Positions 1-64,000 of a DNA stretch of 64,000 nt are shown in pieces. The translations under genes were made by a program, and so were the position numbers. The notes under the pieces are model-generated. The model searched no databases. It was given only the letters and a program-made list of their open reading frames with translations, and was not told the origin of the DNA. This stretch comes from a bacterium (GTDB lineage: Bacteria > UBA8248): positions 1,344,001-1,408,000 of the forward strand of contig OZ253442.1 of assembly GCA_965261085.1 (NCBI GenBank), read 5' to 3'. Numbering within the stretch: position 1 is the first letter of the stretch; each line of letters starts with the position of its first letter.

Positions 1-1
1 C

Positions 2-1003
2 AAGGAGTGGGCGCGCACCGCCGCCCAGGAAGAAGCGCTCGCCAGAGAGGCCGAAGCGGCCGGCCACCGCGAATCGGCGGCCGAGTTCTATCACCGCGCC
101 GCGCTTTATTACGGCCCCGCCTGCGGCGTCATCCACAAGAACACGCCCCAGAAGCTCGAACTCTACGCGAAGATGATCGCCTGCTACGAGAAGTTCATCG
201 AGCTCTTCGATGAAGCCCCCGTGGAGCGCGTGGAGATTCCCTTTGAGAACGGAAAGACGATTCCGGGCATCCTGCAAACCGTGCCGGGGGTCGAAAACGC
301 GCCCTGTGTCATCATCGTTCCGGGGATGGACACCATCAAGGAATTTCTGCCGAATCCCTATCACAACCATTTCAGGCGGCGCGGCCTCGCCACGCTCAGC
401 ATCGACGGCCCCGGCCAGGGGGAGAGCAACACGCGCGAAACCTGGGTGACGCTCGATAACTTCGAGCGCGCAGGCTCTGCGGCGATTGATTTTCTCGAAT
501 CACGCCCCGAGGTGGACGCCGATAAAATCGGCCTCTACGGCTGGAGCATGGGCAGCTACTGGGGACCGCGTGTGGCGGCGCACGACGCGCGCTTAAAAGC
601 GTGCGTGGGCGCAATGGGCGTCTATCTCCAGAAAGACTCCATCTTCAAGCGCGGAAAGCCCGCCTACCGGGCGAACTACATGTATATGTCCGACACCTAT
701 GACGAGGACGCCTTTGACGCCATGGCCGAGGAGATGACGCTGGAGCACATTGCGGGCGACATCAAGTGTCCCACCCTCCTGGCGATGGGCGAGTTCGACG
801 AGCTTTGTCCCCTGGAAGACGCCGAGCGGCTCTTCGACCTTCTGGGCGGCCCCAAGGAGCTTTGGGTATATGAGAACGAAACCCACACGATGGGCGGACG
901 CCTGCCCGATTTCTACCTCATGGTGGCCGACTGGCTGCGCGACGCCATAGAGGGCCGCTTAGGCCCCGACCACGCCGAACGCAGGTTCTTCGAGGCGCGG
1001 TGA
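2..1003 (+). CDS. alpha/beta hydrolase (FrsA / 2,6-dihydroxypseudooxynicotine hydrolase-like), 5' end outside the window
   Basis: The frame of ORF 173..1003 is open back to position 2 (KEWARTAAQEE...). It has the GWSMG nucleophile elbow, DGPGQGES, and GEFDELCP / ETHTMG catalytic Asp/His motifs. Confidence 0.8.
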   Translation, partial: KEWARTAAQEEALAREAEAAGHRESAAEFYHRAALYYGPACGVIHKNTPQKLELYAKMIACYEKFIELFDEAPVERVEIPFENGKTIPGILQTVPGVENAPCVIIVPGMDTIKEFLPNPYHNHFRRRGLATLSIDGPGQGESNTRETWVTLDNFERAGSAAIDFLESRPEVDADKIGLYGWSMGSYWGPRVAAHDARLKACVGAMGVYLQKDSIFKRGKPAYRANYMYMSDTYDEDAFDAMAEEMTLEHIAGDIKCPTLLAMGEFDELCPLEDAERLFDLLGGPKELWVYENETHTMGGRLPDFYLMVADWLRDAIEGRLGPDHAERRFFEAR

Positions 1004-1082
1004 GAGCGGTTTCTTTTCACGCCGTCACCCGGCCGGTGATCTACTGAAAACATCACGAGCTTTCCCCAAAAGGACTCAACCA

Positions 1083-1811
1083 ATGACCCTAAGAAATGTG
1101 GTGCAAGGCTCCGACACGAAGGCGGGCCGCGCGTTCGATTCCGTCATATTCGTCCTGATTATCTCCTCGATCATCGCGCTGACTTTCGAGACGTGGCCCG
1201 ACTTGTCACCGGCTGCGAAACGGGCGTTTCATATTTTCGAGGTGGTTACGGTCGTTCTGTTCACAATCGAGTACGTTCTTCGCATAGCGACTTCGCCCGA
1301 GAAGAGGCGTTACATCTTCAGCTTTCATGGCATCATCGACTTGGTCGTCATTCTCCCGTTTTATCTTTCCCTCGGATTCGGTTTTTTTGCTGGATTCGAT
1401 CTTCGCGCGGCCCGCGCTCTTCGGTTGTTTCGTATTTTCCGTATCTTGAAAATCGCACGCTACAACAGAGCAATGGCGAGATTTGGAAAGGCCATTTCGG
1501 AGGCCAAAGAAGAAGTGATGATCTTCCTTTTCGCCGCGATAATGCTTCTCTATCTTTCGGCAGTGGGCATCTATTATTTCGAACGCGAGGTTCAACCCGA
1601 AAAATTCGGCTCAATCGTCCATAGTTTGTGGTGGGCTCTTGCTACGCTCACGACGGTGGGCTACGGAGACGTGGTTCCCGTAACAATAGGAGGCAAGCTG
1701 TTTACGTTCGTCATTTTGATGTGCGGCCTGGGCGTCGTGGCCGTGCCGGCGGGGATTGTCTCGTCGGCGTTGTCAAGAGTTGTGAGAAATGAAGATCAGA
1801 ATGGGGAATGA
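1083..1811 (+). CDS. voltage-gated K+ channel-like ion transporter (6TM)
   Basis: TTVGYGD selectivity filter, S4-like RALRLFRIFRILKIARY, AGGA RBS upstream. Confidence 0.9.
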   Translation: MTLRNVVQGSDTKAGRAFDSVIFVLIISSIIALTFETWPDLSPAAKRAFHIFEVVTVVLFTIEYVLRIATSPEKRRYIFSFHGIIDLVVILPFYLSLGFGFFAGFDLRAARALRLFRIFRILKIARYNRAMARFGKAISEAKEEVMIFLFAAIMLLYLSAVGIYYFEREVQPEKFGSIVHSLWWALATLTTVGYGDVVPVTIGGKLFTFVILMCGLGVVAVPAGIVSSALSRVVRNEDQNGE

Positions 1812-1940
1812 CTCTGCGGGGGTAGGGCTTTTGGTTATTGTCTCAAACGCGCTTTTCCTCATCGGCCCGATGCCGTATTCTAGGGCGGAAGCGATTCCCA
1901 TTTTCCCTGAAACGCACCTCATGTTCCGACGGAGAATTTC

Positions 1941-2969
1941 ATGAAAGCGGCTTTGCTTGAAAAAATAAGGGCTATGAGCGTGGGCGATCAGCCGGATCCC
2001 GGCCTTCCCGCCGACCATGTGCTGGTTCGCGTGGCCACCTCCGCCATCTGCGGCACGGACGTATCCATCTGGGCGGGGAAGATGCCCGCGCGCATCCCCC
2101 TCATCCCCGGCCATGAGTGCACGGGCACGGTGGAGCAGGTCGGCGAGAGCGTCACCCGCTTGAAGATAGGCGACCGGGTGGTGCTGAATCCTCTTTCCAG
2201 TTGCGGTTCTTGTTTCTACTGCGTGCGCGGGCTGACGAACATCTGCCTGAACGGCGGATTGAGAGGCCGCGAAGTGCCGGGCACTTTCGCCGAGTATATT
2301 GCCGTGCGCGAGACCGAAGCCTTCGCCTTTCCAGAGAACGTGAGTTTCGCCGCGGCGACGAACTTCGTGGGTCTTTACACGGTAGTCTACAGCCAGAGAA
2401 AAGCGCCCTATATTGCGGGCTCGCGCGTGGCCGTCCTGGGACAGGGCAGCAGCGGCCTGCTCCATACGCAGTTGGCGAAAGTCTCAGGCGCGGCGTCCGT
2501 GATCGCCGTGACGAGGAGCAAGTGGAAGCTCGAGGTGGCCCGGCAAATGGGTGCGGATGAAATCGTGCCGGCGGGCGAGGTGAACCCCGTGGAAGCCGTG
2601 CGTGAGTTGACCGACGGGCTCGGCGCCGACGTGGTGATCGAGACGGCCGGAGCCGCCCAGACCATGGTGCAGGCGTATGAGATGGTGCGGCCCGGCGGCG
2701 TCATCCTGCAATTCGGCATCGGGCCGGCTGCGGTCGACGGGGTGCCGGGCCAGGCCTATTACTTCAAGGATCTGACCGTCATCGGCTCGCGCGCAGGGCT
2801 CCCGGAGGATTTCGAGAGCGCCATCCGCCTGGTGGCGACCGGGCAAATCGACCTGGAACCCCTCGTCACCCACCACTTCGCGCTCGATGACATTCAGGCG
2901 GGCTTCGAATTCGTCGACTCAGGCGGGGACGGCGGCACGCTCCGGGCGGTGATCGAGATAGCGAATTGA
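1941..2969 (+). CDS. zinc-dependent alcohol/threonine dehydrogenase family (MDR)
   Basis: ICGTD, GHE, structural Zn motif CGSCFYC...C, GQGSSG nucleotide-binding loop. Confidence 0.9.
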   Translation: MKAALLEKIRAMSVGDQPDPGLPADHVLVRVATSAICGTDVSIWAGKMPARIPLIPGHECTGTVEQVGESVTRLKIGDRVVLNPLSSCGSCFYCVRGLTNICLNGGLRGREVPGTFAEYIAVRETEAFAFPENVSFAAATNFVGLYTVVYSQRKAPYIAGSRVAVLGQGSSGLLHTQLAKVSGAASVIAVTRSKWKLEVARQMGADEIVPAGEVNPVEAVRELTDGLGADVVIETAGAAQTMVQAYEMVRPGGVILQFGIGPAAVDGVPGQAYYFKDLTVIGSRAGLPEDFESAIRLVATGQIDLEPLVTHHFALDDIQAGFEFVDSGGDGGTLRAVIEIAN

Positions 2970-3089
2970 TTTGTACGGGCGCGCATTTGTTTCCGCTGTC
3001 GATGATCGAGGCGCCTGGACGCGGTGCGCGCGGCGGCGAGGTGATTTCCGTCGCGCGCGGGCTTATCTGTAGAAAACAAGGAGGTCGTC

Positions 3090-3962
3090 ATGGCTCTTGA
3101 ACACCCATACATTCGCATCGCCAACATAACGCCCGAGAAGCTGGACGAAAAAGAGGGTTGGAACGTCTCCGATTTCCGGGTGGTCGTCAGCGGGAAGGAG
3201 GGTTCCTCCTCCATCATGTACCACGCCACCCTGGCCCCCGGGGATCGCCACCACAAGCACCGCTACGAGAACTGCCAGATGCAGTATTACGTCGTGAGCG
3301 GCCACGGCCTCGCGGGAGCGGGGGCGGATCGCGCCGAGGTGCACGCGGGCCACTTCCACCTGATCCCAAAAGGCGTGGAGCACTGGCTCGTGAACCTGGG
3401 CAGGCACGATCCCCTCGTCATCATCGGGTTCTACGACCGTGTTCCCCATTTCAAGGACACCGGCCACGTCTATCTCGGCGACGTGGGCGAGGCCGACCTC
3501 GCCGCCCCGCGCACGTTAAGCGCCGCCGCCCTGCAGCATCCCCTCGTGCACAACGACTCGGTTCCCCACGTCAAGGTGTCGAAAGAAGAAGGCTGGACGC
3601 AGGATTACTTCAACGAGCCGCTCAATCGCAGCAACGGGGCGGGTTCATGCTGGATGCAGGGCTACTTCGGCCCCCACACCGTGCACATGAAGCACCGCCA
3701 CAACAATTGCGAGGAGATATGCTATATCCTGAAGGGCCGCGGTTTGGCCGGAATCGGTAACGATCGGGGTGAAGTGTTCGCCGGGGACGTCAACTACATA
3801 CCCGCCGCCACGGAGCATTGGCTCGCGAACATCAGCGACAGCGAGGATCTCTCGGCCCCCGGCTGGTACATCGGCGTGGGCGGACTCGATGAGAGCGGCT
3901 TCGAGTATCTGGGTCCGGTGACAGATGAGGATTTGAAACAACGAACGGGCGCGATTGAATAG
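3090..3962 (+). CDS. bicupin protein A
   Basis: Two cupin repeats (HHKHRYENCQ...EHW and HMKHRHNNCEE...EHW); AGGAGG RBS. Confidence 0.8.
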   Translation: MALEHPYIRIANITPEKLDEKEGWNVSDFRVVVSGKEGSSSIMYHATLAPGDRHHKHRYENCQMQYYVVSGHGLAGAGADRAEVHAGHFHLIPKGVEHWLVNLGRHDPLVIIGFYDRVPHFKDTGHVYLGDVGEADLAAPRTLSAAALQHPLVHNDSVPHVKVSKEEGWTQDYFNEPLNRSNGAGSCWMQGYFGPHTVHMKHRHNNCEEICYILKGRGLAGIGNDRGEVFAGDVNYIPAATEHWLANISDSEDLSAPGWYIGVGGLDESGFEYLGPVTDEDLKQRTGAIE

Positions 3963-4002
3963 CGCTTCCTGAAAGAGCAACCATTTTGTGAGGAACAGAC
4001 CG

Positions 4003-4860
4003 ATGGCGCTCCAATACCCCCTGGTTCATATAGACGATATCGCCCCCGAGAGGATGGAGGAAAAAGAGGGCTGGGCGATTTCCGAGTTTCGCCTGCCCAT
4101 CACCGGCGCGCACGGAAGCTCGACGACCGTCTTTCACTCCATCTTCCGGCCCGGCTCCACGCACGCGAAACACTTACACACCGAGTGTGAGGAAATCGCG
4201 GTCTACTTGAAGGGAAACGGCGTGGTCGGCCAGGGCGACCAACGCGCCGAGGTGCGCGAGGGCCACTGCCGCCTCATGCCCAAAGGCTCGACGCATTTCT
4301 TCTATAACGAGACGAAAGACGAGGAAGCGATGGTGGTCGGGTTTTATCTCGGTGCGCCGAGCGTCGCGGGCACGGGCTATCAATTTCGCGGCGACGTGAC
4401 CCAAGCGGACCTCGACATGCCGCGCGATGGGCTGACCGATGGCATCCTGGTTCATCTCGACGACGTGCCGCAACAGAACATGAACGAGGGGGAGGGATGG
4501 TCGATCACCGATTTCAGGCTTCCTCTCGGCAGGCGCAACGGCAGCGATACGACGCTTTTTCGCGCGCGTTTTTTCCCGGGCGCCGTGCACAAAAAGCACA
4601 GGCACGATAATTGCGAGGAAATCTACTACATCATCAGCGGCCACGGCCTGGCGGGCGCGGGCGCTGATCGCGTCGAGGTGCGCGGCGGTCATTTCCACTA
4701 CATCCCCAAAGGGGTGGAGCACTGGCTTCACAATCTGAGCGATACCGAACCCATCGAGGCGGTGGGTATCTACATCGGGAGCGGGAGCGTGGAGGAGACG
4801 GGCTACGTCTATATGGGAGACGTTACGGAAGAGGACATCAAGGAGCGGACCCCGCTCTAG
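4003..4860 (+). CDS. bicupin protein B, paralogue of the upstream gene
   Basis: Two cupin repeats (HAKHLHTECEE...THF and HKKHRHDNCEE...EHW); ATG at 4003 follows GAGGA. Confidence 0.8.
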   Translation: MALQYPLVHIDDIAPERMEEKEGWAISEFRLPITGAHGSSTTVFHSIFRPGSTHAKHLHTECEEIAVYLKGNGVVGQGDQRAEVREGHCRLMPKGSTHFFYNETKDEEAMVVGFYLGAPSVAGTGYQFRGDVTQADLDMPRDGLTDGILVHLDDVPQQNMNEGEGWSITDFRLPLGRRNGSDTTLFRARFFPGAVHKKHRHDNCEEIYYIISGHGLAGAGADRVEVRGGHFHYIPKGVEHWLHNLSDTEPIEAVGIYIGSGSVEETGYVYMGDVTEEDIKERTPL

Positions 4861-4924
4861 GGGCTCATCGGCGCTTTCAAGGCCCGGCGGAATATGGGAA
4901 TAGTTGCATCATGTATTTTATCTT

Positions 4925-4952
4925 TTGCCTTTTGCGCACGCCGTGGTATCCT
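4925..4952 (+). promoter_or_regulatory. putative sigma70 promoter of the nfuA-like gene
   Basis: TTGCCT-N16-TATCCT with an extended -10 TG. Confidence 0.35.
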
Positions 4953-5009
4953 TGAGGGGCATGGGGAATTGGCGCATATATACGAGACAAATCATTCGGG
5001 AGTAATGCC

Positions 5010-5558
5010 ATGAAGATAACCGAGGCGGCAGCCGGTAAAGTCAAGGAAATCATGGAGCAAAACGGCGGTGGTTTCGCCGGAATCCTGCTCAGTTTCGAGG
5101 GCGGCTACAAGCTCGACCTGGTGAAGGATGAGGATGTGGCCGAATACATCCGGGTAGAGAATTCCCTGCTGGGCGTTTTCGCCTCATCCGAGCACGTCGC
5201 CAGGGCGGAGAAGGCTCAAATCGAGTTCGTAACCGAAGGCCCTACGAGCGGGTTCAAGGTGACGCGCGAGATGTCGGATGGCGATGTGTCCCTCATCGAT
5301 CAGATTCAGGAGATTATCGACACGGAGATCAACCCGGCCGTCGCGTCCCACGGCGGCGTCATCAACCTGCTGGACGTGGAGGAAAAGCGTGTGTTCGTGC
5401 AGATGGGCGGAGGCTGCGCGGGTTGCGGCATGGCGGACGTGACGCTCAAATCAGGCGTCGAGGCGCGCCTGCAGCAACTAGACCCCGAGATTCAGGTGAT
5501 CGACACCACCGACCACGCATCGGGCTCGAACCCCTACTACGCGCCGACGAAAAAATAG
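5010..5558 (+). CDS. nfuA: NfuA-like Fe-S cluster carrier
   Basis: Degenerate N-terminal A-type domain (MKITEAAA..., SGFK) plus a NifU-C domain INPAVASHGG...GGGCAGC and C-terminal DTTDHASGSNPYY. Confidence 0.85.
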   Translation: MKITEAAAGKVKEIMEQNGGGFAGILLSFEGGYKLDLVKDEDVAEYIRVENSLLGVFASSEHVARAEKAQIEFVTEGPTSGFKVTREMSDGDVSLIDQIQEIIDTEINPAVASHGGVINLLDVEEKRVFVQMGGGCAGCGMADVTLKSGVEARLQQLDPEIQVIDTTDHASGSNPYYAPTKK

Positions 5559-5578
5559 TTTTAGTAAATAGCACGACG

Positions 5579-5608
5579 AAGGGCCGGCCGTTTGGCCGGC
5601 CTTTTTTT
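5579..5608 (+). terminator. intrinsic terminator between convergent genes
   Basis: GGCCGGCC-gttt-GGCCGGCC hairpin followed by a T7 run. Confidence 0.8.
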
Positions 5609-5611
5609 GTT

Positions 5612-6865
5612 CTATTCCCCGATATCGAAGCGGAGCTTCCCGTGCGCTAAGCGCAGAGCGGCTTCCACCTCTTCGGGCTTCTCTCCTTTGGCGAAGATAA
5701 ACCCCAGGTATCTCTCTCCCTCGGGCAGCGGCACGACGCGGCCGCCGATGTGGATGGATATGTCCAGGCTCACGATTCCGGGCACGGCGAGCGCGTCCTC
5801 CTTGCCCTCGACGCGCTTGAGCACCCCCGCTCCGGGTATGGGAATCATCATGACGCCAGAAGCCTTTTCCTCCCGCTCCACCGATGGCGGGGCCACGCCC
5901 AGGGCTTGGGAGAGAATGAGGTGTTCGAGCGAGGCGCCGCCGCCGAACTCGAGCGCGCCCGAGCATTTCCCGCCGATAGAGCGGCTAGCCACGTCGATCA
6001 CCCATATTCGGCCTTCCTCGTTGATTCTCAGTTCCGCGTGGAGTGGACCCTCGCGCAGGCGGATCGCCCGGGCCGCGCGAATGGTTTCTTCGCGGATTCT
6101 GGCTTGGCTTTCATCCGGTAGCCTCGAGGGCGTGACGTAGATGGTTTCCTCGAAAAAAGGACCCTCGAGGGGGTCGGGCTTGTCGAAGATGGCGAGAATG
6201 TGGACTTCCCCCCGCACGACGAGGCCTTCCACCGCCACCTCGACGCCCTCCAGGTAATCCTCCACCAGGATCATCCGCGCCTCCGGGCCGCCCCGGGCGA
6301 TGGTCTCGGGGTCTTCCAGTATCGCGCCGACCCGGCGGTAGGCCTCTGCGAACTCCGCCGGGTCGTTCGCTCGAATCACGCCCCGGCTTGCGGCCAGAAA
6401 GGTGGGCTTGAGCACGCAAGGGTAGCGGAGGCCTGCGGCGATTTTTTCCGGCTCTTCTTGTGCGGAGACCAGGCGAAAGGCGGGTGAGGGCAGGCCTTCT
6501 TCGGACAAGACTTTTCTGAGTTCATATTTGCTTCTCGTCGTGCGGGCGGCCTCCACGGGGTGGTAGGGCAAGCCCAGCGCTTCGGCGGCCATCGCGCCCA
6601 GGATGAGCGTGTCGTCATCCACCGGGGCGACCGCGTCGATGGGAAACTCTTTCGTGAACGCCTGTATGTGGGAGGCGCCCGCTTCGGGTTCGTTGTAATC
6701 GAGCGTGATGGAGCCGCCCGGGTTCAACTCGGCCAACAGGTCGGGCCTGTCGGTTCCCACCGTCAGGCGCAGTCCCATCTCCTGCGCCGCCGCCATATAG
6801 GCGGATGCCCGGTAGGTGGCCGTCGTCATCAGCAGGAGAACGCGCTCCCCTTCTTCAGGTGGCAT
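5612..6865 (-). CDS. ATP-grasp domain protein
   Basis: YPCVLKP...ASRGV, EDYLEGVEVAVEG, FDKPDPLEGPFFEET, HAELR motifs. Confidence 0.85.
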   Translation of the reverse strand: MPPEEGERVLLLMTTATYRASAYMAAAQEMGLRLTVGTDRPDLLAELNPGGSITLDYNEPEAGASHIQAFTKEFPIDAVAPVDDDTLILGAMAAEALGLPYHPVEAARTTRSKYELRKVLSEEGLPSPAFRLVSAQEEPEKIAAGLRYPCVLKPTFLAASRGVIRANDPAEFAEAYRRVGAILEDPETIARGGPEARMILVEDYLEGVEVAVEGLVVRGEVHILAIFDKPDPLEGPFFEETIYVTPSRLPDESQARIREETIRAARAIRLREGPLHAELRINEEGRIWVIDVASRSIGGKCSGALEFGGGASLEHLILSQALGVAPPSVEREEKASGVMMIPIPGAGVLKRVEGKEDALAVPGIVSLDISIHIGGRVVPLPEGERYLGFIFAKGEKPEEVEAALRLAHGKLRFDIGE

Positions 6866-7634
6866 ACCACCCGCCGTCCACCAGGAGCGATGTGCCGGTG
6901 ACGAGACTGCTCGCCTGTGAGGCCAGAAAGACGGCCGGGCCTACGAGTTCACTCATCTGCCCGAATCGGCCCATGGGCGTTCTGTCGCAGATGGCGTCGT
7001 AGATGAGTTTGTCTTCCTGGAGAGAGGCGGTGAGATCCGTTTCGATGTACGTGGGGCAGATGGCGTTCACCTGGATGTTCTCCTTCGCCCATTCGGAGGC
7101 GAAAACGCGGGTGAGGCCGATGACGCCGCTTTTGGAAGACGTGTAGGGCCCGTAGCACTGTTTGCGCGGGTTTCTGAACACCGACCAGCCCATGAGCGAG
7201 GAGATGTTGATCACCTTGCCGCCGCCCGCCTTTTTCATCTCCTCGCCCGCGCGCCTCGTGATGAAGAAGATGCTCTTTAAGTTCAGATCGAGCACCCTGT
7301 CCCAGTCCGCCTCGGTGATATCCCAAAGAGTTTTCCGCACGTTCGTGCCCGCGTTGTTCACCAGCACGGTGAGGCCGTCCAGCGCGGCGGCGGCTTCGAT
7401 CACCATGCGCTCGGCTGATTCCATATCGGTCACGTCGGTCTGGATGAGCGCGCATTTACGGCCCATGCCCTCGATGGCTTCTTTCGCCTCCTGGGCGGGG
7501 CTTAAGTCGATATCCGCGATGGCGACGTCTGCGCCTGCGGCGGCCAGGCCCTCGGCCAGCGTGCGTCCGATGCCGCGCGCAGCGCCCGTGACGAGCGCCT
7601 TGGCACCGCTCAGGTCGAATAGAGATTGGCTCAT
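6855..7634 (-). CDS. short-chain dehydrogenase/reductase (gluconate 5-dehydrogenase-like)
   Basis: TGAARGIG, NNAG, YTSSK, VDGGW. Confidence 0.9.
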   Translation of the reverse strand: MSQSLFDLSGAKALVTGAARGIGRTLAEGLAAAGADVAIADIDLSPAQEAKEAIEGMGRKCALIQTDVTDMESAERMVIEAAAALDGLTVLVNNAGTNVRKTLWDITEADWDRVLDLNLKSIFFITRRAGEEMKKAGGGKVINISSLMGWSVFRNPRKQCYGPYTSSKSGVIGLTRVFASEWAKENIQVNAICPTYIETDLTASLQEDKLIYDAICDRTPMGRFGQMSELVGPAVFLASQASSLVTGTSLLVDGGWYAT

Positions 7635-7824
7635 GTGTCGGTTCTCCTCTTCTTGGGGTGTCGGTTTTTCCCGATTCTCTCCGCCGGGGCGTTCCGGGTC
7701 AATGGGGGCCGGCCTTCTCGTTGGCCTTCATAAGAGAGTATGATAATCAATATGGAAATGTTTCTCTCCCCTTTGCGTTCTCGCATGAGAGTGGGTTCCG
7801 GTTCGCTTGGCGCAGGAGTGAACG

Positions 7825-9474
7825 ATGGTGAAAGCCGGGGATAACGGCGCGAAAAAAGAGCGTCCCATCCGCGAGGCTGCCTATAACTCGGGCAAGCCCG
7901 TGCCCGTGGTGTACGGGCCGGACGCGCCGGATGAGGCGTACCGCGATAAACTCGGCGCGCCTGGGGAATACCCCTACACGCGGGGCATCTACCCCACGAT
8001 GTACCGGGGTTCGCTCTGGACGATGCGCCAGTACGCGGGTTTTTCCACCTCGGCGGACACCAACGCGCGGTTTCATTTTCTGCTCGGAAACGGCCAGACG
8101 GGCCTCTCGATGGCTTATGATCTGCCCACCCAGCTTGGGCTCGACTCGGACGATGAGACGGCGCAGGACGACGTGGGACGCCTGGGCGTCGCCGTGGATA
8201 CCGTCGAGGACATGGCCGGTATTTTCGAGGGAATACCGCTGGAGCGGGTGAGCGTCTCGCACACCATCAACTCCACCGCCGCCATCATCCAGGCGTTCTG
8301 GCTCATCGCCGCCGAGCGCCAGGGAGTCGCGCTGGAGAAGCTGCGCGGCACGTTCCAGAACGACATGCTCAAGGAATACATCGGCCGGGGCACATGGATT
8401 TTCCCGCCCCGGCCCTCCATGCGTCTTGTGGCGGACATCATCGAGTACAACGCGAAGCACTGCCCGCGCGTGAACGCCATCAGCGTTTCCGCCACTCACA
8501 TCGCCGAGACCGGCGCCACCCTCGCGCAGGACGTCGCCTTTCCCATCCTGAACGCCCTGGCCTACATACGCGAACTCACCGGACGCGGCCTCCACGTGGA
8601 TGATTTCGTGCCCACCATGTCGTTTCACCTCTCCATCGGCGGAGGCGTAGGGCCCTTCAATCTGCTCGAATCCATCGGCAAGCTGCGTGCGGCGCGGCGC
8701 ATCTGGGCGCGCACGATGAAGGAGAAATACGGCGCGAAAAACCCGAAAACCATCCAGCTTAAGTTCTCGACCGGCAATTGCGGCAGTCGCATGGCGGCGC
8801 GCGAGCCGCTCAACAACATCGTGCGCCAGACGCTCTTCACCCTGGCCGCCGTGCTGGGCGGCACGCGCTCGGTCAATATGGCGTGCTTCGATGAGGCCTT
8901 TGAGATTCCCTCAGACGAGTCCATTCGCACGGCGCTCCGGATTCAGCAGGTGATAGCCCATGAGAGCGGCGTGGCCGACACCGTGGACCCGCTAGCGGGC
9001 AGCTTTGCGCTGGAAGCCGTGACCGATCAGGTGGAAGAGGAGATTCAGGCAATCGTGGATGATTACGAATCGCGCGGGGGAATCGTTCCCTTCATCGAGA
9101 GCGGCGAGATCCAGAGGCTGCTGGCGCGCCAGGCCTATGAGCATCAGCAGAAGATTGCGGCAGGCGAGCAGGTGTGGGTGGGCGTGAACAAGTTCACCTC
9201 AGAAGAGGAAGACCGCATGAGCGCGGGCGAGGGCCTCTACGAGATGGACGATTCGACCCTCGAGAAACAAAAGGCGCGGCTTGCGGAGGTGAAGGCCGCC
9301 CGCGATGCGGGAGAGGTGGCCGCGCAACTAGAACAACTGCAAAGAACGTGTGAGTCGAAAGAGAATCTGGTGCCTTGTTTAATGGAGGCAGCCCGCGCGC
9401 GCCTTACCGTGGGGGAGATGACGGAGGTGATGCGCGGTGTGTTCGGAAGCTATATGGAGCCTTCGGTGGTTTGA
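7825..9474 (+). CDS. B12-dependent acyl-CoA mutase, large (substrate-binding) subunit, methylmalonyl-CoA mutase family
   Basis: PGEYPYTRGIYPTMY, WTMRQYAGF, QNDMLKEY, FDEA, DPLAGS, VGVNKF; several active-site segments are divergent. Confidence 0.9.
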   Translation: MVKAGDNGAKKERPIREAAYNSGKPVPVVYGPDAPDEAYRDKLGAPGEYPYTRGIYPTMYRGSLWTMRQYAGFSTSADTNARFHFLLGNGQTGLSMAYDLPTQLGLDSDDETAQDDVGRLGVAVDTVEDMAGIFEGIPLERVSVSHTINSTAAIIQAFWLIAAERQGVALEKLRGTFQNDMLKEYIGRGTWIFPPRPSMRLVADIIEYNAKHCPRVNAISVSATHIAETGATLAQDVAFPILNALAYIRELTGRGLHVDDFVPTMSFHLSIGGGVGPFNLLESIGKLRAARRIWARTMKEKYGAKNPKTIQLKFSTGNCGSRMAAREPLNNIVRQTLFTLAAVLGGTRSVNMACFDEAFEIPSDESIRTALRIQQVIAHESGVADTVDPLAGSFALEAVTDQVEEEIQAIVDDYESRGGIVPFIESGEIQRLLARQAYEHQQKIAAGEQVWVGVNKFTSEEEDRMSAGEGLYEMDDSTLEKQKARLAEVKAARDAGEVAAQLEQLQRTCESKENLVPCLMEAARARLTVGEMTEVMRGVFGSYMEPSVV

Positions 9475-9887
9475 TGGCGAGAACTGAGAAGCGCATACGG
9501 GTGCTGATGGCGAAGCCGGGCCTCGATGGCCATGATCGGGGTGTGAAGGTAATCATCCACGCGCTCAGGGACGCCGGCATGGAGGTGATCTACTCGGGTC
9601 TGCGGCAGACGGATGCGCAGATAGTCGCCGTCGCGCTTCAGGAGAACGTGGACGTCATCGGCCTGAGCGTGCTCTCGGGCGCCTATATGGGGATTGCGCG
9701 CAGGCTCATGGCCAGATTGGCCGAAGAGGGCCTCGATGATTGCCTCGTCATCTTAGGCGGGAACATTCTCGAGCGTGACGTGGCGGAGCTCAAATCCTTA
9801 GGCGTCGCCGAAGTCTTCAACCACCATGCGGACATGGCCGAAATCGTCTCGTACATCAGGAATAATGTAGTAGCCGGCGCGGCCTAG
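9474..9887 (+). CDS. cobalamin-binding small subunit of the acyl-CoA mutase
   Basis: KPGLDGHDRG (DxHxxG) motif; ATG overlaps the upstream stop (TGATG). Confidence 0.9.
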   Translation: MARTEKRIRVLMAKPGLDGHDRGVKVIIHALRDAGMEVIYSGLRQTDAQIVAVALQENVDVIGLSVLSGAYMGIARRLMARLAEEGLDDCLVILGGNILERDVAELKSLGVAEVFNHHADMAEIVSYIRNNVVAGAA

Positions 9888-9903
9888 CGGCGGCGTATCT
9901 TTC

Positions 9904-11112
9904 GTGGGGGAATCAGTTTTGGAAAAGCCGCTGGAGGGCGTGCGCATACTCGATCTTTCCGCCCTGCTCGCAGGCCCGTACGGCAGCATGGTGCTGGCCG
10001 ATTTGGGTGCGGACGTCATCAAGATAGAAGTGCCGGGCCGGGGCGACCTCGTCCGCACGATGCCGCCGCACTACGTGGGGGAGACGAGCGCCTACTTCAT
10101 CGCCCTGAACAGGAACAAGCGGGGCATTTTTCTGAACTTAAAAGACGAGGAGGGCTACCGCGTCTTTTGTGAGATGGTGAAAAGCTCCGACGTCGTTTAT
10201 GACAATTACCGCCCCGGCGTACTGGAACGCCTGGGCGCGGACTATAAAACACTCAAAAAGGTGAATCCCCGAATCATCAGCGCCTCCGTCACGGGCTATG
10301 GACTCACGGGGCCTCAAAAGGACAAGCCCGCTCTCGACCTCATCATTCAGGGGCGCGGCGGCATCATGAGCTTCACCGGCGAGCCGGGCAGGCCGCCCGT
10401 GCGCCTGGGCGTGCCGATGGGGGACATGGGCGGGGGTCTGTTCGCCGCACACGGGATTCTGGCGGCCCTTTACAAGCGCGAGAAGACGGGCGTCGGCCAG
10501 AAGGTGGACGTCTCGCTCCTCGACAGCCAGCTCTATCTCGCAAGCTACCGTTCGCAATACTATCTGACGGCGGGCGACGTGGCCAAGCCGATGGGCACGG
10601 GCCACGCATCCGCCGTTCCCATCGGCGCGTATCAGTGTGGCGACGGGAAGTGGCTTGTGCTCGATGCGATTCTGGATCATTTCTTCCAGGGTCTTTGCGA
10701 CGCGCTGGGTCATCCCGAATGGAAGGACGACCCCAGGATGAAGGATCGCCCCACCCGCCTCGAGAATCGCGAATACGTGGATGCGAAACTCTCGGAAGTC
10801 TACAAGACGAACACGGCGGCGTACTGGATAGAGAAAATCGAGGCGCACGGCGTTCCCTGCGGGCCGATTCAGAGCATCGACGAGGCGCTCAACGATCCCC
10901 AAACGCGCGCCCGAGAGATGGTGGTGGAGATGACCCACCCCGAACTCGGCAAGATGCAGACGTTCAACACGCCCGTCAAGATGGAGGGTACGTGGGGGGC
11001 CACCCCTTCGCCGCCTCCCCTGATGGGCGAGCACACCGAAGAAGTGCTCAAGGAAGTGCTTGGTCTGGGCGATGAGGAAATCGAGCGGTTAAAAGAGCGC
11101 AAGGCGATATAA
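9904..11112 (+). CDS. family III CoA-transferase (CaiB/BaiF)
   Basis: LEGVRILDL, LADLGADVIKIE, NRNKR, PMGDMGGG catalytic Asp, PPLMGEHT. Confidence 0.9.
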   Translation: MGESVLEKPLEGVRILDLSALLAGPYGSMVLADLGADVIKIEVPGRGDLVRTMPPHYVGETSAYFIALNRNKRGIFLNLKDEEGYRVFCEMVKSSDVVYDNYRPGVLERLGADYKTLKKVNPRIISASVTGYGLTGPQKDKPALDLIIQGRGGIMSFTGEPGRPPVRLGVPMGDMGGGLFAAHGILAALYKREKTGVGQKVDVSLLDSQLYLASYRSQYYLTAGDVAKPMGTGHASAVPIGAYQCGDGKWLVLDAILDHFFQGLCDALGHPEWKDDPRMKDRPTRLENREYVDAKLSEVYKTNTAAYWIEKIEAHGVPCGPIQSIDEALNDPQTRAREMVVEMTHPELGKMQTFNTPVKMEGTWGATPSPPPLMGEHTEEVLKEVLGLGDEEIERLKERKAI

Positions 11113-11121
11113 GAGGCCGTC

Positions 11122-11910
11122 ATGTTTCATGACAAAAAGGCTTTCGTGTTCGACCTGGAAGGAGTTTTTTTCGCCGGAGACGAGGTGATGTCCGGCGGGG
11201 TGGAGTTGATGCGCGCCATCAAGCGGAGAAACCTCCCCCATCGCTTCATCACGAACATCAGCCGCAGCACGGCTGCGGAGATTCGCGCCCACATGGCGGG
11301 GATCGGCCTCGACCCGGGGGAGAACCTCATCGTGGCCGCGCTGGATCGGGTTGGTTCGTTTCTGAGGAAGAACTTTGGATCTGGCCGGGCGTACGTGCTG
11401 GGGACGGATTCGCTCAAGGGAGCGGTCGCATCGGGTGGTTTCGAGATAGTGGGCCTGGAGGAGGAAGATGCGGCCGACGTCGTCCTCGTTGGTCTAGACG
11501 AGGCTCTCACCTACCGGACGTTGAGCGCAGCCGCCCGGGCGGTCAGCCGGGGGGCGCACTTCGTCGCCATGAACCCCGACGTGCGCCTGCCGAGTGAGGA
11601 TGGTTCGTTCTCCCTCGGCGGGGGCGCAATCATGGCTTCGGTGCAGGCGGCGGCGGGCAGGGAGCCGGTTTTTTTTGGAAAGCCCGAGCCTTTTCTCTTT
11701 GAAGAAGCGCTTCATGAGTTGGGCGTGGAGGCGCGCCACGTCGTCATGGTGGGAGACAACCTAAGGACGGACATCGCGGGCGGCCAGAAAGTGGGCATGG
11801 CCACCGTGTGGGTGAACCGCTGGGGCGTGATAGCCGGGGACCCGGACGTGACGGCGGACCTGGAAGTGAAGACGCTTGATGAACTGATGCCGCATCTGCC
11901 GGGCGGTTGA
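11122..11910 (+). CDS. HAD-IIA hydrolase (NagD-like)
   Basis: FDLEG motif I variant, FITN, NPD, GKP, MVGDNLRTDI. Confidence 0.85.
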   Translation: MFHDKKAFVFDLEGVFFAGDEVMSGGVELMRAIKRRNLPHRFITNISRSTAAEIRAHMAGIGLDPGENLIVAALDRVGSFLRKNFGSGRAYVLGTDSLKGAVASGGFEIVGLEEEDAADVVLVGLDEALTYRTLSAAARAVSRGAHFVAMNPDVRLPSEDGSFSLGGGAIMASVQAAAGREPVFFGKPEPFLFEEALHELGVEARHVVMVGDNLRTDIAGGQKVGMATVWVNRWGVIAGDPDVTADLEVKTLDELMPHLPGG

Positions 11911-11932
11911 GTCTCCGAAAAGAGAGGACGAT

Positions 11933-12688
11933 ATGGCGCTGGTCGAATATGAGGTGAGAGACAAGCTGGCCTGTATCACGCTGAACAGGCCGGAGAAGAT
12001 GAACGCGATCAATCACGAGATGAGCGAGCGCATCTTTTCGCTCTTCGACGAGATGGAACGCGACCCCGGCGTTTGGGGCTGTCTGATCACAGGCGAGGGA
12101 AAAGCGTTCTCGAGCGGGCATGACCTCACCGAGCCGCCGCCCGAGGATAGGGAGATCAAACCCGTCTCCGACCTCTATCAGGTCATCATGGAACTCTACA
12201 AGCCATGCTTTGCGGCGATCAACGGGTTTTGTCTGGCGGGAGGAGCGGGCATCGCGCTCTCCTGCGACGTGCGCGTCATGGCTGAAGATACGCAGCTCGG
12301 CTGGCCCCAGGTCGTGCGCGGCATCTCCTCCGTCAGCGGGCCGATTCTCCTGGCGAAGCTGCTGCCCTTCAACCTCGCGCACTACCATCTGTTCACCGGC
12401 GAGCCCATCAACGCGGAGACCGCGCTCAGGCTCGGCCTTGTGAACAAGTTGGCGCCAAAGGAAAACGTGTTGGAGGAGACGGAGAAGATCGCGCGTCAGG
12501 TACTGGCGAACGCGCCCCTGGCGGTGCGCGCCATCAAGGAGATTACCGTCCGCGCGCGCGACATGACGATGGAGGACGCCCTTCGCTTCGGCGACGTGAT
12601 CTTAAAGCGCCTACTTGAGACTGAAGATGCCGAGGAGGGCGTGCGCGCCTTCAAGGAGAAAAGAACGCCGCATTTTAAGGGGAAATAA
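11933..12688 (+). CDS. enoyl-CoA hydratase/isomerase (crotonase) superfamily protein
   Basis: ITLNRPEKMNA, AFSSGHDL, AAINGFCLAGG, EGVRAFKEKR. Confidence 0.88.
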   Translation: MALVEYEVRDKLACITLNRPEKMNAINHEMSERIFSLFDEMERDPGVWGCLITGEGKAFSSGHDLTEPPPEDREIKPVSDLYQVIMELYKPCFAAINGFCLAGGAGIALSCDVRVMAEDTQLGWPQVVRGISSVSGPILLAKLLPFNLAHYHLFTGEPINAETALRLGLVNKLAPKENVLEETEKIARQVLANAPLAVRAIKEITVRARDMTMEDALRFGDVILKRLLETEDAEEGVRAFKEKRTPHFKGK

Positions 12689-12737
12689 AGATTATTCTAA
12701 TCCTTTGCTCCATCCTTCTAGCTGAAAGGAGGCGGCG

Positions 12738-13898
12738 GTGAGATTTGACCTCACGGACTCTCAACGAGAAATCCAGCAAAAAGCCCGCGAAATCGCCACG
12801 AACCTGATAGCGCCCAAGGCGGCGTTCTGGGACCAGACCGAGGAATATCCCTGGGAAAACGCCAAGATTCTGGCGGATGCCGGCTTCATGGGAATGAACG
12901 TCCCCAAGGAATTCGGCGGACCCGAGCGTCCGCTGATAGAGGCCGTCCTGGTGGTCGAGGAGATGGCCAAGGTCTGCGGCATCACGGGGCGCATCGTGGT
13001 GGACAGCAACATGGGCGTGGTGGGAGCAATCATCAAGTACGGGACCGAGGAGCAGAAGAAAAAGTATCTGCCGATGGTGCTCGCAGGGGACAAGCCCGCC
13101 ATCGTCATCACAGAGCCCGAGGCGGGAAGCGCCGCCACCGACATGACGACGAGGGCCGTGCTCGACGGCGATGAGTACATCCTGAACGGCAAGAAGAAGT
13201 GGATTACCGGCGCTGGCGTCTCCCGCATCAATCTCGTGTTCGCCCGCGTGGTGCACGGGGGGGATGAACAGGGAATCGGCGCCCTGATCGTGGAGTTGGG
13301 CGCGGAGGGCTTCCGTATAGGGGATCGCGCCTTCATGATGGGCTTGAGGGGAATCCCCGAGAGTGAGGAGATCTTTGAGAATTGCCGTGTGCCTCAGAAA
13401 AACTTGGTGACGGTGGGATTCGGGCGCCTGATGGCCGCTTATAACGCACAGCGGGTGGGAGCCGGCACGGTGGCTTTGGGGATTGCCGAGGGCGCCTTCG
13501 CCCAGGCGGTGGAATACGCCAAAAAGCGCCACCAGTTCGGCCGCCCGATATCGGAATTCCAGGGGCTTCAGTGGATTCTGGCGGATGCGCGCATTCAACT
13601 CGACGCCGCGCGGCTCCTGCTCCACCGGGCGGCGGTGCAGGAAGACCCCAAAACGGGATTTCCCGACATGCGCCTGGCCGCCATAGCCAAGACGTTTTCG
13701 GCTGAAGCCTCGATCAAGGTGACGAACGACGCGCTCCAGATTTTTGGGGCGGCGGGCTATTCACGCGATTTGCCGATTGAGCGCATGGCGCGTGACGTGC
13801 GTATGTTCACCATCGGCGGCGGCACCACCCAGGCGCAGAGGAACGTGATTGCGTCTGGCATTTTCGGGAGAAAATTCTCTCAGCGCAGGGGAGAGTGA
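12738..13898 (+). CDS. acyl-CoA dehydrogenase family protein, 3-sulfinopropionyl-CoA desulfinase-like
   Basis: GRIVVDSNMG, GDKPAI, GLRGIPE, AYNAQRVGAG and RMFTIGGGT match the segments I recall from the Advenella desulfinase Acd; neither canonical catalytic Glu position has Glu. Confidence 0.75.
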   Translation: MRFDLTDSQREIQQKAREIATNLIAPKAAFWDQTEEYPWENAKILADAGFMGMNVPKEFGGPERPLIEAVLVVEEMAKVCGITGRIVVDSNMGVVGAIIKYGTEEQKKKYLPMVLAGDKPAIVITEPEAGSAATDMTTRAVLDGDEYILNGKKKWITGAGVSRINLVFARVVHGGDEQGIGALIVELGAEGFRIGDRAFMMGLRGIPESEEIFENCRVPQKNLVTVGFGRLMAAYNAQRVGAGTVALGIAEGAFAQAVEYAKKRHQFGRPISEFQGLQWILADARIQLDAARLLLHRAAVQEDPKTGFPDMRLAAIAKTFSAEASIKVTNDALQIFGAAGYSRDLPIERMARDVRMFTIGGGTTQAQRNVIASGIFGRKFSQRRGE

Positions 13899-14015
13899 AA
13901 AAACCCCGTTCAAAGGGTGGGCGTCTCACGAAGGCGGCCCGCGTCCGCTTGGCTTATTGGGGCTGGAATGTCCCCGGAGAGAGCAGATAAACCCTGGCCG
14001 TATTGCAAAGGAACC

Positions 14016-14360
14016 ATGATGGCTATCTTTACGCTGCAGGAAGCCCGTGCCCTGCTGCCGCAGGTCAAGGAAGTGACGCAGCATTACTTCGATGTCGTTG
14101 AGGAGATGCGCGAACAGCTGGAAACCCTTGATGAGTCGCGCGATGTCAAGCGCCTCGAAGGATTCATGAATGACGCTGTTGGCGAGTGGGTGAAGGCCGT
14201 CAGAAACCTCGGGGTGGAAGTCAAAGGCTTATGGCTGGCGGATTTCGATTCGGGAGACGGCTATTACTACTGCTGGAAACTCGGCGAGGTCGACATCGAA
14301 CATTTTCACCGCTACGAAACGGGGTTCGCCGGTCGCCGTCCCATTTCGTTGCTCGAGTAA
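14016..14360 (+). CDS. DUF2203 family protein
   Basis: FTLQEARALLP...GVEVKG..LADF...YYCWKLGE...FH..ETGFAGRRPI; AAGGA RBS before ATG 14016. Confidence 0.8.
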   Translation: MMAIFTLQEARALLPQVKEVTQHYFDVVEEMREQLETLDESRDVKRLEGFMNDAVGEWVKAVRNLGVEVKGLWLADFDSGDGYYYCWKLGEVDIEHFHRYETGFAGRRPISLLE

Positions 14361-14501
14361 GACTCACGGCACCGTTCCGGTAATCATTCATCCAGGGTTC
14401 ATTTACCAATATCCATATTACCGCTACTCGCACACCTGGAAATTTCTTACGGACGAAGCATGCCCCAATCAGTGCGCGCCGTGCGGAGGAGGAGATGCGC
14501 C

Positions 14502-15722
14502 CTAGCCGTATTGCAGTATCATGCCCGTGATCCCGCATTCGATGCAGCCGGCCACCTCGATGCAGCGTGAATTCGCCGGCGGCATCACCACGCCGGTAAT
14601 GCCCTCCCTGTAGTATCGCTCGAACGGATAGCGTCGCGCGATGGAGCGGCCCCCCACGAGCCGCATCGCGTGCTGCACCACCTTGGCGCAGACCTCGCAT
14701 GAGATGTATTTGGACTGCATGACGGTTTTCACCGTGTTCTGGTTCGCCATGCCGTCTCCTTGTTCTTTCACGTGGCACGCCTCGTACAGGAGCATCCGCG
14801 CGGCTCTGATTTCGGAGCTCAACTCGCCGATGCTGGTCTGGTACATCTCGTTGTGGCTCAGCGGCTCGGGGTTGGGCGGGTACTGCGTTGTTTTCACATA
14901 CTCGACCAGGTGATTGTAGGCCCCTTCCGCGATGCCCAGATAAGCGGCGGCAAACCCGAGGTGGAACATGGTGATGTCGATTTTCCCCAGCGCGCCGATG
15001 AAGTTCTCACCCCCCAGGATGTCTTCATGCGGCACGAAGGTATCCTCGAAGATGATGTCGTCACTCGCCGTTCCCCGCATCGACATGGTGTCCCACACCA
15101 CTTTCACGGATGAGCCTCCGTAATCCTTGTGGAGCACGGCGGTCATGATGGCTTCCGCAGCGGTATTCTTCCCCTCGAGGAACCCGGTGGTGAAGTAATA
15201 ATCGGCATGTGCGCCTATCGAGGCGGAAATCTTCCTGCCGCTTAAGCGGTAGCCGCCCTCGACGGGAGAGAAGATGGTCTTGAGCGTCACCAGATGACGG
15301 AAGCTCATACCTCGTTCCGCCGTGACGGAGGAGAATAGCTTTCCGTTCTCGACGATGTCGGGTAGCACCCGTTTTTTCTGCTCCTCGTTCGCCAGGTCGA
15401 AGAAGAGGCTCACGCATGTCTGGTGCATATTCCAGGTGAGGGCGGTGGAGGCGCACGCCTTGCCCAGTTCTGCGAGCGCCATGTTGTAGGTGAGGGAATT
15501 CGCGCCCGAGCCTCCCCACTCTTCAGGGATGCACAGGGCGTTCAGGCCCGCGTCGGTGAGCAGTTTGTAGTTCTCGGTGGGGAAGCGGCCTTCGCGGTCG
15601 ATTTCAGCCGCCATCTCGGCCATCTGTGGCGTGAGGGCTTTGATTTTGTCGATGATCTGTTTGTCGTATTTCAGATCCATCAGCGTTTCGTATGACTCAC
15701 TCGCCGCGATTTTGGGACCCAT
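14502..15722 (-). CDS. acyl-CoA dehydrogenase-fold flavoprotein (possibly a monooxygenase)
   Basis: IDREGRFP, WNMH, WDTMSMRGTAS, ERYYRE..TG..MPP; start placed after an AGGAGG RBS. Confidence 0.8.
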   Translation of the reverse strand: MGPKIAASESYETLMDLKYDKQIIDKIKALTPQMAEMAAEIDREGRFPTENYKLLTDAGLNALCIPEEWGGSGANSLTYNMALAELGKACASTALTWNMHQTCVSLFFDLANEEQKKRVLPDIVENGKLFSSVTAERGMSFRHLVTLKTIFSPVEGGYRLSGRKISASIGAHADYYFTTGFLEGKNTAAEAIMTAVLHKDYGGSSVKVVWDTMSMRGTASDDIIFEDTFVPHEDILGGENFIGALGKIDITMFHLGFAAAYLGIAEGAYNHLVEYVKTTQYPPNPEPLSHNEMYQTSIGELSSEIRAARMLLYEACHVKEQGDGMANQNTVKTVMQSKYISCEVCAKVVQHAMRLVGGRSIARRYPFERYYREGITGVVMPPANSRCIEVAGCIECGITGMILQYG

Positions 15723-16098
15723 TTTTTTCCTCCTGTTCATCAAGGCGAAAAGCGCCTCGCCCTCGATCATCCAGACGGCTTCCTGCTAAAGGTCGAGCGA
15801 GAAGACATGCTCGACGCATCTCGTGTTCAACTCATTCCAATCTCCATTTTGGTTTTCTATTCTCGCATCGCTCCGCCGGCTCGATTTGCAAAGGCGGTCG
15901 CGCCACATGAGAAAAGGCGCAATTCCTCCGCCGGGGGATGATTGTCGATTCTATCAGACGCCCCCTTGAGTTTGACAGCGCTTCATGGAGGCATGTAATC
16001 TCCGCTGGGTTTTCCATACTTTAACCCATTGTGAAAATTCGTGCACCAGCCGCCCGGCGGTCCTGGTTTCGTTTCTCATGTTTTCTGGGAAGGTGTCC

Positions 16099-17100
16099 AT
16101 GGCTCCCCGCGTACTCGTCTCCACCACGCCATTCGGTGAGATAGACCCGAAGCCCATCGAAATGCTCGAAAGCGCAGGCGTGGAATACGTGCGCAACACT
16201 TTGGGCAAGCGTCCGAACGAGGATGAATTCGCCGAGATGATTTCCGGTGGCTTCGACGCCGTCATCGCGGGTCTCGAACCGTTCACCCCGAGAATATTGG
16301 ATTTGGCGAAGAGGCTGCGGTTCATATCGCGCGCCACGGTGGGTCTCGAGACGGTGGATTTGAACGCGGCGAGAGAGAGAAGCATTCTCGTTGCAAACAC
16401 CCCCGGAGCCAACTCGGAAGCCGTGGCGGAACTGACGCTGAGCCATCTGCTCTCACTCCTGCGCGGCGTGCATCACTCCCACAATGCGCTCTTGCGCGGG
16501 GAGTGGCTCCAGTATATGGGCCGCACGCTCGATGAGATTACGCTGGGCGTCATCGGCGTGGGGCGAATCGGTAAACGGGTGATACGCCACGTATCCGGTT
16601 TCGGGGCGAAGATCATCGCGAACGACCTGGCGCCCGATGCGGAATTTGGCGAGCGCTACGGCGTGGAATGGGCCGAAAAAGAAGAAATCTACCGCCGCGC
16701 CGACACCGTCTCCTTACACGTTCCCGCCACGCCGGCGACGATCCACATGATGGGTGAAGAGGAGATCGCGATGATGAAAAAAGGCGCGTTTCTCATCAAT
16801 ACGGCGCGCGGCGTCATCGTGGACGATGAGGCGCTGGCCCGCGCGTTGCGCTCGGGCCATCTGGGGGGCGCCGGGATCGACGTTTTCCCCGAAGAACCCT
16901 ACCGGGGAGCTCTCGCGGGAGCGCCCAACTGCATTCTCACCGCGCATCTAGGCGCGCGTGCGCGTTCCTCGCGCCTACAGATGGAACTGGACGCGACGGA
17001 GAACGTCTTGTGCTTTCTGGCGGGCAAGCCGATTCCGGGGCTCGTGCCGGATGAGGAATACGAGATGCAACGCATCATCACCGCCGACATGAACACGTAA
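16099..17100 (+). CDS. D-2-hydroxyacid / phosphoglycerate dehydrogenase family
   Basis: NTPGANS, GVGRIG, LINTARG, DVFPEEP, TAHLGA. Confidence 0.88.
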   Translation: MAPRVLVSTTPFGEIDPKPIEMLESAGVEYVRNTLGKRPNEDEFAEMISGGFDAVIAGLEPFTPRILDLAKRLRFISRATVGLETVDLNAARERSILVANTPGANSEAVAELTLSHLLSLLRGVHHSHNALLRGEWLQYMGRTLDEITLGVIGVGRIGKRVIRHVSGFGAKIIANDLAPDAEFGERYGVEWAEKEEIYRRADTVSLHVPATPATIHMMGEEEIAMMKKGAFLINTARGVIVDDEALARALRSGHLGGAGIDVFPEEPYRGALAGAPNCILTAHLGARARSSRLQMELDATENVLCFLAGKPIPGLVPDEEYEMQRIITADMNT

Positions 17101-17141
17101 ACCGGGGAGGGTGAGTTCCTCCCGATCAATGGAGTCATTCG

Positions 17142-17906
17142 ATGCCCAAGACACCTGATTATTTCGTGGACAAAACCATCATCGTCACCGGTGCTGCCAG
17201 CGGCATCGGCAAGGAGACCTCCCTCATATTCGGGCGTGAGGGAGCCAACGTCTTCTGCGCGGACCTGGACGAGGAAGGCGCCGCCGAGGTCGCCGAGCGC
17301 GTTACGGAGAACGGGGGCCGGGGCGTTCACATGAAGGTGGACGTCACCTCGCGCGAGGAGGCGTTCGCGATGACGAGGCGCGCCAAGGAGAGGTTCGGCC
17401 GGGTCGATTTTTCGCTCAATTCCGCAGGCGCTGCTCTTAGGCGTTCCGATTTTTTAGGAATAGAAGACGACCTGTGGGACCGGACGTTCGACTTGAACGT
17501 CAAGGGCGTTTTCTACTGCATGCAGGCCGCGATTCCCGAGATGCTCGAAAACGGCGGGGGCGTCATCGTCAACATCGGAAGCATGGCGCACAAGCGCGGG
17601 GGGCCGGGTCATTCGGTGCACTACGCGGCGGCCAAGGGAGCGGTGGTGACGATGAGCATGGGCGTGGGCCGCGAATATGCGGACAGGGGTATTCGGTGCA
17701 TGTCCATATCGCCGGGTCCCATCGACACGCCGTTTCACGACGTCTCCTCGGAGGCGCTTAAGGAGTCGATGCGGAGTCAGATACCGATGGGCCGCTTCGG
17801 CACGGCGGAGGAAATCGGAGAACTGGTGTTGTTCATGTGCTCGGATGCGTGTGCGTTCATGACGGCGGACACCGTGTACGTGAACGGCGGCGGGGGCTGG
17901 AAGTAG
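17142..17906 (+). CDS. short-chain dehydrogenase/reductase
   Basis: TGAASGIG, NSAG, YAAAK, PGPIDT. Confidence 0.9.
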   Translation: MPKTPDYFVDKTIIVTGAASGIGKETSLIFGREGANVFCADLDEEGAAEVAERVTENGGRGVHMKVDVTSREEAFAMTRRAKERFGRVDFSLNSAGAALRRSDFLGIEDDLWDRTFDLNVKGVFYCMQAAIPEMLENGGGVIVNIGSMAHKRGGPGHSVHYAAAKGAVVTMSMGVGREYADRGIRCMSISPGPIDTPFHDVSSEALKESMRSQIPMGRFGTAEEIGELVLFMCSDACAFMTADTVYVNGGGGWK

Positions 17907-17935
17907 CGCACGCCAACGAGGTCTTCTGGCTTCGT

Positions 17936-18160
17936 TCATCTTCTCGAAAAAAGATTCAGAAGCAGCGTCAGCACGATACTGATGACGATGCAGGTCACTA
18001 CAGGGAAAGAAAAACTCCAGTTCTTCCCGCGCAGGTGGATGTCGCCCGGCAGTTTCCCCAGAAACGGAATCTTGGGCGCCACGAGAAACACCACTCCCAA
18101 GACCATCAGGACAGCGCCGAGCAGAATCAGCGTTTTTCCAAAGCCGCCGAAAGGCTCCAT
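17936..18160 (-). CDS. DUF2905 family small membrane protein
   Basis: GKLPGDI...FSFPVVTCIVISIVLT; this family commonly lies downstream of ruvB. Confidence 0.8.
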   Translation of the reverse strand: MEPFGGFGKTLILLGAVLMVLGVVFLVAPKIPFLGKLPGDIHLRGKNWSFSFPVVTCIVISIVLTLLLNLFSRR

Positions 18161-18175
18161 CTGCTTTATTCCCTT

Positions 18176-19240
18176 TTAAGCGGATGTATCGGTTTCCTCA
18201 TCTTTCACGCTGGCGTCCCAAAGCTCTCTCTGGACGCCTTTGGGTAGCGCGACGCCCAGATGCGCGTAGGTCGTCGAAGTCGCACGCCGCCCGCCGCGCG
18301 TTCTTTGCACGAAACCGGTACGCAGCAGGAAAGGCTCCACCATGTCCACGAGGGTGTCGGATTCCTCGTTCATGGTGGCGGCGATGGCCTCCACCCCCAC
18401 CGGACCGCCGCCGTATTGGTCGATTATCGTCCGGAGATATTTTCTGTCCAGCCCGTCCAGACCCAGCTCGTCCACACCCTCCATAGCGAGGGCCTCGCGC
18501 GTGGTGGAGAGGCCGATGGCGCCGTCGCCCCGCGCCTGGCTGAAATCGCGCGTCCAAAGCAGGAGCCGGTTCGCCGTCCGGGGCGTGCCCCGGCTTCTTC
18601 GGGCGAGTTCGCGCGCCGCCTCTTTTTCAATCGGCACGTCCAGGCGGGCCGCGCTTCGCAGGAGTATCTGCACGAGTTCTTCCTCGGAGTAGAAATCCAC
18701 GTGGTAGACGAGATAGAAGCGCTCTCTGAGAGCAGCGGTCAGGGCGCCGGGGCGCGTCGTGGCGCCCACGGCCGTGAATATCTTCAAGGGAAAATTGATG
18801 GTGCGGGCCATGGCTCCCCGGTCGACGACGAAATCCACGCGGTAGTCCTCCATCGCGGGGTAGAGGAATTCCTCCACGGCACTGGGCATCCGGTGAATCT
18901 CGTCGATGAACAGCACGTCGCCCTGTTGGAGGCCCGTGAGTATTCCCATGAGATCGGCCGGTCTCGAGAGGGAGGGGCCGGAGGATTTCACGAGGCGGGT
19001 CCCCATTTCTTCTGAGATGATGTGGGAGAGCGTGGTCTTCCCGAGACCCGGCGGCCCGTGGAACAGGATATGGCCCAGGGGTTCGTTTCTCCTCCGGGAG
19101 GCCTCGAGCGCAATCCGCAGCTTGGCCACGAGGTCGGTCTGGCCCACGTAGTCTTCGAGTATCGTGGGCCTGAGCGAGGTGAATGTTCTCTCCTCCGCCG
19201 GACTCGCCGCCTTCGCGCTCACGCGCCGCTCGATGACCAT
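18176..19240 (-). CDS. ruvB: Holliday junction branch migration helicase RuvB
   Basis: SLRP, GPPGLGKTT, FIDEIHR, GATTR, SRGTPR, GGPVG, EPFL. Confidence 0.97.
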   Translation of the reverse strand: MVIERRVSAKAASPAEERTFTSLRPTILEDYVGQTDLVAKLRIALEASRRRNEPLGHILFHGPPGLGKTTLSHIISEEMGTRLVKSSGPSLSRPADLMGILTGLQQGDVLFIDEIHRMPSAVEEFLYPAMEDYRVDFVVDRGAMARTINFPLKIFTAVGATTRPGALTAALRERFYLVYHVDFYSEEELVQILLRSAARLDVPIEKEAARELARRSRGTPRTANRLLLWTRDFSQARGDGAIGLSTTREALAMEGVDELGLDGLDRKYLRTIIDQYGGGPVGVEAIAATMNEESDTLVDMVEPFLLRTGFVQRTRGGRRATSTTYAHLGVALPKGVQRELWDASVKDEETDTSA

Positions 19241-19259
19241 GATTTCTCTCCCGTCCTCT

Positions 19260-19895
19260 CTATCGGCCCAGCCGGAACACTTCTTCCAGGATGGCCTCGG
19301 CCTCCGCGTCCGCCCCCAGCGAGGCGACGGCGCGCTCTATGAGATTCTCCGCCTCAGGCGTGCGGTAGCCCAACTGGCCCACCAGCACGGCCATGACGTC
19401 GCCGTGCAGGGGCGTTGCGTCTCGATGTTCGAGCGATGTGACCTCGATATCGCGCGCCAATTGAAGTTCTGCGATTTCTTCTCTGAGCGTTGAGATTACT
19501 AGTTCGGCCTTTTTCCTGCCGATGCCGGGCAGTTTGGTGAGCATGACGGTGTTCGCCGCCGCGATGGCTTCTGCGATCTGAAGGGGAGGGAGGCTCATCG
19601 CCCGCACCCCGCTTTTGGGGCTTATGCCGGGCACCTTGATGAAAGAGAGGAAAAACGCTCTTTCTTCCGCCGAGAGGAAACCCACCAAACGGGGCAAAAG
19701 CTGGCCCGTGGCCACGTTTCCCTCCAGGTAATGGTGTGTGTGGAGTTCCACTGCCTCGCGTGCGCCCATGAGGGCTTGAAGTTCATGCACCGCGTATCCA
19801 CCCACCTGTATCTCATACGCGATGCCGGCGGACGTCTTGAGGATGACGTGTTCGACCTGCACGTCGATGATCTCTCCTGAGATTTGGCGGATCAT
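19260..19895 (-). CDS. ruvA: Holliday junction branch migration protein RuvA
   Basis: MIRQISG start overlapping the ruvC stop, HhH motifs VPGISPK and LPGIGRKKAE, LGY C-terminal domain. Confidence 0.93.
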   Translation of the reverse strand: MIRQISGEIIDVQVEHVILKTSAGIAYEIQVGGYAVHELQALMGAREAVELHTHHYLEGNVATGQLLPRLVGFLSAEERAFFLSFIKVPGISPKSGVRAMSLPPLQIAEAIAAANTVMLTKLPGIGRKKAELVISTLREEIAELQLARDIEVTSLEHRDATPLHGDVMAVLVGQLGYRTPEAENLIERAVASLGADAEAEAILEEVFRLGR

Positions 19896-20425
19896 GCGCT
19901 TCTCCCGACCGCCTGGGCGCGCCTCAGGTAGCTTCGGTCGATGTGGCAATACGCTGCGGCGATGGCGTCGGCCACGTCCGGGGGTTCGGGCAAATCGGCC
20001 AGTCCCATTCTTTGCTGGACCATGAGCTGCACCTGCGCCTTCGTGGCGCGTCCGGCGCCGACGAGCGACTTTTTGATCTCCGTGGCCGCATAGCTGACCA
20101 CTTCAACGCCCGCCTGAGACGCGGCGAGGAAGATCACACCCCGCGCGTGGCCCATGATGATGGAAGTGCGGGGGTGCTTGTAGTGGCTGTAGAGGTTTTC
20201 CACCGCCATGACGTGGGGTTCGTTCGTCTCTATGATGTAGGAGAGATCTTTGTGCAACTCGTAGAGACGCTTCTCGATGGGTTCGCTTGGGTCGTTTTTG
20301 AGCACGCCGCCATCCACCAGGCGCGGTTCGTGTTCGTTCCCATCGAGGCGCAAGACGGCATAGCCCGTCACGCCCAGACCGGGGTCGACGCCCAGAACGC
20401 GGAATGTGTTTTCAGGTTGCGGCAA
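19892..20425 (-). CDS. ruvC: crossover junction endodeoxyribonuclease RuvC
   Basis: LGVDPGL, AVE, GHARG, KKSLVGAGRATKAQV, DVADA. Confidence 0.96.
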   Translation of the reverse strand: MPQPENTFRVLGVDPGLGVTGYAVLRLDGNEHEPRLVDGGVLKNDPSEPIEKRLYELHKDLSYIIETNEPHVMAVENLYSHYKHPRTSIIMGHARGVIFLAASQAGVEVVSYAATEIKKSLVGAGRATKAQVQLMVQQRMGLADLPEPPDVADAIAAAYCHIDRSYLRRAQAVGRSA

Positions 20426-20456
20426 AAGAAGACCCCACGGGCGGTGGGTTCAGCGT

Positions 20457-21206
20457 TTATGTGGATGCCTCCACCATCTGTTCTTCGGAAATGTCGAAAT
20501 TGGCATAGACGTTCTGCACGTCTTCGTTATCCTCGAGCGCTTCCATAAGGCGAAGCATCTGTTCCGCTTGCTTGCCTTCGAGCTTCACCGTTGATTTGGG
20601 CAGCATGGTGATTTCGGCGGATTCCGTCTGGATTTTGTTTTTCTCGAGCGCTTCGCGTACCGACTCGAACGCATCCGGCGAGGTATGGATTTCGAACAAG
20701 TCATCGGCGGGTTCCAGGTCCTCTGCCCCCGCTTCTAGTACCAGTTCCATGAGTGATTCCTCGTCGACGGCCTCTTGTGGAACCAGCAACAATCCCTTTT
20801 TTTCAAAATTCCACGCCACGGCGTTCGGCTCCGCCATGGAGCCGTTGTTCTTCGTTAATATATGGCGGACTTCCGCACCCGTGCGGTTGCGGTTGTCGGT
20901 GAGCACTGCGATGAGAATGGCCACGCCGTTGGGGCCGTAGCACTCATAGGCGTATTCCTCGTAATTCACTCCCTCTAGATCGCCAGTTCCCTTGGCGATG
21001 GCGCGCGCGATGTTGTCCTGGGGCATGTTGGCCCCTTTCGCCGTCTGTATCGCCGTGCGCAACCGGGGGTTGCCATCGGGGTCTCCCCCGCCGAGGCGGG
21101 CCGCGATGGTGATTTCCTTGATGAGCTTGGTGAAAATCTTACCACGCTTGGCGTCGAGCGCGCCTTTTTTCCGCTTGATGGTGCTCCACTTGGAATGACC
21201 GGACAT
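20457..21206 (-). CDS. yebC: YebC/PmpR family protein
   Basis: [34 protein letters not shown]. Confidence 0.95.
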
Positions 21207-21449
21207 GATTCGGGTGCTCCTGTGATTCTCCTGCGGTGGTGCTTATTTTCCCTGCACCCAATAGAGGTTCGTATTCACAACGTGTTCTGACTATAATTTC
21301 TAGCATGGGGGGCGGTGGGAGTAAAGACTTGGCCTGTCAGGTCCGGTCTCGAAATGCCCCGCGTGGACACTCAAGGGCCAAGGTGATATTTTTCCGCCAG
21401 ACATTTCCGAGGAGGATCGGTTCTGGATTCTCAAAAAACAGTATCTTCG

Positions 21450-22412
21450 ATGAATCCCGTCGAGCGGGGAGCCCGCACGCTACGGATTGAGGCCGAGGCG
21501 CTCTCCGGACTCATCGAGCGACTGGATGAAGGGTTTATCAAGGCGGTCGATATCGTTTTGGGATGTAAGGGCAAGGTGGCGGTCACCGGTATGGGGAAGA
21601 GCGGGCTGATCGGGCAGAAGATTTCCGCCACCCTCGCGAGTACGGGCACGCCGTCTTATTTTCTCCACCCCGCCGAGGGCGTTCACGGCGATTTGGGCAT
21701 GGTGACGAAAGACGACGTCATCGTCGCGCTGTCTTATAGCGGTGAAACCGACGAGGTTGTGCGCATCCTGCCCGTCTTCGCCCGCATGGGTACGCCGCTC
21801 ATCGCCATCACCGGCAGCGAGAACTCAACGCTCTGGCGCGCGGCGCAGGCCGTGTTGAACATTCACGTGAAAGAAGAAGCCTGCCCGATTCAACTCGCCC
21901 CCACGGCGAGCAGCACCGCCTCCCTGGCCATGGGCGATGCGCTCGCGATGGCCGTTCTGGAAGCAAGGGGGTTTCAGCCGGAGGATTTCGCGCGTTTTCA
22001 CCCTGGAGGTTCGCTGGGGAAAAAGCTCATTCGCGTGAAAGAGCTGATGGCCGTGGACGATGATATCCCGCAGGTGGACGAAGCGGCTCCCCTGGCGCAG
22101 GTCGTGCGCGAGATGAGCGCCAAGAGGCTGGGTATGACGTGCGTGATGAGCGCGGAGAATGAACTGTGCGGCGTCATCACGGACGGGGACTTGAGGCGCG
22201 CGCTGGAGAATACCGAAGAATTGCCCAATCTCAAGGCCGAGGATTTGATGACGCTCGCTCCTAAGACGATAGATGAAGACGAGATGGCAGCCGCGGCGAT
22301 TCAGTTGATGGAGACGAGCACTATCACGTCCCTGGCGGTCACCGCAGGCGCGGATAAGCGCCTGGCGGGCGTGCTGCACCTACACCATCTGTTGCGCGCT
22401 GGCGTGGTGTAG
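21450..22412 (+). CDS. kdsD: arabinose-5-phosphate isomerase (KdsD/KpsF/GutQ), SIS + CBS domains
   Basis: GMGKSG, HPAEGVHGDLG, EACP..LAPTASS, FHPGGSLG, C-terminal CBS pair. Confidence 0.93.
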   Translation: MNPVERGARTLRIEAEALSGLIERLDEGFIKAVDIVLGCKGKVAVTGMGKSGLIGQKISATLASTGTPSYFLHPAEGVHGDLGMVTKDDVIVALSYSGETDEVVRILPVFARMGTPLIAITGSENSTLWRAAQAVLNIHVKEEACPIQLAPTASSTASLAMGDALAMAVLEARGFQPEDFARFHPGGSLGKKLIRVKELMAVDDDIPQVDEAAPLAQVVREMSAKRLGMTCVMSAENELCGVITDGDLRRALENTEELPNLKAEDLMTLAPKTIDEDEMAAAAIQLMETSTITSLAVTAGADKRLAGVLHLHHLLRAGVV

Positions 22413-22479
22413 AGGTTTCCCCGCTCTTAAGCGTTCTGCGGATTTCTCCCGGCTTCAAGAGAGCGTCTCTCCGGCGCCC

Positions 22480-23223
22480 TTATTCCCACCCCGAAGGCCC
22501 GAAAATCAGAAGAGAAAGTGCTGCGGCTATCATCAGCCCCAAACCAACCGTGAAGCCCAGAGCGGGGGGGATGCGTCCGCGCAGCAGCCTTCCCAGCAAA
22601 AATCCGGCGACCGCTGGCAGAATCGATAAGGCGGAGCGCGCCGATTCAAAAGCCCCCAGCGCGCCCGAGCCGCTCAGCAGGGCCACCTGAACGCTCGCGA
22701 ACACCAGCGCGCTCGTATAGGTGAGCCGCATCATCCGGGCGCGGCCCGCACCCGTGCTGTCGAGATACATGATGCTCACGGGGCCGCCCGAGTACGAAAA
22801 ACCGCTCAGACCGCCTGCGAAAAAACCCGCCAGATAGGTGAAGAAGGTCTCATCGCGCATGTCGAGTTGTACTCTCTGGCGCGAGATGCTGTAGGCGGCG
22901 AACAACAGGACGAGGACGCCCACCGACCACTTGAGGAACGTGGGGGGGCTTGAGATGAGCGTCAGCGCGCCCACGGCGGCGCCCGCCGCGCCCGCGCCCA
23001 GAAAAGGCATGAGGCGTCTGAGTGATGGAGCGGGAACACCGCCTCCGATAGCGCGAATCGCCACCAGGATGAGGTTTGGGAGCGAGAGGGTGAGCACGGA
23101 ATCACGCACCCCGATGAGAGCGCCCAGCGCCGGGGTCGCCAACAGGCCGAAGTCGATTCCCGCGGCTCCCTCCAGCAGTCCTGCGGCGAAAATGAGAAGC
23201 GTGATATCCCAGGATGGCCACAT
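22480..23223 (-). CDS. TauE/SafE family sulfite exporter-like membrane protein
   Basis: About eight hydrophobic segments, G..G..FGL...P N-terminal motif, GGP motif. Confidence 0.7.
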   Translation of the reverse strand: MWPSWDITLLIFAAGLLEGAAGIDFGLLATPALGALIGVRDSVLTLSLPNLILVAIRAIGGGVPAPSLRRLMPFLGAGAAGAAVGALTLISSPPTFLKWSVGVLVLLFAAYSISRQRVQLDMRDETFFTYLAGFFAGGLSGFSYSGGPVSIMYLDSTGAGRARMMRLTYTSALVFASVQVALLSGSGALGAFESARSALSILPAVAGFLLGRLLRGRIPPALGFTVGLGLMIAAALSLLIFGPSGWE

Positions 23224-23241
23224 CGGTTTAGGGATATCCGC

Positions 23242-24240
23242 TTAGAGGTTCAACAGGGACTGAATGTTCTTGTGTGAGACGTTCTCGTATTCTTCCTGGC
23301 TCAATCCCGATTGCCGGAGCGTTTCGACCGCCTCGGTGTCCGTCATGTCATAGGGCAGGTCCGTGCCCAGCACGACCCGCTCGCTCCCCATGGTGTCCAC
23401 CAGGAAGCGGACGACGGGCGGATGAAACACCAGCATGTCCAGATAGAAGTTCGAGCGAAGATATTCCAGCGGTGAGCGCAATATTTTTTCGCACTCGGGC
23501 CGCACCTTCCAGCCATGCCCGAAACGGCCGATGAGGTAGGGCGCGGTTCCCCCGCCGTGTAAGAAGATGAAGGTGAGGTCCGGCAGCCTGTCGAAAAGGC
23601 CGGAGAAAATCAGGCGGCCGATGCAGTTCGCGCTCTCCGTGGGGAACCCGACGAGGTTGAACAGGTGGTATTCCTTCATCTGGTCTTTGCCCGCCGGGTT
23701 GGCCGGATGAACGATAATGGGTACGTTCAGACCTGAGGCAGCCTCGTAGAGGGGGTAAAAACTCTCATCATCGAGATAGCGGTCGTTCACGTTCGTGCTC
23801 AGAAACCCGCCCTTGAGCCCCAGCTTGTTGACGGAACGATCGAGTTCCTTCACCGAGAGGTCGACGTTCTGCGCGGGCAGGGAGGCCAGGCCATGAAATT
23901 TGGTCGGATGTTTTTCGATGATACTGGCGTAGGCGTCGTTCGCCGCCTGGCAGAGTTCCACCGCCAGACCGTCATCGGCCCAGTAGACGCCCGGGTTCGA
24001 TGAGAAGGATAGAATATTCATGTCCAGCTTCATCTCGGCCATGGTCTGGAGGCGTAGTTCGACGTTGGTGAAAGGCTCGATGGGCGGGTGCATCATGCCC
24101 TTGATGTCCACGACGCGCTCGCCTTCCGCGTTCGTCATGAGCCTCACGCCATAGCGCGGACCCTCTTTTTCCAGGATTTCAAAGTATTCGTCCGGGTATA
24201 TGTGGCAATGGGCGTCGATGTGCATTCTGGTCATCTCCAT
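23242..24240 (-). CDS. amidohydrolase_2 family metal-dependent hydrolase/decarboxylase (ACMSD-like)
   Basis: IDAHCH, VHP, HGGG..P...GR, GTDLPY. Confidence 0.88.
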   Translation of the reverse strand: MEMTRMHIDAHCHIYPDEYFEILEKEGPRYGVRLMTNAEGERVVDIKGMMHPPIEPFTNVELRLQTMAEMKLDMNILSFSSNPGVYWADDGLAVELCQAANDAYASIIEKHPTKFHGLASLPAQNVDLSVKELDRSVNKLGLKGGFLSTNVNDRYLDDESFYPLYEAASGLNVPIIVHPANPAGKDQMKEYHLFNLVGFPTESANCIGRLIFSGLFDRLPDLTFIFLHGGGTAPYLIGRFGHGWKVRPECEKILRSPLEYLRSNFYLDMLVFHPPVVRFLVDTMGSERVVLGTDLPYDMTDTEAVETLRQSGLSQEEYENVSHKNIQSLLNL

Positions 24241-24378
24241 AAGCGAAAGGGCCGACCCGGATTGTTAGCACCCGTGGACGAGGGGTGTCAATGATGGAGC
24301 GGCTCTCGCCATGAAGCAGAGAAGGGGTCTGAGCGGTGGATTCTCAATATTCAAGACGTCAGCTGAGACCGAAGAAAC

Positions 24379-25131
24379 TCAGGGCTTGACGGCCCGGATG
24401 GTCGCGCTCGCGAGTTCGGGGGCGACGTAGGGCTTTCGGTTGATGATTTCCACGTCGACGAAACCCGCCTCGCGCAGCGCGGCGATATACGCGTCGTCTC
24501 GGATGGCGCCTGCGATGCACGCGCACCAATCCGCGATGGAGGTGGCGTCTCCGGCGGGTTCGGACACCTGGATGACGTCTGAAACCACGAAACGCCCGCC
24601 CCCGCGCAGGACGCGGAAAGATTCGCGGAACACGGCCGCCTTGTCCGGCGAGAGATTGATGACGCAGTTGCTGATAACGATGTCGACCGCCTCGTCCTCA
24701 ATCGGCATGTTCTCCATCTCGCCCTTTCTGAACGAGACGTTGTGAACGCCCAGGCTTTGCCTGTTTTTCTCGGCCTTCTCCAGCATGGCGTCCGTCATGT
24801 CCAGGCCGATGACGCTCCCGTGAGGTCCCACCTCCTTCGCGGCGAGAAAACAGTCCAGCCCCGCGCCCGAGCCCAAATCCAGCACCGTCTCGCCCGGTTT
24901 GGGATGCGCGTCCGCAATGGGGTTCCCGCATCCCGCGTTTGCGCTCAAGACATCAGCCGGAAGCTGCTCCACGTCCTCTTTCGCATAGCCGATGGTTTTT
25001 ATGTTCGCAGCGCCCATGGGCATCTCGGCGCCCGCCTCCCCGCAGCAGGAGACCTCCCCGGCGGCTACTTTCGCATACAGCTCACGAACCGCGCTTTTTA
25101 TCTCTCCCTCATTGTCACAACATCCTGTCAT
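24379..25131 (-). CDS. arsM: arsenite S-adenosylmethionine methyltransferase
   Basis: SCC, GCGNP, VLDLGSGAGLD, SNCVINL, WCACIAGA conserved Cys pattern; start placed after AGGAGG. Confidence 0.85.
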   Translation of the reverse strand: MTGCCDNEGEIKSAVRELYAKVAAGEVSCCGEAGAEMPMGAANIKTIGYAKEDVEQLPADVLSANAGCGNPIADAHPKPGETVLDLGSGAGLDCFLAAKEVGPHGSVIGLDMTDAMLEKAEKNRQSLGVHNVSFRKGEMENMPIEDEAVDIVISNCVINLSPDKAAVFRESFRVLRGGGRFVVSDVIQVSEPAGDATSIADWCACIAGAIRDDAYIAALREAGFVDVEIINRKPYVAPELASATIRAVKP

Positions 25132-25738
25132 GGATGGGAACTCCTCCTGCACGGCTTTAGGGTTACAGGAACAGACGCTTAGAACGCGGGTAGGATATCA
25201 AGGATGGGGTAAAGAGCAAAGCCCCCCGTCTTCCTGCGCAGAAGAGGGATAATCGCGTATAACCATATATATATCAATTGGATACGTTTTATTTTTTTAT
25301 CGAAAAACCCCGTCAATTTATCGATATTTTCAGGAATTCACGCCTTTTTGAAAAAACAGCATCCTATGGTATCGCACGGAGATCCTGCCGCACGCCCAAA
25401 CCCGCGCCATGACGGCGAATGCGGGCGAATGCGGAATCGCTCGCCTGCGTAGGGACGGTTGGCGAGCTGCCCCTGCAAAAAACGTCATTCCTCTCTCCCC
25501 GGTCGGGTCAAACCCTTCTCCTCGGGCGGGTTTAAGCCTCGAGGGGGAGGGGAAAGATCGGGAGCGTCGATGCGTCCGCGCGGCGGAGGGGATACGATAC
25601 GCGAGATTACAATGAGAACGAGGCGGTGTATAAAAGAGCCGGGCCGGCGGCTCGAAACGTGGGCCTGAGTTGCGGGAAAATCGCTTCCGTGCAAATTTGA
25701 ACCGGAACCGCCTCCTTTCCTCTTTCACGTGATAAGAC

Positions 25739-28471
25739 ATGACGGAAGAAAAAAAAGAAATCTATCTCATCGACGGCTCGGGCTACATGTTCCGGGCCTA
25801 TTACGCCATGATGCGCCAGCGTCTTTCGAACTCGAAGGGCGCGCCCACGGGCGCCACCCTGGCTTTCGCCAGAATGCTCCTGAACGTAATCCGCGACCGC
25901 GCGCCCGAGTACGTCGCCGTCGCCTTCGATCGCCCCGAGCCCACGTTCCGCCACGACCTCTACCCCGCCTACAAGGCGAACCGGGACGCCGCGCCGGAAG
26001 ACCTGGTCGAGCAGATCCCCTACATGCACCGCGTCATCGAGGTGTTGCGCATCCCGCTTCTCGTCCAGGCGGGGGCCGAGGCGGACGACATCATCGGCAC
26101 GCTGGCCGCGCGCGCGGAAGAGGAGGGCTACGAGGTCGTCCTGGTCACGGCCGATAAGGATTTCGCGCAGCTTGTCTCAGAAAACGTCCGCATCTGGGAC
26201 CCGATGAAGGACGAGGAGATGGGGCCGGCGGAAATCGAGGCCAAATGGGGCGTGCCGCCCGAAAAATTCGTGGATATCCAGGCGCTCATGGGAGATACGG
26301 CGGACAACATTCCGGGCGTGCCGGGCATCGGGGAGAAAACCGCCGTCGCCCTGATTCAGCAGTTCGGCGGGCTGGATGAGGTGCTCGCCTCCACGGATCA
26401 GATAAAACGCCCCAAACAGCGCCAGAGCATCGAGGAAAATGTGGAGTTGGCGAAACTCTCGCGGGAGCTTTGCACCATCAAGCGCGATCTGGTGCTCGAA
26501 GGAGACCTGGAGTCGTGCCGTCTGGGCGACGCCGATATCGAGGCGGGCAGAAAACTTTTCGTCGAGGAACTCGAATTCAAGAACGTCATCGAACTGCTTC
26601 CCGGCTACGGTGAATCCGGTGCGGCCGAGGATGCGCCCGAGGAAGCGGCCTCCCCATCCGAAGAAGGGGAGCGCGATTACCACGTCATCCGCACCTCTGA
26701 CGAACTCAAGTCGATGATTGGAGAGCTCGAAGGCGCGGGGCGCTTCGCGTTCGATCTGGAAACCACCTCGCTCAACCCCATGAAGGCGCGAATCGTGGGC
26801 TTTAGCTTCTCCGCCCGTGCGGGGCGCGCGTTCTACGTTCCCGTGGGGCATGAAACGATGGATTCCGGCCCCCAGCTTCTACTGGAGGACGTGCTCGCCG
26901 AGGTCTCTCCGCTGCTGGAATCGACTGAAATCGAAAAAATCGGACAGAACATCAAATACGACATCGCGGTGCTCAAAGAGGCCGGCCGAGAGGTTCGCGG
27001 CCCCTTGTTCGACACCATGCTCGCCTCCTATCTCCTGCTCTCGAGCCGCAGAAGCCACGGGATGGACCATCTGGCGCAGGAGTATTTCGGGGTGACGACC
27101 ATCAAATACGCCGACCTTTGCGGCAAGGGCGCCAAGCAGATTCCCTTCTCCCGCGTGCCCGTTGACGCAGCGGCCCCTTACGCCTGCGAGGATGCGGACA
27201 TCACGTATCGCCTGGCCGTGGAGATGGCCCCGCAGCTTAAAAACGACGGGCTGATGAACCTTTTCGAGGAAATGGAAGTTCCCCTCCTGCGCGTCCTGCT
27301 CGATATGGAGCGGGCGGGCATCCGGCTGGATCGGGAATTTTTACAGAACATGGGAAAAGAACTCGAATTGCGCCTCGAGCAGATGCGGGGCTACATCCAC
27401 GAAATGGCGGGTGAGGAGTTCAACATCAACTCCACCCAGCAGTTGCGCGTCATCCTGTTCGAAAAGCTGAACCTTCCGGTGTTCAGGAAAACGAAAACGG
27501 GTCCCTCCACCGACATCGACACGCTGGAGAGGCTCGCGCCCCAGCACCCCCTTCCCCAGGAGATTTTGAGTTTCAGACAGCTCTCCAAACTCAAGAACAC
27601 CTATGTGGACACCCTGCCCGAGTTGGTGAACCCGCAGACGGGCCGCATCCACGCGCGCTTCAACCAGACGGTCGCCGCCACGGGCCGGTTGAGTGGTTCG
27701 GACCCCAATTTGCAGAACATCCCCATCCGCACGGATCTGGGCCGCGAGATACGCCGGGCCTTCCTGCCCGAGGATGGGTGGAAGCTCCTATCGGCGGATT
27801 ACAGCCAGATCGAACTGCGGGTGCTGGCGCATTTCACGAACGACCCGGCCCTCGTCGACGCCTTCGGCAAGGGGGAGGACATTCACGCCACGACCGCCTC
27901 GGCCGTCTACGGCGTGGCCCTCGACGTGGTGAACTCCGAGATGCGCCGCGTCGCCAAGGCGGTGAATTTCGGTATCATCTACGGGCAGGGGGCCTTTGGC
28001 CTTTCCCAGACCATCGGCATCCCCCAGTCCGAGGCGCGCTCGTTCATCGACACCTATTTCGAGCGCTTCGCCGCCGTGCCCGCCTTCGTGGATGAGACCA
28101 TCGAGAAGGGCAGGGCGCACGGCTACGTTTCCACCATCATGGGGCGGCGCAGGTATCTGCCCGATCTGAACAGCAGGAACCGCAACGCGAAAAACGCCGC
28201 CGAGCGAACGGCGGTGAACTCCGTCATCCAGGGCAGCGCCGCCGACGTCATCAAGATCGCGATGATTGCCATCGCCGATCGCCTGAAGAGAGAAGAGAGA
28301 GAAGCGCGCATGCTCGTGCAGGTGCACGATGAGCTCTTGTTCGAGATACCGCCCGGAGAAATCGAAGAGGTGGCCGCCTTGGTCGCAGAGGAGATGCAGG
28401 GCGCGATGGACCTGCGCGTTCCGCTCGAGGTGGACGTGAGCACGGGAGATAACTGGGGCGAGTTGAAGTAG
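25739..28471 (+). CDS. polA: DNA polymerase I
   Basis: LIDGS..FRAYY 5'-3' exonuclease, FDLETTS 3'-5' exonuclease, TGRLS..PNLQNIP, ADYSQIELR, KAVNFGIIYG, VHDEL. Confidence 0.98.
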   Translation: MTEEKKEIYLIDGSGYMFRAYYAMMRQRLSNSKGAPTGATLAFARMLLNVIRDRAPEYVAVAFDRPEPTFRHDLYPAYKANRDAAPEDLVEQIPYMHRVIEVLRIPLLVQAGAEADDIIGTLAARAEEEGYEVVLVTADKDFAQLVSENVRIWDPMKDEEMGPAEIEAKWGVPPEKFVDIQALMGDTADNIPGVPGIGEKTAVALIQQFGGLDEVLASTDQIKRPKQRQSIEENVELAKLSRELCTIKRDLVLEGDLESCRLGDADIEAGRKLFVEELEFKNVIELLPGYGESGAAEDAPEEAASPSEEGERDYHVIRTSDELKSMIGELEGAGRFAFDLETTSLNPMKARIVGFSFSARAGRAFYVPVGHETMDSGPQLLLEDVLAEVSPLLESTEIEKIGQNIKYDIAVLKEAGREVRGPLFDTMLASYLLLSSRRSHGMDHLAQEYFGVTTIKYADLCGKGAKQIPFSRVPVDAAAPYACEDADITYRLAVEMAPQLKNDGLMNLFEEMEVPLLRVLLDMERAGIRLDREFLQNMGKELELRLEQMRGYIHEMAGEEFNINSTQQLRVILFEKLNLPVFRKTKTGPSTDIDTLERLAPQHPLPQEILSFRQLSKLKNTYVDTLPELVNPQTGRIHARFNQTVAATGRLSGSDPNLQNIPIRTDLGREIRRAFLPEDGWKLLSADYSQIELRVLAHFTNDPALVDAFGKGEDIHATTASAVYGVALDVVNSEMRRVAKAVNFGIIYGQGAFGLSQTIGIPQSEARSFIDTYFERFAAVPAFVDETIEKGRAHGYVSTIMGRRRYLPDLNSRNRNAKNAAERTAVNSVIQGSAADVIKIAMIAIADRLKREEREARMLVQVHDELLFEIPPGEIEEVAALVAEEMQGAMDLRVPLEVDVSTGDNWGELK

Positions 28472-28627
28472 CCTTGGGCTTGGTCTGCGAACCGGGAATT
28501 TCATCGTCTGAAGAACACCCCGCACCTTGCGCACTCTAGCGCGCGCGCCATAGAATCGAGCGCGTCGGTCCCATCCGCCCGCAATGATGCTTGAGGGTCG
28601 AATTCACCGGGAGGCCCTTGCTTCGCC

Positions 28628-29293
28628 ATGTCCAATCTCTATGCGGTCGGCGACATTCACGGCCAGATCCACATGCTCGAAGCCCTGGTGGAGCGCGTAC
28701 ACTTCAAGGAAGAGGATGAAATCGTCTTTCTCGGTGATTCCATCGACAGGGGGCGGGATTCCAGGGCCGTGGTCGAGTTTTTGATCGGTTTCAAGCGCGA
28801 ATTTCCCAACACCGTTTTTTTACAGGGGAACCATGAGGACATGCTTTTGGATTATCTGGACGGAGGCGGGAACTATTATCCGGGCGTCTACCTCGTGAAC
28901 GGCGGTGACGCGACCCTTGAGAGCTATGACCCGGACGGGATGGGCGAGGTTCTGCTCCCACCCTCGCATCGGGAATTTTTCGATGGGCTTTTGTGGATTC
29001 ACGTAAGCCGTGGATTCATCTTCGTTCATGCGGGTCTGAGGCCGGGCGTTCCCATCGACCGCCAGGACCCGATGGATATGGTCTGGATACGAGAGGAATT
29101 TCTCGATGCCGAATATGATTTCGGCAAGCCCGTCGTATTCGGTCACACCCCGGGATGGGAGATAAAAAACAAACTCCCGTATTACCTGGGCATCGACACG
29201 CGCGCCGTAAGTGGCGGGTGTCTGACGTGCGTGCAACTCGCCGATGGCGAACTCGTGGACTGCCATCAGGTCTTTGTCCAGGAAGTCGAATGA
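28628..29293 (+). CDS. metallophosphoesterase (PPP Ser/Thr phosphatase-like)
   Basis: GDIHG, GDSIDRG, GNHE, FVHAG, GHTP. Confidence 0.9.
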   Translation: MSNLYAVGDIHGQIHMLEALVERVHFKEEDEIVFLGDSIDRGRDSRAVVEFLIGFKREFPNTVFLQGNHEDMLLDYLDGGGNYYPGVYLVNGGDATLESYDPDGMGEVLLPPSHREFFDGLLWIHVSRGFIFVHAGLRPGVPIDRQDPMDMVWIREEFLDAEYDFGKPVVFGHTPGWEIKNKLPYYLGIDTRAVSGGCLTCVQLADGELVDCHQVFVQEVE

Positions 29294-29305
29294 GTTGAAT
29301 CCTTC

Positions 29306-31594
29306 GTGAGGCGAAAACCAGACACGATTCCAGGCGATAAGAAGATACGCGACCTGCTCGCCAAAGAGGACAGGCCCATGGCCGTGCGCGAACTCGTGCG
29401 CCTGCTCGAAGTTTCCGCCGCCGCGCGGCCTTCGTTCAGGAAACGCCTGCGCGCCATGGCGGAAGAAGGCGCTCTCACCCGCGTTCGCGGACGCTATTCG
29501 ACGCCGGGCTCTCTCTCCATATATCAGGGAATCTTCCGGGGGCACGGACAAGGCTACGGGTTCGTCGTGCCGAAGCAGACGGAGAATGAGGAAAACCCCC
29601 TCGACATCATGATCAAGAAAACACGCACGCGCGGCGCGATGGACGGCGATCTGGTTTCCGCCCGGGTGGAGAAGGTCGATGCGGGCGGGAGGCGCGAGGG
29701 CAGCGTGCTCGACGTGATGGAGCGCGCGCACGAAACCCTGGTGGGCAGGCTTTGCGTGGAAGGCCGAAGCGCGTGGGTGGAGCCCCAGGAAAATCGCATA
29801 CCGCATCTCGTGTTGCTCGAAGCGGGGAGCCGGGAGGGAGCCAGGCGCGGTGAATGGGTGGAGGTCGAGATAAGCCGCTATCCGACCCAGAGGGAACCGG
29901 CCAAAGGACGCATCCTGAAGTCGTTCGGCTATCCCGAAGATCCCGCCGCCGAGGGGCGGATGGTGCTCGCCAAGCACGGGATACATGAGGATTTCCCCGA
30001 AAAAGTTCTGGATGAGGAGGCGAGAATATACCCGCCGGGGGAGGATACTCCCTTCCCCGAGGGGGTGGAGGATTCGAGGGACCTGTGCGCGTTCAGCATC
30101 GATCCATTCGACGCCAGGGACCGCGACGACGCGGTTTCGATTGAAAAAATCAAAGGTGGCCGCCGCCTCGGCGTGCACATCGCCGACGTGGGCCATTACG
30201 TGAAGCCAGGCGGCGCGATCGATAAAGAAGCCCGCGACCGGGGGACGAGCGTGTACTTGCCGGATAGGGCGGTGCCCATGCTGCCGCCCCGCCTCACGGG
30301 CGAGGTGTGCTCTCTGGGCGAGGGAGCGGTGCGCCGCACCTTGAGCGTCTTCATCGATTTCGACCGGTACGGCAACCAGACGGGGATGCGGCCCACCTTC
30401 GCGCGGATTCGCTCGCGCGCCTCTTTGACCTATCGCGGCTCTGCCGCCGTTCTGGAAGGCGCTGAAATTTCTCAGGAAAACGAGATGGAGAGCGCTCGCG
30501 CGTTAGAGGGGCCGCTCCGGGAGTTATCGGCCCTTGCGGATAAGCTCCACGCGGGGCGCATGCGCCGGGGCAGTCTCGATTTCGATCTGCCCGAAGCCCA
30601 GGTTTTACTCGATGAGGAGGGAATGCCGGCAGGCGTTGAGCGTGCGCCCAGAACCTCGGCGCACCGGCTGATTGAAGAGTGCATGCTGGCGGCGAACCGG
30701 GCGGTGGCGGAATATCTTAGCCAGATGGGCGGAGCCTCGGTCTTCCGCGTCCACGACCCGCCCGCCGAGGACAACCTGGAGGGATTAAGGACGATTCTCT
30801 CCAAACTGGGTCTGAAAGCGCCCCGTCTGGAAGCGTTAAAGCGCCCCGGAGGGTTTCAGGAGGTATTCGACGCCGTAAGGGGTTCCGAGGTGGAGCGCTA
30901 CGTGAATTTCGCCACTTTAAGAAGCATGAAGCTCGCGCGCTATCAGGCCGCACCGGCTCTTCACTTCGGGCTTGGTTTCGAGCACTACACGCATTTCACC
31001 TCGCCTATCCGCCGCTACGCGGACCTGTGTGTTCACAGAAGGCTCCAAAGGCTCATGCGCGGTGATAAGCGTAAACCGCAGGCGAAACCGCTCGCCGCCC
31101 TTTGCCATGATATTTCCGAGAAAGACCGAGTGGCTGAGGCCGCCTCGCGCGAGATGGTGCATTTCATGAAGGCGCTCTTCATGCGCGATAAAATCGGCAA
31201 GCGCTTTCACGGCCACGTCTCGGGCGTCGCGAATTTCGGGATTTTTGTGGAGTTGGAGGACATTTTCGTGGAGGGCATGGCGCCGCTCGAATTCATGACG
31301 GATGACTATTACCGTTTCATTCCCGAGGAACACGCGGTTCTGGGCCGAAGGTCCGGCCGGCGGTTTCGCCTGGGAGACCCCGTCACCGTGCGGGTGGAAG
31401 GCGTGGATCTGGCGGCGCGTCGCGTCACCTTTCAGCTACAGGCGGGCGGTACGAGAGAGGTGGCCGGCGATGCGCCCGCCTCACGCCGTCTCGCCGGGCT
31501 CAGCGGTATGCGCCGCCCCGAGAGGAAGAAGCCCCCGACTCCCCGGCGTAAAAAAGGGGGAAAGCCTGCGCCCAAGCGGGGGCGCCGCCGCTGA
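29306..31594 (+). CDS. rnr: ribonuclease R
   Basis: IDP..ARDRDDA, VHIADV, RGTSVY, HFTSPIRRYADL, S1 domain, basic C-terminal tail. Confidence 0.93.
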   Translation: MRRKPDTIPGDKKIRDLLAKEDRPMAVRELVRLLEVSAAARPSFRKRLRAMAEEGALTRVRGRYSTPGSLSIYQGIFRGHGQGYGFVVPKQTENEENPLDIMIKKTRTRGAMDGDLVSARVEKVDAGGRREGSVLDVMERAHETLVGRLCVEGRSAWVEPQENRIPHLVLLEAGSREGARRGEWVEVEISRYPTQREPAKGRILKSFGYPEDPAAEGRMVLAKHGIHEDFPEKVLDEEARIYPPGEDTPFPEGVEDSRDLCAFSIDPFDARDRDDAVSIEKIKGGRRLGVHIADVGHYVKPGGAIDKEARDRGTSVYLPDRAVPMLPPRLTGEVCSLGEGAVRRTLSVFIDFDRYGNQTGMRPTFARIRSRASLTYRGSAAVLEGAEISQENEMESARALEGPLRELSALADKLHAGRMRRGSLDFDLPEAQVLLDEEGMPAGVERAPRTSAHRLIEECMLAANRAVAEYLSQMGGASVFRVHDPPAEDNLEGLRTILSKLGLKAPRLEALKRPGGFQEVFDAVRGSEVERYVNFATLRSMKLARYQAAPALHFGLGFEHYTHFTSPIRRYADLCVHRRLQRLMRGDKRKPQAKPLAALCHDISEKDRVAEAASREMVHFMKALFMRDKIGKRFHGHVSGVANFGIFVELEDIFVEGMAPLEFMTDDYYRFIPEEHAVLGRRSGRRFRLGDPVTVRVEGVDLAARRVTFQLQAGGTREVAGDAPASRRLAGLSGMRRPERKKPPTPRRKKGGKPAPKRGRRR

Positions 31595-31757
31595 ACTACC
31601 CATATGGCTTGAACTCCTGATTCCCTACCTTCTGTTTCTTGATGAATTTTCCTTGTGGCGAAAAATCTTGTGAGGGGCTATATTGTTTCTTGATATGAGG
31701 GAGACGCGGGGAGCGATGCGCTCCTCTTTCTTTTTCTCGGGTTTCGTGAGGTTGACG

Positions 31758-32222
31758 ATGGCGGGCGGCATTAAAATCATCGCGGAGAACAGGCGCGCCC
31801 GCGCCGATTATGCGATCGATGAAACATACGAAGCGGGCCTCGTACTCACGGGCACGGAGGTGAAGGCGCTCCGCGAGGGGCGCGCGAATCTAAAGGAGAG
31901 CTACGGCGACATCTTCGGCGGCGAGGCCTGGCTGGTCGATTGCCACATCAGCCCCTACGGGCACGGCAACATTAACAACCACGAGCCCACGCGCCGGAGA
32001 AAGCTCCTGCTCCACAAGCGGGAGATCGGGCGCCTGATTGGCCGCGTGAACGAGCGGGGCATGACGCTCGTGCCGATGAAGATGTATTTCGCCCGGGGCC
32101 GCGCGAAGGTGGAGATCGGCGTGGGCAAGGGCAAGAAATTCCATGATCGCCGCGAGGAACTCAAAAAACGCGACGCGAATCGTGAGATCGCGCGCGCGCT
32201 GAGAGAGAGGAACCGGGGGTGA
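31758..32222 (+). CDS. smpB: SsrA-binding protein SmpB
   Basis: ENRRAR, EAGLVLTGTEVKALR, RKLLLHKREI, GKGKK.HDRR. Confidence 0.97.
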   Translation: MAGGIKIIAENRRARADYAIDETYEAGLVLTGTEVKALREGRANLKESYGDIFGGEAWLVDCHISPYGHGNINNHEPTRRRKLLLHKREIGRLIGRVNERGMTLVPMKMYFARGRAKVEIGVGKGKKFHDRREELKKRDANREIARALRERNRG

Positions 32223-32425
32223 TGCGCATTATCAAAGACTATACGATGCGCTGGTGGCAGGTGAGCCTGCTGAAAATTTCGATGATGGCGCTTGGTCTGG
32301 CCGTCTGCGCCACCTGGCCGGGAGCCTTCGAGGGCCTGTTGCTCTGGCTCTGGCTGATTTTCGCGCTCCCCGCCGCGTATCTGTGCTACGTCTTCTACCC
32401 CGAAATGTGGGGTAGGCGAAAATAG
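32222..32425 (+). CDS. small hypothetical membrane protein (two TM segments)
   Basis: ATG overlaps the smpB stop; two hydrophobic segments. Confidence 0.5.
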   Translation: MRIIKDYTMRWWQVSLLKISMMALGLAVCATWPGAFEGLLLWLWLIFALPAAYLCYVFYPEMWGRRK

Positions 32426-32487
32426 GGTATATAGAATCGGGCGCGGGGCGATGATCGCCGCCCCGGAGCCTGAGCTTCATCTCTTAT

Positions 32488-32848
32488 GGGGGCGATCTGG
32501 CTTCGACGGGAGGATTTGAAGTCTGAGCTGCGCGCCGGGGACGCCACTTGGCCCCGTTATCAATGTGGCAAAATCTCACCAGCCGACAACGAGCTGGCTC
32601 TCGCTGCTTAAACGCTAGCGAGCGTTCCCCCTCGCCTCGTTCGCGGGTGGGGTGTGGAGCGTCATGATGCGGACTAGCCGACCCAGGTTTCGGTCCGGAA
32701 CCTGCTAGGCGAATTCTAATCGGACTAGCCCGGAGGATTGCCCGCCGGTGGGCTTGAGATTGGGCGAAACCCTTACCACCGGCTACGCGCGTAGACGCTC
32801 AAGACGGAAGCCTTGCGGACGCGGGTTCGATTCCCGCCGCCTCCACCA
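32488..32848 (+). ncRNA. ssrA: tmRNA (one-piece); tag peptide (A)ADNELALAA* at 32582..32611
   Basis: 5' GGGGGCG...TTCGAC; 3' GCGGGTTCGATTCCCGCCGCCTCCACCA with an Ala acceptor G3-U wobble; tag ending LALAA; lies downstream of smpB. Confidence 0.97.
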
Positions 32849-32949
32849 GAATACAATACCTGCGGCGACATAGCGGACGATAACGTCTCGTCTTGCGTCA
32901 TGGCCGGGGCGGATAAGCGCCATGCGCCGCCGATCGAACGGGAGTTGAA

Positions 32950-33765
32950 ATGACCGAAAAAAGCGCCATTCAGAACATGGCCCTGTTTTGCGATTTCGAA
33001 AACATCGCCCTTGGCGTTCGCGACGCCAAATACGCGGATTTTGATATTCAAAGGGTGCTGGAGCGCATACTGCTCAAGGGCAGCATTATCGTCAAGAAAG
33101 CTTATTGCAATTGGGCGCGTTACAAGGAATTCAAGGCTCCCATGCACGAGGCGGCCTTCGAGTTGATCGAAATACCGCACGTCCGCATGTCCGGCAAGAA
33201 CTCCGCCGACATTCGCATGGTCGTCGACGCATTGGACCTCTGCTATACCAAGGCGCACGTCGATACCTTCGTGATTATCAGCGGCGATTCCGATTTTTCG
33301 CCTTTGGTCAGCAAGCTCCGCGAGAACAACAAGGTGGTTGTCGGCGTCGGCGTAAAGAACTCGACCTCCGACTTGCTGACCTCGACCTGCGACGAGTTCA
33401 TCTATTACGACGACTTGATGCGCGAATCCGAAAAACAGGGAAAGGCCAAACGGAAACGGCCGGCCCCCAGCGCCGGAAGAAAGAAAGTCGTCGACGGCGA
33501 CGAGGAAAAACGGCTGGAAGGGCTCAATCTGGTACTGGAGACGACCGAGGACTTGGCCCGGGAGCGGGGCGAGGAAGAAAAGGTCTGGGGGTCGATGGTG
33601 AAGCAGGCCCTGAAACGCCGCAAACCAGGATTCAGCGAATCCTATCACGGATACAAAACGTTCAAACACCTGCTCGAAGACGCGAAAGCCCGCGGGATGC
33701 TGGAACTGGAATACGACAAAAAGTCCGGCGGATACATCGTGAAGAGTGCGCAGCTCGATGAATAG
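32950..33765 (+). CDS. NYN domain (LabA/DUF88, PIN-like RNase) protein with C-terminal OST-HTH/LOTUS-like domain
   Basis: FCDFEN, KNSADI.MVVDA, SGDSDF.PL...LRE, CDEFIYYD, and VKQALKR..PGFSESYHGYKTFKHLL. Confidence 0.9.
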   Translation: MTEKSAIQNMALFCDFENIALGVRDAKYADFDIQRVLERILLKGSIIVKKAYCNWARYKEFKAPMHEAAFELIEIPHVRMSGKNSADIRMVVDALDLCYTKAHVDTFVIISGDSDFSPLVSKLRENNKVVVGVGVKNSTSDLLTSTCDEFIYYDDLMRESEKQGKAKRKRPAPSAGRKKVVDGDEEKRLEGLNLVLETTEDLARERGEEEKVWGSMVKQALKRRKPGFSESYHGYKTFKHLLEDAKARGMLELEYDKKSGGYIVKSAQLDE

Positions 33766-33766
33766 G

Positions 33767-33830
33767 CGCGCGTAGACGCTCACGACGGAAGCCTTGCGGA
33801 CGCGGATTCGATTCCCGCCGCCTCCACCAG
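33767..33830 (+). repeat. displaced copy of the tmRNA 3' end (att-like)
   Basis: cgcgcgtagacgctcacgacggaagccttgcggacgcggattcgattcccgccgcctccaccag matches 32786..32849 at 62 of 64 positions. Confidence 0.95.
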
Positions 33831-33903
33831 TTTCATATGTCTTGAGTACACATGTTTAGCGACTGTCGAGCATAAAATAGCGGCAAAGTGGCCGAGTCAT
33901 GAA

Positions 33904-33933
33904 TTGCATTCAGCCTTTCGCGCGGATTAGAAT
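33904..33933 (+). promoter_or_regulatory. putative sigma70 promoter of ppk1
   Basis: TTGCAT-N18-TAGAAT. Confidence 0.4.
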
Positions 33934-34049
33934 GCGCTCGTCATCAGGGCGGCGTCGCAGAGTCCTTCCGGTTGTTTCGAATGATCTTTTCGGGTTCGCG
34001 TCGCCTTGAGCCGGTAGGTTTCACGAGGCATCCATAGAGGACGCAGAGC

Positions 34050-36209
34050 ATGACGCCCCTGGCCGAAGAGGAATCCTCATCCGTCGCGATCGAGCCGATC
34101 CTCGATCCGCGCCGCCGCTATCTGAATCGCGAGCTCTCCTGGCTCGCCTTCAACTGGCGCGTGCTCGCCGAGGCGAGCAACCTCCGCCATCCCCTGCTCG
34201 AGCGGCTGCGCTTCCTGTCGATATCGGCGAGCAATCTCGATGAATTCTTCATGGTGCGCTTGGCGGGTCTCAAGGGCCAAGTGGCCAACGGCGTGACCCA
34301 GAAGAGCCTCGATGGCCGCACGCCCGCCGAGCAGTTGGCCGAAGTCACCGAGGAAAGCGCGCGGCTCATTCGCGAACAGGAAGCGGTGTGGACGCGCTTG
34401 CAAGGCGAACTCGCCGAGGCCGGTATATCGATGGTCACCACGAAGGATTTAAGCGCCGAGGATATCGAATGGCTCGGCAATTACTTCCTGAAACAGGTCT
34501 TTCCCGTTCTGACGCCCCTGGCCATCGACCCGGCGCATCCGTTTCCGTTCATCGCGAATCGAGGTTTCTCGCTTGCGTTAGAGCTCAAAGCCACCGAGGG
34601 CGCGAGGAAAATGCGGGCTCTGGTTCCCCTGCCCGATCAGGTGCGCCGCTTCACCCGCCTGCCGGGAGAGGAAATTCGCTTCATCGCGCTGGAGAATCTG
34701 GTGCGGCTGTTCATCGAGCAGTTGTTCCCCGGCTACCAAATTATCGGCAGCGGCGTGTTCCGCCTGATCCGCGACAGCGACATCGAATACGAAGAGGAGG
34801 CCGAAGACCTCGTCCTGTTGTTCGAGACCATGCTGCGCCAGAGGCGGCTCGGCGGCGTGGTGCGCCTGAACCTGAGCGTCGACATGCCGGACTCGCTGCG
34901 TGAGTTGGTGACAGACGAGTTCGACGCGCAGCCGGAAGACATCGCGGTACTGACCGGCACCATCGGCATGGCGCAACTCGACGAGTTAATCGATTGCGGG
35001 CGGACGGATCTGATTTTCCCGGCCTACCGGGCGCGCTTTCCCGAGCGCATCCGCGAGTACGACAACGATTGCTTCGCGGCGATTCGCCAAAAGGACATCG
35101 TCGTCCACCACCCCTATGAGAGTTTCGACGTGGTGGTGCAGTTTCTCGAACAGGCGGCGGCCGACCCGAACGTGCTGGCGATAAAACAGACGCTCTACCG
35201 CACGACGGCCGAGTCGCCCATCGTCAAGGCGCTCATCGCGGCGGCGGAATCGGGCAAATCGGTCACCGCGATGGTGGAACTCAAGGCGCGCTTCGACGAG
35301 GAGACCAACCTCAAGCTCTCGCAATCGCTTGAACGCGCAGGCGTCCACGTGGTCTATGGCTTCATGAAGCTCAAGACCCACGCCAAGATCACCTGCGTCG
35401 TGCGGCGCGAGGGCGAAGATCTGCGCAGCTACGTGCATTTCGGCACCGGCAATTATCATCCCATCACCGCGCGGGTCTATACCGATTTGTCGTTTTTCAC
35501 CTGCGATGAGCGGCTCGCCCACGACGCCGCGCAGGTGTTCAATCTCACCACCGGCTATGCGCTGCCGCGCAGCTTCGAGTGCGTCGCCGTGGCGCCTTCG
35601 GGGTTGCGAAAATGCGTACTGGAGATGATTGACGAGGAAATAGCCAACGCCGAGGCCGGACGGCCCGCCGCGGTATGGGCGAAAATGAACTCACTGGTCG
35701 ATGGAACGGTGATCGACAAGCTCTACCAGGCGAGCGCCCAAGGCGTTCAGATCGATCTCGTGGTGCGCGGCATCTGCTGCCTGCGTCCGGGCGTGCCGGG
35801 CCTGTCCGAGAATATCCGGGTCAAGAGCATCATCGGGCGTTTTCTGGAGCACTCGCGCATCGTCTGTTTCGCCAACGGCCACCCGCTGCCCTCCCCTCAT
35901 GCGAAGGTGTTCATGACCTCGGCCGACTGGATGCCGCGCAATTTCGATCGCCGCTGCGAGGTGCTGGTGCCGATAGAAAACGAAACCGTGCATCAGCAGG
36001 TGCTCGAACAGATCATGGTGGCCAATTACAAGGACGATGCGCAAAGCTGGAACATGTCCGGCGACGGCGGCTACGAGCGCGCGCCGCACGGCGAAGAAGA
36101 TTTCACGGCGCACACCTATTTCATGACGAATCCGAGTCTGTCCGGCCGCGGAAGCGCGCTCAGGCGGGCCGGCGGCCCGGCGAGGTTGCGTATTGCGGAA
36201 GATGGCTGA
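34050..36209 (+). CDS. ppk1: polyphosphate kinase 1
   Basis: [59 protein letters not shown]. Confidence 0.97.
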
Positions 36210-37728
36210 ACAGCCGGGTCCTGCGGAAGAGGCGGTCGGCGCCGAGGCGCGCTACGGCGTAATCGACATTGGTTCGAACTCGATCCGCATGGTCGTGTTC
36301 GAGGGCCTTAGGCGCGCGCCCCTGCCCATGTTCAACGAAAGAATCCTGTGCGGCCTGGGCCGCAATTTGCACGACACCGGGCGGCTTGATCCGCAAGGCG
36401 TCGAACAGGCGCTCCTGAACATCGAGCGATTTGGTGTCCTGTTGCGCTCAATGGGAGTGGCGCGCTTCGACGCCGTCGCCACCGCTGCGGTGCGCGACGC
36501 GGAGGACGGCGGCGCCTTCGTCGCCGAGGTGGAGCGGCGGTGCGGTGTTCGCGTGCGCGTGCTCTCAGGCGCCGAAGAAGCCGAGATGGCGGCGCTCGGC
36601 GTGCTGAGCGGAGCGCCCGGGGCGGACGGCGTCGTGGGCGACTTGGGGGGCGGCAGTCTAGAGTTGGTCCATCTGCTCGATGGCGCTATCGCCGAGCAGG
36701 CGACGCTGCCTCTGGGGCCGCTCAACCTCTTCGCCGCAGCGGGTGGCCAGCGCAAGCGCGCGCGGAAGATTATCGACGAGGCTTTGGCCGAGTTGCCCTG
36801 GCTCGCCAAAATGCGCGGGCGCGCATTCTACGCCGTCGGCGGCAACTGGCGGGCGCTGGCGCACGCCCACATGGCGCATTCGGGCTATCCGCTCAACATC
36901 ATTCACCATTACCGGCTGCGCTGCGGCGACCTCGCCAAAATCGCCGGTCTGGTCGCCTGGCAGAGCCGCGAGTCGTTGACGGGCATCCGGGGCGTTTCGG
37001 GCAGGCGGCTCGATTTGTTGCCGCTCGCCGCGCTGGTGATGGACCGCCTGCTGGCGGCGGCCGCGCCGCGCGACGTCGTCTTCTCCGCCGACGGCCTGCG
37101 CGAGGGGTTCGCTTTTGCGCGTCTGGGGAAGCGGAGCCGGATGGAGGATCCGCTGCTCAGCGCGGCAGGCGACATCCATGCCCGCACCGCGCGGTTTCCC
37201 GATCACGTCCCCGAACTGCTCACCTGGACGGAAAACCTTTTTCCCGAAGAAAGCGCGTCCGAACGCCGCCTGCGCCACGCCGTCTGCCTGCTGAGCGACG
37301 TCGGCTGGCGGGTGCACCCCGATTACCGGGCCGCCCAGGCCGGCGCCGAGGTGCTCCACGCGCGCGCCCTGCACGTCAGCCACCAGGAGCGGGTATTTAT
37401 CGCCCTGGCCGTTTTCGGGCGCTATACGAGCCGCGAGACCCACGGGGATCTGCGCAACGTCGAGCGGCTGCTGGATGAGGAAACCGCCGGGCGCGCGCGG
37501 GTCATGGGCTCCGTCGTTCGCCTGGGCGAGACCCTGTGCGGCGGCGTGCCGGGGGTGCTGGGGCGCTTTTCGCTCAAGCCCGCCCCGCGCCGGGGTTCTC
37601 TCAAGCTCAGGTGCCGCCGGCGTGACCGCAACATGCTGGGCGAGGTCGTCGTGCGCCGCTTCGAGGCCCTGGCCGCTCTGATGGGACTGGCGTCCCAGGT
37701 GCGCTTTATCGACGAGGAAGACGACTGA
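36202..37728 (+). CDS. ppx: exopolyphosphatase (Ppx/GppA family)
   Basis: [29 protein letters not shown]; overlaps the ppk1 stop. Confidence 0.92.
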
Positions 37729-37751
37729 TGATGCAGTGACGCGCCGCGCGT

Positions 37752-38738
37752 CTATCGGGACGGCTGGTCGGGTCGGTTCGCAGGCGCGCCCTGGATTATC
37801 CCCAATTCCCGCAAGGCCCGGACCGCTCTCAGAACCACCGTATCCCTTTCCTTGATGAGTTCTTCTCGCGAGCGCCCCCCATAGTCGCGCCATCCCTTTC
37901 CCGTGGAGAGTCCCAGTTCGCCTTGTTCGAGTCGGGCCAACAACCAGGGAGAGGGCTTGAACTTGGCGTCGCCTTCGGCCTTGTAGAGGTTCTCGAAGAT
38001 GTTCAGCGTGATGTCGGCGTCGTGAAGGAGATCGTTCCATTCGAACGGCCCTTTGCAGGCCAGACGGATTCCGAAGCCGTGCCGGACGGCCTCGTCCACG
38101 TCTTCGGGGGTGGTGAATCCTCGCTCCACCAGGCTGATGGCTTCGTTCAGCATGGCGTACTGCAAGCGGTTGACGATGTAGCCTGGGACGTCCCGGCAGG
38201 AGACGGGCGCTTTTCCGATTTTCTTCAAAAAGGCGAGGAGCCCGGCATGCGCCTCCTCGCTCGTAGCGGGGCCGAGAACCACTTCCACGAGCGGGAGAAT
38301 GTGCGGGGGATTCGCCCAGTGGGCGCCGATCACGCGGCCGGGATCGGAAACGGCTTGGGCGATGTCCGCCACGCGGAGCGACGAGGTGGTCGTGGCGAGC
38401 ACGGCTTCGGGCAAGGCGTGTTCATCCAGTTCACGGAAGACGCCTTGTTTGACGTCCAGGTCTTCATAGACCGCCTCGAAAACGAAGTGGGCCTTCGCCG
38501 CCGCTTCTTCAACGCTCGCAACGAGAGATACGCGCTCAGAAAGTGGAGACGGGGTCTCGGAAGGAACCAGGCCGTATTCTCGTAAAATGCGGAGGTCGCC
38601 CTCCATCCACTCCAGGGCGGATTCCAGTTGCGCCGGATCCATGTCGGTCAGTGTGACGCTTGCGCCGGAAATCGCGCAATGAAGGGCGATGCCGTGGCCC
38701 ATCATGCCGGCGCCCACTACAGCTACGGGGGAGCCCAC
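37752..38738 (-). CDS. 3-hydroxyacyl-CoA dehydrogenase family
   Basis: GAGMMGHGIA, EAVYE, HWANPP...PLVE, GYIVNRLQ. Confidence 0.9.
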   Translation of the reverse strand: MGSPVAVVGAGMMGHGIALHCAISGASVTLTDMDPAQLESALEWMEGDLRILREYGLVPSETPSPLSERVSLVASVEEAAAKAHFVFEAVYEDLDVKQGVFRELDEHALPEAVLATTTSSLRVADIAQAVSDPGRVIGAHWANPPHILPLVEVVLGPATSEEAHAGLLAFLKKIGKAPVSCRDVPGYIVNRLQYAMLNEAISLVERGFTTPEDVDEAVRHGFGIRLACKGPFEWNDLLHDADITLNIFENLYKAEGDAKFKPSPWLLARLEQGELGLSTGKGWRDYGGRSREELIKERDTVVLRAVRALRELGIIQGAPANRPDQPSR

Positions 38739-39281
38739 GCGAAGTCTCCTTTCCTAGAAGGGGTTCGTCGCCCAAAAGAGTTCTTGCCTGATTGCTCACG
38801 GAATTTGAAAAGCCTAGCACCCGGACGCCAATATGAAAAGTCGAATGGTTACTCGAGTGTGGGCCTCCCAGGCAGCCGAGCAAGAATGAGCGCCCGCTTG
38901 CACGATAGGCTTCCGTATTCTACTATTTTGTTCATATATTCATCGCAATAGTTGGTCCATCTTCTTTCCTGAGCGTAGAGGGTAATTGATGAGCACTATA
39001 TCTGCGTGGTTTTTGCCGGTGGTCTGCGCCGGTGATGAATGCGAAATCAACCCCAGAAAATCCGGGCGGGAACCCGCCTTCGAATATCTTTCCAAGCCGG
39101 TGCGCACCGCAGCTCAAAAAAAGCTTCACGGACTTTTTGCGCCGAGGGGCGAGCGTTGCCAGGCCCCGGGTGGTCGCCATCGTCGACTCCCCGGCGTCGT
39201 TTCATAGCGTTTCATCCGGTTGAATGGCGGCTCAATCCGCCCGCCGGTGATTCTTTCCATCTCCCAAAGGAGGTACCGATC

Positions 39282-40283
39282 ATGCGTAACAGATTTAAGT
39301 GTCTCCCCCGCATCAGTGGAGCCGTCCTCACAGGATTGGTAGCCATGTCCCTGATGGGCGTCCATTTGAGTTCCGCGCCCGTAGAAGCCGCCACGGTGTA
39401 TCTCAACTTCGCGGGCAGCCGCCCCGGAGGCGGGTGGTTTTACATGGCGGGCGGCTTGTCGCCCATCCTGACCCGGGAGATCAAGTCTCTCAACGTGGTG
39501 GCGGAGTCCACCCAGGGCGACGTGGAGAACGTGCGCCGCATGGCCACGGGGGATCTGGATATGGCCATCGCTCACGCGCCGACCATGGCGGAGGCGTATC
39601 TCGGGGTCAGATCCTTCAAGGGCAAGAAGCCGGCCAAGGACGTTCGGGTGCTGATGAAATTCTACGACAGCCCGTTCGGGGTGCTCGCGCTGAAGAGTTC
39701 CGGCATCAAGACGTTCGACGATTTGGCCGGCAAGACCATCGCCGGCGGCCCGGCCGGCAGCGGGAGCATCAAGAACTTCAAAATGGCCCTGGAAGCCTTC
39801 GGCCTGATGAAAAAGATAAAGGCGGTCAAGTATCTGACCTACGCCGATGAGACCACCGCCATGATCGACGGCCGCCTCGACGCCGCGGCCCAGAACGGAT
39901 TGCATTCGGCCTGGACTCTTTCCCTGGATGCGCAGCGGCCCATTCGCCTCGTGCGCATGAGCGAGGTCCAACGCAAGTTGTTCATCAAGACGTATGCCGG
40001 ATTTTGGCCCGGCACCTACGATCCCACGAAAGTGTTCAAGACCGTCAAGGAGCCTTATCCCACGATTTGGAACACGGTTTTCTGGGTGATTAACAAACGT
40101 GTGCCGGAGAAAATCGCCTACGACATCGTCAAAACCGTATTCACTCCCCGGATCAAGAAGGTGCTGCCCAAGATCCACAGGCTGATGCGAGGGGTGGACA
40201 ACGGAGTCGTAGAGTCGCGCAAGTCCGGTCTGCCCATGCATCCGGGCGCGGCCAGGTACTGGCGTGAGAAGGGCATGAAGTAA
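39282..40283 (+). CDS. TAXI-family TRAP solute-binding protein
   Basis: Signal peptide, G...GG.W, STQGDVEN, GPAGSG, PMHPGAARYWREKG; AGGAGG RBS before 39282. Confidence 0.9.
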   Translation: MRNRFKCLPRISGAVLTGLVAMSLMGVHLSSAPVEAATVYLNFAGSRPGGGWFYMAGGLSPILTREIKSLNVVAESTQGDVENVRRMATGDLDMAIAHAPTMAEAYLGVRSFKGKKPAKDVRVLMKFYDSPFGVLALKSSGIKTFDDLAGKTIAGGPAGSGSIKNFKMALEAFGLMKKIKAVKYLTYADETTAMIDGRLDAAAQNGLHSAWTLSLDAQRPIRLVRMSEVQRKLFIKTYAGFWPGTYDPTKVFKTVKEPYPTIWNTVFWVINKRVPEKIAYDIVKTVFTPRIKKVLPKIHRLMRGVDNGVVESRKSGLPMHPGAARYWREKGMK

Positions 40284-40371
40284 ATCTCAAAGCCGGAAAC
40301 TTCGCCCGGGCCCCGCGGCGTCGGCCGCCGGCCGTTGGGGCCCGGGTTCCATTTCGCCGAGGAGTAATGGC

Positions 40372-42246
40372 ATGGCTCGCAAAACGGGGCTGCCTCAGAC
40401 GAGGCGGATCGAGGGGTCACTGCGTTACATGGTGATGGCCGTCGCCGTCGTCTTCTCCCTTTTCTACATCTACACGGGAACCTTCGGGATTTTCTCGACG
40501 CACAGCCACCGGGGATACTATCTGATCTTCACCGGCATCCTTCTCTTCCTCCTCTACCCGGCGAGCGATTCCTCTCCGCAGTCCCGGCCCAGCGCCGTCG
40601 ATTGGTTTCTGGTAGCGCTCACGGTCTTCGCCGCCGGCTACTGGATATGGGACACGCCCTACCGCGCGGAACGCATGGGCGAGCCGACGGCGATGGATAT
40701 GGTCATCGGCGGCATGCTGATCGTCGTCTCCCTGGAGATGGGCAGGAGGGTGCTGGGTAACGTGTTGCCGATCCTGGCGCTGATCTTCATGACCTACGCT
40801 TTCGTGGGACCCTGGCTTCCGGACATCGTCTTCGCCCATAAGGGGTTCACGCTTCAGCGCATCCTGGAGTTCATGGCCTCGGAGGTGGCGGTGTTCGGCG
40901 TCGTCATCAACGCCTATGCGTCCTACGTCTTTTTGTTCATCGCGTTCGCCGCTTTCCTGGAGGAGGCGGGCGGCGGAAACTTCCTGGTGCAGTTCGCCAA
41001 CGCCCTGGCCGGCCGCAGCCGGGGCGGTCCGGCCAAGGTGGCGGTCATCTCCAGCGGCTTCGTGGGTTCGATGATGGGCAGCGGCGTCGCCAACGTGGTG
41101 GCCACGGGGTCTTTCACCATCCCGCTGATGAAGCGCACGGGCTACCGGCCCCACATCGCCGGCGCGGTGGAGGCGGCCGCCTCCACGGGAGGCCAGTTCA
41201 TGCCGCCGATCATGGGAGCGGCCGCGTTCATCATCGCCGCCATCACGGAGATCCCCTATGTAGAGGTCATCGCCGTCGCCGCCGTCCCCGCCGTCATCTA
41301 TTTCCTGTCGATTCTCTTCTTCGTTCATATCGAAGCGGCCAAGGAGGGCATCCGTCTGGTTCCGGCCGACGAGGTGCCGGCCTTGAAGGCCGTCCTAAAG
41401 AGTGGGGGCCACCTTCTCCTGCCCGCCTTCTTCATGGTTTTCGTTCTCTTACAGGGGCATTCTCCCAACCTTGCGGCCGTGGTGGCCATTTATTCCATCG
41501 TCGTGGTGAGTTTCCTGCGGCGGGAGACGCGCCTGACGCCCCGGCGCCTTTTGGACGCCCTCGTGCTGGGAGCGCGGAATTCGCTGGTGGTGGGCGCCAC
41601 GGCGGGCGTGGTGGGCCTGATGATCGGCGCCATCATGTTGACGGGACTGGGGATCAAGTTCAGCGATTTCATCATCAACGCCACCGGCGGTTACCTGTTC
41701 CTCACGCTCACGCTCGTGGGCGTCGTCTGCTATATCCTGGGGATGGGCATGACGGTGGTGGCCGCCTACGTCGTGGTCTCCGTCATCGCCGTGCCCGCTT
41801 TGCAGCAACTCGGCGTTCCGCTTCTGGCCTCTCATCTGATCGTTTTCTGGTTCATCCTCACCTCGGGCGTTACCCCGCCGGTCGCGCTGGCCGCCTTCGC
41901 GGCGTCGGGCATCGCGCAATCAGACGTCAACCAGACGGCGTACGCGGCGCTGCGCATGTCGCTCGCGCTCCTCATTACGCCTTATCTTTTCGCCTATACG
42001 AACCTCCTGGAGATAAATAACTTCGGGCCCATGCTGCTGACGGCCGTCAGCGTCACCTTGGGTTTCCTGGCGATGGTCGGCGCCTTGCAGGGGTTTCTTC
42101 TGGCGCCGGTGCCGCCGGTGCTGCGAATGCTGCTGGTGGTGTCCGCCGCGCTCCTCTTCACGCCTTCGCTGCTTCTACGCGCTTTGGGGTTCCTCGGTCT
42201 GGCGGGCGTATTGGTCTCTCAGAAATGGGCCGGCCGCCAGGCGTGA
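40372..42246 (+). CDS. TRAP transporter fused 4TM/12TM permease
   Basis: GGPAKVAV, GSGVANVVATGSFTIPLMK, EAAASTGGQFMPPIMG, TPPVALAAF. Confidence 0.93.
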   Translation: MARKTGLPQTRRIEGSLRYMVMAVAVVFSLFYIYTGTFGIFSTHSHRGYYLIFTGILLFLLYPASDSSPQSRPSAVDWFLVALTVFAAGYWIWDTPYRAERMGEPTAMDMVIGGMLIVVSLEMGRRVLGNVLPILALIFMTYAFVGPWLPDIVFAHKGFTLQRILEFMASEVAVFGVVINAYASYVFLFIAFAAFLEEAGGGNFLVQFANALAGRSRGGPAKVAVISSGFVGSMMGSGVANVVATGSFTIPLMKRTGYRPHIAGAVEAAASTGGQFMPPIMGAAAFIIAAITEIPYVEVIAVAAVPAVIYFLSILFFVHIEAAKEGIRLVPADEVPALKAVLKSGGHLLLPAFFMVFVLLQGHSPNLAAVVAIYSIVVVSFLRRETRLTPRRLLDALVLGARNSLVVGATAGVVGLMIGAIMLTGLGIKFSDFIINATGGYLFLTLTLVGVVCYILGMGMTVVAAYVVVSVIAVPALQQLGVPLLASHLIVFWFILTSGVTPPVALAAFAASGIAQSDVNQTAYAALRMSLALLITPYLFAYTNLLEINNFGPMLLTAVSVTLGFLAMVGALQGFLLAPVPPVLRMLLVVSAALLFTPSLLLRALGFLGLAGVLVSQKWAGRQA

Positions 42247-42416
42247 GCCGGAAATTCCTCTTTTTGGGGCAAGCGGCATTTGAAGCGGCGGATTGCATTT
42301 CGTATCCGCTCGGCTACAATGATCATCGCCACATTCTATTGTCTTGATGCTGAAATCTTTCGTTTCTCAAGCCGCGCCATCCGGCGGTCGGAACGCGCTT
42401 ACAAGGAGAACAAAGC

Positions 42417-43370
42417 ATGGTGGAACGCAGAAGCTATTCGGGAATCCTGCCCGCGATGCAGGTTCCCATGCTGGACAACCTGGATATCGACGAGGCCGAA
42501 CTGCGCCGCTTCTCCTCATGGCTGGCCGGGTTCGAAGGGGTGAACGGGCTCGTCACCAACGGCCACACGGGCGAGGTATTCTCACTCACCGCGCGTGAGC
42601 GCGCCGAGGTGACGAGAATCGTCGCCGACGCCGTCGGCGGAAGCGTGCCGGTCATCTCGGGTCTCGCGTGCGAGGGCATCCGCGACGGCATAGAACACGC
42701 CGAGATGGCCCGGGAAGCGGGTGCCGACGGGCTGCTCGTGATGCCGTTTCACCACTGGCTGCGCTTCGGACATCGTCCGCAGCACGTCATCGACTACTTC
42801 ACGGCGATAGGCGAGGCGTCCGACCTGAACCTCGTGGTGCACGTGTATCCCGCGTGGACGAAGGCGAGCTACAGCTCTGAGCTTCTGGGCGAACTCGGCC
42901 AGATTCCCTGGGTCACATGCTTTAAGGTCGGCACGCGCGAGATGTCGCAATACGCGCGCGACATCGCCTCCATCCGCGAGAACGCGCCCGATACGACGAT
43001 CCTGACCTGTCACGACGAATATCTTCTCGCCTCGATGGTGCAGGGCGTGGACGGCGCGCTCGTCGGGTTCGCCTCGTTCATTCCCGACATCATCACCGCG
43101 CTCTATGAGGCCGTAAAGAACGGCGACCTGCACCGCGCGCAGGAGATACAGGCCCGGATTCTCCCGCTCAAGGAAGTCGTCTATTCGAGCGGCGAACCCT
43201 CAGGGGAGGCCCACGCGCGCATGAAGACGGCGATGGTGCTCGCCGGGCGCTTCAAGTCGCCCGCCGTGCGGCCCCCGAGCGAGGTCGCCAAGGGACGCAC
43301 GTTCGAGGCGATCAGAAACGCCGTGGAGCAATCGGGCCTGCTGGCGCTGGAAGCCACGACAGCCGGATAG
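42417..43370 (+). CDS. dihydrodipicolinate synthase-family class I aldolase/lyase
   Basis: NGHTGE, GADG, Schiff-base Lys in FKVG; TTGCAT-N16-TACAAT promoter-like signal at 42293..42320. Confidence 0.85.
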   Translation: MVERRSYSGILPAMQVPMLDNLDIDEAELRRFSSWLAGFEGVNGLVTNGHTGEVFSLTARERAEVTRIVADAVGGSVPVISGLACEGIRDGIEHAEMAREAGADGLLVMPFHHWLRFGHRPQHVIDYFTAIGEASDLNLVVHVYPAWTKASYSSELLGELGQIPWVTCFKVGTREMSQYARDIASIRENAPDTTILTCHDEYLLASMVQGVDGALVGFASFIPDIITALYEAVKNGDLHRAQEIQARILPLKEVVYSSGEPSGEAHARMKTAMVLAGRFKSPAVRPPSEVAKGRTFEAIRNAVEQSGLLALEATTAG

Positions 43371-43413
43371 TCGTTCGTTTCATAGGGGAACCCAAACAAG
43401 GGAGAGAAAACCC

Positions 43414-44427
43414 ATGCTCAAGAAGAGAATACGCTTCAAGGGCCTCATGGCCGCCCTTCTGCTGGCTGCGTCGACCCTGGTCGCCGCTCCTGCGGCGTAC
43501 GCCGCCGATCCGTTCAGCATCGGCGCGATGCGGCCCGGTTCGGCCTGGTACGTCTTCGGCGCGACGCTGGCCCAACTGCTCAAGCCCAGCCTGCCCAAGG
43601 GCAGCAACCCCGAGGTCATCGCGCGCGGCGGAGGCGTCAGCAATCCCGCCGCCGTGGACAAGAAAAAGGCGACCATCGCGCTCTCGAACGTGGCTTCGGC
43701 GCTTTGGGCCTACAATGGCCTACAGGGCGTCTACAAGCAAAAGCACAACAACATCCGCGCGCTCATCGGCGGGCTGAACAAGGTGCGCGTCACCGCCATG
43801 GTGACCGAGAGCTATATCAAGCGAACGGGCAACGACACGCTCGAAAAAGCGCTGCTCTCCAAGCCGCCCGCGCGCATCGTCATGAAGCCGGCGGGCAGCA
43901 CCGTCCCCGTCGTCGCCGACATGCTCATGGCTGCGCTGGGAACGAGCCGCAAGGACATGAAGGCTCGGGGCGGTAAGATCTTCCAGGTGGCCGCGAACCA
44001 GATTCCGGCGATCATCAAGGACGGCCGCGCGGACCTCTATTTCGAGGTCGCCATCCCCAGGCACCCGACGGTGACGGAGGTCACGACCACCAACGCGATG
44101 CGCTTCCTGAGCTTTCCTCCTAAGGCGCTCAAGGCTCTCGCCGCCCAGGGCTTGAGAACGGCGGCCGTGCCGGGCAAGTGGTTCAAGGGGATCAAGGGAA
44201 AGGTGTTGGCCGTCGACCTCGGCACCGTGCTCATCGCGCACAAGGACATGTCGGATTCGCTCGCCTACACCATCACGAAAACGCTGGCCGAGAACAAGAA
44301 GGCTATGGGCAAGGCCCACGCGGCCTGGAGATTCTTCAAGCCCGAAAACGGCGGCAAATCCGCGAGCGTCGGGGTGCCGCTGCATCCGGGCGCGGCGAAG
44401 TATTTCAAGGAAAAAGGCTGGCTGTAG
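43414..44427 (+). CDS. TAXI-family TRAP solute-binding protein
   Basis: Signal peptide, PGSAWY, GGGVSN, VPLHPGAAKYFKEKG. Confidence 0.9.
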   Translation: MLKKRIRFKGLMAALLLAASTLVAAPAAYAADPFSIGAMRPGSAWYVFGATLAQLLKPSLPKGSNPEVIARGGGVSNPAAVDKKKATIALSNVASALWAYNGLQGVYKQKHNNIRALIGGLNKVRVTAMVTESYIKRTGNDTLEKALLSKPPARIVMKPAGSTVPVVADMLMAALGTSRKDMKARGGKIFQVAANQIPAIIKDGRADLYFEVAIPRHPTVTEVTTTNAMRFLSFPPKALKALAAQGLRTAAVPGKWFKGIKGKVLAVDLGTVLIAHKDMSDSLAYTITKTLAENKKAMGKAHAAWRFFKPENGGKSASVGVPLHPGAAKYFKEKGWL

Positions 44428-44501
44428 ACCGGCCACGGCGGGGCGGGGGACGGCGGGTTTCGTCCTCCGCCCCGTTTCCTCGCAGCGGGGTTTCATGAGC
44501 C

Positions 44502-46367
44502 ATGCGCATGGTCACGCTCGCTATCGGCGCCCTCTGGCTGGCGTTCCAGATGTGGATCGTCTTCTACCCCCAGGCGCCGCTGGTCGAGCGGCCCCTCCAC
44601 CTGCTTCTGGCGCTGGCGCTCGTCCTTCTCTTCAATCCACTGAGTACAACAGGCGCTCCGGGGCGGCGCGCCCGCCTGATGGACGCCCTGCTGCTGGCGG
44701 GGACGCTGGCCGTCTTTGCGTATTACGCCCTTTCATCGACCAGGCTCACCGAACGCATGGAAATCATCGACCCGGTGCTCGCCGTCGACGTGGCGGCTTT
44801 TGCGCTCATCATTGTGCTGTTGTTCGAGGGCGTGCGCCGCACGGTGGGCTGGCCGCTCCTGGGCGTTTTGCTCGTTTTTTTCGCCTATGCGTTCATCGGC
44901 AAGATGCTGCCCGGCGCTTTCGGTTTTAGGGGTTTCACGATCGACGAAGTGGTCGAGATCATGACCATGACGACCAACGGCGTACTGGGGATCACCACGG
45001 CGACCTCCCTCCAGTTCGTCTTCTACTTCGTTCTCTTCGGGGCGGTCTACTCGGGCATCGGCGGCGGGCAGTTGTTCATCGACCTCGCGCTCAAGGTGGC
45101 GGGCCGCTTCGCCGGAGGCGCAGCGAAGGCAGCCGTCGTGAGTTCGAGCCTGATGGGGTCGATCAGCGGCAGCGCGGTGGCGAACGTGGCGACGACGGGC
45201 GTTTTCACCATCCCGCTGATGAGGAAGACCGGCTACGGGCCGGCGCACGCGGGCGCCGTGGAGGCCATCGCTTCCACCGGCGGCCAGTTGATGCCGCCCA
45301 TCATGGGCATCGCCGCGTTCGTGATGGCGGAGATGTTGCAGATATCCTACGCGCGCATCGCAGCCGCCGGACTCATCCCGGCGCTGGCGTTCTACACCGC
45401 CATCTTTATCTACATCGACCTGCGCGCCCGGGCGGAGGGAGCGCTCGCGCTCGATGCGAGTGAGCTGACGCCCGAAGACCCCATCGCGGGAAGACTCTAC
45501 CTGCTCCTGCCGCCACTGGTGCTGATCGCCATGCTGGTCGCGGGCTTTTCGGCCACATACGCCGCCGTCATCGGCACGGCCTCGTGCGTGGTGGTCGCCT
45601 ACCTTCGCCGCAAGAGCTGGCTTAACGTTTCCGAATGGTTCGAAGTGGTGCGCAGCGGCGCGCGACAGGCCGCGGAAATCGCCGTGCCCATCGCCGCCAT
45701 CGGCATCATCATCGCCGTCGCCATCCAGTCGAACCTGGCGCTCAAGTTCTCCTCCGGGCTCATCGGCGCATCGGGCGGTAAACTCTATCTCGCCATGTTC
45801 CTCATCATCATCGGGTGCCTCATCATGGGCATGGGCCTGCCGACGGTCGCCGCCTACATCATCGGCGCCATCCTCTTCGTGCCGGCGCTCAAGGATTTGG
45901 GAATCGCCGAGCTTCCCGCTCATTTCTTCGTCATGTATTACTGCGTGCTCTCGATGGTCACGCCGCCGGTGGCGCTGGCGTCGTTCACCGCGGCGGGAAT
46001 CTCAGGCGCAGGCTCGATGGAGACGAGCTTGATCGCCTTTCGCTTGAGCCTCGTTTCGTTCCTGATCCCCTTCGCCTTCGCGTTCGACCCGAGATTGTTG
46101 GGGCAGGGCGATTTGGGCTGGGTCGCCCTGGCGTGCATCTCGCTTTTCGGCGCGACGGGCGCATGGGCGGTCGCGCTCAGCGGTTACCTCAGAGGCTTCC
46201 TGCGTTTCCCCGAACGCGCTCTCTACGGTGCAGTCGCCGTGGCCGTCATTCTGTTCCCGACCGGCGGGGCCGCGTGGGCGTTCGCGTTCACGGCGCTCCT
46301 CGTTCTCGCGGCTTGGGGACTGTGGTTCGGCCCGCGTATGCGCGCATCGGGACGCGAGGGAATCTGA
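44502..46367 (+). CDS. TRAP transporter fused 4TM/12TM permease
   Basis: GGAAKAAV, SGSAVANVATTG.FTIPLM, ASTGGQLMPPIMG, TPPVALASF. Confidence 0.93.
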   Translation: MRMVTLAIGALWLAFQMWIVFYPQAPLVERPLHLLLALALVLLFNPLSTTGAPGRRARLMDALLLAGTLAVFAYYALSSTRLTERMEIIDPVLAVDVAAFALIIVLLFEGVRRTVGWPLLGVLLVFFAYAFIGKMLPGAFGFRGFTIDEVVEIMTMTTNGVLGITTATSLQFVFYFVLFGAVYSGIGGGQLFIDLALKVAGRFAGGAAKAAVVSSSLMGSISGSAVANVATTGVFTIPLMRKTGYGPAHAGAVEAIASTGGQLMPPIMGIAAFVMAEMLQISYARIAAAGLIPALAFYTAIFIYIDLRARAEGALALDASELTPEDPIAGRLYLLLPPLVLIAMLVAGFSATYAAVIGTASCVVVAYLRRKSWLNVSEWFEVVRSGARQAAEIAVPIAAIGIIIAVAIQSNLALKFSSGLIGASGGKLYLAMFLIIIGCLIMGMGLPTVAAYIIGAILFVPALKDLGIAELPAHFFVMYYCVLSMVTPPVALASFTAAGISGAGSMETSLIAFRLSLVSFLIPFAFAFDPRLLGQGDLGWVALACISLFGATGAWAVALSGYLRGFLRFPERALYGAVAVAVILFPTGGAAWAFAFTALLVLAAWGLWFGPRMRASGREGI

Positions 46368-46405
46368 ATCATGAGGCCGGGCGTTTCTTAGGGAGAATCG
46401 ATCAG

Positions 46406-47239
46406 ATGAATTGGCGCCTGTTTCATCATAAAACTGGTTGCGAACATCCGTTCCCGGCGGTGTGTATCCGCTTCGCGGTGGTTTGCTTTATGTTGCCGGC
46501 GGCTTGGTGCGTATTCCCGAAGGCGCAAGTTATTGGGGCGACTGCTGCGGCTCCCACCGTCGTGCTGGCGGACTCCCGGAAGCCCCCAAAGGTCTCCGAG
46601 GCCGCTCTGCTGGCCCACCGGATACTGGCGAGAGAAACCGACGATTTACTCCTTGACGCGAAGCGGCGGCGCGAACTCGCTCGTGAAATCGAGGGGGTTC
46701 TGGTGCGGCTTAGATACGCGCACCCCGAGGTGGCTGAGATTTCCGCCCGGGCGGCCCATCTGCCCGGAGTGCTTCTCCTGGGCGTAAAGCCTGATTTGAT
46801 GGATATCGTCTCGCGTCTGCTTAGGGGTAAAAGCGGACCCGTGGCGCTGCGCACCGGGAAGGCGGCGTTCGACGCCCTGAACGCGAGGCTTGGGCTTCGG
46901 GCCGTGCGTCTGTTCCGCCGCACGGGCGTCCTCCTCATGCGCTTGAGCGAGCGAGCAAACGTCCAAGCGGCGCGAAGGGCGTACCTGAAGATTGCGGGAG
47001 TCGAATACGCCGAAGCCGACGCGCACCTGGGAGATGGCTCCGACATCGAAGCGTCGAAAGCGGGTGATGCCTGGCATATCGTCGTTCGCAAGGCGTGGGG
47101 GGATTGCCCCGCCGGCTGCATCTACAAGAAGATGTTTTTCTTCATCGTGAGGGATGAAAAAAACGAGCGAATCGAACCCTCGAAAGCAACAGGGATGCCC
47201 GAATTCAGGAAACTCCTCGAAACAAGAAAGTGGCGTTGA
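46406..47239 (+). CDS. hypothetical protein, possibly exported
   Basis: C-terminal part of ORF 45815..47239; GGGAG RBS-like sequence before ATG 46406; hydrophobic N-terminal segment; WGDCPAGCI motif. Confidence 0.55.
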   Translation: MNWRLFHHKTGCEHPFPAVCIRFAVVCFMLPAAWCVFPKAQVIGATAAAPTVVLADSRKPPKVSEAALLAHRILARETDDLLLDAKRRRELAREIEGVLVRLRYAHPEVAEISARAAHLPGVLLLGVKPDLMDIVSRLLRGKSGPVALRTGKAAFDALNARLGLRAVRLFRRTGVLLMRLSERANVQAARRAYLKIAGVEYAEADAHLGDGSDIEASKAGDAWHIVVRKAWGDCPAGCIYKKMFFFIVRDEKNERIEPSKATGMPEFRKLLETRKWR

Positions 47240-47367
47240 CGACGGGCGTGCGGGATGAGAGTCTCACCCCCGCTTCCAGATGACAGATAAACTTTGCTTG
47301 CTGCGAACAGGGGTAGCAGGGTCATTATCAACCAGTCGAGAGACGCACCCGAGGAGGAACTGAAACA

Positions 47368-47745
47368 ATGAACATCGCATATGTTTTCGCCACCGACATG
47401 TCGGCCACCTACAAGCTCGGCACCATGATCCTGCCGCAACTCGAAGCCGGCACGCACGGTGTGAACGTCGTCGGCATGTTTTTCTTCGACGATAACCTGT
47501 TCTGCCTGCGCGAGGGCGATGAGATAGGCGAGCGTCTGGCCAAGGTCGCCGCGGAGCAGAACATCCTCCTCATGGTCTGCGATCAGTGCGCCGTGCGGCG
47601 CAACCTCGCCGAGGGCACGTTCGAGCAGTGCGGATCGGGCGACGTGACGGCGAAGGGCCTGGTGGCCGGCGTGGGCGCCGGCTGCTTCCCGCAGCTCTAC
47701 ACGGCGCTCGCCCCCGCCGCGCCCGACCTCGTCATCACGCTGTAG
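47368..47745 (+). CDS. DsrE/SaoD-like small protein
   Basis: MILPQLE..THG..VVGMFFFDDN, CDQCA, GCFP.LY; GAGGAGG RBS. Confidence 0.7.
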   Translation: MNIAYVFATDMSATYKLGTMILPQLEAGTHGVNVVGMFFFDDNLFCLREGDEIGERLAKVAAEQNILLMVCDQCAVRRNLAEGTFEQCGSGDVTAKGLVAGVGAGCFPQLYTALAPAAPDLVITL

Positions 47746-47831
47746 GGCTTGGCGGATAGACCCGTATTTCGATCTGTGATTCTTCTGTTTCCGATCGGGA
47801 TTGCCTTAGCCCCCTTGAGGTGCACTTCAAC

Positions 47832-48006
47832 ATCACTCCCCCCTTGAGGGGGAGTCGCAGAAGCCGAGCCCTTCTGGGCGAAGGCTGATGCGGTGGGGGG
47901 TCAAACACAAGTAAAGAGGGAGCGATTGCTCCGTCGGGTCCCCCCACCAGTTCGCTTGCGGGCTTGCGCCCTTACCTCGCTGACTCCCCCTCAAGGGGGA
48001 AGTGAT
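47832..48006. repeat. paired CTCCCCCTTGAGGGGGAG-type palindromic repeat element
   Basis: atcactccccccttgagggggagt ... gactccccctcaagggggaagtgat inverted pair; second copy at 60145..60300. Confidence 0.8.
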
Positions 48007-48105
48007 TTCAAGTCCAAGGGGAGAGCGATTCCCGCCGCCGTGCATCGCGGACCCTTTACACGACAGCGCTCGGGTGCGGTGGGGTTATCATTACTTTTCC
48101 GAAAC

Positions 48106-48927
48106 TCAGGCGGATTTGAGCATGCAGTAGGAGTGCAGCCCGCTCCACTCGGCGAGCGCCGGGGCGGATTCGGGCGCATGGCGTTTGCAGACGTCCAGCA
48201 TGGCGCCTGATTCGATGATTTCGAGCTTGTTCCTCTTCTCGAAGGCGGAGAGATCGTCGAAGCCCGTCACCCATTTCGCCCCGAAATGGTTTTCGAAATA
48301 ATCCGTGGTCGCCGTCATCGTCTCGTTCCCGGACGTGCGGTTGATGATTTTTTCGGAGAAATAATCAAAGGCGACGATGAGGCGCGGAATCCGCGCGCGC
48401 AGCCTATCCAGAAAATCATGGATCAACTGGGCGGGAAGATACATGGTGTTGCCTTCCCAGATGAAAAGGGTCGGAGCTTCTAAGTCAAAACCCCTCCCGG
48501 CGAGTTCTCCAGGAAGATCGAGTTCGAGATAATTGCCCGGAATCGAAGTGCAGGGCGAAACGCCGCGGGTTTCGAGAATCTTGCGTTTGAACGCGAGCAC
48601 CGCAGGCTGATCGACGTCGCAGAAACGGACGCCTTGGGTTTTGAAAATGTGGGCGCGCATGTCGAAGCCCGCGCCCAGTGTGACGATCTGTTTCACGCCG
48701 TCTGCTATCGCGCGCTCTAAGGTCTCGTTCATGATGCACACCCGGTAGCGCGCCGTCTCCCGGACCGCCGGAAAGTTGTGGATAAGTTCGCGGAACTTCG
48801 CCGTCGCTTCCTCATCAATGAACCACGCAGCAAAAGGGTCCTCGAACAGAGGGCGCGCCTCGTCTTTTTCTATCGAGCGAACGCATGAAGGAAAAAACGC
48901 GGTTGCGCCGATTTCGTTTATGTCCAT
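48106..48927 (-). CDS. class I SAM-dependent methyltransferase (leucine carboxyl methyltransferase / ML2640-like)
   Basis: TAF....R..E, LFEDPFA, QIVTLGAGFDMR, DVDQP, WEGNTMYL. Confidence 0.85.
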   Translation of the reverse strand: MDINEIGATAFFPSCVRSIEKDEARPLFEDPFAAWFIDEEATAKFRELIHNFPAVRETARYRVCIMNETLERAIADGVKQIVTLGAGFDMRAHIFKTQGVRFCDVDQPAVLAFKRKILETRGVSPCTSIPGNYLELDLPGELAGRGFDLEAPTLFIWEGNTMYLPAQLIHDFLDRLRARIPRLIVAFDYFSEKIINRTSGNETMTATTDYFENHFGAKWVTGFDDLSAFEKRNKLEIIESGAMLDVCKRHAPESAPALAEWSGLHSYCMLKSA

Positions 48928-48932
48928 TGAAC

Positions 48933-49781
48933 TCAGGACGCTTTGAGCACGCAGTAGGAATACAACTCCAACAGGTCGGCCGCCAGGTCCATCTCTTTTT
49001 TCATTTCCGCCACGGATTCCGGTGCGCGGCGCTCTCCGACCTGCATCAGGCTTGCAGATTCAACCACCTCGAAACCGTGTTTTTCCCTGAAAACGGAGAG
49101 ATCGTCGAAGCCGGTCACCCATTTCACCCCGAAGTTGTTTTCAAAAAGATCCGTGACTTCGGTGATTCTCTCGTCGCCGGACGTGCGGTTGATCACTTTT
49201 TCCGAGTAATAATCAAAGGCGATGGTCATACGCGGAACCTGCGCGCGCAGCCGATCGAGAAAATCATGGATGAGCTCGACCGGCAGATACATGGTATTGC
49301 CTTCCCATATGAACAGGACGGGAGCTTCAATATCGAAGCCCGCTTGCCTGAGTTTTTGAGAAAGATCGACTTCGAGATAATTACACTCGATTCCCGCGCA
49401 GGGCGTGACGCCGTTGGCTTCGAGAACCTTGTTCTTGTACCCGAGCACCGCCGGCTGATCGACGTCGCAGAACTTCACGCCCTCGGTCTGATAAATGTGA
49501 GCGCGCATGTCGAAGCCCGCGCCGAGCGAGACGATCTGCTTCATGCCGTCCGCGATGCCGCGCTCGACGACCTCGCTCATGACGCAAACCCGGTAGCGAA
49601 CCAGCTCCAGCGAGGGCGGGAAAACCCTTATCTGTTCCTGAACCATTTCTTCTATCGCCTCGTTGACGAACAACGCCGCATAAGGATCGTCGAACAGTTT
49701 GTGTTCCCGGTCTTTTTCCATCGCACGGATACAGGAAATCACGAACGCGGTCGCGCCGATTTCATTGATGATGTCCACCAC
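48933..49781 (-). CDS. class I SAM-dependent methyltransferase (LCM-like), tandem paralogue
   Basis: Same motifs (QIVSLGAGFDMR, WEGNTMYL) and clear similarity to 48106..48927. Confidence 0.85.
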   Translation of the reverse strand: MVDIINEIGATAFVISCIRAMEKDREHKLFDDPYAALFVNEAIEEMVQEQIRVFPPSLELVRYRVCVMSEVVERGIADGMKQIVSLGAGFDMRAHIYQTEGVKFCDVDQPAVLGYKNKVLEANGVTPCAGIECNYLEVDLSQKLRQAGFDIEAPVLFIWEGNTMYLPVELIHDFLDRLRAQVPRMTIAFDYYSEKVINRTSGDERITEVTDLFENNFGVKWVTGFDDLSVFREKHGFEVVESASLMQVGERRAPESVAEMKKEMDLAADLLELYSYCVLKAS

Positions 49782-49957
49782 CGTTGCTCCTCTGGATTGC
49801 GGATGCCGCTCCTCTCCCTCGAGAAGAGGGGATGCGCGCCTCGTGTGTCCTGGCTTGCCGGGAATGGATAATAGCCGAGTGTGGCGGGGGCGGGCAATTC
49901 GGTGAGAGCATCTCCCGCCGCGTTATGTCGGCCGCTATGGATGATATGGACAGGTGC

Positions 49958-50075
49958 GCAGGGAAGAACCTGTGTGTTCTCCCTGGGTGGTGCGTTCGCC
50001 TTGCCGCGCAATCGTATGTGCCGGATTCCAAGACGGGCGGACACGCAGGTGGCAGACATATATGTCTGACCCTAC
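49958..50075. repeat. degenerate GTAG-type REP-like palindrome pair
   Basis: gcagggaagaacctgtgtgttctccct ... gggcggacacgcaggt-ggcagacatatatgtctgaccctac, ending in CTAC (reverse complement of GTAG). Confidence 0.5.
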
Positions 50076-50131
50076 GAAACCATCGCCGCCGAGCGGGCGC
50101 GACTTGCTGCCCAGAGTGACGAAGATTCTCT

Positions 50132-50557
50132 TCAGTCCACGACCGCAATCGCGTTGACCTCCACCAGGCACCTGGGGTCGGTGGCGAGGCGCACGACCTG
50201 AAGCGTGGTGGAGGCGGTCCGGTGGTCGCCGAAATACTCTTTTCGGATGGCTCCCGCCTCGACGGCGCCCTCCATCGTCGTCGAGAAGAACTGGAAGAAG
50301 ACGATATCACTGAACGTCCCACCCACGGCCTCGAGGCTTTTCTTCAGGTTCTCGAGGGCCATGCGCGTCTGGGTGGGCAGATCGTCCGGGAGCGTATCGA
50401 ACTCCTCGGGCCGGTGGGGATGGTGGTGGTAGGGCGGCGCGGCCGTGACCCCCGCAAAATAGACGGTCGTCCCGCCGCTCGCCTTGACGGCCATCGAGTA
50501 GGGGGTCCAGACGTCGAGCCTGTCGGGCCAATCCACGGTTTCGATCTGCTTCGGCAT
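50132..50557 (-). CDS. RidA/YjgF/UK114 family protein
   Basis: PYS.AV, VYFAG, QT..ALENL, R.EYF....TAST...V..L......VEV.AIA. Confidence 0.85.
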   Translation of the reverse strand: MPKQIETVDWPDRLDVWTPYSMAVKASGGTTVYFAGVTAAPPYHHHPHRPEEFDTLPDDLPTQTRMALENLKKSLEAVGGTFSDIVFFQFFSTTMEGAVEAGAIRKEYFGDHRTASTTLQVVRLATDPRCLVEVNAIAVVD

Positions 50558-50894
50558 CGTCGGTCTCCTTCAAGTATGAAAAAGTCGAAAGTCAGGCTCA
50601 TGCGCGGCAATCGACGCCGGGGGAGGGAGGCGATCCGCCCGATCGTCCCGCTCCCTGGTCCCGGACTTGCGCTTGGCGAATGGATAATTCTATTTTGAAT
50701 TCAGGTCTTTCGTCACCTTGCTCCCCGGATCGATTCTCCTTAACCTGTAGATGGTGAAATACAAACTGGATGGCTATTCCCCTCCGATTGACAGCTTAAA
50801 GGTTCGGTCGAGTTTTGTGCAGTACGCGATTTGAAAGGTGGTAAGGAGGGGAGTGCGGCTGAATATACGGTGTTGACTTTGGCGCAGAGGAGAA

Positions 50895-51296
50895 ATGAAG
50901 AAAATGGCGATTGTCGGCGCATTTCATCATGTCCATATGATCAGCAGGGATCCCGACGGGGTAGCCGATTGGTTCGAACGCTTCTTCGGGAGTGAGATAG
51001 TGGCCGAGCAGTTTCCGGCCGGGGCGCGCAACCTCGTCCTCCGGGTGGGGGAAGGGACGCTCAGCGTGCGCACCCCCCGGCCCTCGGACGGACTCACGGA
51101 AGCGGATGGCCCTCGCCCCAAGGGGTACGGAATCCATCACTTCTGCTTCGTAGTGGATGACCTGAAAGGATTACTCGAGGACTTGCGCGCCAATGGGGTG
51201 ACAAATATCCAGGAGATGCCCGTCCACGTGAGTGGCAAGTTCGCCGCCTTTATCGAGGGCCCCGAGGAAATGCCCATCGAGCTCATTCAGGCCTGA
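50895..51296 (+). CDS. VOC/glyoxalase family protein
   Basis: FHHVHM...D, GIHHFCFVVDDL, GPE..PIEL. Confidence 0.85.
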   Translation: MKKMAIVGAFHHVHMISRDPDGVADWFERFFGSEIVAEQFPAGARNLVLRVGEGTLSVRTPRPSDGLTEADGPRPKGYGIHHFCFVVDDLKGLLEDLRANGVTNIQEMPVHVSGKFAAFIEGPEEMPIELIQA

Positions 51297-51358
51297 CCCG
51301 GGCGGCCAGGAGTAGACGTTTCCGAAGTCCACCTCACCCTAAGCCGATTATCGGGATG

Positions 51359-52552
51359 CTATTCGGCCGGCAGGCCTGTGATCCGCGAGCTGATCTTGAT
51401 CCGGAAGATGTGGTTGTTCCCGGCGCCGTGGAGAAACGAGATCACGTCGCGGAGGTATTTCTCGACGGGGCATTCGCGCATGTAGCCCACGCCGCCGTGC
51501 ACCTCGAGCGCCAGGCGGCAGACTTCATACGCGGCTTCTGAACAAACCACCTTGGTGAGCCATGACATTTTCGGGTCGTAGTCCTCGGCGTAATCCACCG
51601 CCCATGAGGTTCGCCACAGCACGGAGCGCGCCGCCTCCAGCCTCGTGTACATTTCCCCGATCATCTGGGCGACGGCCTGATGCTGACCGATAGGTTTTCC
51701 GCCCTGTATCCTCTCCTGCGAGTAGCGCACGGCCTCCTCGAAGGCGGCCCGGCCCGCGCCCAGTACGGTCGCCCCGTAGCCGCCCCTTCCCCGGGCTATG
51801 CGGCTGGTGCGCAGAGCCTCGGCCTCGCCCTCTTTTTCCCCCAGCCGGTTGCGGGCGGGAACCTCGGCATTCTCGAAGACGAGCGTGGCGTTGCTCAGAA
51901 GGCGGCGGCCCATCTTGTCGTGGATCTGGCCGACGCTTAAGCCCGGCGTGTCCGCGGGAACGAGAAAGGGCGTCATTCCCTTCAAGCCCCCCTGGGTCTT
52001 GTCGGTGCGCGTGTAGACGATGTAGAGCTTGGCCGTTCCGCCGTTGCTGATGAATTGTTTGACGCCGCTCAGCCGGTAGATGTCCCCGTCGCGCTCGGCG
52101 CTCATCTGCACGCCCGCGCCGGGGGCGGCGTAGGGCAGAACGTGATCCGTTCCGGCGTCGGGTTCGGTGATGCACGTCGCCAGATGAAAGCGGTGATCCG
52201 AAACGAACGCCGGGAGGAAGCGCTCTTTTTGCTCGTCGTTCGTCCAGTGCTCGATGATGGGGGTGAACTTCCACGTCTGATCGAAGGTGGCGGCCACGCC
52301 GAGGTCACCCGCGCCTAGTTCCTCGCCGACGATGGAGAGGGTGAGCATGTCGGCCCCACCGCCGCGCTCCCCGCTCAGCGCCAGCGTGCGGAGGCCGAGC
52401 TTCGAGCCTTCCTCGACGACGTCGGTGGGGATGCAGTCGAGCGGATCTGGATTCCTGTCAAACTCGGCGGCGACGGGACGCACGTGCCGGTCGACGTAAT
52501 CGCGCGCCAGTTTTTGAAGCGCCTTTTGTTCGTCGGTCAGGGAAAAATCCAT
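51359..52552 (-). CDS. acyl-CoA dehydrogenase family protein
   Basis: MDFSLTDEQ, CITEPDAGTD, KQFISNG, KMGRR, GGVGY..E.PVEKYLRD. Confidence 0.9.
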   Translation of the reverse strand: MDFSLTDEQKALQKLARDYVDRHVRPVAAEFDRNPDPLDCIPTDVVEEGSKLGLRTLALSGERGGGADMLTLSIVGEELGAGDLGVAATFDQTWKFTPIIEHWTNDEQKERFLPAFVSDHRFHLATCITEPDAGTDHVLPYAAPGAGVQMSAERDGDIYRLSGVKQFISNGGTAKLYIVYTRTDKTQGGLKGMTPFLVPADTPGLSVGQIHDKMGRRLLSNATLVFENAEVPARNRLGEKEGEAEALRTSRIARGRGGYGATVLGAGRAAFEEAVRYSQERIQGGKPIGQHQAVAQMIGEMYTRLEAARSVLWRTSWAVDYAEDYDPKMSWLTKVVCSEAAYEVCRLALEVHGGVGYMRECPVEKYLRDVISFLHGAGNNHIFRIKISSRITGLPAE

Positions 52553-52561
52553 CGGCCCTCC

Positions 52562-53335
52562 TCAATCATTTCCGGATATAAGACCTTCGCGCACTTTGGG
52601 CATGGTGACCGGGAGGTCGAGAATCGGCAGGCCGTGGGAGGGCGCGACCACGGCGACGTCGAGTTCTTCGAGTAACTCCTCCAGGCGGTCCGAATAGATG
52701 TTCATGTCGGCGAAGCGGGTCCAGAACAGCGCCCGCTCCGCGAACACACCCAGAACTTCCGCCAGGTCGAGCGAGTCGGCTTCTTCCGCGATTTTTCCGC
52801 AGTGGCCGTCCCAGTGGTAATGGCTGTAGGCGAAGCCGTCCCCCGGAAAGAGGGTGCGCGCGCCGGTGTCGAATCCCCAGAGCGAGGTCCGCAGGTCGCG
52901 CACGACCGGTTCGACGGCGATGAACCGCCTGTCGCCCAGATCGACCGTGTCGCCGACCTCCATGTGCCTCAGCCTGTCCGCATGCTCCGGGTAGGAGAGA
53001 TGGTAGTCGCTCACGTCGCAGTGAACCGTCATCTCGGGATAGGCTTCGAGCAGCCGCCCCAACCCGCCCGCGTGGGGGGTTTCCTGGTGGGAGAGGAACA
53101 GGTACTTGAGCTCCGAGCCGTGTTCCGCCAGAATTTCGCGCAGCTGGCGGGAAACGACGGGGTAATCCCCCTGGTGGCCCGTTTCGACGAGCATGGAGCC
53201 AACTGATCCGATGATGAGGAAGGCCGCATTGTAGCTGTGGTAAATCTTTCCCTTGTGGTGCTGTTCGTGGCAGATGCCGAGCCAGAAAACGCCGGGAGCG
53301 ATTTCACGCGGAAGAGGATTTTCGTGCGGATTCAT
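52562..53335 (-). CDS. metallo-beta-lactamase-fold protein (flavodiiron/ODP-like domain)
   Basis: EIAPGVFW, YNAAFLI, SHQETPHAGG, LFPGDGF, APSHG. Confidence 0.75.
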   Translation of the reverse strand: MNPHENPLPREIAPGVFWLGICHEQHHKGKIYHSYNAAFLIIGSVGSMLVETGHQGDYPVVSRQLREILAEHGSELKYLFLSHQETPHAGGLGRLLEAYPEMTVHCDVSDYHLSYPEHADRLRHMEVGDTVDLGDRRFIAVEPVVRDLRTSLWGFDTGARTLFPGDGFAYSHYHWDGHCGKIAEEADSLDLAEVLGVFAERALFWTRFADMNIYSDRLEELLEELDVAVVAPSHGLPILDLPVTMPKVREGLISGND

Positions 53336-53337
53336 AT

Positions 53338-54228
53338 CTACCTTTCCATGTCGCGGGGAATGTAGCGCGGATTGACGACGGAGCGATCGAGATCCCGCAG
53401 AACCTCATCGAGCACCGAGAACTGGCGTTCGACCAGTTCACGCCCCATGAGAATGGCCCCGTATCCGGGGGCGATGTTTTCGATGTCGTAGCGGTGGAAG
53501 ACGTCGGTGATGCCCTTGCGGACCGTCCCGGTATCCACGCCCTCGAGCCACCAGTAGCGGGTGTTCAGCAGAAACGAGCGCACGAACGCGGAGGTCGTCA
53601 CAGATTCTTCCTCCACCGCCCACGGTCCCTCGGGGTCGTCCTGCCACACGTGGCTGAACATGTCCGAGGAGAAGAGGGTGCGGGTGGCTTCGTCAAAAAT
53701 CCACATCGTGGTGATGAGGCGGATGGGCGCGTTGATGCCGCGGATTATGCGCTCATTGTTCTGCCCTACGCGGCATTCGAGCTCGTTTCCCAGAACGGTC
53801 GTCGGGAATATCTGCTCCTCCTCGCTCTTGGGGCCGAATTTCTCCACGTCGAAATCAAGCCAGAAATCCATGTCGGGCCGCCGGGCGAAGCACTCCACGA
53901 CGTTGAACTCTTTGGCGAGGGCGGCCGCGTTTCCCACGGACATGAACTCGTTGAGCCTAAGCGGGTAGATCGACAGCGGGGTGTCGGGCGTGATGATCGA
54001 GCCGATTTGCTCGAACAGGGAGCGCCTGTGCCCGTTGTAGCCCGTGTCGAGCAGAATCGCGCCGTCCTCCTCGCAAAGAAGATAGCAGTTCGAGGGGGCG
54101 AAACCCCTGGCGCTGCGAGGGTAGGCGCTTATCCGCCCATCGAGTTCAAATACGTTGTGCAGGGCGTAGGCCTTGCCGGATCCTAAGTCCGTGACGCCGC
54201 TGTAAGACAACACGCTGCTGTCGGTCAT
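53338..54228 (-). CDS. divergent MBL-fold protein lacking His ligands
   Basis: NCYLL....ILLDTG, WIFDE.TRTLFSSDMF, IAPGYG; GGAGG RBS before 54228. Confidence 0.65.
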   Translation of the reverse strand: MTDSSVLSYSGVTDLGSGKAYALHNVFELDGRISAYPRSARGFAPSNCYLLCEEDGAILLDTGYNGHRRSLFEQIGSIITPDTPLSIYPLRLNEFMSVGNAAALAKEFNVVECFARRPDMDFWLDFDVEKFGPKSEEEQIFPTTVLGNELECRVGQNNERIIRGINAPIRLITTMWIFDEATRTLFSSDMFSHVWQDDPEGPWAVEEESVTTSAFVRSFLLNTRYWWLEGVDTGTVRKGITDVFHRYDIENIAPGYGAILMGRELVERQFSVLDEVLRDLDRSVVNPRYIPRDMER

Positions 54229-54439
54229 GAATGAATTCCTCCGGTTATCCTGAGGCGATGCGCCACCATTCCTCTCCCGAGCTTCGGGTTCCCGCATCCG
54301 CCGCTTCTTGGCGAGTTGCTTCCCATACACCTCGGAGTTTTTATGATGCCGACATTAAATAGGATTTTCAGAGGTTTTGCACCCCGCTCGGCGAAGTAAC
54401 GCGTTCTTCTCGCCCCGCCGGACAAATCCGCCCCTCTTT

Positions 54440-54514
54440 GAGGTTGTTGAAAAAACCCCTCGTCGGGCGCATGGCCTTTACCCCCCTGACAAGGGGGGCT
54501 TTTTCAACAACCCC
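54440..54514. mobile_element. short MITE-like element with GGTTGTTGAAAAA terminal inverted repeats
   Basis: aggttgttgaaaaa...tttttcaacaacc inverted ends with an internal cccccctgacaagggggg hairpin. Confidence 0.55.
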
Positions 54515-54588
54515 GCATCGGTCGGAAACCGCAGTTCCTCCCTTCTCAGTCGGAACTGACATTCATCAATCGCGTTTGATCTTCCTGC

Positions 54589-54736
54589 CGTCATTCCGGC
54601 GCATGTGGGTGGCAACCGGGAGGTTGACCAGAGCCGACGGGAATGCCGACATCGCAGAACGACCTCAAGGCCATCCTCAAGGGCGATAAGTCGAAAAGAT
54701 AAAATTCCCTGGATTCCGGCATGCGCCGGAATGACG
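54589..54736. repeat. GTCATTCCGGC-type palindromic repeat pair, left copy truncated
   Basis: cgtcattccggcgcatg ... ctggattccggcatgcgccggaatgacg. Confidence 0.65.
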
Positions 54737-54844
54737 AACGAAAGGCGCACCTGTGAGATAAAGCCCCTGCGCCTGTCAGGCCCACTCCTCAAGGGGGAGT
54801 GGTTTTCCTCCCTCATCAGTCGCGGCGAGAATTCCTCCCGCATT

Positions 54845-55165
54845 GGGGCTGTTGAAAAACCCCTCCGCGCTCGGAGTTAACCACCGTCGTCATTCCGGCG
54901 AAAGCCGGAATCCATTCTGATGCAAAAGGACAAAACTCCGGCTTTTCATCTCCTCGTCATCGACGGGAACCAATCAGAAAATAAAAAACAAAGGCAAAAC
55001 AAATGGATTCCGGCTTTCGCCGGAATGACGAACAAAACCGCACCGCCCTGTAAGGACAGGTCGCGACCTGTGGGACGACCCCGAGGAGGGATTGTCCCTA
55101 CGGACTCTCCTCCCCGGTTGGTTTCATTCACCAATTCACGGAATCAGGGGTTTTTCAACAACCCC
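54845..55165. mobile_element. MITE-like element with 19-bp TIRs enclosing a GTCATTCCGGC pair and a GTAG-type REP
   Basis: GGGGCTGTTGAAAAACCCC / GGGGTTTTTCAACAACCCC (18 of 19 complementary); perfect 27-bp inverted pair 54888..54914 and 55004..55030; gtaaggacaggtcgcgacctgt...tgtccctac at 55050..55101. Confidence 0.65.
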
Positions 55166-55179
55166 GAAAAAGGAGCGTT

Positions 55180-56625
55180 TGACCTCCGGCATGGCGACCG
55201 CATACGCGCGCTCCTCGTCCATTCTCGTGATTGCGGGCCAGATTCCGCGCGAGCGCATCGGCAAGGACTTGGGCGCCGTGCATGAAATTGTCGATCAGTC
55301 CGACGTGGTGCGCCCCTTCACCAAGTGGCGGCGGCAGGTGCTCAGACCCCGCGATATTCCCGACGCCGTATGAGAGGCGTTCCGGCAGATGCGCACCGGC
55401 CGTCCCCGCCCCGTCCTCCTCGAGATTCCCGCTGATGCCGGGGTGGAGCGCGAGGAAGTCGAACTGCGCGACCCGGCCCCCGTCTCGCGAATCGCGCCCA
55501 GCCCCGAACAGCTTAGCGAGGCCGCGCGCCTCATCGCCGAATCTCACTTTCCGCTGATATACGCAGGCGGCGGCGTGGCGCGCTCCGATGCGGAAGACAC
55601 CCTCGTCAAACTGGCCGAAGCGACGAACATACCCGTGGTCACCTCCAGCGGCGGGAAGGGGACGATACCCGACGATCATCCGCTGTCTTACGGTTCCTGT
55701 TTCAGCCCCCGGGGGGAGAGGCAGGAAATGAACCAGCTTTTCGAGGTGATGCAGTCGGCCGACCTCGTCATCGGAATCGGCGCGCGTTTTTCGCTGGGCA
55801 ATCCGGCCGGCGAGTCTTCCACGCTGGTGAACATCAACATCGACGACGCCGAACTCACCAGGGTGCAGTCCAACTGCATCCCCTTGCACGGCGACGCCAG
55901 GGCGACCATAGAGGCCATGCTCCCCCATCTCGCCGAAGGCCGGGGCGGGGGATCGCCCATCCCCCGTCGAAGCGGTCACGGCGGCTTGCAAGCTCATCGC
56001 CTATTACGACATCCGGCTCAAGGAGCCGCAGTACGCGGTTCTCGAGGCGATCCAGAGCGCCATTCCCGAGGACGCCTTCATCGCCTGGGACGTCACGCAG
56101 TTCGGCTTCTACGCCCGAACCCATTACCAGGTGAAACATCCGAAGACGTACATAGACTCCGGCTACCAGTTCAATCTCGGCTATGCGTTCCCGACCGCGC
56201 TGGGCGCGAAGGTGGCCAGGCCCGACCGCCCCGTGGTGTGCATGGCCGGAGACGGCGGGTTCATGTTCAACGCCGCCGAGCTTTCCACGGCGGTCCAGTA
56301 CGGCATCAACGTAACGACCGTCATCTTCCGGAACGATTCCTACGGCAACGTCGCCCGCGATCTGGATGATATGTTCGGCGGCGCATACGGGACCGATCTG
56401 CACAACCCCGATTTCGTGAAGTTCGCCGAGTCGTTCGGCGCGGTCGGGATGCGGGCGGACGACCCCATGGACCTGGCGAAGCTGCTTCCGCTTGCGCTGG
56501 AGCAGCAGGCGCCGGTGGTCATCGACGCGCCCTTCGCGGAGATGCCGATACCACGCGCTCCCCAGATTGCATTCGTCTACAAGATGCCCTGGACACATCC
56601 CCAGGAAGGCCGGATCGACTCCTGA
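55180..56625 (+). pseudogene. thiamine diphosphate-dependent enzyme (acetolactate synthase-like) pseudogene
   Basis: N-terminus missing; in-frame TGA at 55371..55373; frameshift near 55938; C-terminal GDGGFMFN...N motif intact. Confidence 0.85.
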
Positions 56626-56755
56626 ACCGGTGGAGCTGGATCCTCCGCGCGGCGGAGCTCTTATTACTCCCTTGCTTTGAAATCATTCCCCCTGAGGAAT
56701 GATCCCGAGGCGGAATGACGAGCCAAGGCGAGCGGCGCGAACCGGGCAAAGTAGT

Positions 56756-56784
56756 TTGCAGATTGAATTAAAAAACAATATAGT
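56756..56784 (+). promoter_or_regulatory. putative sigma70 promoter of tctCBA
   Basis: TTGCAG-N17-TATAGT in an AT-rich spacer. Confidence 0.55.
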
Positions 56785-56890
56785 TCGGCTCAATACCACT
56801 TATAGTTGGAATCAACACCCTGTAAGCGGGGTTTTTTATTGCCCCTTTTTTACCTACCCCTTTGTCTCATCCCTTTAAGGAGGGAACACG

Positions 56891-57880
56891 ATGTCGATCT
56901 TCAAACGCGTTCTCGTTCTCGCAGCCGTTCTGATTTTATGGAGCGTTCCCGCGATGGCCCAGAAGTTCCCCTCGAAGCCGATGGAGCTGATTTGCACCAC
57001 CTCGCCGGGTTCGAGCGTCGCTGTCTGGTGCCAGCTTCTCGCGCAGGAGTTTCCAAAAGTGCTCGGCGTGCCCATGCGGGTGACCTTCAAGAGCGGCGGT
57101 TCGCAGCACGAGCCGGTTCTCTACGTCTCGGGCAAGCCCGCCGACGGGCACATCATCATGCACATCAGCGCCAGCTTCTACGGGTATTTCCACCTGCCGC
57201 ACTACAAGAGGTCATACGCCGACTTCCAGACGCTGGCCCAGGTCGAAAAACACGTCTACGGCGTCGCGGTGAAGTGCAAGAACAAGTACGGCATCAAGAC
57301 GTTCGAGGATCTCGTCGCCTACGCCAATAAGAACCCCGGCAAACTGTCGATGGGCTCCAACAAGCGGGGCTCGACTCACCACCGTCATCAACTCGCCTTC
57401 CTGAAGGCCGCAGGCATCGGGGACAAAGTCAAGACGATCTTCTACCGGGGCGACGGCAACGTGGTGAAGGACGTACTCGGCGGCCATCTTCCCAGCGGGC
57501 AGGCCTCGCCGCGCACGTGGAGGCCGCATATCGAGGCGGGAACCATCTGCCCGCTCGTCTCGCAGACCCATAAGCGCCTCACGCACGACCCGATCTGGAA
57601 GAAAGTCCGCAGCGCGGTGGAAGTCGGCCTCAAATACGACCTCCCGCTCCACTGGCAGGGCCTCATGGTCAAGCGGGGCACGCCTCCGGCAATCATGAAA
57701 ATACTGGAGGACGCCGTGTACAAGGTGACCAGCTCGCCCGACTACAAGGACTATCTCTCCAAGGGGACGCACATCGTCCTGGACGTCAAGACGGGCTCGA
57801 AGTGGCTCAACAAGGACATGGCGAAGAACCAGGCGGTCGTGAAACAATTCATGATCAACCACAATATCATCAAGAAATAG
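56891..57880 (+). CDS. tctC: tripartite tricarboxylate transporter substrate-binding protein (TctC/Bug)
   Basis: Signal peptide, FPSKP, PADGH, YRGDG......LGGH, GTP. Confidence 0.88.
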   Translation: MSIFKRVLVLAAVLILWSVPAMAQKFPSKPMELICTTSPGSSVAVWCQLLAQEFPKVLGVPMRVTFKSGGSQHEPVLYVSGKPADGHIIMHISASFYGYFHLPHYKRSYADFQTLAQVEKHVYGVAVKCKNKYGIKTFEDLVAYANKNPGKLSMGSNKRGSTHHRHQLAFLKAAGIGDKVKTIFYRGDGNVVKDVLGGHLPSGQASPRTWRPHIEAGTICPLVSQTHKRLTHDPIWKKVRSAVEVGLKYDLPLHWQGLMVKRGTPPAIMKILEDAVYKVTSSPDYKDYLSKGTHIVLDVKTGSKWLNKDMAKNQAVVKQFMINHNIIKK

Positions 57881-57929
57881 AGGTTTTCGAACGGACGGCG
57901 GGAGGCTCCGCCGTCGTTAAGGCGCGAAG

Positions 57930-58478
57930 ATGACGGAAGAAAAAGAAAAGAGCGCGTCCTCTCCCTATGAGTTGAAGGTTCCGATGAGGGCGGCGGTGTT
58001 GACCACCACCGCCCTCATCCTGGGGGGACTCGCGTATCTCTACTACGAAACCTATGCGATGCAGCCTCCCTACGAGCCGGGGTATCCGGGCGACGCCTTT
58101 TTCCCCCGGCTGACTCTGGGTTTCTCGATTATCTGGGCGCTCATCGTCCTGGGGCGCGGGTTTTTCCTGCCCCAGGCGGCGCAGGCCGAAGGCGCCGAGG
58201 AGCCATATCTGCAGGCGCATTGGCTGGAGTTCGTCTCCATCGTCGTGTTCGTTTACCTCTACGCGGTTCTGCTCGAGCCGGTAGGATTCGAGATCATGAC
58301 CGTCGCGCTCATGATGTGCCTGCTGGTCCCGCGTATGCGGGCGGAATCGGCGCCGCGCGGCGCGCTGCTGCTGGGTTTTGCGTTGTCTCTGGCGACGATG
58401 ATCATCCTGTATCTGGGACTGGTGCCGATGCTGAACATCCCGTTGCCGCTTAAATTCTTGCCGATCTATATCTTCTAA
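57930..58478 (+). CDS. tctB: tripartite tricarboxylate transporter small permease TctB
   Basis: PGDAFFPR, Y...LEPVGF, LNIPLP; four to five TM segments. Confidence 0.82.
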   Translation: MTEEKEKSASSPYELKVPMRAAVLTTTALILGGLAYLYYETYAMQPPYEPGYPGDAFFPRLTLGFSIIWALIVLGRGFFLPQAAQAEGAEEPYLQAHWLEFVSIVVFVYLYAVLLEPVGFEIMTVALMMCLLVPRMRAESAPRGALLLGFALSLATMIILYLGLVPMLNIPLPLKFLPIYIF

Positions 58479-58507
58479 GGCCGTAATCGATGGAAGGGCA
58501 GTGATAG

Positions 58508-60040
58508 ATGGAAGGAACTCTCGGGCACATATTCGCAGCGACCAGCCAACTAGCCTCGCCCGCCATTCTTGCGATCATGCTGGGGGGAGTCGCCATCGGC
58601 GTCCTCATGGGCGCCATGCCGGGGTTCGGCAGTTCACAGGCGCTGGCCCTTCTTTTTCCCCTGACCTTCACGATGCCCGTGGAGCACGCGACCATGTTCT
58701 TCCTCGCCGTCTATTCCGGCGTCGAATACGGCAGTTCCATTCCGGCCATCCTGATCCGCACGCCGGGGACGGGGGCGTCCGCCGTCACCGTGCTCGACGG
58801 CTACGCCATGACCCGCAAAGGGCTTGCGCGCAAGGCGCTGCGCGTCTCCCTCTACTCAGGTGTGATCGGCGGCGTCACGAGCACGCTGATCTTCATCGTC
58901 GCAGGCACCTCACTCGGCAACATCGCCCTGATGTTCGGGCCGGGCGAGTTGTTCGCGGTCGGCGTGTTCGGTCTGTCGATCGTGGCGAGCTTCTTCGGAA
59001 AGGACGCCGCGCGCGGTTTCCTCGCCACGGGCATCGGATTGTTGTTGGCCACGGTCGGGAGTTCGGGCTTCGGCGGGCTGCGGTTCACCTTCGACCAGGG
59101 TTATCTGATGGACGGCATTCCGCTCGTCGTCATCATTATCGCCTTCCTGGCGGGGCCCGAGGCGTTCCATCTCCTGGTGGAGCACAGGCGCACCATCGAG
59201 AGCAAGGAAACCGCCGCTGAAGGAGCCTCCGCCGAGCGCAACCGGATTCAGCCGTGGGAAATCCGCAGCCTCATCCCCACCTGGATTCGCGCGAGCCTCA
59301 TCGGAACGGGGGTCGGCGCGGTTCCGGGAGCGGGCGGATCCATCGCTGGCATGCTGGCTTACAGCGAGGAGAGGCGGTGGTCGAAGCGCCCGGCGGAGGA
59401 GTTCGGCACCGGCATCATCGAGGGCGTCGCCGCGCCCGAGTGCTCCAACAACGCCCTCGTCGCGGGTACGCTCGTGCCCTCGCTCTCGCTCGGTATTCCG
59501 GGTTCGGGCGGCGCGGCCATTCTTCTCGGCGTCCTGATCAGCAAGGGACTGGTTCCCGGACCGCTGCTCTTCCGCGACAACGGAACGTTCGTCATGACGG
59601 TGTTCATCGGCCTTTTCGTGATCAACCTCATGCTCCTGTGCACGGGCCTCGTCGGCACCCGCGCCTTCAGCTTAGTCGCCAAGGTGCCCCGCCGCATCCT
59701 GGGGCCGTTCGTCCTGATTCTCATCGTCGTCGGCAGCTTCGTGTATGCGAACTACACGTCCCACGTCGTCATGGTGCTCATTCTGGGCGCTATCGCCTAT
59801 TTCTTCGAGAAGATCAACATTCCCGTCGTGCCCATCGTGCTCGCCTTCATCATGGGGCCGATCATCGAGATCAACCTGAGCCGCGCGCTCACGATCTCGG
59901 GCGGGGACATGTGGGCGCTCCTGTCCAGCCCCATCACGGCGACCATTCTCGTGCTCTCCCTCATCACGGCCGTCTACAGCATGGCCTCGATGTTCCGAGC
60001 GGCGAAGCTCGGGCTGACCGGCGGAACTCCCGCCGAATAG
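58508..60040 (+). CDS. tctA: tripartite tricarboxylate transporter large permease TctA
   Basis: GAMPG, YGSSIPAIL..TPG, DGYAM, EGVAAPECSNN, LGIPG, PGPLLF. Confidence 0.92.
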   Translation: MEGTLGHIFAATSQLASPAILAIMLGGVAIGVLMGAMPGFGSSQALALLFPLTFTMPVEHATMFFLAVYSGVEYGSSIPAILIRTPGTGASAVTVLDGYAMTRKGLARKALRVSLYSGVIGGVTSTLIFIVAGTSLGNIALMFGPGELFAVGVFGLSIVASFFGKDAARGFLATGIGLLLATVGSSGFGGLRFTFDQGYLMDGIPLVVIIIAFLAGPEAFHLLVEHRRTIESKETAAEGASAERNRIQPWEIRSLIPTWIRASLIGTGVGAVPGAGGSIAGMLAYSEERRWSKRPAEEFGTGIIEGVAAPECSNNALVAGTLVPSLSLGIPGSGGAAILLGVLISKGLVPGPLLFRDNGTFVMTVFIGLFVINLMLLCTGLVGTRAFSLVAKVPRRILGPFVLILIVVGSFVYANYTSHVVMVLILGAIAYFFEKINIPVVPIVLAFIMGPIIEINLSRALTISGGDMWALLSSPITATILVLSLITAVYSMASMFRAAKLGLTGGTPAE

Positions 60041-60144
60041 GCGGGAAAGATGGGGGCGCTCGCCCGGTTGTGATAGTCTCATCAACGATATGCCCGAGGT
60101 GTCAGAACCATTGCAGTCGAGGGATTCTTCACTCGTAGGTGTGA

Positions 60145-60545
60145 ATCACTCCCCCCTTGAGGGGGAGTAGCAGAAGCCAAGCGGTTTGTGCGAAGGCTGA
60201 TGCGTGGGGGGTATGGTTCCACAAAACAAAAGCTCCCCCCACCGGCGCGACTTCAGACTTCGTCCTCGTCTTGCCGACTCCCCCTCAAGGGGGGAGTGTT
60301 GTCTCCTCCCTCCCCGGTCGGCTACATACACCGAATCACGAAATCGGGACTTTTTCAACAGCCCCGCAGAGGGAAGGGGAGTCGCAGAAGCCGAGCCTGC
60401 GCCCATGTTCGTCATTCCGGCGGATGCCGGAATCCAGGACAGATGAGGGTGATGACATGGCGGGACGGCTGCAAAGGCAAAAACGAAAAACAAAGTCGCT
60501 GGATTCCGCATGAAAGCATTGCGGAATGACGAGCGAAGGCGAGGC
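60145..60545. repeat. composite repeat cluster: CTCCCCCTTGAGGGGGAG pair, lone TIR end, GTCATTCC pair
   Basis: 60145..60300 is homologous to 47832..48006; about 60305..60365 is homologous to the right end of 54845..55165; 60410..60437 and 60499..60531 form a GTCATTCC pair. Confidence 0.8.
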
Positions 60546-60571
60546 CACTCCCCGTTCGGGGGCCTGCGCCC

Positions 60572-61804
60572 TCAAATAACGCCGTCTCGCTTGAGCTTTT
60601 CGATCTCTTCTTTCGTGAGACCGAGCCTCTCACCGAGAATCTCCTCGTTGTGCTGGCCGCTAAGTGGAGCGGGAGCGTCGTAGCCGCCGGGTGATTTGCT
60701 GAATTTAAGCGGAAAGCCCGCCGTTTTGACTCCGCTCAGAGGGCCCAGCGTGGGATGAGGGAGGTCTTCGAGCATGTTCCGGGCTTTCAAGTGCGGCCAC
60801 GCGAGAATGTCCTTGATGGTGTGCACCGGCCCGCAGATGACGTCGAAACGGCGCAGTGCGGAGAGCGCCTCCTCCGCGGTGTGTTTTTCCGTCCATTCGG
60901 TAATGACGGCGTCCACCTCGTCGTTGTGCGTGATGCGGCCGCTCAGATCCGCGTAGCGCGCATCGCCCACCAACTCCTCGCGCCCGACGGCGCGCAGAAT
61001 GTTGTTCCAGTGGGCGTCGGTGCCGGAGCCGATGACCAGCCAGCCGTCCCTGGCCTGATATGCGTTAAAAGGAGAGAGGCGCATGATGCGGTTCCCCAGC
61101 CGTTCGGGCAGCCCCAGCGCCTCGTAGCAATCCATCGGCTCATCGAATACCAGGGACAAGAGGCAATCCACCATGGAGACGTCTATCCACTGGCCTTGGC
61201 CTGTGCGCTCGCGGTGCAGCAGCGCCGTGGTGATGGCGCCGAAGGCGAACGTGCCCCCGATGCTGTCCGCGATGGCGGAGCCCGCCTTGGTGGGGGGGCC
61301 GTCGGGAAAGCCGGTGAGGTTCATCAGGCCCGAAACCGCCTGGGTGACGGCGTCGTAGCCCTTGAGCCGGGCATCGGGGCCGCTCTGCCCGTAGCTGGTG
61401 ATGGAGCAGTAGATGAGTCTGGGTTTTCGTTTTTCGAGCGTCTCGTAATTGATTTTGAGCCGCTCGGTCACGCCTACCGAGAAATTCTCGACGAGCACGT
61501 CGGCCTCATCCACCAGGCGATAGAACAAATCCAGCCCGCGCGGCTCCTTGAGATTGAGAGTCAAGGATTTCTTGTTGCGGGTTCTCTTTAAGTAGGCTAT
61601 TCCCAAGTCATCCTCGCTTTGCCGGTGAAAAGACACGCCCTTTGAGCCGGCGTAGGGAGGCCCCATGGCCACTACGTCACCCGTGGCCGGATGGTTCACC
61701 TTGATGACTTCCGCCCCCAGACCGGCGAGCAGGAGCGTGGTCCAGGGTCCCGAGTAGAACTGGGTGAGGTCCAGCACCCGCATCCCTTCGAGCGGTTTCG
61801 GCAT
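60572..61804 (-). CDS. family III CoA-transferase (CaiB/BaiF)
   Basis: PLEGMRVLDLT, LGAEVIKV, RNKKS, AIADSIGG, APLSGQHN; AGGAG RBS. Confidence 0.9.
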   Translation of the reverse strand: MPKPLEGMRVLDLTQFYSGPWTTLLLAGLGAEVIKVNHPATGDVVAMGPPYAGSKGVSFHRQSEDDLGIAYLKRTRNKKSLTLNLKEPRGLDLFYRLVDEADVLVENFSVGVTERLKINYETLEKRKPRLIYCSITSYGQSGPDARLKGYDAVTQAVSGLMNLTGFPDGPPTKAGSAIADSIGGTFAFGAITTALLHRERTGQGQWIDVSMVDCLLSLVFDEPMDCYEALGLPERLGNRIMRLSPFNAYQARDGWLVIGSGTDAHWNNILRAVGREELVGDARYADLSGRITHNDEVDAVITEWTEKHTAEEALSALRRFDVICGPVHTIKDILAWPHLKARNMLEDLPHPTLGPLSGVKTAGFPLKFSKSPGGYDAPAPLSGQHNEEILGERLGLTKEEIEKLKRDGVI

Positions 61805-61890
61805 GACAAACTCCTGATAAAAAGAAAGCGGGACGCATTCTCCTGCATCCCGATGAAGATTATTTGGGGAATAATATACCAAAGGAATGG

Positions 61891-62463
61891 TCAGGAAATT
61901 TTATTGGTGTTTTTGTACTCGCCTGTCATAACCCTTCTTATAATCTCACGCTTGATCCTGCCTAGCGCATCATCGTTGTCTCGGCCAGGAATTATAGCTC
62001 TAACTGAGTCATTGCAGTTTTCACACAGAAAATGTATTTCTCCGAATAGGGTGTTTTGACAAACCAAAATTCCATTGCAATAAGGACAGAAAGCCCATAA
62101 ATCTAAGATTTCTTTTTTTGCCCATCGCCAACGCCATTTAGCGATACCATAAGAAAAAGAGTCTTCATTATATGAAATATGCTCGGGTTCAGGTATGGAT
62201 TCAGTTTTGATGATGGCACTTTTCAGGACTAAAATAATGTCAACAACTTTCCAAGCAGCAAACGCAAAAACAACAAACAAAACCCACCCAGGCAAGAAAT
62301 ACGATGAAATAAGAGCCGTCCAGCACCATAGGATTCCGTGCCATAGCCATATTGTGAGCAGGAGAACAAGGTTAATAGCATAAGGAACTATCCCAATATC
62401 CGTAAAATATTCTGCCAACGCGATACCTAGCGCAGTAACAACAAAAGCTAATAGTTTCTTCAT
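61891..62463 (-). CDS. hypothetical AT-rich membrane protein with CxxC...CxxC zinc-ribbon-like motif
   Basis: N-terminal hydrophobic helices; FCPYC...LCENC; AGGA RBS. Confidence 0.65.
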   Translation of the reverse strand: MKKLLAFVVTALGIALAEYFTDIGIVPYAINLVLLLTIWLWHGILWCWTALISSYFLPGWVLFVVFAFAAWKVVDIILVLKSAIIKTESIPEPEHISYNEDSFSYGIAKWRWRWAKKEILDLWAFCPYCNGILVCQNTLFGEIHFLCENCNDSVRAIIPGRDNDDALGRIKREIIRRVMTGEYKNTNKIS

Positions 62464-62470
62464 TGTCCTG

Positions 62471-62614
62471 TTATTTCTGGTGCTTGATTTTCATATCTTG
62501 AACGATAGCCTTGGCGAGATTTTCCGGTGTAGTAGGGATGTAAATTTTATTTTTCAGTTCGATTTTACTCGATTGATAATCCGTGGATTTTATTTTGAGG
62601 GTTCGCTTTTTCAT
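62471..62614 (-). CDS. small 47-aa ORF not in the supplied track (MKKRTLKIKSTDYQSSKIELKNKIYIPTTPENLAKAIVQDMKIKHQK)
   Basis: ATG at 62614 to TAA at 62471, translated by hand; stops 7 nt before the next ATG. Confidence 0.45.
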   Translation of the reverse strand: MKKRTLKIKSTDYQSSKIELKNKIYIPTTPENLAKAIVQDMKIKHQK

Positions 62615-62676
62615 GGCCGCTCATTTCAGTACTGTTACATTGCCATCCTAGGGCGGTGTAATGGAAATGTAAAGGA

Positions 62677-63030
62677 TTAGCACTTCATATTGGTATCCCT
62701 CCCCATGAAAAGCCATTCTCGTGTCGTATCCAGTACCATCTTATCTCCTATCTTAGGATTTGCTGGCACTTTCAATATGTAATTGGAAATGACTCGCTTG
62801 CCGCCTACATATACGCTCAATGTGCCCATTTCAAATTTCCACGTTCCTAACTCCATATGCGAACAATCCGAACGTAATGCCTTCATGCTCCGGTCTTCAT
62901 ACAACCACATATAGGCTTTGCCCGCTGACCATACACCAACGAGATCAGCTTTCTCCGCGCCATCGGCGGATGTAATCCCCATAGCACCAAGAACGATAAT
63001 GGTTGCGATTGCATAGATAAGTTTCCGCAT
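62677..63030 (-). CDS. hypothetical AT-rich exported protein
   Basis: AAGGAG RBS, signal peptide, lipocalin-like LVGVW and GTW segments. Confidence 0.65.
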   Translation of the reverse strand: MRKLIYAIATIIVLGAMGITSADGAEKADLVGVWSAGKAYMWLYEDRSMKALRSDCSHMELGTWKFEMGTLSVYVGGKRVISNYILKVPANPKIGDKMVLDTTREWLFMGRDTNMKC

Positions 63031-63176
63031 GGCATACGCTCCTTGCCCTTTTGGGATTCATTTGCCCCTGACTCTTACGGGCCGGGCCGGTTGCCAGACG
63101 TATCTCATACAAGGTGGATGCCCCGCCTATTCTCGCGCTAGGAGGCGCGATGTTTTATATCGCATGTCCGGAGTAG

Positions 63177-63998
63177 TCAGTCCCTGCCGTTCGTCGTCAC
63201 CTTGTCTTTGACGCGCCTCGCCTCGTCCATGGGACACAGGGTGATGCAGGTGGCGCAGATGTGCGGCGCGTTCTCGGTAAAGGCCATCATTCGCCCGGCG
63301 AGCTGGAGTTCGGGGTAGCCGTAGCGTTTCTTGAAGACGTCGACGGCCTTCTCGGGCGAGACTTTTTGGGGATACATCACCATACATTTGTAATGATCCA
63401 CCGCGCCGTCTCCCGGGAGCGCGCCCGCCGGACAGGGCTTGATGCACTTGTAGCCGCACTCCACGCAAAAATCGGGCACCACGCCATATTGTTTGGGCGG
63501 GTCGGCTTCGAGCGTAGCCGTCGTGATGACCGCTCCCAGGCGCAGGCGTGAGCCGTATTCGGCGGTGATCAGGTTGTTGTTCACCCCGATTTCGCCTATC
63601 CCCGCATTCACCGCCGCGAGCCTGAGGTCGAAAGAGCCTTGCATGAACACTTCGGGTTCGGGGCCTTCGCGCAGAATGCGGAGCGAGGGAATGTCCCGCC
63701 CGGCGGGCGTGGGCAGCGCCATGTGTCCTTTGTCCTCGAGCCAGAGCGCCAGCCGGTATGAGAGCTTGTTGATCCAGGCCTCGTGCCCGTAATAACCGAA
63801 TTCGAGGTAGCCTACCGAAGGCCGGGAAGTGGCGTTGCCAAAGGGCATCCGGCGCGCGAAGACGACCACGCTCCTGGCGTCCTTTAGCAGGTCTTCGGGT
63901 CTACAGCCCGGAAGAGCTTTCTCAAAACCCGCACCTGAACAGATTCCCACGAGGTCCGCGCCGAATTCACGGGCCTGTTCCTTGACGTCGCCGGCGCC
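63177..63998 (-). CDS. QueG / reductive dehalogenase-like Fe-S protein, 5' end outside the window
   Basis: Frame open to the window edge (..KEQAREFGADLVGI); AAVNAGIGEIG.N, YGSRLRL, CVECGYKCIKPCP, CATCITLCP. Confidence 0.75.
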   Translation of the reverse strand, partial: GAGDVKEQAREFGADLVGICSGAGFEKALPGCRPEDLLKDARSVVVFARRMPFGNATSRPSVGYLEFGYYGHEAWINKLSYRLALWLEDKGHMALPTPAGRDIPSLRILREGPEPEVFMQGSFDLRLAAVNAGIGEIGVNNNLITAEYGSRLRLGAVITTATLEADPPKQYGVVPDFCVECGYKCIKPCPAGALPGDGAVDHYKCMVMYPQKVSPEKAVDVFKKRYGYPELQLAGRMMAFTENAPHICATCITLCPMDEARRVKDKVTTNGRD

Positions 63999-64000
63999 AA

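Follow-up and report, generated by a model that had tools for sequence, protein, structure and literature searches.

The analyzed window comprises 64,000 nt of the bacterial genome GCA_965261085.1 (OZ253442.1:1344001-1408000). ORF calling in this window revealed a row of six tightly packed, co-directional ORFs at positions 7825-13898, all located on the + strand and separated by intergenic gaps of -1, 16, 9, 22, and 49 nt (Table 1). A sequence-only reading of this DNA had described six such genes, encoding a mutase with large and small subunits, a family III CoA-transferase, a HAD-IIA protein, a crotonase, and a desulfinase-like acyl-CoA dehydrogenase (ACAD), and both the ORF calls and profile searches agree with this description. 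The non-canonical catalytic residues it had pointed out are also apparent from the alignments of MutL, HAD, ECH, and ACD, and all of them are kept in the orthologues examined. Neighbors of the row in the window encode an SDR, an ATP-grasp protein, NfuA, a bicupin, a DUF2203 protein, an SfnB/DszC-like ACAD, and a 2-hydroxyacid dehydrogenase. The DUF2203 gene is a seventh co-directional ORF that starts 18 nt after ACD; it is missing from the corresponding place in genomes G007 and G020.

Table 1. Coordinates and assignments of the genes in the row and of the adjoining DUF2203 ORF.
Gene	Position	Strand	Assignment	Basis
mutL	7825..9474	+	Large (substrate-binding) subunit of an AdoCbl-dependent acyl-CoA mutase of the uncharacterized STG clade	PF01642, TIGR00641
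mutS	9474..9887	+	Small B12-binding subunit	PF02310, TIGR00640
CoAT	9904..11112	+	Family III CoA-transferase, co-inherited with the mutase	PF02515
HAD	11122..11910	+	HAD-IIA hydrolase with Asp-x-Glu in motif I	TIGR01460
ECH	11933..12688	+	Crotonase-fold protein without both hydratase glutamates, genus-specific	PF00378
ACD	12738..13898	+	Homolog of the Acd-type 3-sulfinopropionyl-CoA desulfinase, separate unit	NF042439, 5AF7 alignment
DUF2203 ORF	13917..14360	+		PF09969, 85 bits

The first two genes encode a split member of the AdoCbl-dependent acyl-CoA mutase superfamily. The large subunit MutL matches MM_CoA_mutase PF01642 with 580 bits and TIGR00641 with 592 bits. The start codon of mutS overlaps the stop codon of mutL by 1 nt, and its product matches PF02310 (76.5 bits) and TIGR00640 (132.6 bits) and carries the B12-binding motif DGHDRG (DxHxxG), which is conserved in 21/21 orthologues read. 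Against NF006944, an equivalog model of 721 positions for the fused form of methylmalonyl-CoA mutase (MCM), MutL reaches 514.2 bits at model positions 46-552; this is below the cut-off of 876 bits, but a split form gives a partial match only, making the score weak evidence on its own. The substrate pocket of MCM is presumably formed by Tyr89, Arg207, Tyr243, His244, His328/Gln330 (FHxQT), and the LHTNS loop. MutL retains Tyr89, Arg207, and His244, whereas Tyr243, His328, and Gln330 are replaced by Thr, Ser, and Gly, respectively. The motifs of its pocket are RQYAGF, IGRGT, SATH in place of SGYH, FSTGNCGSR with FSTG in place of FHxQT, and NMAC in place of HTNS, and they are accompanied by a 5-residue insertion (GGGVGPF) and an extra Arg (GSRMA). 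These substitutions are conserved in 21/21 orthologues read, and the SxTH/FSTG/NxxC pocket is found in 119/120 MutL homologs among the matches listed, with P0014 as the exception.

In a quick maximum-likelihood tree of 50 rows, MutL belongs to the STG clade (27 rows, SH-aLRT 100), within a sponge-lineage mutase clade of five rows (SH-aLRT 100). Canonical SGYH-type MCMs are located outside the STG clade, which is large and uncharacterized, and so is the canonical paralogue that the source genome encodes at 1.49 Mb. Based on the remodeled pocket, this placement, and the canonical paralogue encoded elsewhere in the genome, the assignment of MutL as a canonical MCM was rejected, which bears out the expectation of the earlier reading that this is not an ordinary MCM. 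The mutase shares the fold, the DxHxxG motif, and the three retained residues with MCMs (MutAB, human MMUT, and the split archaeal-type enzymes), but differs from them in positions 243, 328, and 330, the NMAC motif, the insertion, and the absence of MeaB alongside. The best solved relative of MutL is HcmA of the 2-hydroxyisobutyryl-CoA mutase HcmAB (4R3U; 461 bits), followed by MCMs. HcmAB also consists of split subunits, but 4R3U has RQIAGF and MAQKE where MutL has RQYAGF and IGRGT. Altogether, the source genome carries four mutL-like and three mutS-like genes, and a true HcmA-like paralogue lies at 2.02 Mb, where a ligase, the small subunit belonging to this paralogue, and MeaB are encoded as well. 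As also stated in the earlier reading, neither a MeaB gene nor an epimerase gene adjoins the row; the two MeaB-family genes of the genome are located at 2.02 Mb and 2.74 Mb, and the sole glyoxalase/epimerase-like ORF in the window lies at 50895-51296.

The third gene encodes a family III CoA-transferase (CoA_transf_3 PF02515, 443 bits). Among proteins of solved structure, its top matches are succinate-hydroxymethylglutarate CoA-transferase (292 bits), formyl-CoA transferase, and YfdE. CoAT shares 50-56% identity with the CoA-transferases adjoining STG mutases in 10 Thermodesulfobacteriota loci, compared to 44% for its best paralogue in the own genome and 38-42% for CoA-transferases adjoining Acd homologs. 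Judged by these identities, CoAT is of the mutase-associated type and not of the type neighboring Acd. No other CoA-transferase is encoded near ACD, whose substrate CoAT may provide as well. The following HAD gene product exceeds the cut-off of TIGR01460 (145.1 versus 100.15 bits), with YutF, PH1952, and NagD-type phosphatases as best solved relatives. Its motifs II-IV are intact (TN, GKP, GDNxxTD), but motif I is DLEG instead of DxDG, so that Glu occupies the Asp+2 position. This DLEG/DIEG motif is conserved in 21/21 orthologues, including those from genera g3 and g20.

ECH is a crotonase-fold protein (ECH_1 PF00378, 173 bits). In an alignment with 5ZAI, the two catalytic glutamates are replaced by Gly and Gln, which are conserved in 16/16 orthologues, and CAGAD is replaced by SSGHD. 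As both catalytic glutamates are replaced, a function as enoyl-CoA hydratase was rejected. With the model for methylmalonyl-CoA decarboxylase NF008506, ECH reaches 130.9 bits and stays below the cut-off of 257; the GHD motif is presumably the only feature it shares with YgfG-type methylmalonyl-CoA decarboxylases. ECH is specific to the genus and dispensable: orthologues with more than 46% identity were not found in G534, G532, G024, G009, and G001, and only fragments of the gene are present in G007. The Sbm-YgfG-YgfH operon of Escherichia coli for the conversion of succinate to propionate likewise unites a mutase with a CoA-transferase and a crotonase-fold protein that lacks the hydratase glutamates; it is the model of a pathway in which CoA is recycled and a decarboxylation follows. 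However, YgfH is a family I transferase, and the row in the window has neither MeaB/ArgK nor a crotonase that is a constant member.

The best model for ACD is the 3-sulfinopropanoyl-CoA desulfinase NF042439, which is matched over the full length (residues 13-384 versus model positions 1-379) with 552.3 bits, just under the cut-off of 600. Among solved structures, ACD scores 433.6 bits with the desulfinase Acd (5AF7/5AHS) and 283.5 bits with the next chain. In the alignment with 5AF7, ACD has GRI, with Arg at the position of Arg84 of Acd, YNAQR, with the equivalent of Gln246, and IGGGT where Acd has IAGGT. As this is the site of the YEGT motif of dehydrogenases, the catalytic Glu is lacking in ACD. 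The presence of Arg84 and Gln246 together with the absence of the YEG glutamate is what we take to be the signature of Acd. It is common to 120 ACD homologs among the matches listed, with Arg84 being readable in 118 of them, and all 120 carry GGG. According to its sequence, ACD is thus a close relative of 3-sulfinopropionyl-CoA desulfinase, and the desulfinase-like character ascribed to it previously is upheld. The known systems of Advenella mimigardefordensis DPN7 and Variovorax paradoxus TBEA6 also involve a family III CoA-transferase (Act), and act and acdA are neighbors in the latter strain according to PMC6370202. Unlike these systems, the window has GGG for AGG in ACD, a CoA-transferase of the mutase-associated type, and no Mdo-type dioxygenase gene nearby; the sole CDO_I match, at 0.50 Mb of the genome, is weak (37 bits).

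Among 51 genomes of the phylum, 21 encode both mutase and ACD, seven only the mutase, one only ACD, and 22 neither of them. The genes mutL-mutS-CoAT occur together in 20/20 family loci, followed by HAD in genera g1, g3, and g20, and all six genes form one row at 16 of these 20 loci. Mutase and ACD are linked only in a single genus of sponge-associated bacteria. The earlier reading had proposed to look for co-occurrence of the mutase clade with Acd across genomes; in the family beyond this genus, five of the seven genomes with the mutase had no match to ACD at E <= 1e-110, and in the other two the genes are unlinked. In G534, which consists of one contig and is 98% complete, SDR1-mutL-mutS-CoAT-HAD is followed by unrelated genes with the ACD homolog about 780 kb away, and in G532 mutase and ACD are encoded on different contigs with differing neighbors. 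Within the genus, the mutase unit and ACD have been lost independently of each other: G009 has lost mutL-mutS-CoAT-ECH with HAD and ACD still in place, and in G001 both ECH and ACD have given way to an insertion that contains a DNA-methylase-like ORF. In G002, an IS copy is located between ECH and ACD. RNA-library contigs from four runs (two studies) span the mutS/CoAT, HAD/ECH, ECH/ACD, and ACD/DUF2203 junctions. Given these contigs and the conservation of the row, the six genes may be co-transcribed within the genus, where they could have come to serve a common function.

Outside the phylum, 12 STG-mutase loci were retrieved from 401 Thermodesulfobacteriota genomes. A CoA_transf_3 gene adjoins the mutase in 10 of these loci and an ACAD gene in none; further neighbors encode transporters, carboxyltransferase/epimerase, or TCA-like proteins. 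Conversely, a mutase is encoded in the flanks of 0/26 metagenome loci with Acd homologs. The linkage behind the suggestion of the sequence-only reading, that the mutase feeds the desulfinase, is therefore not conserved, which that reading itself had named among the refuting outcomes. In such a B12-dependent organosulfur pathway, the mutase would interconvert 2-sulfino- or 2-sulfopropionyl-CoA and 3-sulfinopropionyl-CoA, and either ACD or the Glu-less, decarboxylase-like crotonase would release the sulfur group. The proximity of ACD to Acd, the enlarged mutase pocket with its anion-binding Arg207, Tyr89, and extra Arg, the loss of both glutamates from ECH as in decarboxylase-type crotonases, and the contiguity of the row with its bridging RNA contigs would be in line with it. 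As the linkage ends at the genus border, each of the two genes persists without the other in G009 and G001, and CoAT is not of the Acd-neighbor type, this pathway is regarded as quite improbable; the coupling is chemically possible but has no comparative support. It is very improbable that the remodeled mutase was recruited to organosulfur catabolism in the sponge-associated genus in particular, with interconversion of 3-sulfinopropionyl-CoA and a 2-sulfino- or sulfo-acyl-CoA followed by release of sulfite/SO2 by the Acd homolog or the crotonase. If true, the reaction would be a sulfur analog of the succinyl/methylmalonyl shift and the first case in which the CoA ester of a sulfinate or sulfonate is rearranged by a B12-dependent enzyme.

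The explanation favored here, with somewhat better than even confidence, is that the row consists of two units with separate inheritance that have come to lie side by side in this genus only. Mutase and CoAT are co-inherited, and ACD is inherited independently. The first unit would consist of mutL-mutS-CoAT-HAD (7825-11910) and the second of ACD, although HAD may fall outside the first unit because G009 retains it without the mutase. In the first unit, CoAT would load an imported organic acid onto CoA, with succinyl-CoA or the pathway's own product as the probable donor and thus with recycling of CoA, before the AdoCbl-dependent mutase would shift the thioester carbon in a 1,2-rearrangement. 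As Tyr89, Arg207, and His244 are kept, the substrate should bear a carboxylate-like anion beside the migrating center. The replacement of Tyr243, His328, Gln330, and HTNS by small residues together with the additional loop and Arg suggests that it is probably a substituted succinyl- or malonyl-type CoA ester and not methylmalonyl-CoA, possibly with a second anionic group. HAD with its Asp-x-Glu motif may serve as an accessory hydrolase. In the second unit, ACD as an Acd orthologue would hydrolyze 3-sulfinopropionyl-CoA or a close analog to propionyl-CoA and sulfite without a redox reaction. ECH, which cannot hydrate enoyl-CoA, would most likely catalyze enolate chemistry such as a decarboxylation.

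Alternatively, the row could balance carbon during degradation of 3-sulfinopropionate, with CoAT activating this compound via succinyl-CoA, ACD forming propionyl-CoA, and the mutase acting as an MCM that converts carboxylated propionyl-CoA back into the succinyl-CoA donor. The retained pocket trio would suit this function, and act and acdA are adjacent in V. paradoxus TBEA6, for which PMC6370202 names the methylmalonyl route as one proposed fate of propionyl-CoA. Furthermore, the sister-clade loci L145 and L147 (CoAT-mutL-mutS-carboxyltransferase-epimerase) resemble a methylmalonyl pathway. However, a canonical MCM-type paralogue is present in the source genome and in 5/5 of the Thermodesulfobacteriota genomes with an STG mutase that were checked, the pocket is heavily remodeled, carboxylase, epimerase, and MeaB are all absent beside the row, and seven genomes carry the mutase without ACD, which makes this function improbable.

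A further possibility is a pathway similar to anaerobic indoleacetate degradation in Aromatoleum aromaticum, for which PMC8360864 describes the CoA-transferase IaaL, the mutase IaaGH, which uses substituted succinyl/malonyl-CoA, and the ACAD IaaF. Correspondingly, CoAT would activate an aryl- or alkylsuccinate, the mutase would form a substituted malonyl-CoA, and the Glu-less ACAD would decarboxylate and oxidize it to an enoyl-CoA. As described in that source, the iaa operon unites a split B12-dependent mutase, a family III CoA-transferase, and an ACAD with GGG for YEG in IaaF orthologues, as in the IGGGT of ACD, and the enlarged mutase pocket could accommodate a bulky substituent. Nevertheless, such a pathway is very unlikely. 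ACD resembles the desulfinase in score and in Arg84 and Gln246 and does not form a separate branch. GGG is a general trait of the listed ACD homologs, and none of their 26 examined loci has a mutase alongside, whereas all IaaF-branch enzymes are located in iaa operons according to PMC8360864. ACD is also inherited separately from the mutase. Genes for an IaaB-type indoleacetate-CoA ligase and hydantoinase-like proteins are absent nearby; the Iaa proteins were compared by description. In 81 Archaeoglobaceae genomes searched, the best ACADs carry YEG in 14/14 cases.

The six co-directional genes mutL, mutS, CoAT, HAD, ECH, and ACD (see table) are best read as two units that were joined in one genus. 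The genes are separated by intergenic gaps of -1, 16, 9, 22, and 49 nt, and a DUF2203 gene follows as a seventh ORF 18 nt past ACD. Non-canonical residues that a sequence-only reading had claimed for these proteins are indeed present and are conserved in every orthologue read. MutL carries SATH, FSTG, and NMAC in place of the canonical SGYH, FHxQT, and HTNS, together with a 5-residue insertion, and motif I of the HAD protein is DLEG. ECH has Gly and Gln at both catalytic Glu positions of crotonases, and ACD has IGGGT instead of YEGT, with Arg at the position of Arg84 in the 3-sulfinopropionyl-CoA desulfinase Acd and Gln at 246. The absence of an adjacent MeaB or epimerase gene was confirmed as well, with MeaB-family genes located at 2.02 and 2.74 Mb.

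Features of the gene row, its surroundings, and loci used for comparison (window positions unless a genome or locus is named)
Feature	Location	Strand	Assignment	Basis or remark
mutL	7825-9474	+	acyl-CoA mutase large subunit	PF01642, 580 bits (Pfam)
mutS	9474-9887	+	B12-binding small subunit	DGHDRG motif (Pfam/NCBIfam)
CoAT	9904-11112	+	family III CoA-transferase	443 bits (Pfam)
HAD	11122-11910	+	HAD-IIA hydrolase	Pfam/NCBIfam
ECH	11933-12688	+	crotonase-fold protein	Pfam/NCBIfam
ACD	12738-13898	+	ACAD	top model 3-sulfinopropanoyl-CoA desulfinase, 552.3 bits (cut-off 600)
DUF2203	13917-14360	+
SfnB/DszC-like gene	14502-15770	-	ACAD fold	matches include SfnB (121 bits) and DszC (107 bits)
TauE/SafE-family gene	22480-23223	-	membrane protein (sulfite exporter type)	~8.5 kb downstream of the cluster
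Bicupin pair	3090-3962, 3988-4860	+	adjacent tandem paralogues	290 residues each
Mutase paralogue 1	1.49 Mb		canonical type	SGYH/FHSQT/LHTNS
Mutase paralogue 2	G000:C1 ~2,018,300-2,022,800 (L115)		HcmA-type pocket	RQIAGF, DFDMPT, SQKEW
Mutase paralogue 3	G000:C1 ~3,125,800-3,127,450 (L113:9828-11456)		divergent	SAAGAH, FGVVCGG, TIFTCAYDEA
IS-like element	L103:10900-12600		transposase-like ORF	~1.5 kb
~138-residue protein	L138:11267-11683, L141:4669-5100, L142:674-1090, L143:831-1247		no Pfam family	signal-peptide-like N-terminus
Marine metagenome row	L156:1488-9999		CoA-transferase, Acd homologue (57%), sulfatase	flanked by three Rieske-domain oxygenase genes

The pocket pattern of MutL is common to 119 of its 120 best database homologues. 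In a maximum-likelihood tree of 50 rows obtained by a quick search, sequences with this pattern group in a single clade, here named STG, of 27 rows (SH-aLRT 100), in which five sponge-lineage mutases (SH-aLRT 100) are sister to the remaining 22, and all rows of the canonical methylmalonyl-CoA mutase (MCM) type lie outside. MutL retains Tyr89, Arg207, and His244, while small residues replace those that close the MCM pocket. The sponge-lineage clade additionally gains an Arg (GSRMA). As Tyr89, Arg207, and His244 are kept, the mutase chemistry and an anionic group beside the migrating centre would be expected. A mutase-context scan of genome contigs gave a readable motif at 78 of 80 loci, all belonging to canonical SGYH-type MCMs, and no STG context. 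The literature search returned nothing relevant on an STG-type mutase pocket or a sulfino-acyl-CoA mutase.

Including mutL, the window's genome encodes four mutase large-subunit paralogues. The set at 2.02 Mb includes an AMP-forming ligase, its own B12-binding subunit, and a MeaB-family gene, and from this gene content and its pocket it looks like a 2-hydroxyisobutyryl-CoA mutase operon. At 3.13 Mb, the mutase gene is preceded by a crotonase gene and followed by an aldehyde:ferredoxin oxidoreductase gene, with no small subunit gene adjacent.

Outside the phylum, when three candidates were scored for each of 401 genomes of Thermodesulfobacteriota, STG-clade mutases with 54-59% identity were found in 12 of them. 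At 10 of these 12 loci, the mutase genes directly adjoin a gene for a family III CoA-transferase, and these transferases are 50-56% identical to the window's CoAT, whose best paralogue in the window's genome reaches 44%. Genes for a carboxyltransferase and an epimerase come next at two loci, transporters of the TRAP or Tct type and enzymes resembling those of the TCA cycle surround the remaining ones, and an ACAD was found at none of the 12. Canonical-type mutases are also present in all five STG-carrying genomes checked, which makes the STG enzyme an additional paralogue and not the housekeeping MCM. At four loci, the mutase-associated CoA-transferase is followed by a conserved protein of ~138 residues, and a TAXI-type TRAP transporter comes next in three of the four, where the contig is long enough. 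Three genomes of this phylum (loci L253-L269) have 7-10 mutase-like matches each, among which six or more other pocket patterns occur, e.g. GAYH/LAVCS, SSYH/YPSGN, GGFH/VSTAH/NCNPP, and RGII/FTGTV, and several of these paralogues likewise adjoin a family III CoA-transferase. No iaa-like cluster, as known from anaerobic indoleacetate degradation (Iaa), was found around the 17 other mutase paralogues of three genomes, which show many uncharacterised pocket types instead.

The first unit is best read as a conserved cassette of mutase and CoA-transferase, to which the HAD protein is added in the window's family. Its probable substrate is a substituted succinyl- or malonyl-type CoA ester, used with recycling of CoA, given that the mutase keeps its anion-binding residues in an enlarged pocket, that CoAT has relatives of the dicarboxylate type, and that decarboxylating enzymes are encoded after sister-clade mutases. 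The nearest described architecture is IaaL-IaaGH of anaerobic indoleacetate degradation, likened here by description only. To our knowledge, the characterised specificities of acyl-CoA mutases are few, namely methylmalonyl-, isobutyryl-, ethylmalonyl-, 2-hydroxyisobutyryl-, pivalyl-, and phenylsuccinyl-CoA. With its anion-binding residues kept, the rest of the pocket rebuilt, and a family III CoA-transferase of its own as a consistent partner in at least two phyla, the STG clade offers a defined candidate, open to testing, for a rearrangement of substituted dicarboxyl-CoA esters that would be new.

ACD is best read as a second unit, a putative Acd-type desulfinase. It matches the solved desulfinase (PDB 5AF7/5AHS) with 433.6 bits, the next chain scoring 283.5. 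Gln246 and GGG occur in all 120 listed homologues (down to 60% identity) and Arg84 in 118, the other two being truncated; Arg84 and Gln246 belong to the signature of Acd. Two listed homologues bear the source name 3-sulfinopropanoyl-CoA desulfinase. According to PMC8360864, the GGG motif is also a hallmark of IaaF, a decarboxylating benzylmalonyl-CoA dehydrogenase, and all enzymes of the IaaF branch are located in iaa operons. Among 80 metagenome loci listed, 26 encode ACD homologues (52-61% identity), and a mutase was found in the flanks of none of these 26; a CoA-transferase adjoins the homologue at two (38-42% identical to the window's CoAT) and lies ~7 kb off at one. Because the IaaF branch always resides in iaa operons and the ACD homologues stand apart from mutases, we read ACD as a probable member of the Acd family or a very near sister. 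Only ordinary YEG dehydrogenases were found when an IaaF-like ACAD was sought in Archaeoglobaceae. The best ACD homologues in the 401 genomes of Thermodesulfobacteriota (four candidates scored per genome) are 42-44% identical and have no Arg84.

Within the window's genus, a mutL orthologue is present in 20 of 22 other genomes; this conservation is uninformative, because the entire 14-kb neighbourhood is syntenic. Deviations in individual genomes, in contrast, do carry information: G009 has no mutL-mutS-CoAT and no ECH, with HAD (84%) and ACD (92%) still in place, and in G001 an insertion with a DNA-methylase-like ORF takes the place of ECH and ACD. ECH is reduced to fragments in G007, an IS-like element separates ECH from ACD in G002, and the distance between ECH and ACD varies from 44 to 1747 nt. 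Copies of this element with 79-81% identity are present at more than 20 places in G000, the window's genome. Of the 51 genomes in the phylum, 21 have both mutase and ACD, seven have only the mutase, one has only ACD, and 22 have neither. Seven genomes outside the genus have the mutase, five of them (completeness 67-93%) with no ACD match at E <= 1e-110. In the family genome G534, a single contig of 3.68 Mb, unrelated genes come after the row cupin-NfuA-ATPgrasp-SDR1-mutL-mutS-CoAT-HAD; an ACD homologue (57%) is located ~780 kb from the mutase, next to genes resembling those for YjgF, DAO, and sarcosine oxidase. In G532, also of the family, the mutase cassette and ACD (77%) are on separate contigs with differing neighbours. 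A HAD gene with an Asp-x-Glu motif follows CoAT in three genera, and no ECH orthologue above 46% identity was found in five family genomes checked.

The sequence-only reading had proposed that the mutase could rearrange a branched sulfino- or sulfo-acyl-CoA into the linear substrate of the desulfinase. With linkage confined to the window's genus, the two genes apart in G534 and G532, and each lost singly, this coupling is left without comparative support, as STG loci of Thermodesulfobacteriota have no ACAD and ACD-homologue loci no mutase; it is chemically conceivable and, in our judgement, quite improbable. The tidy six-gene row is thus not safely one pathway, as the adjoining desulfinase is inherited separately and is of an already recognised enzyme type.

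In four metatranscriptome runs belonging to two studies, short contigs match parts of each of the six genes and span the mutS/CoAT, HAD/ECH, ECH/ACD, and ACD/DUF2203 junctions. They give weak support to co-expression of the row in the window's genus, because such contigs prove neither transcription nor one transcript. A sponge association is in line with the names of database homologues and with the sponge-metagenome label on listed RNA runs, which are other runs than those giving the contigs. Window positions 5000-17000 contain no riboswitch or other Rfam family, one MicX match staying below threshold, and a promoter and terminator scan did not beat shuffles.

The SfnB/DszC-like ACAD, similar to sulfur-acquisition monooxygenases, may belong with the desulfinase unit, because the same gene still stands beside the ACD homologue in G532, where it follows it. 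The TauE/SafE gene was left out of the cluster because ruvABC and yebC stand between. The bicupin pair upstream of the cluster is conserved in three genera. The row on marine metagenome contig L156 represents a differing organosulfur context for the desulfinase.

Follow-up and report, generated by a model that had tools for sequence, protein, structure and literature searches.

Organization of the ssrA-ppk1 locus

The locus studied lies in the window (the whole stretch of 64,000 nucleotides of bacterial DNA that was analysed), where genes for RNase R, SmpB and tmRNA are followed by a single gene for a NYN-type protein and then by ppk1 (Table 1). The small open reading frame between smpB and ssrA is conserved, tblastn recovering its product, with 57-90% amino acid identity, at 17 of 19 loci from relatives.

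Table 1. Features of the region from rnr to ppk1 (positions are those of the window)
Feature	Position	Strand	Basis
rnr (RNase R), upstream context gene	29306..31594	+	Pfam RNB, CSD2, OB_RNB, S1
smpB, tmRNA partner, context gene	31683..32222	+	PF01668, E 2.2e-60
Conserved small ORF, 68 aa, between smpB and ssrA	32219..32425	+	without Pfam family
ssrA (tmRNA gene), intact	32488..32848	+	ARAGORN; Rfam RF00023, 171.3 bits, full model 1-374
Proximal 64-nt block of identity on the attL side, made up of the final 63 nt of tmRNA and one further nt	32786..32849	+	repeat search
Spacer, 100 nt, with ribosome-binding site	32850..32949	+	trimmed form of the 281-nt spacer of G008 (alignment)
NYN (LK-nuclease/DUF88-type) gene, OST-HTH-like C-terminal domain, 271 aa	32950..33765	+	PF01936, E 5.5e-36
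Distal copy (64 nt) of the tmRNA 3' end, a decaying relic on the attR side	33767..33830	+	repeat search; RF00023 fragment, 29.7 bits
Native flank, relic to ppk1	33831..34049	+	
ppk1, downstream core gene	34050..36209	+	Pfam PP_kinase domains

The NYN gene is enclosed by a direct repeat of 64 nucleotides, the copies of which are 97% identical (62 of 64 positions, i.e. two mismatches) and are spaced by 981 bp from start to start. This arrangement, in which the end of the tmRNA gene recurs downstream, had been described in an earlier, sequence-only reading of the window, and is borne out by the repeat search, by ARAGORN and by the RF00023 model. The block occurs exactly twice in the whole 4.27-Mb genome; the runner-up direct repeat between positions 31500 and 35000 is of 25 nucleotides at 72% identity. 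A single base (33766) separates the NYN stop codon from the distal block, and two further open reading frames in the region (one antisense, 32773-33783, and one at 33105-33761) gave no Pfam match. In the comparisons that follow, genomes carry labels of the form G0xx, G000 being the window genome and G008 its nearest relative.

The NYN gene and its product

The match of the NYN protein to PF01936 covers residues 10-153, and searches against the PDB returned 2qip (E 2.7e-11) and the NYN domain of MARF1 (6fdl, E 1.7e-4). The acidic residues D15, D87, D93, D113 and D115 are invariant in 24 aligned sequences and are probably catalytic. The OST-HTH family PF12872 was matched in 16 of the 24 aligned homologues (best E 1.6e-6), in a region that aligns with invariant columns; in the window protein itself PF12872 is below threshold, and the C-terminal part has no PDB match. 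Thus, of the proposal that a NYN/OST-HTH gene is the sole content between the two tmRNA copies, the part concerning NYN stands, whereas the OST-HTH domain went undetected in the window protein. The gene product is predicted to be an RNase of the NYN/LK-nuclease type with an OST-HTH-like RNA-binding tail. It was not called as a defence gene, its PADLOC match to a LabA-like NYN model being weak and partial (E 8.3e-8, 100 of 310 positions). A dN/dS value of 0.111, compared with 0.106 for ppk1 (66 pairs), indicates that purifying selection maintains NYN.

With respect to expression, no terminator-like site was found in the 100-nucleotide spacer between tmRNA and NYN. A scan of positions 32300-34100 returned no sigma-70-like promoter; it missed the ssrA promoter too and is hence uninformative. 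Contigs from RNA libraries have high depth on tmRNA and a depth of 4-9 on NYN, and offer no useful bridge between the two genes, the one contig that begins 15 nucleotides inside the tmRNA coming from a relative with a long spacer. Expression of NYN likely depends either on read-through from ssrA or on a weak promoter that the gene itself possesses. From its position, the retained RNase in the rnr-smpB-ssrA cluster may possibly be co-expressed with the trans-translation machinery.

Foreign origin of the insert

The insert has a GC content of 0.52-0.59, compared with about 0.61-0.65 in the flanking windows. Homologues of NYN in the sister genera are just 51-53% identical and lie away from tmRNA, whereas the best 80 loci outside the genus, mostly from Proteobacteria, encode proteins with 66-83% amino acid identity. 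No tmRNA was found beside NYN in the fetched flanks of these 80 loci, nor at the loci of the sister genera. Nucleotide homology to the nearest outside NYN gene (82%) is confined to the gene, extending from 8 nucleotides before the start codon to about 3 past the stop codon. The earlier proposal of an insertion at a tmRNA attachment site is in agreement with the duplication of the ssrA 3' end, the reduced GC content, the foreign affinity of NYN and the empty sites in relatives described below.

Distribution in the genus and descent

Of the 23 genomes of the genus, 15 have an ortholog of NYN, with 93-97% amino acid identity and always directly 3' of ssrA, and a metagenome search with a 27-nucleotide pattern from the block returned two contigs, both of which carry the same NYN cassette. 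In the NYN tree, 14 genus genomes form one clade (100/100) relative to the closest outside sequences, with a topology broadly congruent with that of ppk1; in the ppk1 tree, a single crown clade (100/99) takes in every one of the 13 NYN-bearing rows. NYN is missing from the basal genomes G007, G001 and G020, such that one or two changes are needed on the ppk1 tree. This phylogenetic evidence indicates that the cassette was inserted once, in the ancestor of a crown clade of the genus, and has been inherited vertically since.

Empty sites are present, with tmRNA-ppk1 distances of 294 nucleotides in G007 and 174 nucleotides in G016. At the empty site of G015, the approximately 25 nucleotides after tmRNA resemble those after the distal block of occupied genomes; by BLAST, the flanks of empty sites and those following the repeat gave one match in 72 comparisons (G015 with G003, 22 nucleotides, 91%, E 3.6e-5), the other resemblances being by eye. 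The NYN-less G015 and G010 are placed within the crown polytomy of the ppk1 tree. If the cassette was lost from these two genomes, it went precisely, implying that the two blocks recombined with each other. The synonymous divergence of NYN is 0.198, compared with 0.339 for ppk1, i.e. only 0.58 of the latter, and the position of G012 differs between the NYN and ppk1 trees; for these reasons, later spread of NYN within the genus by recombination is possible.

Decay of the distal block and the spacer

Among the 15 occupied genomes, the distal block retains at least 58 nucleotides in 10, is cut to 39-40 nucleotides in two, is degraded in one and was not found in two. Among nine genomes (36 pairs), the mean pairwise difference is 0.109 for the distal block versus 0.020 for the functional copy, i.e. 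about fivefold. The changes in the distal block are nested in the manner of the species tree: an A at 33806 is common to the window genome and G008, another change is common to G008 and G006, and three are common to G011 and G017. In the proximal block, the A at 32802 is derived in the window genome, all eight other genomes compared having C. The distal blocks of G003 and G004 match the tmRNA ends of the respective genomes at 98-100% identity, for which gene conversion or a maintained site could account. Overall, the comparisons indicate that evolution of the distal block is nearly unconstrained and that its loss is under way.

The distance to the distal block ranges from 0.9 to 1.2 kb, and the longest form of the spacer is of 340 nucleotides (G006). 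The spacer of the window genome keeps positions 1-63 and 234-281 of the 281-nucleotide spacer of G008, about 170 nucleotides having been deleted with an 11-nucleotide overlap at the joint; the 281-nucleotide spacer is single-copy in four genomes. Alignment thus indicates that the spacer undergoes deletions. The 981-bp unit, considered in the sequence-only reading as a possible circle, is therefore itself derived, some 170 nucleotides of spacer having been lost relative to the nearest relative.

Recombinases, mobility and other insertions at ssrA

The window holds no recombinase gene of the tyrosine (PF00589) or serine (PF00239) families, in agreement with the sequence-only reading. The genome has 22 matches to PF00589, the nearest lying 16 kb past the window end; none of them is near ssrA or near another tmRNA copy, and their target specificity is unreadable from sequence. 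PF00239 has no match in the window genome; large serine recombinases occur in 6 of the 23 genus genomes, none near ssrA. A large integrase-bearing island in relatives, from which the cassette might derive by deletion, was sought in 17 ssrA-ppk1 intervals and not found: among their 137 open reading frames of at least 110 residues, none matched a recombinase or transposase family (Pfam, E up to 1e-5). Translated in 8 frames, the 340-nucleotide spacer of G006 remained without a Pfam match even at E up to 1, and an Rfam scan of this spacer region detected tmRNA and its fragment alone.

No third tmRNA 3' copy and no stacked or different cassette was found in any of the 23 genus genomes, and in 51 genomes of the phylum a 32-nucleotide tmRNA-end pattern never occurs in more than two copies. 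A back-joint of a circle was absent from the assembled Logan contigs of four runs, although contigs cannot show rare circles; one weak joint, from 32852 to 33903 (depth 3, side 26), fails to coincide with the repeats. We infer that the element is now immobile and that the site-specific recombinase that inserted it is no longer linked to it.

Four NYN-less genomes (G001, G010, G018 and G020) have further insertions at this site, as do G004 and G011 on the far side of the distal block; none of these insertions has ssrA repeats, a short-word search behind them returning only chance-level words of 7-13 nucleotides. The ssrA-ppk1 interval of the genus is hence a hot spot with changing cargo, partly of defence type, that enters without att repeats. 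Across the 51 phylum genomes, second copies of the 32-nucleotide tmRNA end were found with the NYN cassette and with one other islet alone, and no integrase-bearing island was found at ssrA, many of the assemblies being fragmented. The other islet, in G026 from another family of the order, is likewise small and free of recombinase genes; it lies between ssrA 3' copies of about 110 nucleotides and carries an EamA transporter and a rhodanese-like open reading frame. These are two independent insertions with unusually long tmRNA-end copies (64 and about 110 nucleotides), neither with a recombinase. We tentatively raise the rather doubtful idea that in this lineage ssrA might admit genes as very small units that lack a recombinase of their own, via mini-cassettes moved in trans or by Campbell-type homologous insertion of circularised fragments. 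If such insertion were a general route, the present locus would be a fixed, old member of use for dating and comparison.

Origin of the cassette

The overall results make it probable that a single, old, site-specific insertion at the ssrA 3' end left this locus as its fixed scar, i.e. a relic with a domesticated gene rather than a site of active capture. In the proposed sequence of events, a circle of foreign DNA carrying a copy of the last approximately 63 nucleotides of tmRNA would have recombined with ssrA, restoring an intact tmRNA gene that ends in the proximal block and displacing the other copy 0.9-1.2 kb downstream as the distal block. Left between the blocks would have been a short spacer and one NYN/OST-HTH-like gene. 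Linkage to the recombinase would then have been lost, the distal block decaying and the spacer shrinking while NYN was retained.

That the cassette is a remnant trimmed from a larger, integrase-bearing element is a reasonable supposition that we put a little short of even; the failure to find an integrase-bearing parent island is a point against it, and the position of the NYN stop codon one nucleotide from the block, together with homology limited to the open reading frame, makes a compact cassette likelier than a random deletion product. These last observations lead to a somewhat less probable account, in which a minimal cassette lacking an integrase was inserted on one occasion by a recombinase acting in trans and then fixed, nothing being trimmed except through spacer indels; other routes share what probability remains. 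The minimal form is already common to all occupied genomes, the long spacer has no coding remnant, the G026 islet is comparable in kind, and the 51 phylum genomes lack an integrase-bearing ssrA island, as this account would have it, but 51 genomes are a small sample in which many assemblies are fragmented and islands assemble poorly. Moreover, deletion is demonstrably active at the locus, and no candidate recombinase, second cassette with the same att site or donor element was found. Entry without a site-specific recombinase is improbable: here, a fragment comprising the ssrA end (about 64 nucleotides) and NYN would have been circularised illegitimately and integrated by a RecA-dependent, Campbell-type single crossover. 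Long blocks, both here and in G026, are expected if the block is carried homology, and there is no recombinase nearby, but 64 nucleotides is short for RecA, and an integrase would yield an equal structure. The donor required, with NYN just downstream of ssrA, is represented by none of the best 80 outside loci. The native 3' flank of NYN, as seen in the closest homologue outside the genus, overlaps the beginning of the block by 2-3 nucleotides, which would fit such an entry but may be due to chance.

The sequence-only reading had gone further in suggesting integron-like gene capture, i.e. an active system of small, non-autonomous cassettes, each terminated by a tmRNA 3' copy, that would be inserted and swapped at ssrA through a recombinase whose gene lies elsewhere, the ssrA promoter driving their expression. 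The compact cassette, the window without a recombinase gene, the absence of a terminator-like site between tmRNA and NYN, and the G026 islet are each compatible with such a system, for which there is also a published parallel in those Dehalococcoides ssrA islands that lack an integration module (PMC3146451). The content is, however, invariant, an outcome that the sequence-only reading had itself named as refuting its proposal, all 15 occupied genomes and both metagenome contigs having the same NYN gene with no stacking; the other insertions at the site lack ssrA repeats; the distal block decays with nested mutations; the contigs have no circle junction; and none of the tyrosine or serine recombinase genes lies near ssrA. 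We consider active capture very improbable. Practically negligible is the chance that the repeat is fortuitous or an assembly artefact, the latter a concern already voiced in that reading, given that 14 other assemblies and the two metagenome contigs have the same arrangement, that contigs of run X1 span both junctions, and that blocks of such identity occur just twice in the genome.

Under the favoured reading, as the scar of an old insertion, the locus is a well-documented example of how one gene of foreign origin came to be a stable part of the chromosome via a tmRNA att site, with decay of the att copy that is datable across about 15 species. It also cautions against taking every integrase-free unit of one gene between ssrA repeats for an active cassette.

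Comparison with known systems

Integron gene cassettes occur in arrays of variable content, with an attC-type folded site and an adjacent integrase. The NYN unit resembles them in being a single, promoterless-looking open reading frame set tight against a recombination site; it differs in that there is no array, variable content, attC-type site or adjacent integrase, and in that its repeats are copies of a host RNA gene. Traffic at the tmRNA gene, involving islands and prophages with tyrosine integrases, has reportedly been studied by K. P. Williams. Classical islands at tmRNA and tRNA genes mostly extend over many kb and encode an integrase next to one of their att sites. The restored 3' part of the gene, the copy displaced to the far end, the foreign composition and the empty sites in relatives are all shared; unlike in the classical islands, no integrase or integrase remnant is detectable here.

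With respect to cargo, bacterial proteins combining an LK-nuclease (DUF88/NYN) domain with OST-HTH are described as having no conserved gene neighbourhood by Anantharaman et al. (2010, PMC2848206). Like these proteins and VPA0982 (PDB 2qip), the NYN protein has an N-terminal NYN/DUF88 nuclease domain and, putatively, a C-terminal domain of OST-HTH type; it departs from that description in that OST-HTH is below threshold in the window protein and in that the position after ssrA is peculiar to the genus.

Cis-mobilizable elements (CIMEs), derived from ICEs or IMEs, are named in McMurdie et al. (2011, PMC3146451). The NYN cassette is like a CIME in that its cargo, bounded by attL and attR, includes no gene for integration or transfer, and unlike one, with its functional att sites and resident helper element, in that decay affects its distal site and the search brought up no helper. 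The same paper describes ssrA islands of Dehalococcoides with a 20-bp repeat, many in tandem and with content that varies between strains, 16 islands carrying the CcrB-like serine recombinase DsiB; some lack an integration module and were called possibly cis-mobilizable or now fixed. On this account, the present locus differs in having one cassette of about 1 kb, a 64-nucleotide block, invariant content, a decaying distal copy and no serine recombinase gene in the genome, but shares with the Dehalococcoides islands insertion at the 3' end of a single-copy tmRNA gene, with ssrA as one boundary and a direct repeat of the gene's 3' end as the other.

Results

A tmRNA 3' end duplicated around one gene

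The sequence-only reading had described a repeat of the last 63 nt of the tmRNA plus one base, lying 981 bp downstream with two mismatches and enclosing nothing but an NYN gene whose stop codon falls a single base short of the second copy, and this description was confirmed. The block occurs in only two copies in the whole 4.27-Mb single-contig genome, and the copies enclose a 100-nt spacer and a single credible ORF, the NYN gene; the antisense and out-of-frame ORFs overlapping it gave no Pfam match. The GC content of the insert is 0.52-0.59, versus about 0.61-0.65 in flanking windows. The gene order is polA, metallophosphoesterase, rnr, smpB, 68-aa ORF, ssrA, NYN, repeat, ppk1 and ppx.

Coordinates of features at the ssrA locus, in the window unless another contig or locus is named
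Feature	Location	Strand	Description
68-aa ORF	32219-32425	+	between smpB and ssrA
tmRNA gene (ssrA)	32488-32848	+	ARAGORN; Rfam RF00023, 171.3 bits, full model
ADNELALAA reading frame	32582-32611		
Proximal block	32786-32849	+	last 63 nt of tmRNA + one base; direct repeat
ssrA-ppk1 interval	32849-34049		
NYN gene	32950-33765	+	271 aa; PF01936 NYN, E 5.5e-36
Distal block	33767-33830	+	second copy; two mismatches vs proximal
ppk1	34050-36209		
Islet in G026	L143:1653-3777		
Tyrosine recombinase pair/trio sites, G000:C1	near 217974-219649, 1092552-1094235, 2394808-2396699, 3743264-3744943, 3811554-3813139		

ARAGORN reported an odd tag peptide for this tmRNA (17 residues, positions 127-180), which looks like a mis-call because the reading frame of ADNELALAA, the tag called in relatives (positions 95-124), is present. 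The 68-aa ORF overlaps the smpB stop, belongs to no Pfam family and is conserved at 57-90% amino acid identity in 17 of 19 relatives' loci examined. A search at E 1e-50 detected the window's ppk1 in 18 of 21 sampled genomes of the genus other than its own, and in 0 of 19 drawn from the family's 8 other genera; in G009, which lacks ppk1, ssrA is followed by an ABC-transporter region instead.

Both junctions are covered by assembled contigs of one public run. No circle back-joint was seen in assembled contigs of public runs, which are blind to rare circles and to co-transcription. Contig depth in RNA libraries was 500-60,000 over the tmRNA and 4-9 over NYN, and no terminator-like site was found between the two. 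A promoter scan of 32300-34100 detected no sigma-70-like site, missing the ssrA promoter as well.

The cassette in the genus and beyond

NYN is present at 93-97% amino acid identity in 15 of 23 genus genomes, counting a split gene in G019, and directly follows ssrA in every one of them. In 10 of these 15 genomes the distal tmRNA copy is 58 nt or longer; it is shortened to 39-40 nt in two (G002, G022) and degraded to 32 + 16 nt in one (G014), and was not found in two (G012, G005). A metagenome search with a 27-nt block pattern returned two contigs, both with the NYN-cassette arrangement. The G019 gene (L017, G019:C260) matches in two pieces separated by about 100 nt, one covering residues 1-190 and the other, which contains a stop, residues 167-271; this suggests breakage by duplication or insertion.

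Best NYN homologues in two sister genera are only 51-53% identical, with no tmRNA near their loci. The best 80 outside loci among the genomes of 185,579 species are 66-83% identical, nearly all labelled Proteobacteria, and none of the 80 has a tmRNA in its flanks, taken out to as much as 6 kb. At the nucleotide level, homology to the closest outside NYN (82%) is limited to a stretch that opens 8 nt ahead of the start codon and closes about 3 nt beyond the stop.

Checking relatives for empty sites, as the sequence-only reading had proposed, revealed tmRNA-ppk1 gaps of only 294 nt (G007) and 174 nt (G016). In G015, the first 25 nt or so beyond the tmRNA resemble those beyond the distal block in occupied genomes, as they should if that block is the native end in displaced position; this likeness comprises one BLAST match (22 nt, 91%, E 3.6e-5), the remaining resemblances being judged by eye.

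Among 51 phylum genomes, a small sample with many fragmented assemblies, the only other ssrA 3' duplication seen is in G026, from another family of the same order, where the final ~110 nt of the tmRNA have a second copy, 88-94% identical, 1765 bp downstream. Enclosed by the two are a gene for an EamA-family transporter and a rhodanese-like ORF of 121 aa, with no recombinase. From these two cases, insertions at ssrA in this lineage may normally take the form of small recombinase-free units.

The NYN protein

At its N terminus the protein has a domain that matches VPA0982 (2qip, E 2.7e-11) and the NYN domain of MARF1. Its C-terminal ~80 residues can be aligned with homologues, 16 of 24 of which match PF12872 OST-HTH (best E 1.6e-6); the match in the window's own protein is below threshold. 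Its predicted architecture is the bacterial LK-nuclease + OST-HTH type of Anantharaman et al. 2010 (PMC2848206), who predicted a standalone RNA-degrading function and, in the analysis they describe, saw no conserved neighbourhood. The dN/dS of NYN (0.111) is similar to that of ppk1 (0.106; 66 pairs).

Descent and decay

In a maximum-likelihood ppk1 tree of 18 genomes, all 13 NYN-bearing members fall inside a crown clade (100/99), which also contains the NYN-less G015 and G010 within an unresolved polytomy; the deeper-branching G007, G001 and G020 are without NYN. One or two changes would account for this pattern. NYN sequences from 14 genomes of the genus group as a single clade (100/100) relative to the closest outside sequences, and the main groups of the NYN and ppk1 trees are concordant, with G012 placed differently.

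Changes in the distal block show a nested distribution across genomes: the window's T-arm change is shared with G008, another change is common to G008 and G006, and three are common to G011 and G017. The second mismatch in the window arose in its own tmRNA, where the base is derived; the distal copy keeps the base of all 8 other genomes compared. Mean pairwise difference is 0.109 for the distal block and 0.020 for the functional 64 nt (9 genomes, 36 pairs). Against purely vertical descent, NYN dS is only 0.58 of ppk1 dS, and in G003 and G004 the distal block matches the tmRNA end of the same genome at 98-100% identity; gene conversion or recombination within the genus has therefore probably occurred to some extent. 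The G003 block (L036; 98.5%) carries the same lineage-specific base as its tmRNA and that of G004 (L033) is identical over 60 nt, suggesting conversion between the two copies.

The two blocks start 929 bp apart where the spacer is 48 nt long and 981 bp apart in the window; the distance is 1161 bp in G008, and both G004 and G006 have 1220 bp. The window's spacer retains positions 1-63 and 234-281 of the 281-nt G008 spacer, the joint showing an overlap of 11 nt, and represents a derived deletion within the long-spacer clade. Long-spacer and 48-nt-spacer forms differ by 233 nt; the long spacer is single-copy, with no Pfam match in 8 frames and no Rfam match of its own.

Recombinases and the ssrA-ppk1 interval

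The claim that the 64 kb hold no recombinase stood for the tyrosine and serine families: all 22 genomic PF00589 matches lie elsewhere, and PF00239 has no match genome-wide. At five places outside the window, tyrosine recombinase genes stand in adjacent pairs or trios, suggesting recombinase-in-trio type elements. Of the 23 genus genomes, 6 encode large serine recombinases, in no case close to ssrA, and no recombinase family was hit by any of 137 ORFs (at least 110 aa) from 17 ssrA-ppk1 intervals of relatives.

This interval ranges from 174 nt to >10 kb in relatives (loci L023-L041) and is a hot spot in the genus, with cargo that varies between species and is often low-GC and defence-like: a GmrSD/NsnA-like and a HEPN protein (G001), a PDC-S01 ATPase (G020), a PIN protein (G010), a type IIG restriction-modification-like gene (G004), a ThiF/E1-E2-like gene (G011) and HicB (G012). 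Other cargo comprises TctABC (G021, G003) and, in many genomes, a sulfatase. No tmRNA 3' repeats surround these other insertions.

Discussion

We consider it likely that the locus is a fixed, vertically inherited relic of one old ssrA insertion, which would have brought an RNase-type gene that is now maintained by selection. The sequence-only reading had also proposed integron-like gene capture, naming unvarying cassette content as grounds against it. The 15 NYN-bearing genomes and both metagenome contigs all carry one cassette, unstacked, and no third tmRNA 3' copy was found in any of the 23 genus genomes, or in the 51 phylum genomes with a 32-nt tmRNA-end pattern (up to 3 mismatches). By that criterion the proposal fails, and an active system of this type is not supported. 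As to how the relic arose, the insert may have been a trimmed island or a one-off minimal cassette.

The closest described system is that of the Dehalococcoides ssrA genomic islands (PMC3146451), some of which are without an integration module and are regarded by the authors as cis-mobilizable or fixed. Unlike those islands as described there, the window locus is single, invariant in content and bounded by a long decaying block, in a genome without a serine recombinase; the two have in common ssrA as the target and a direct repeat of its end.
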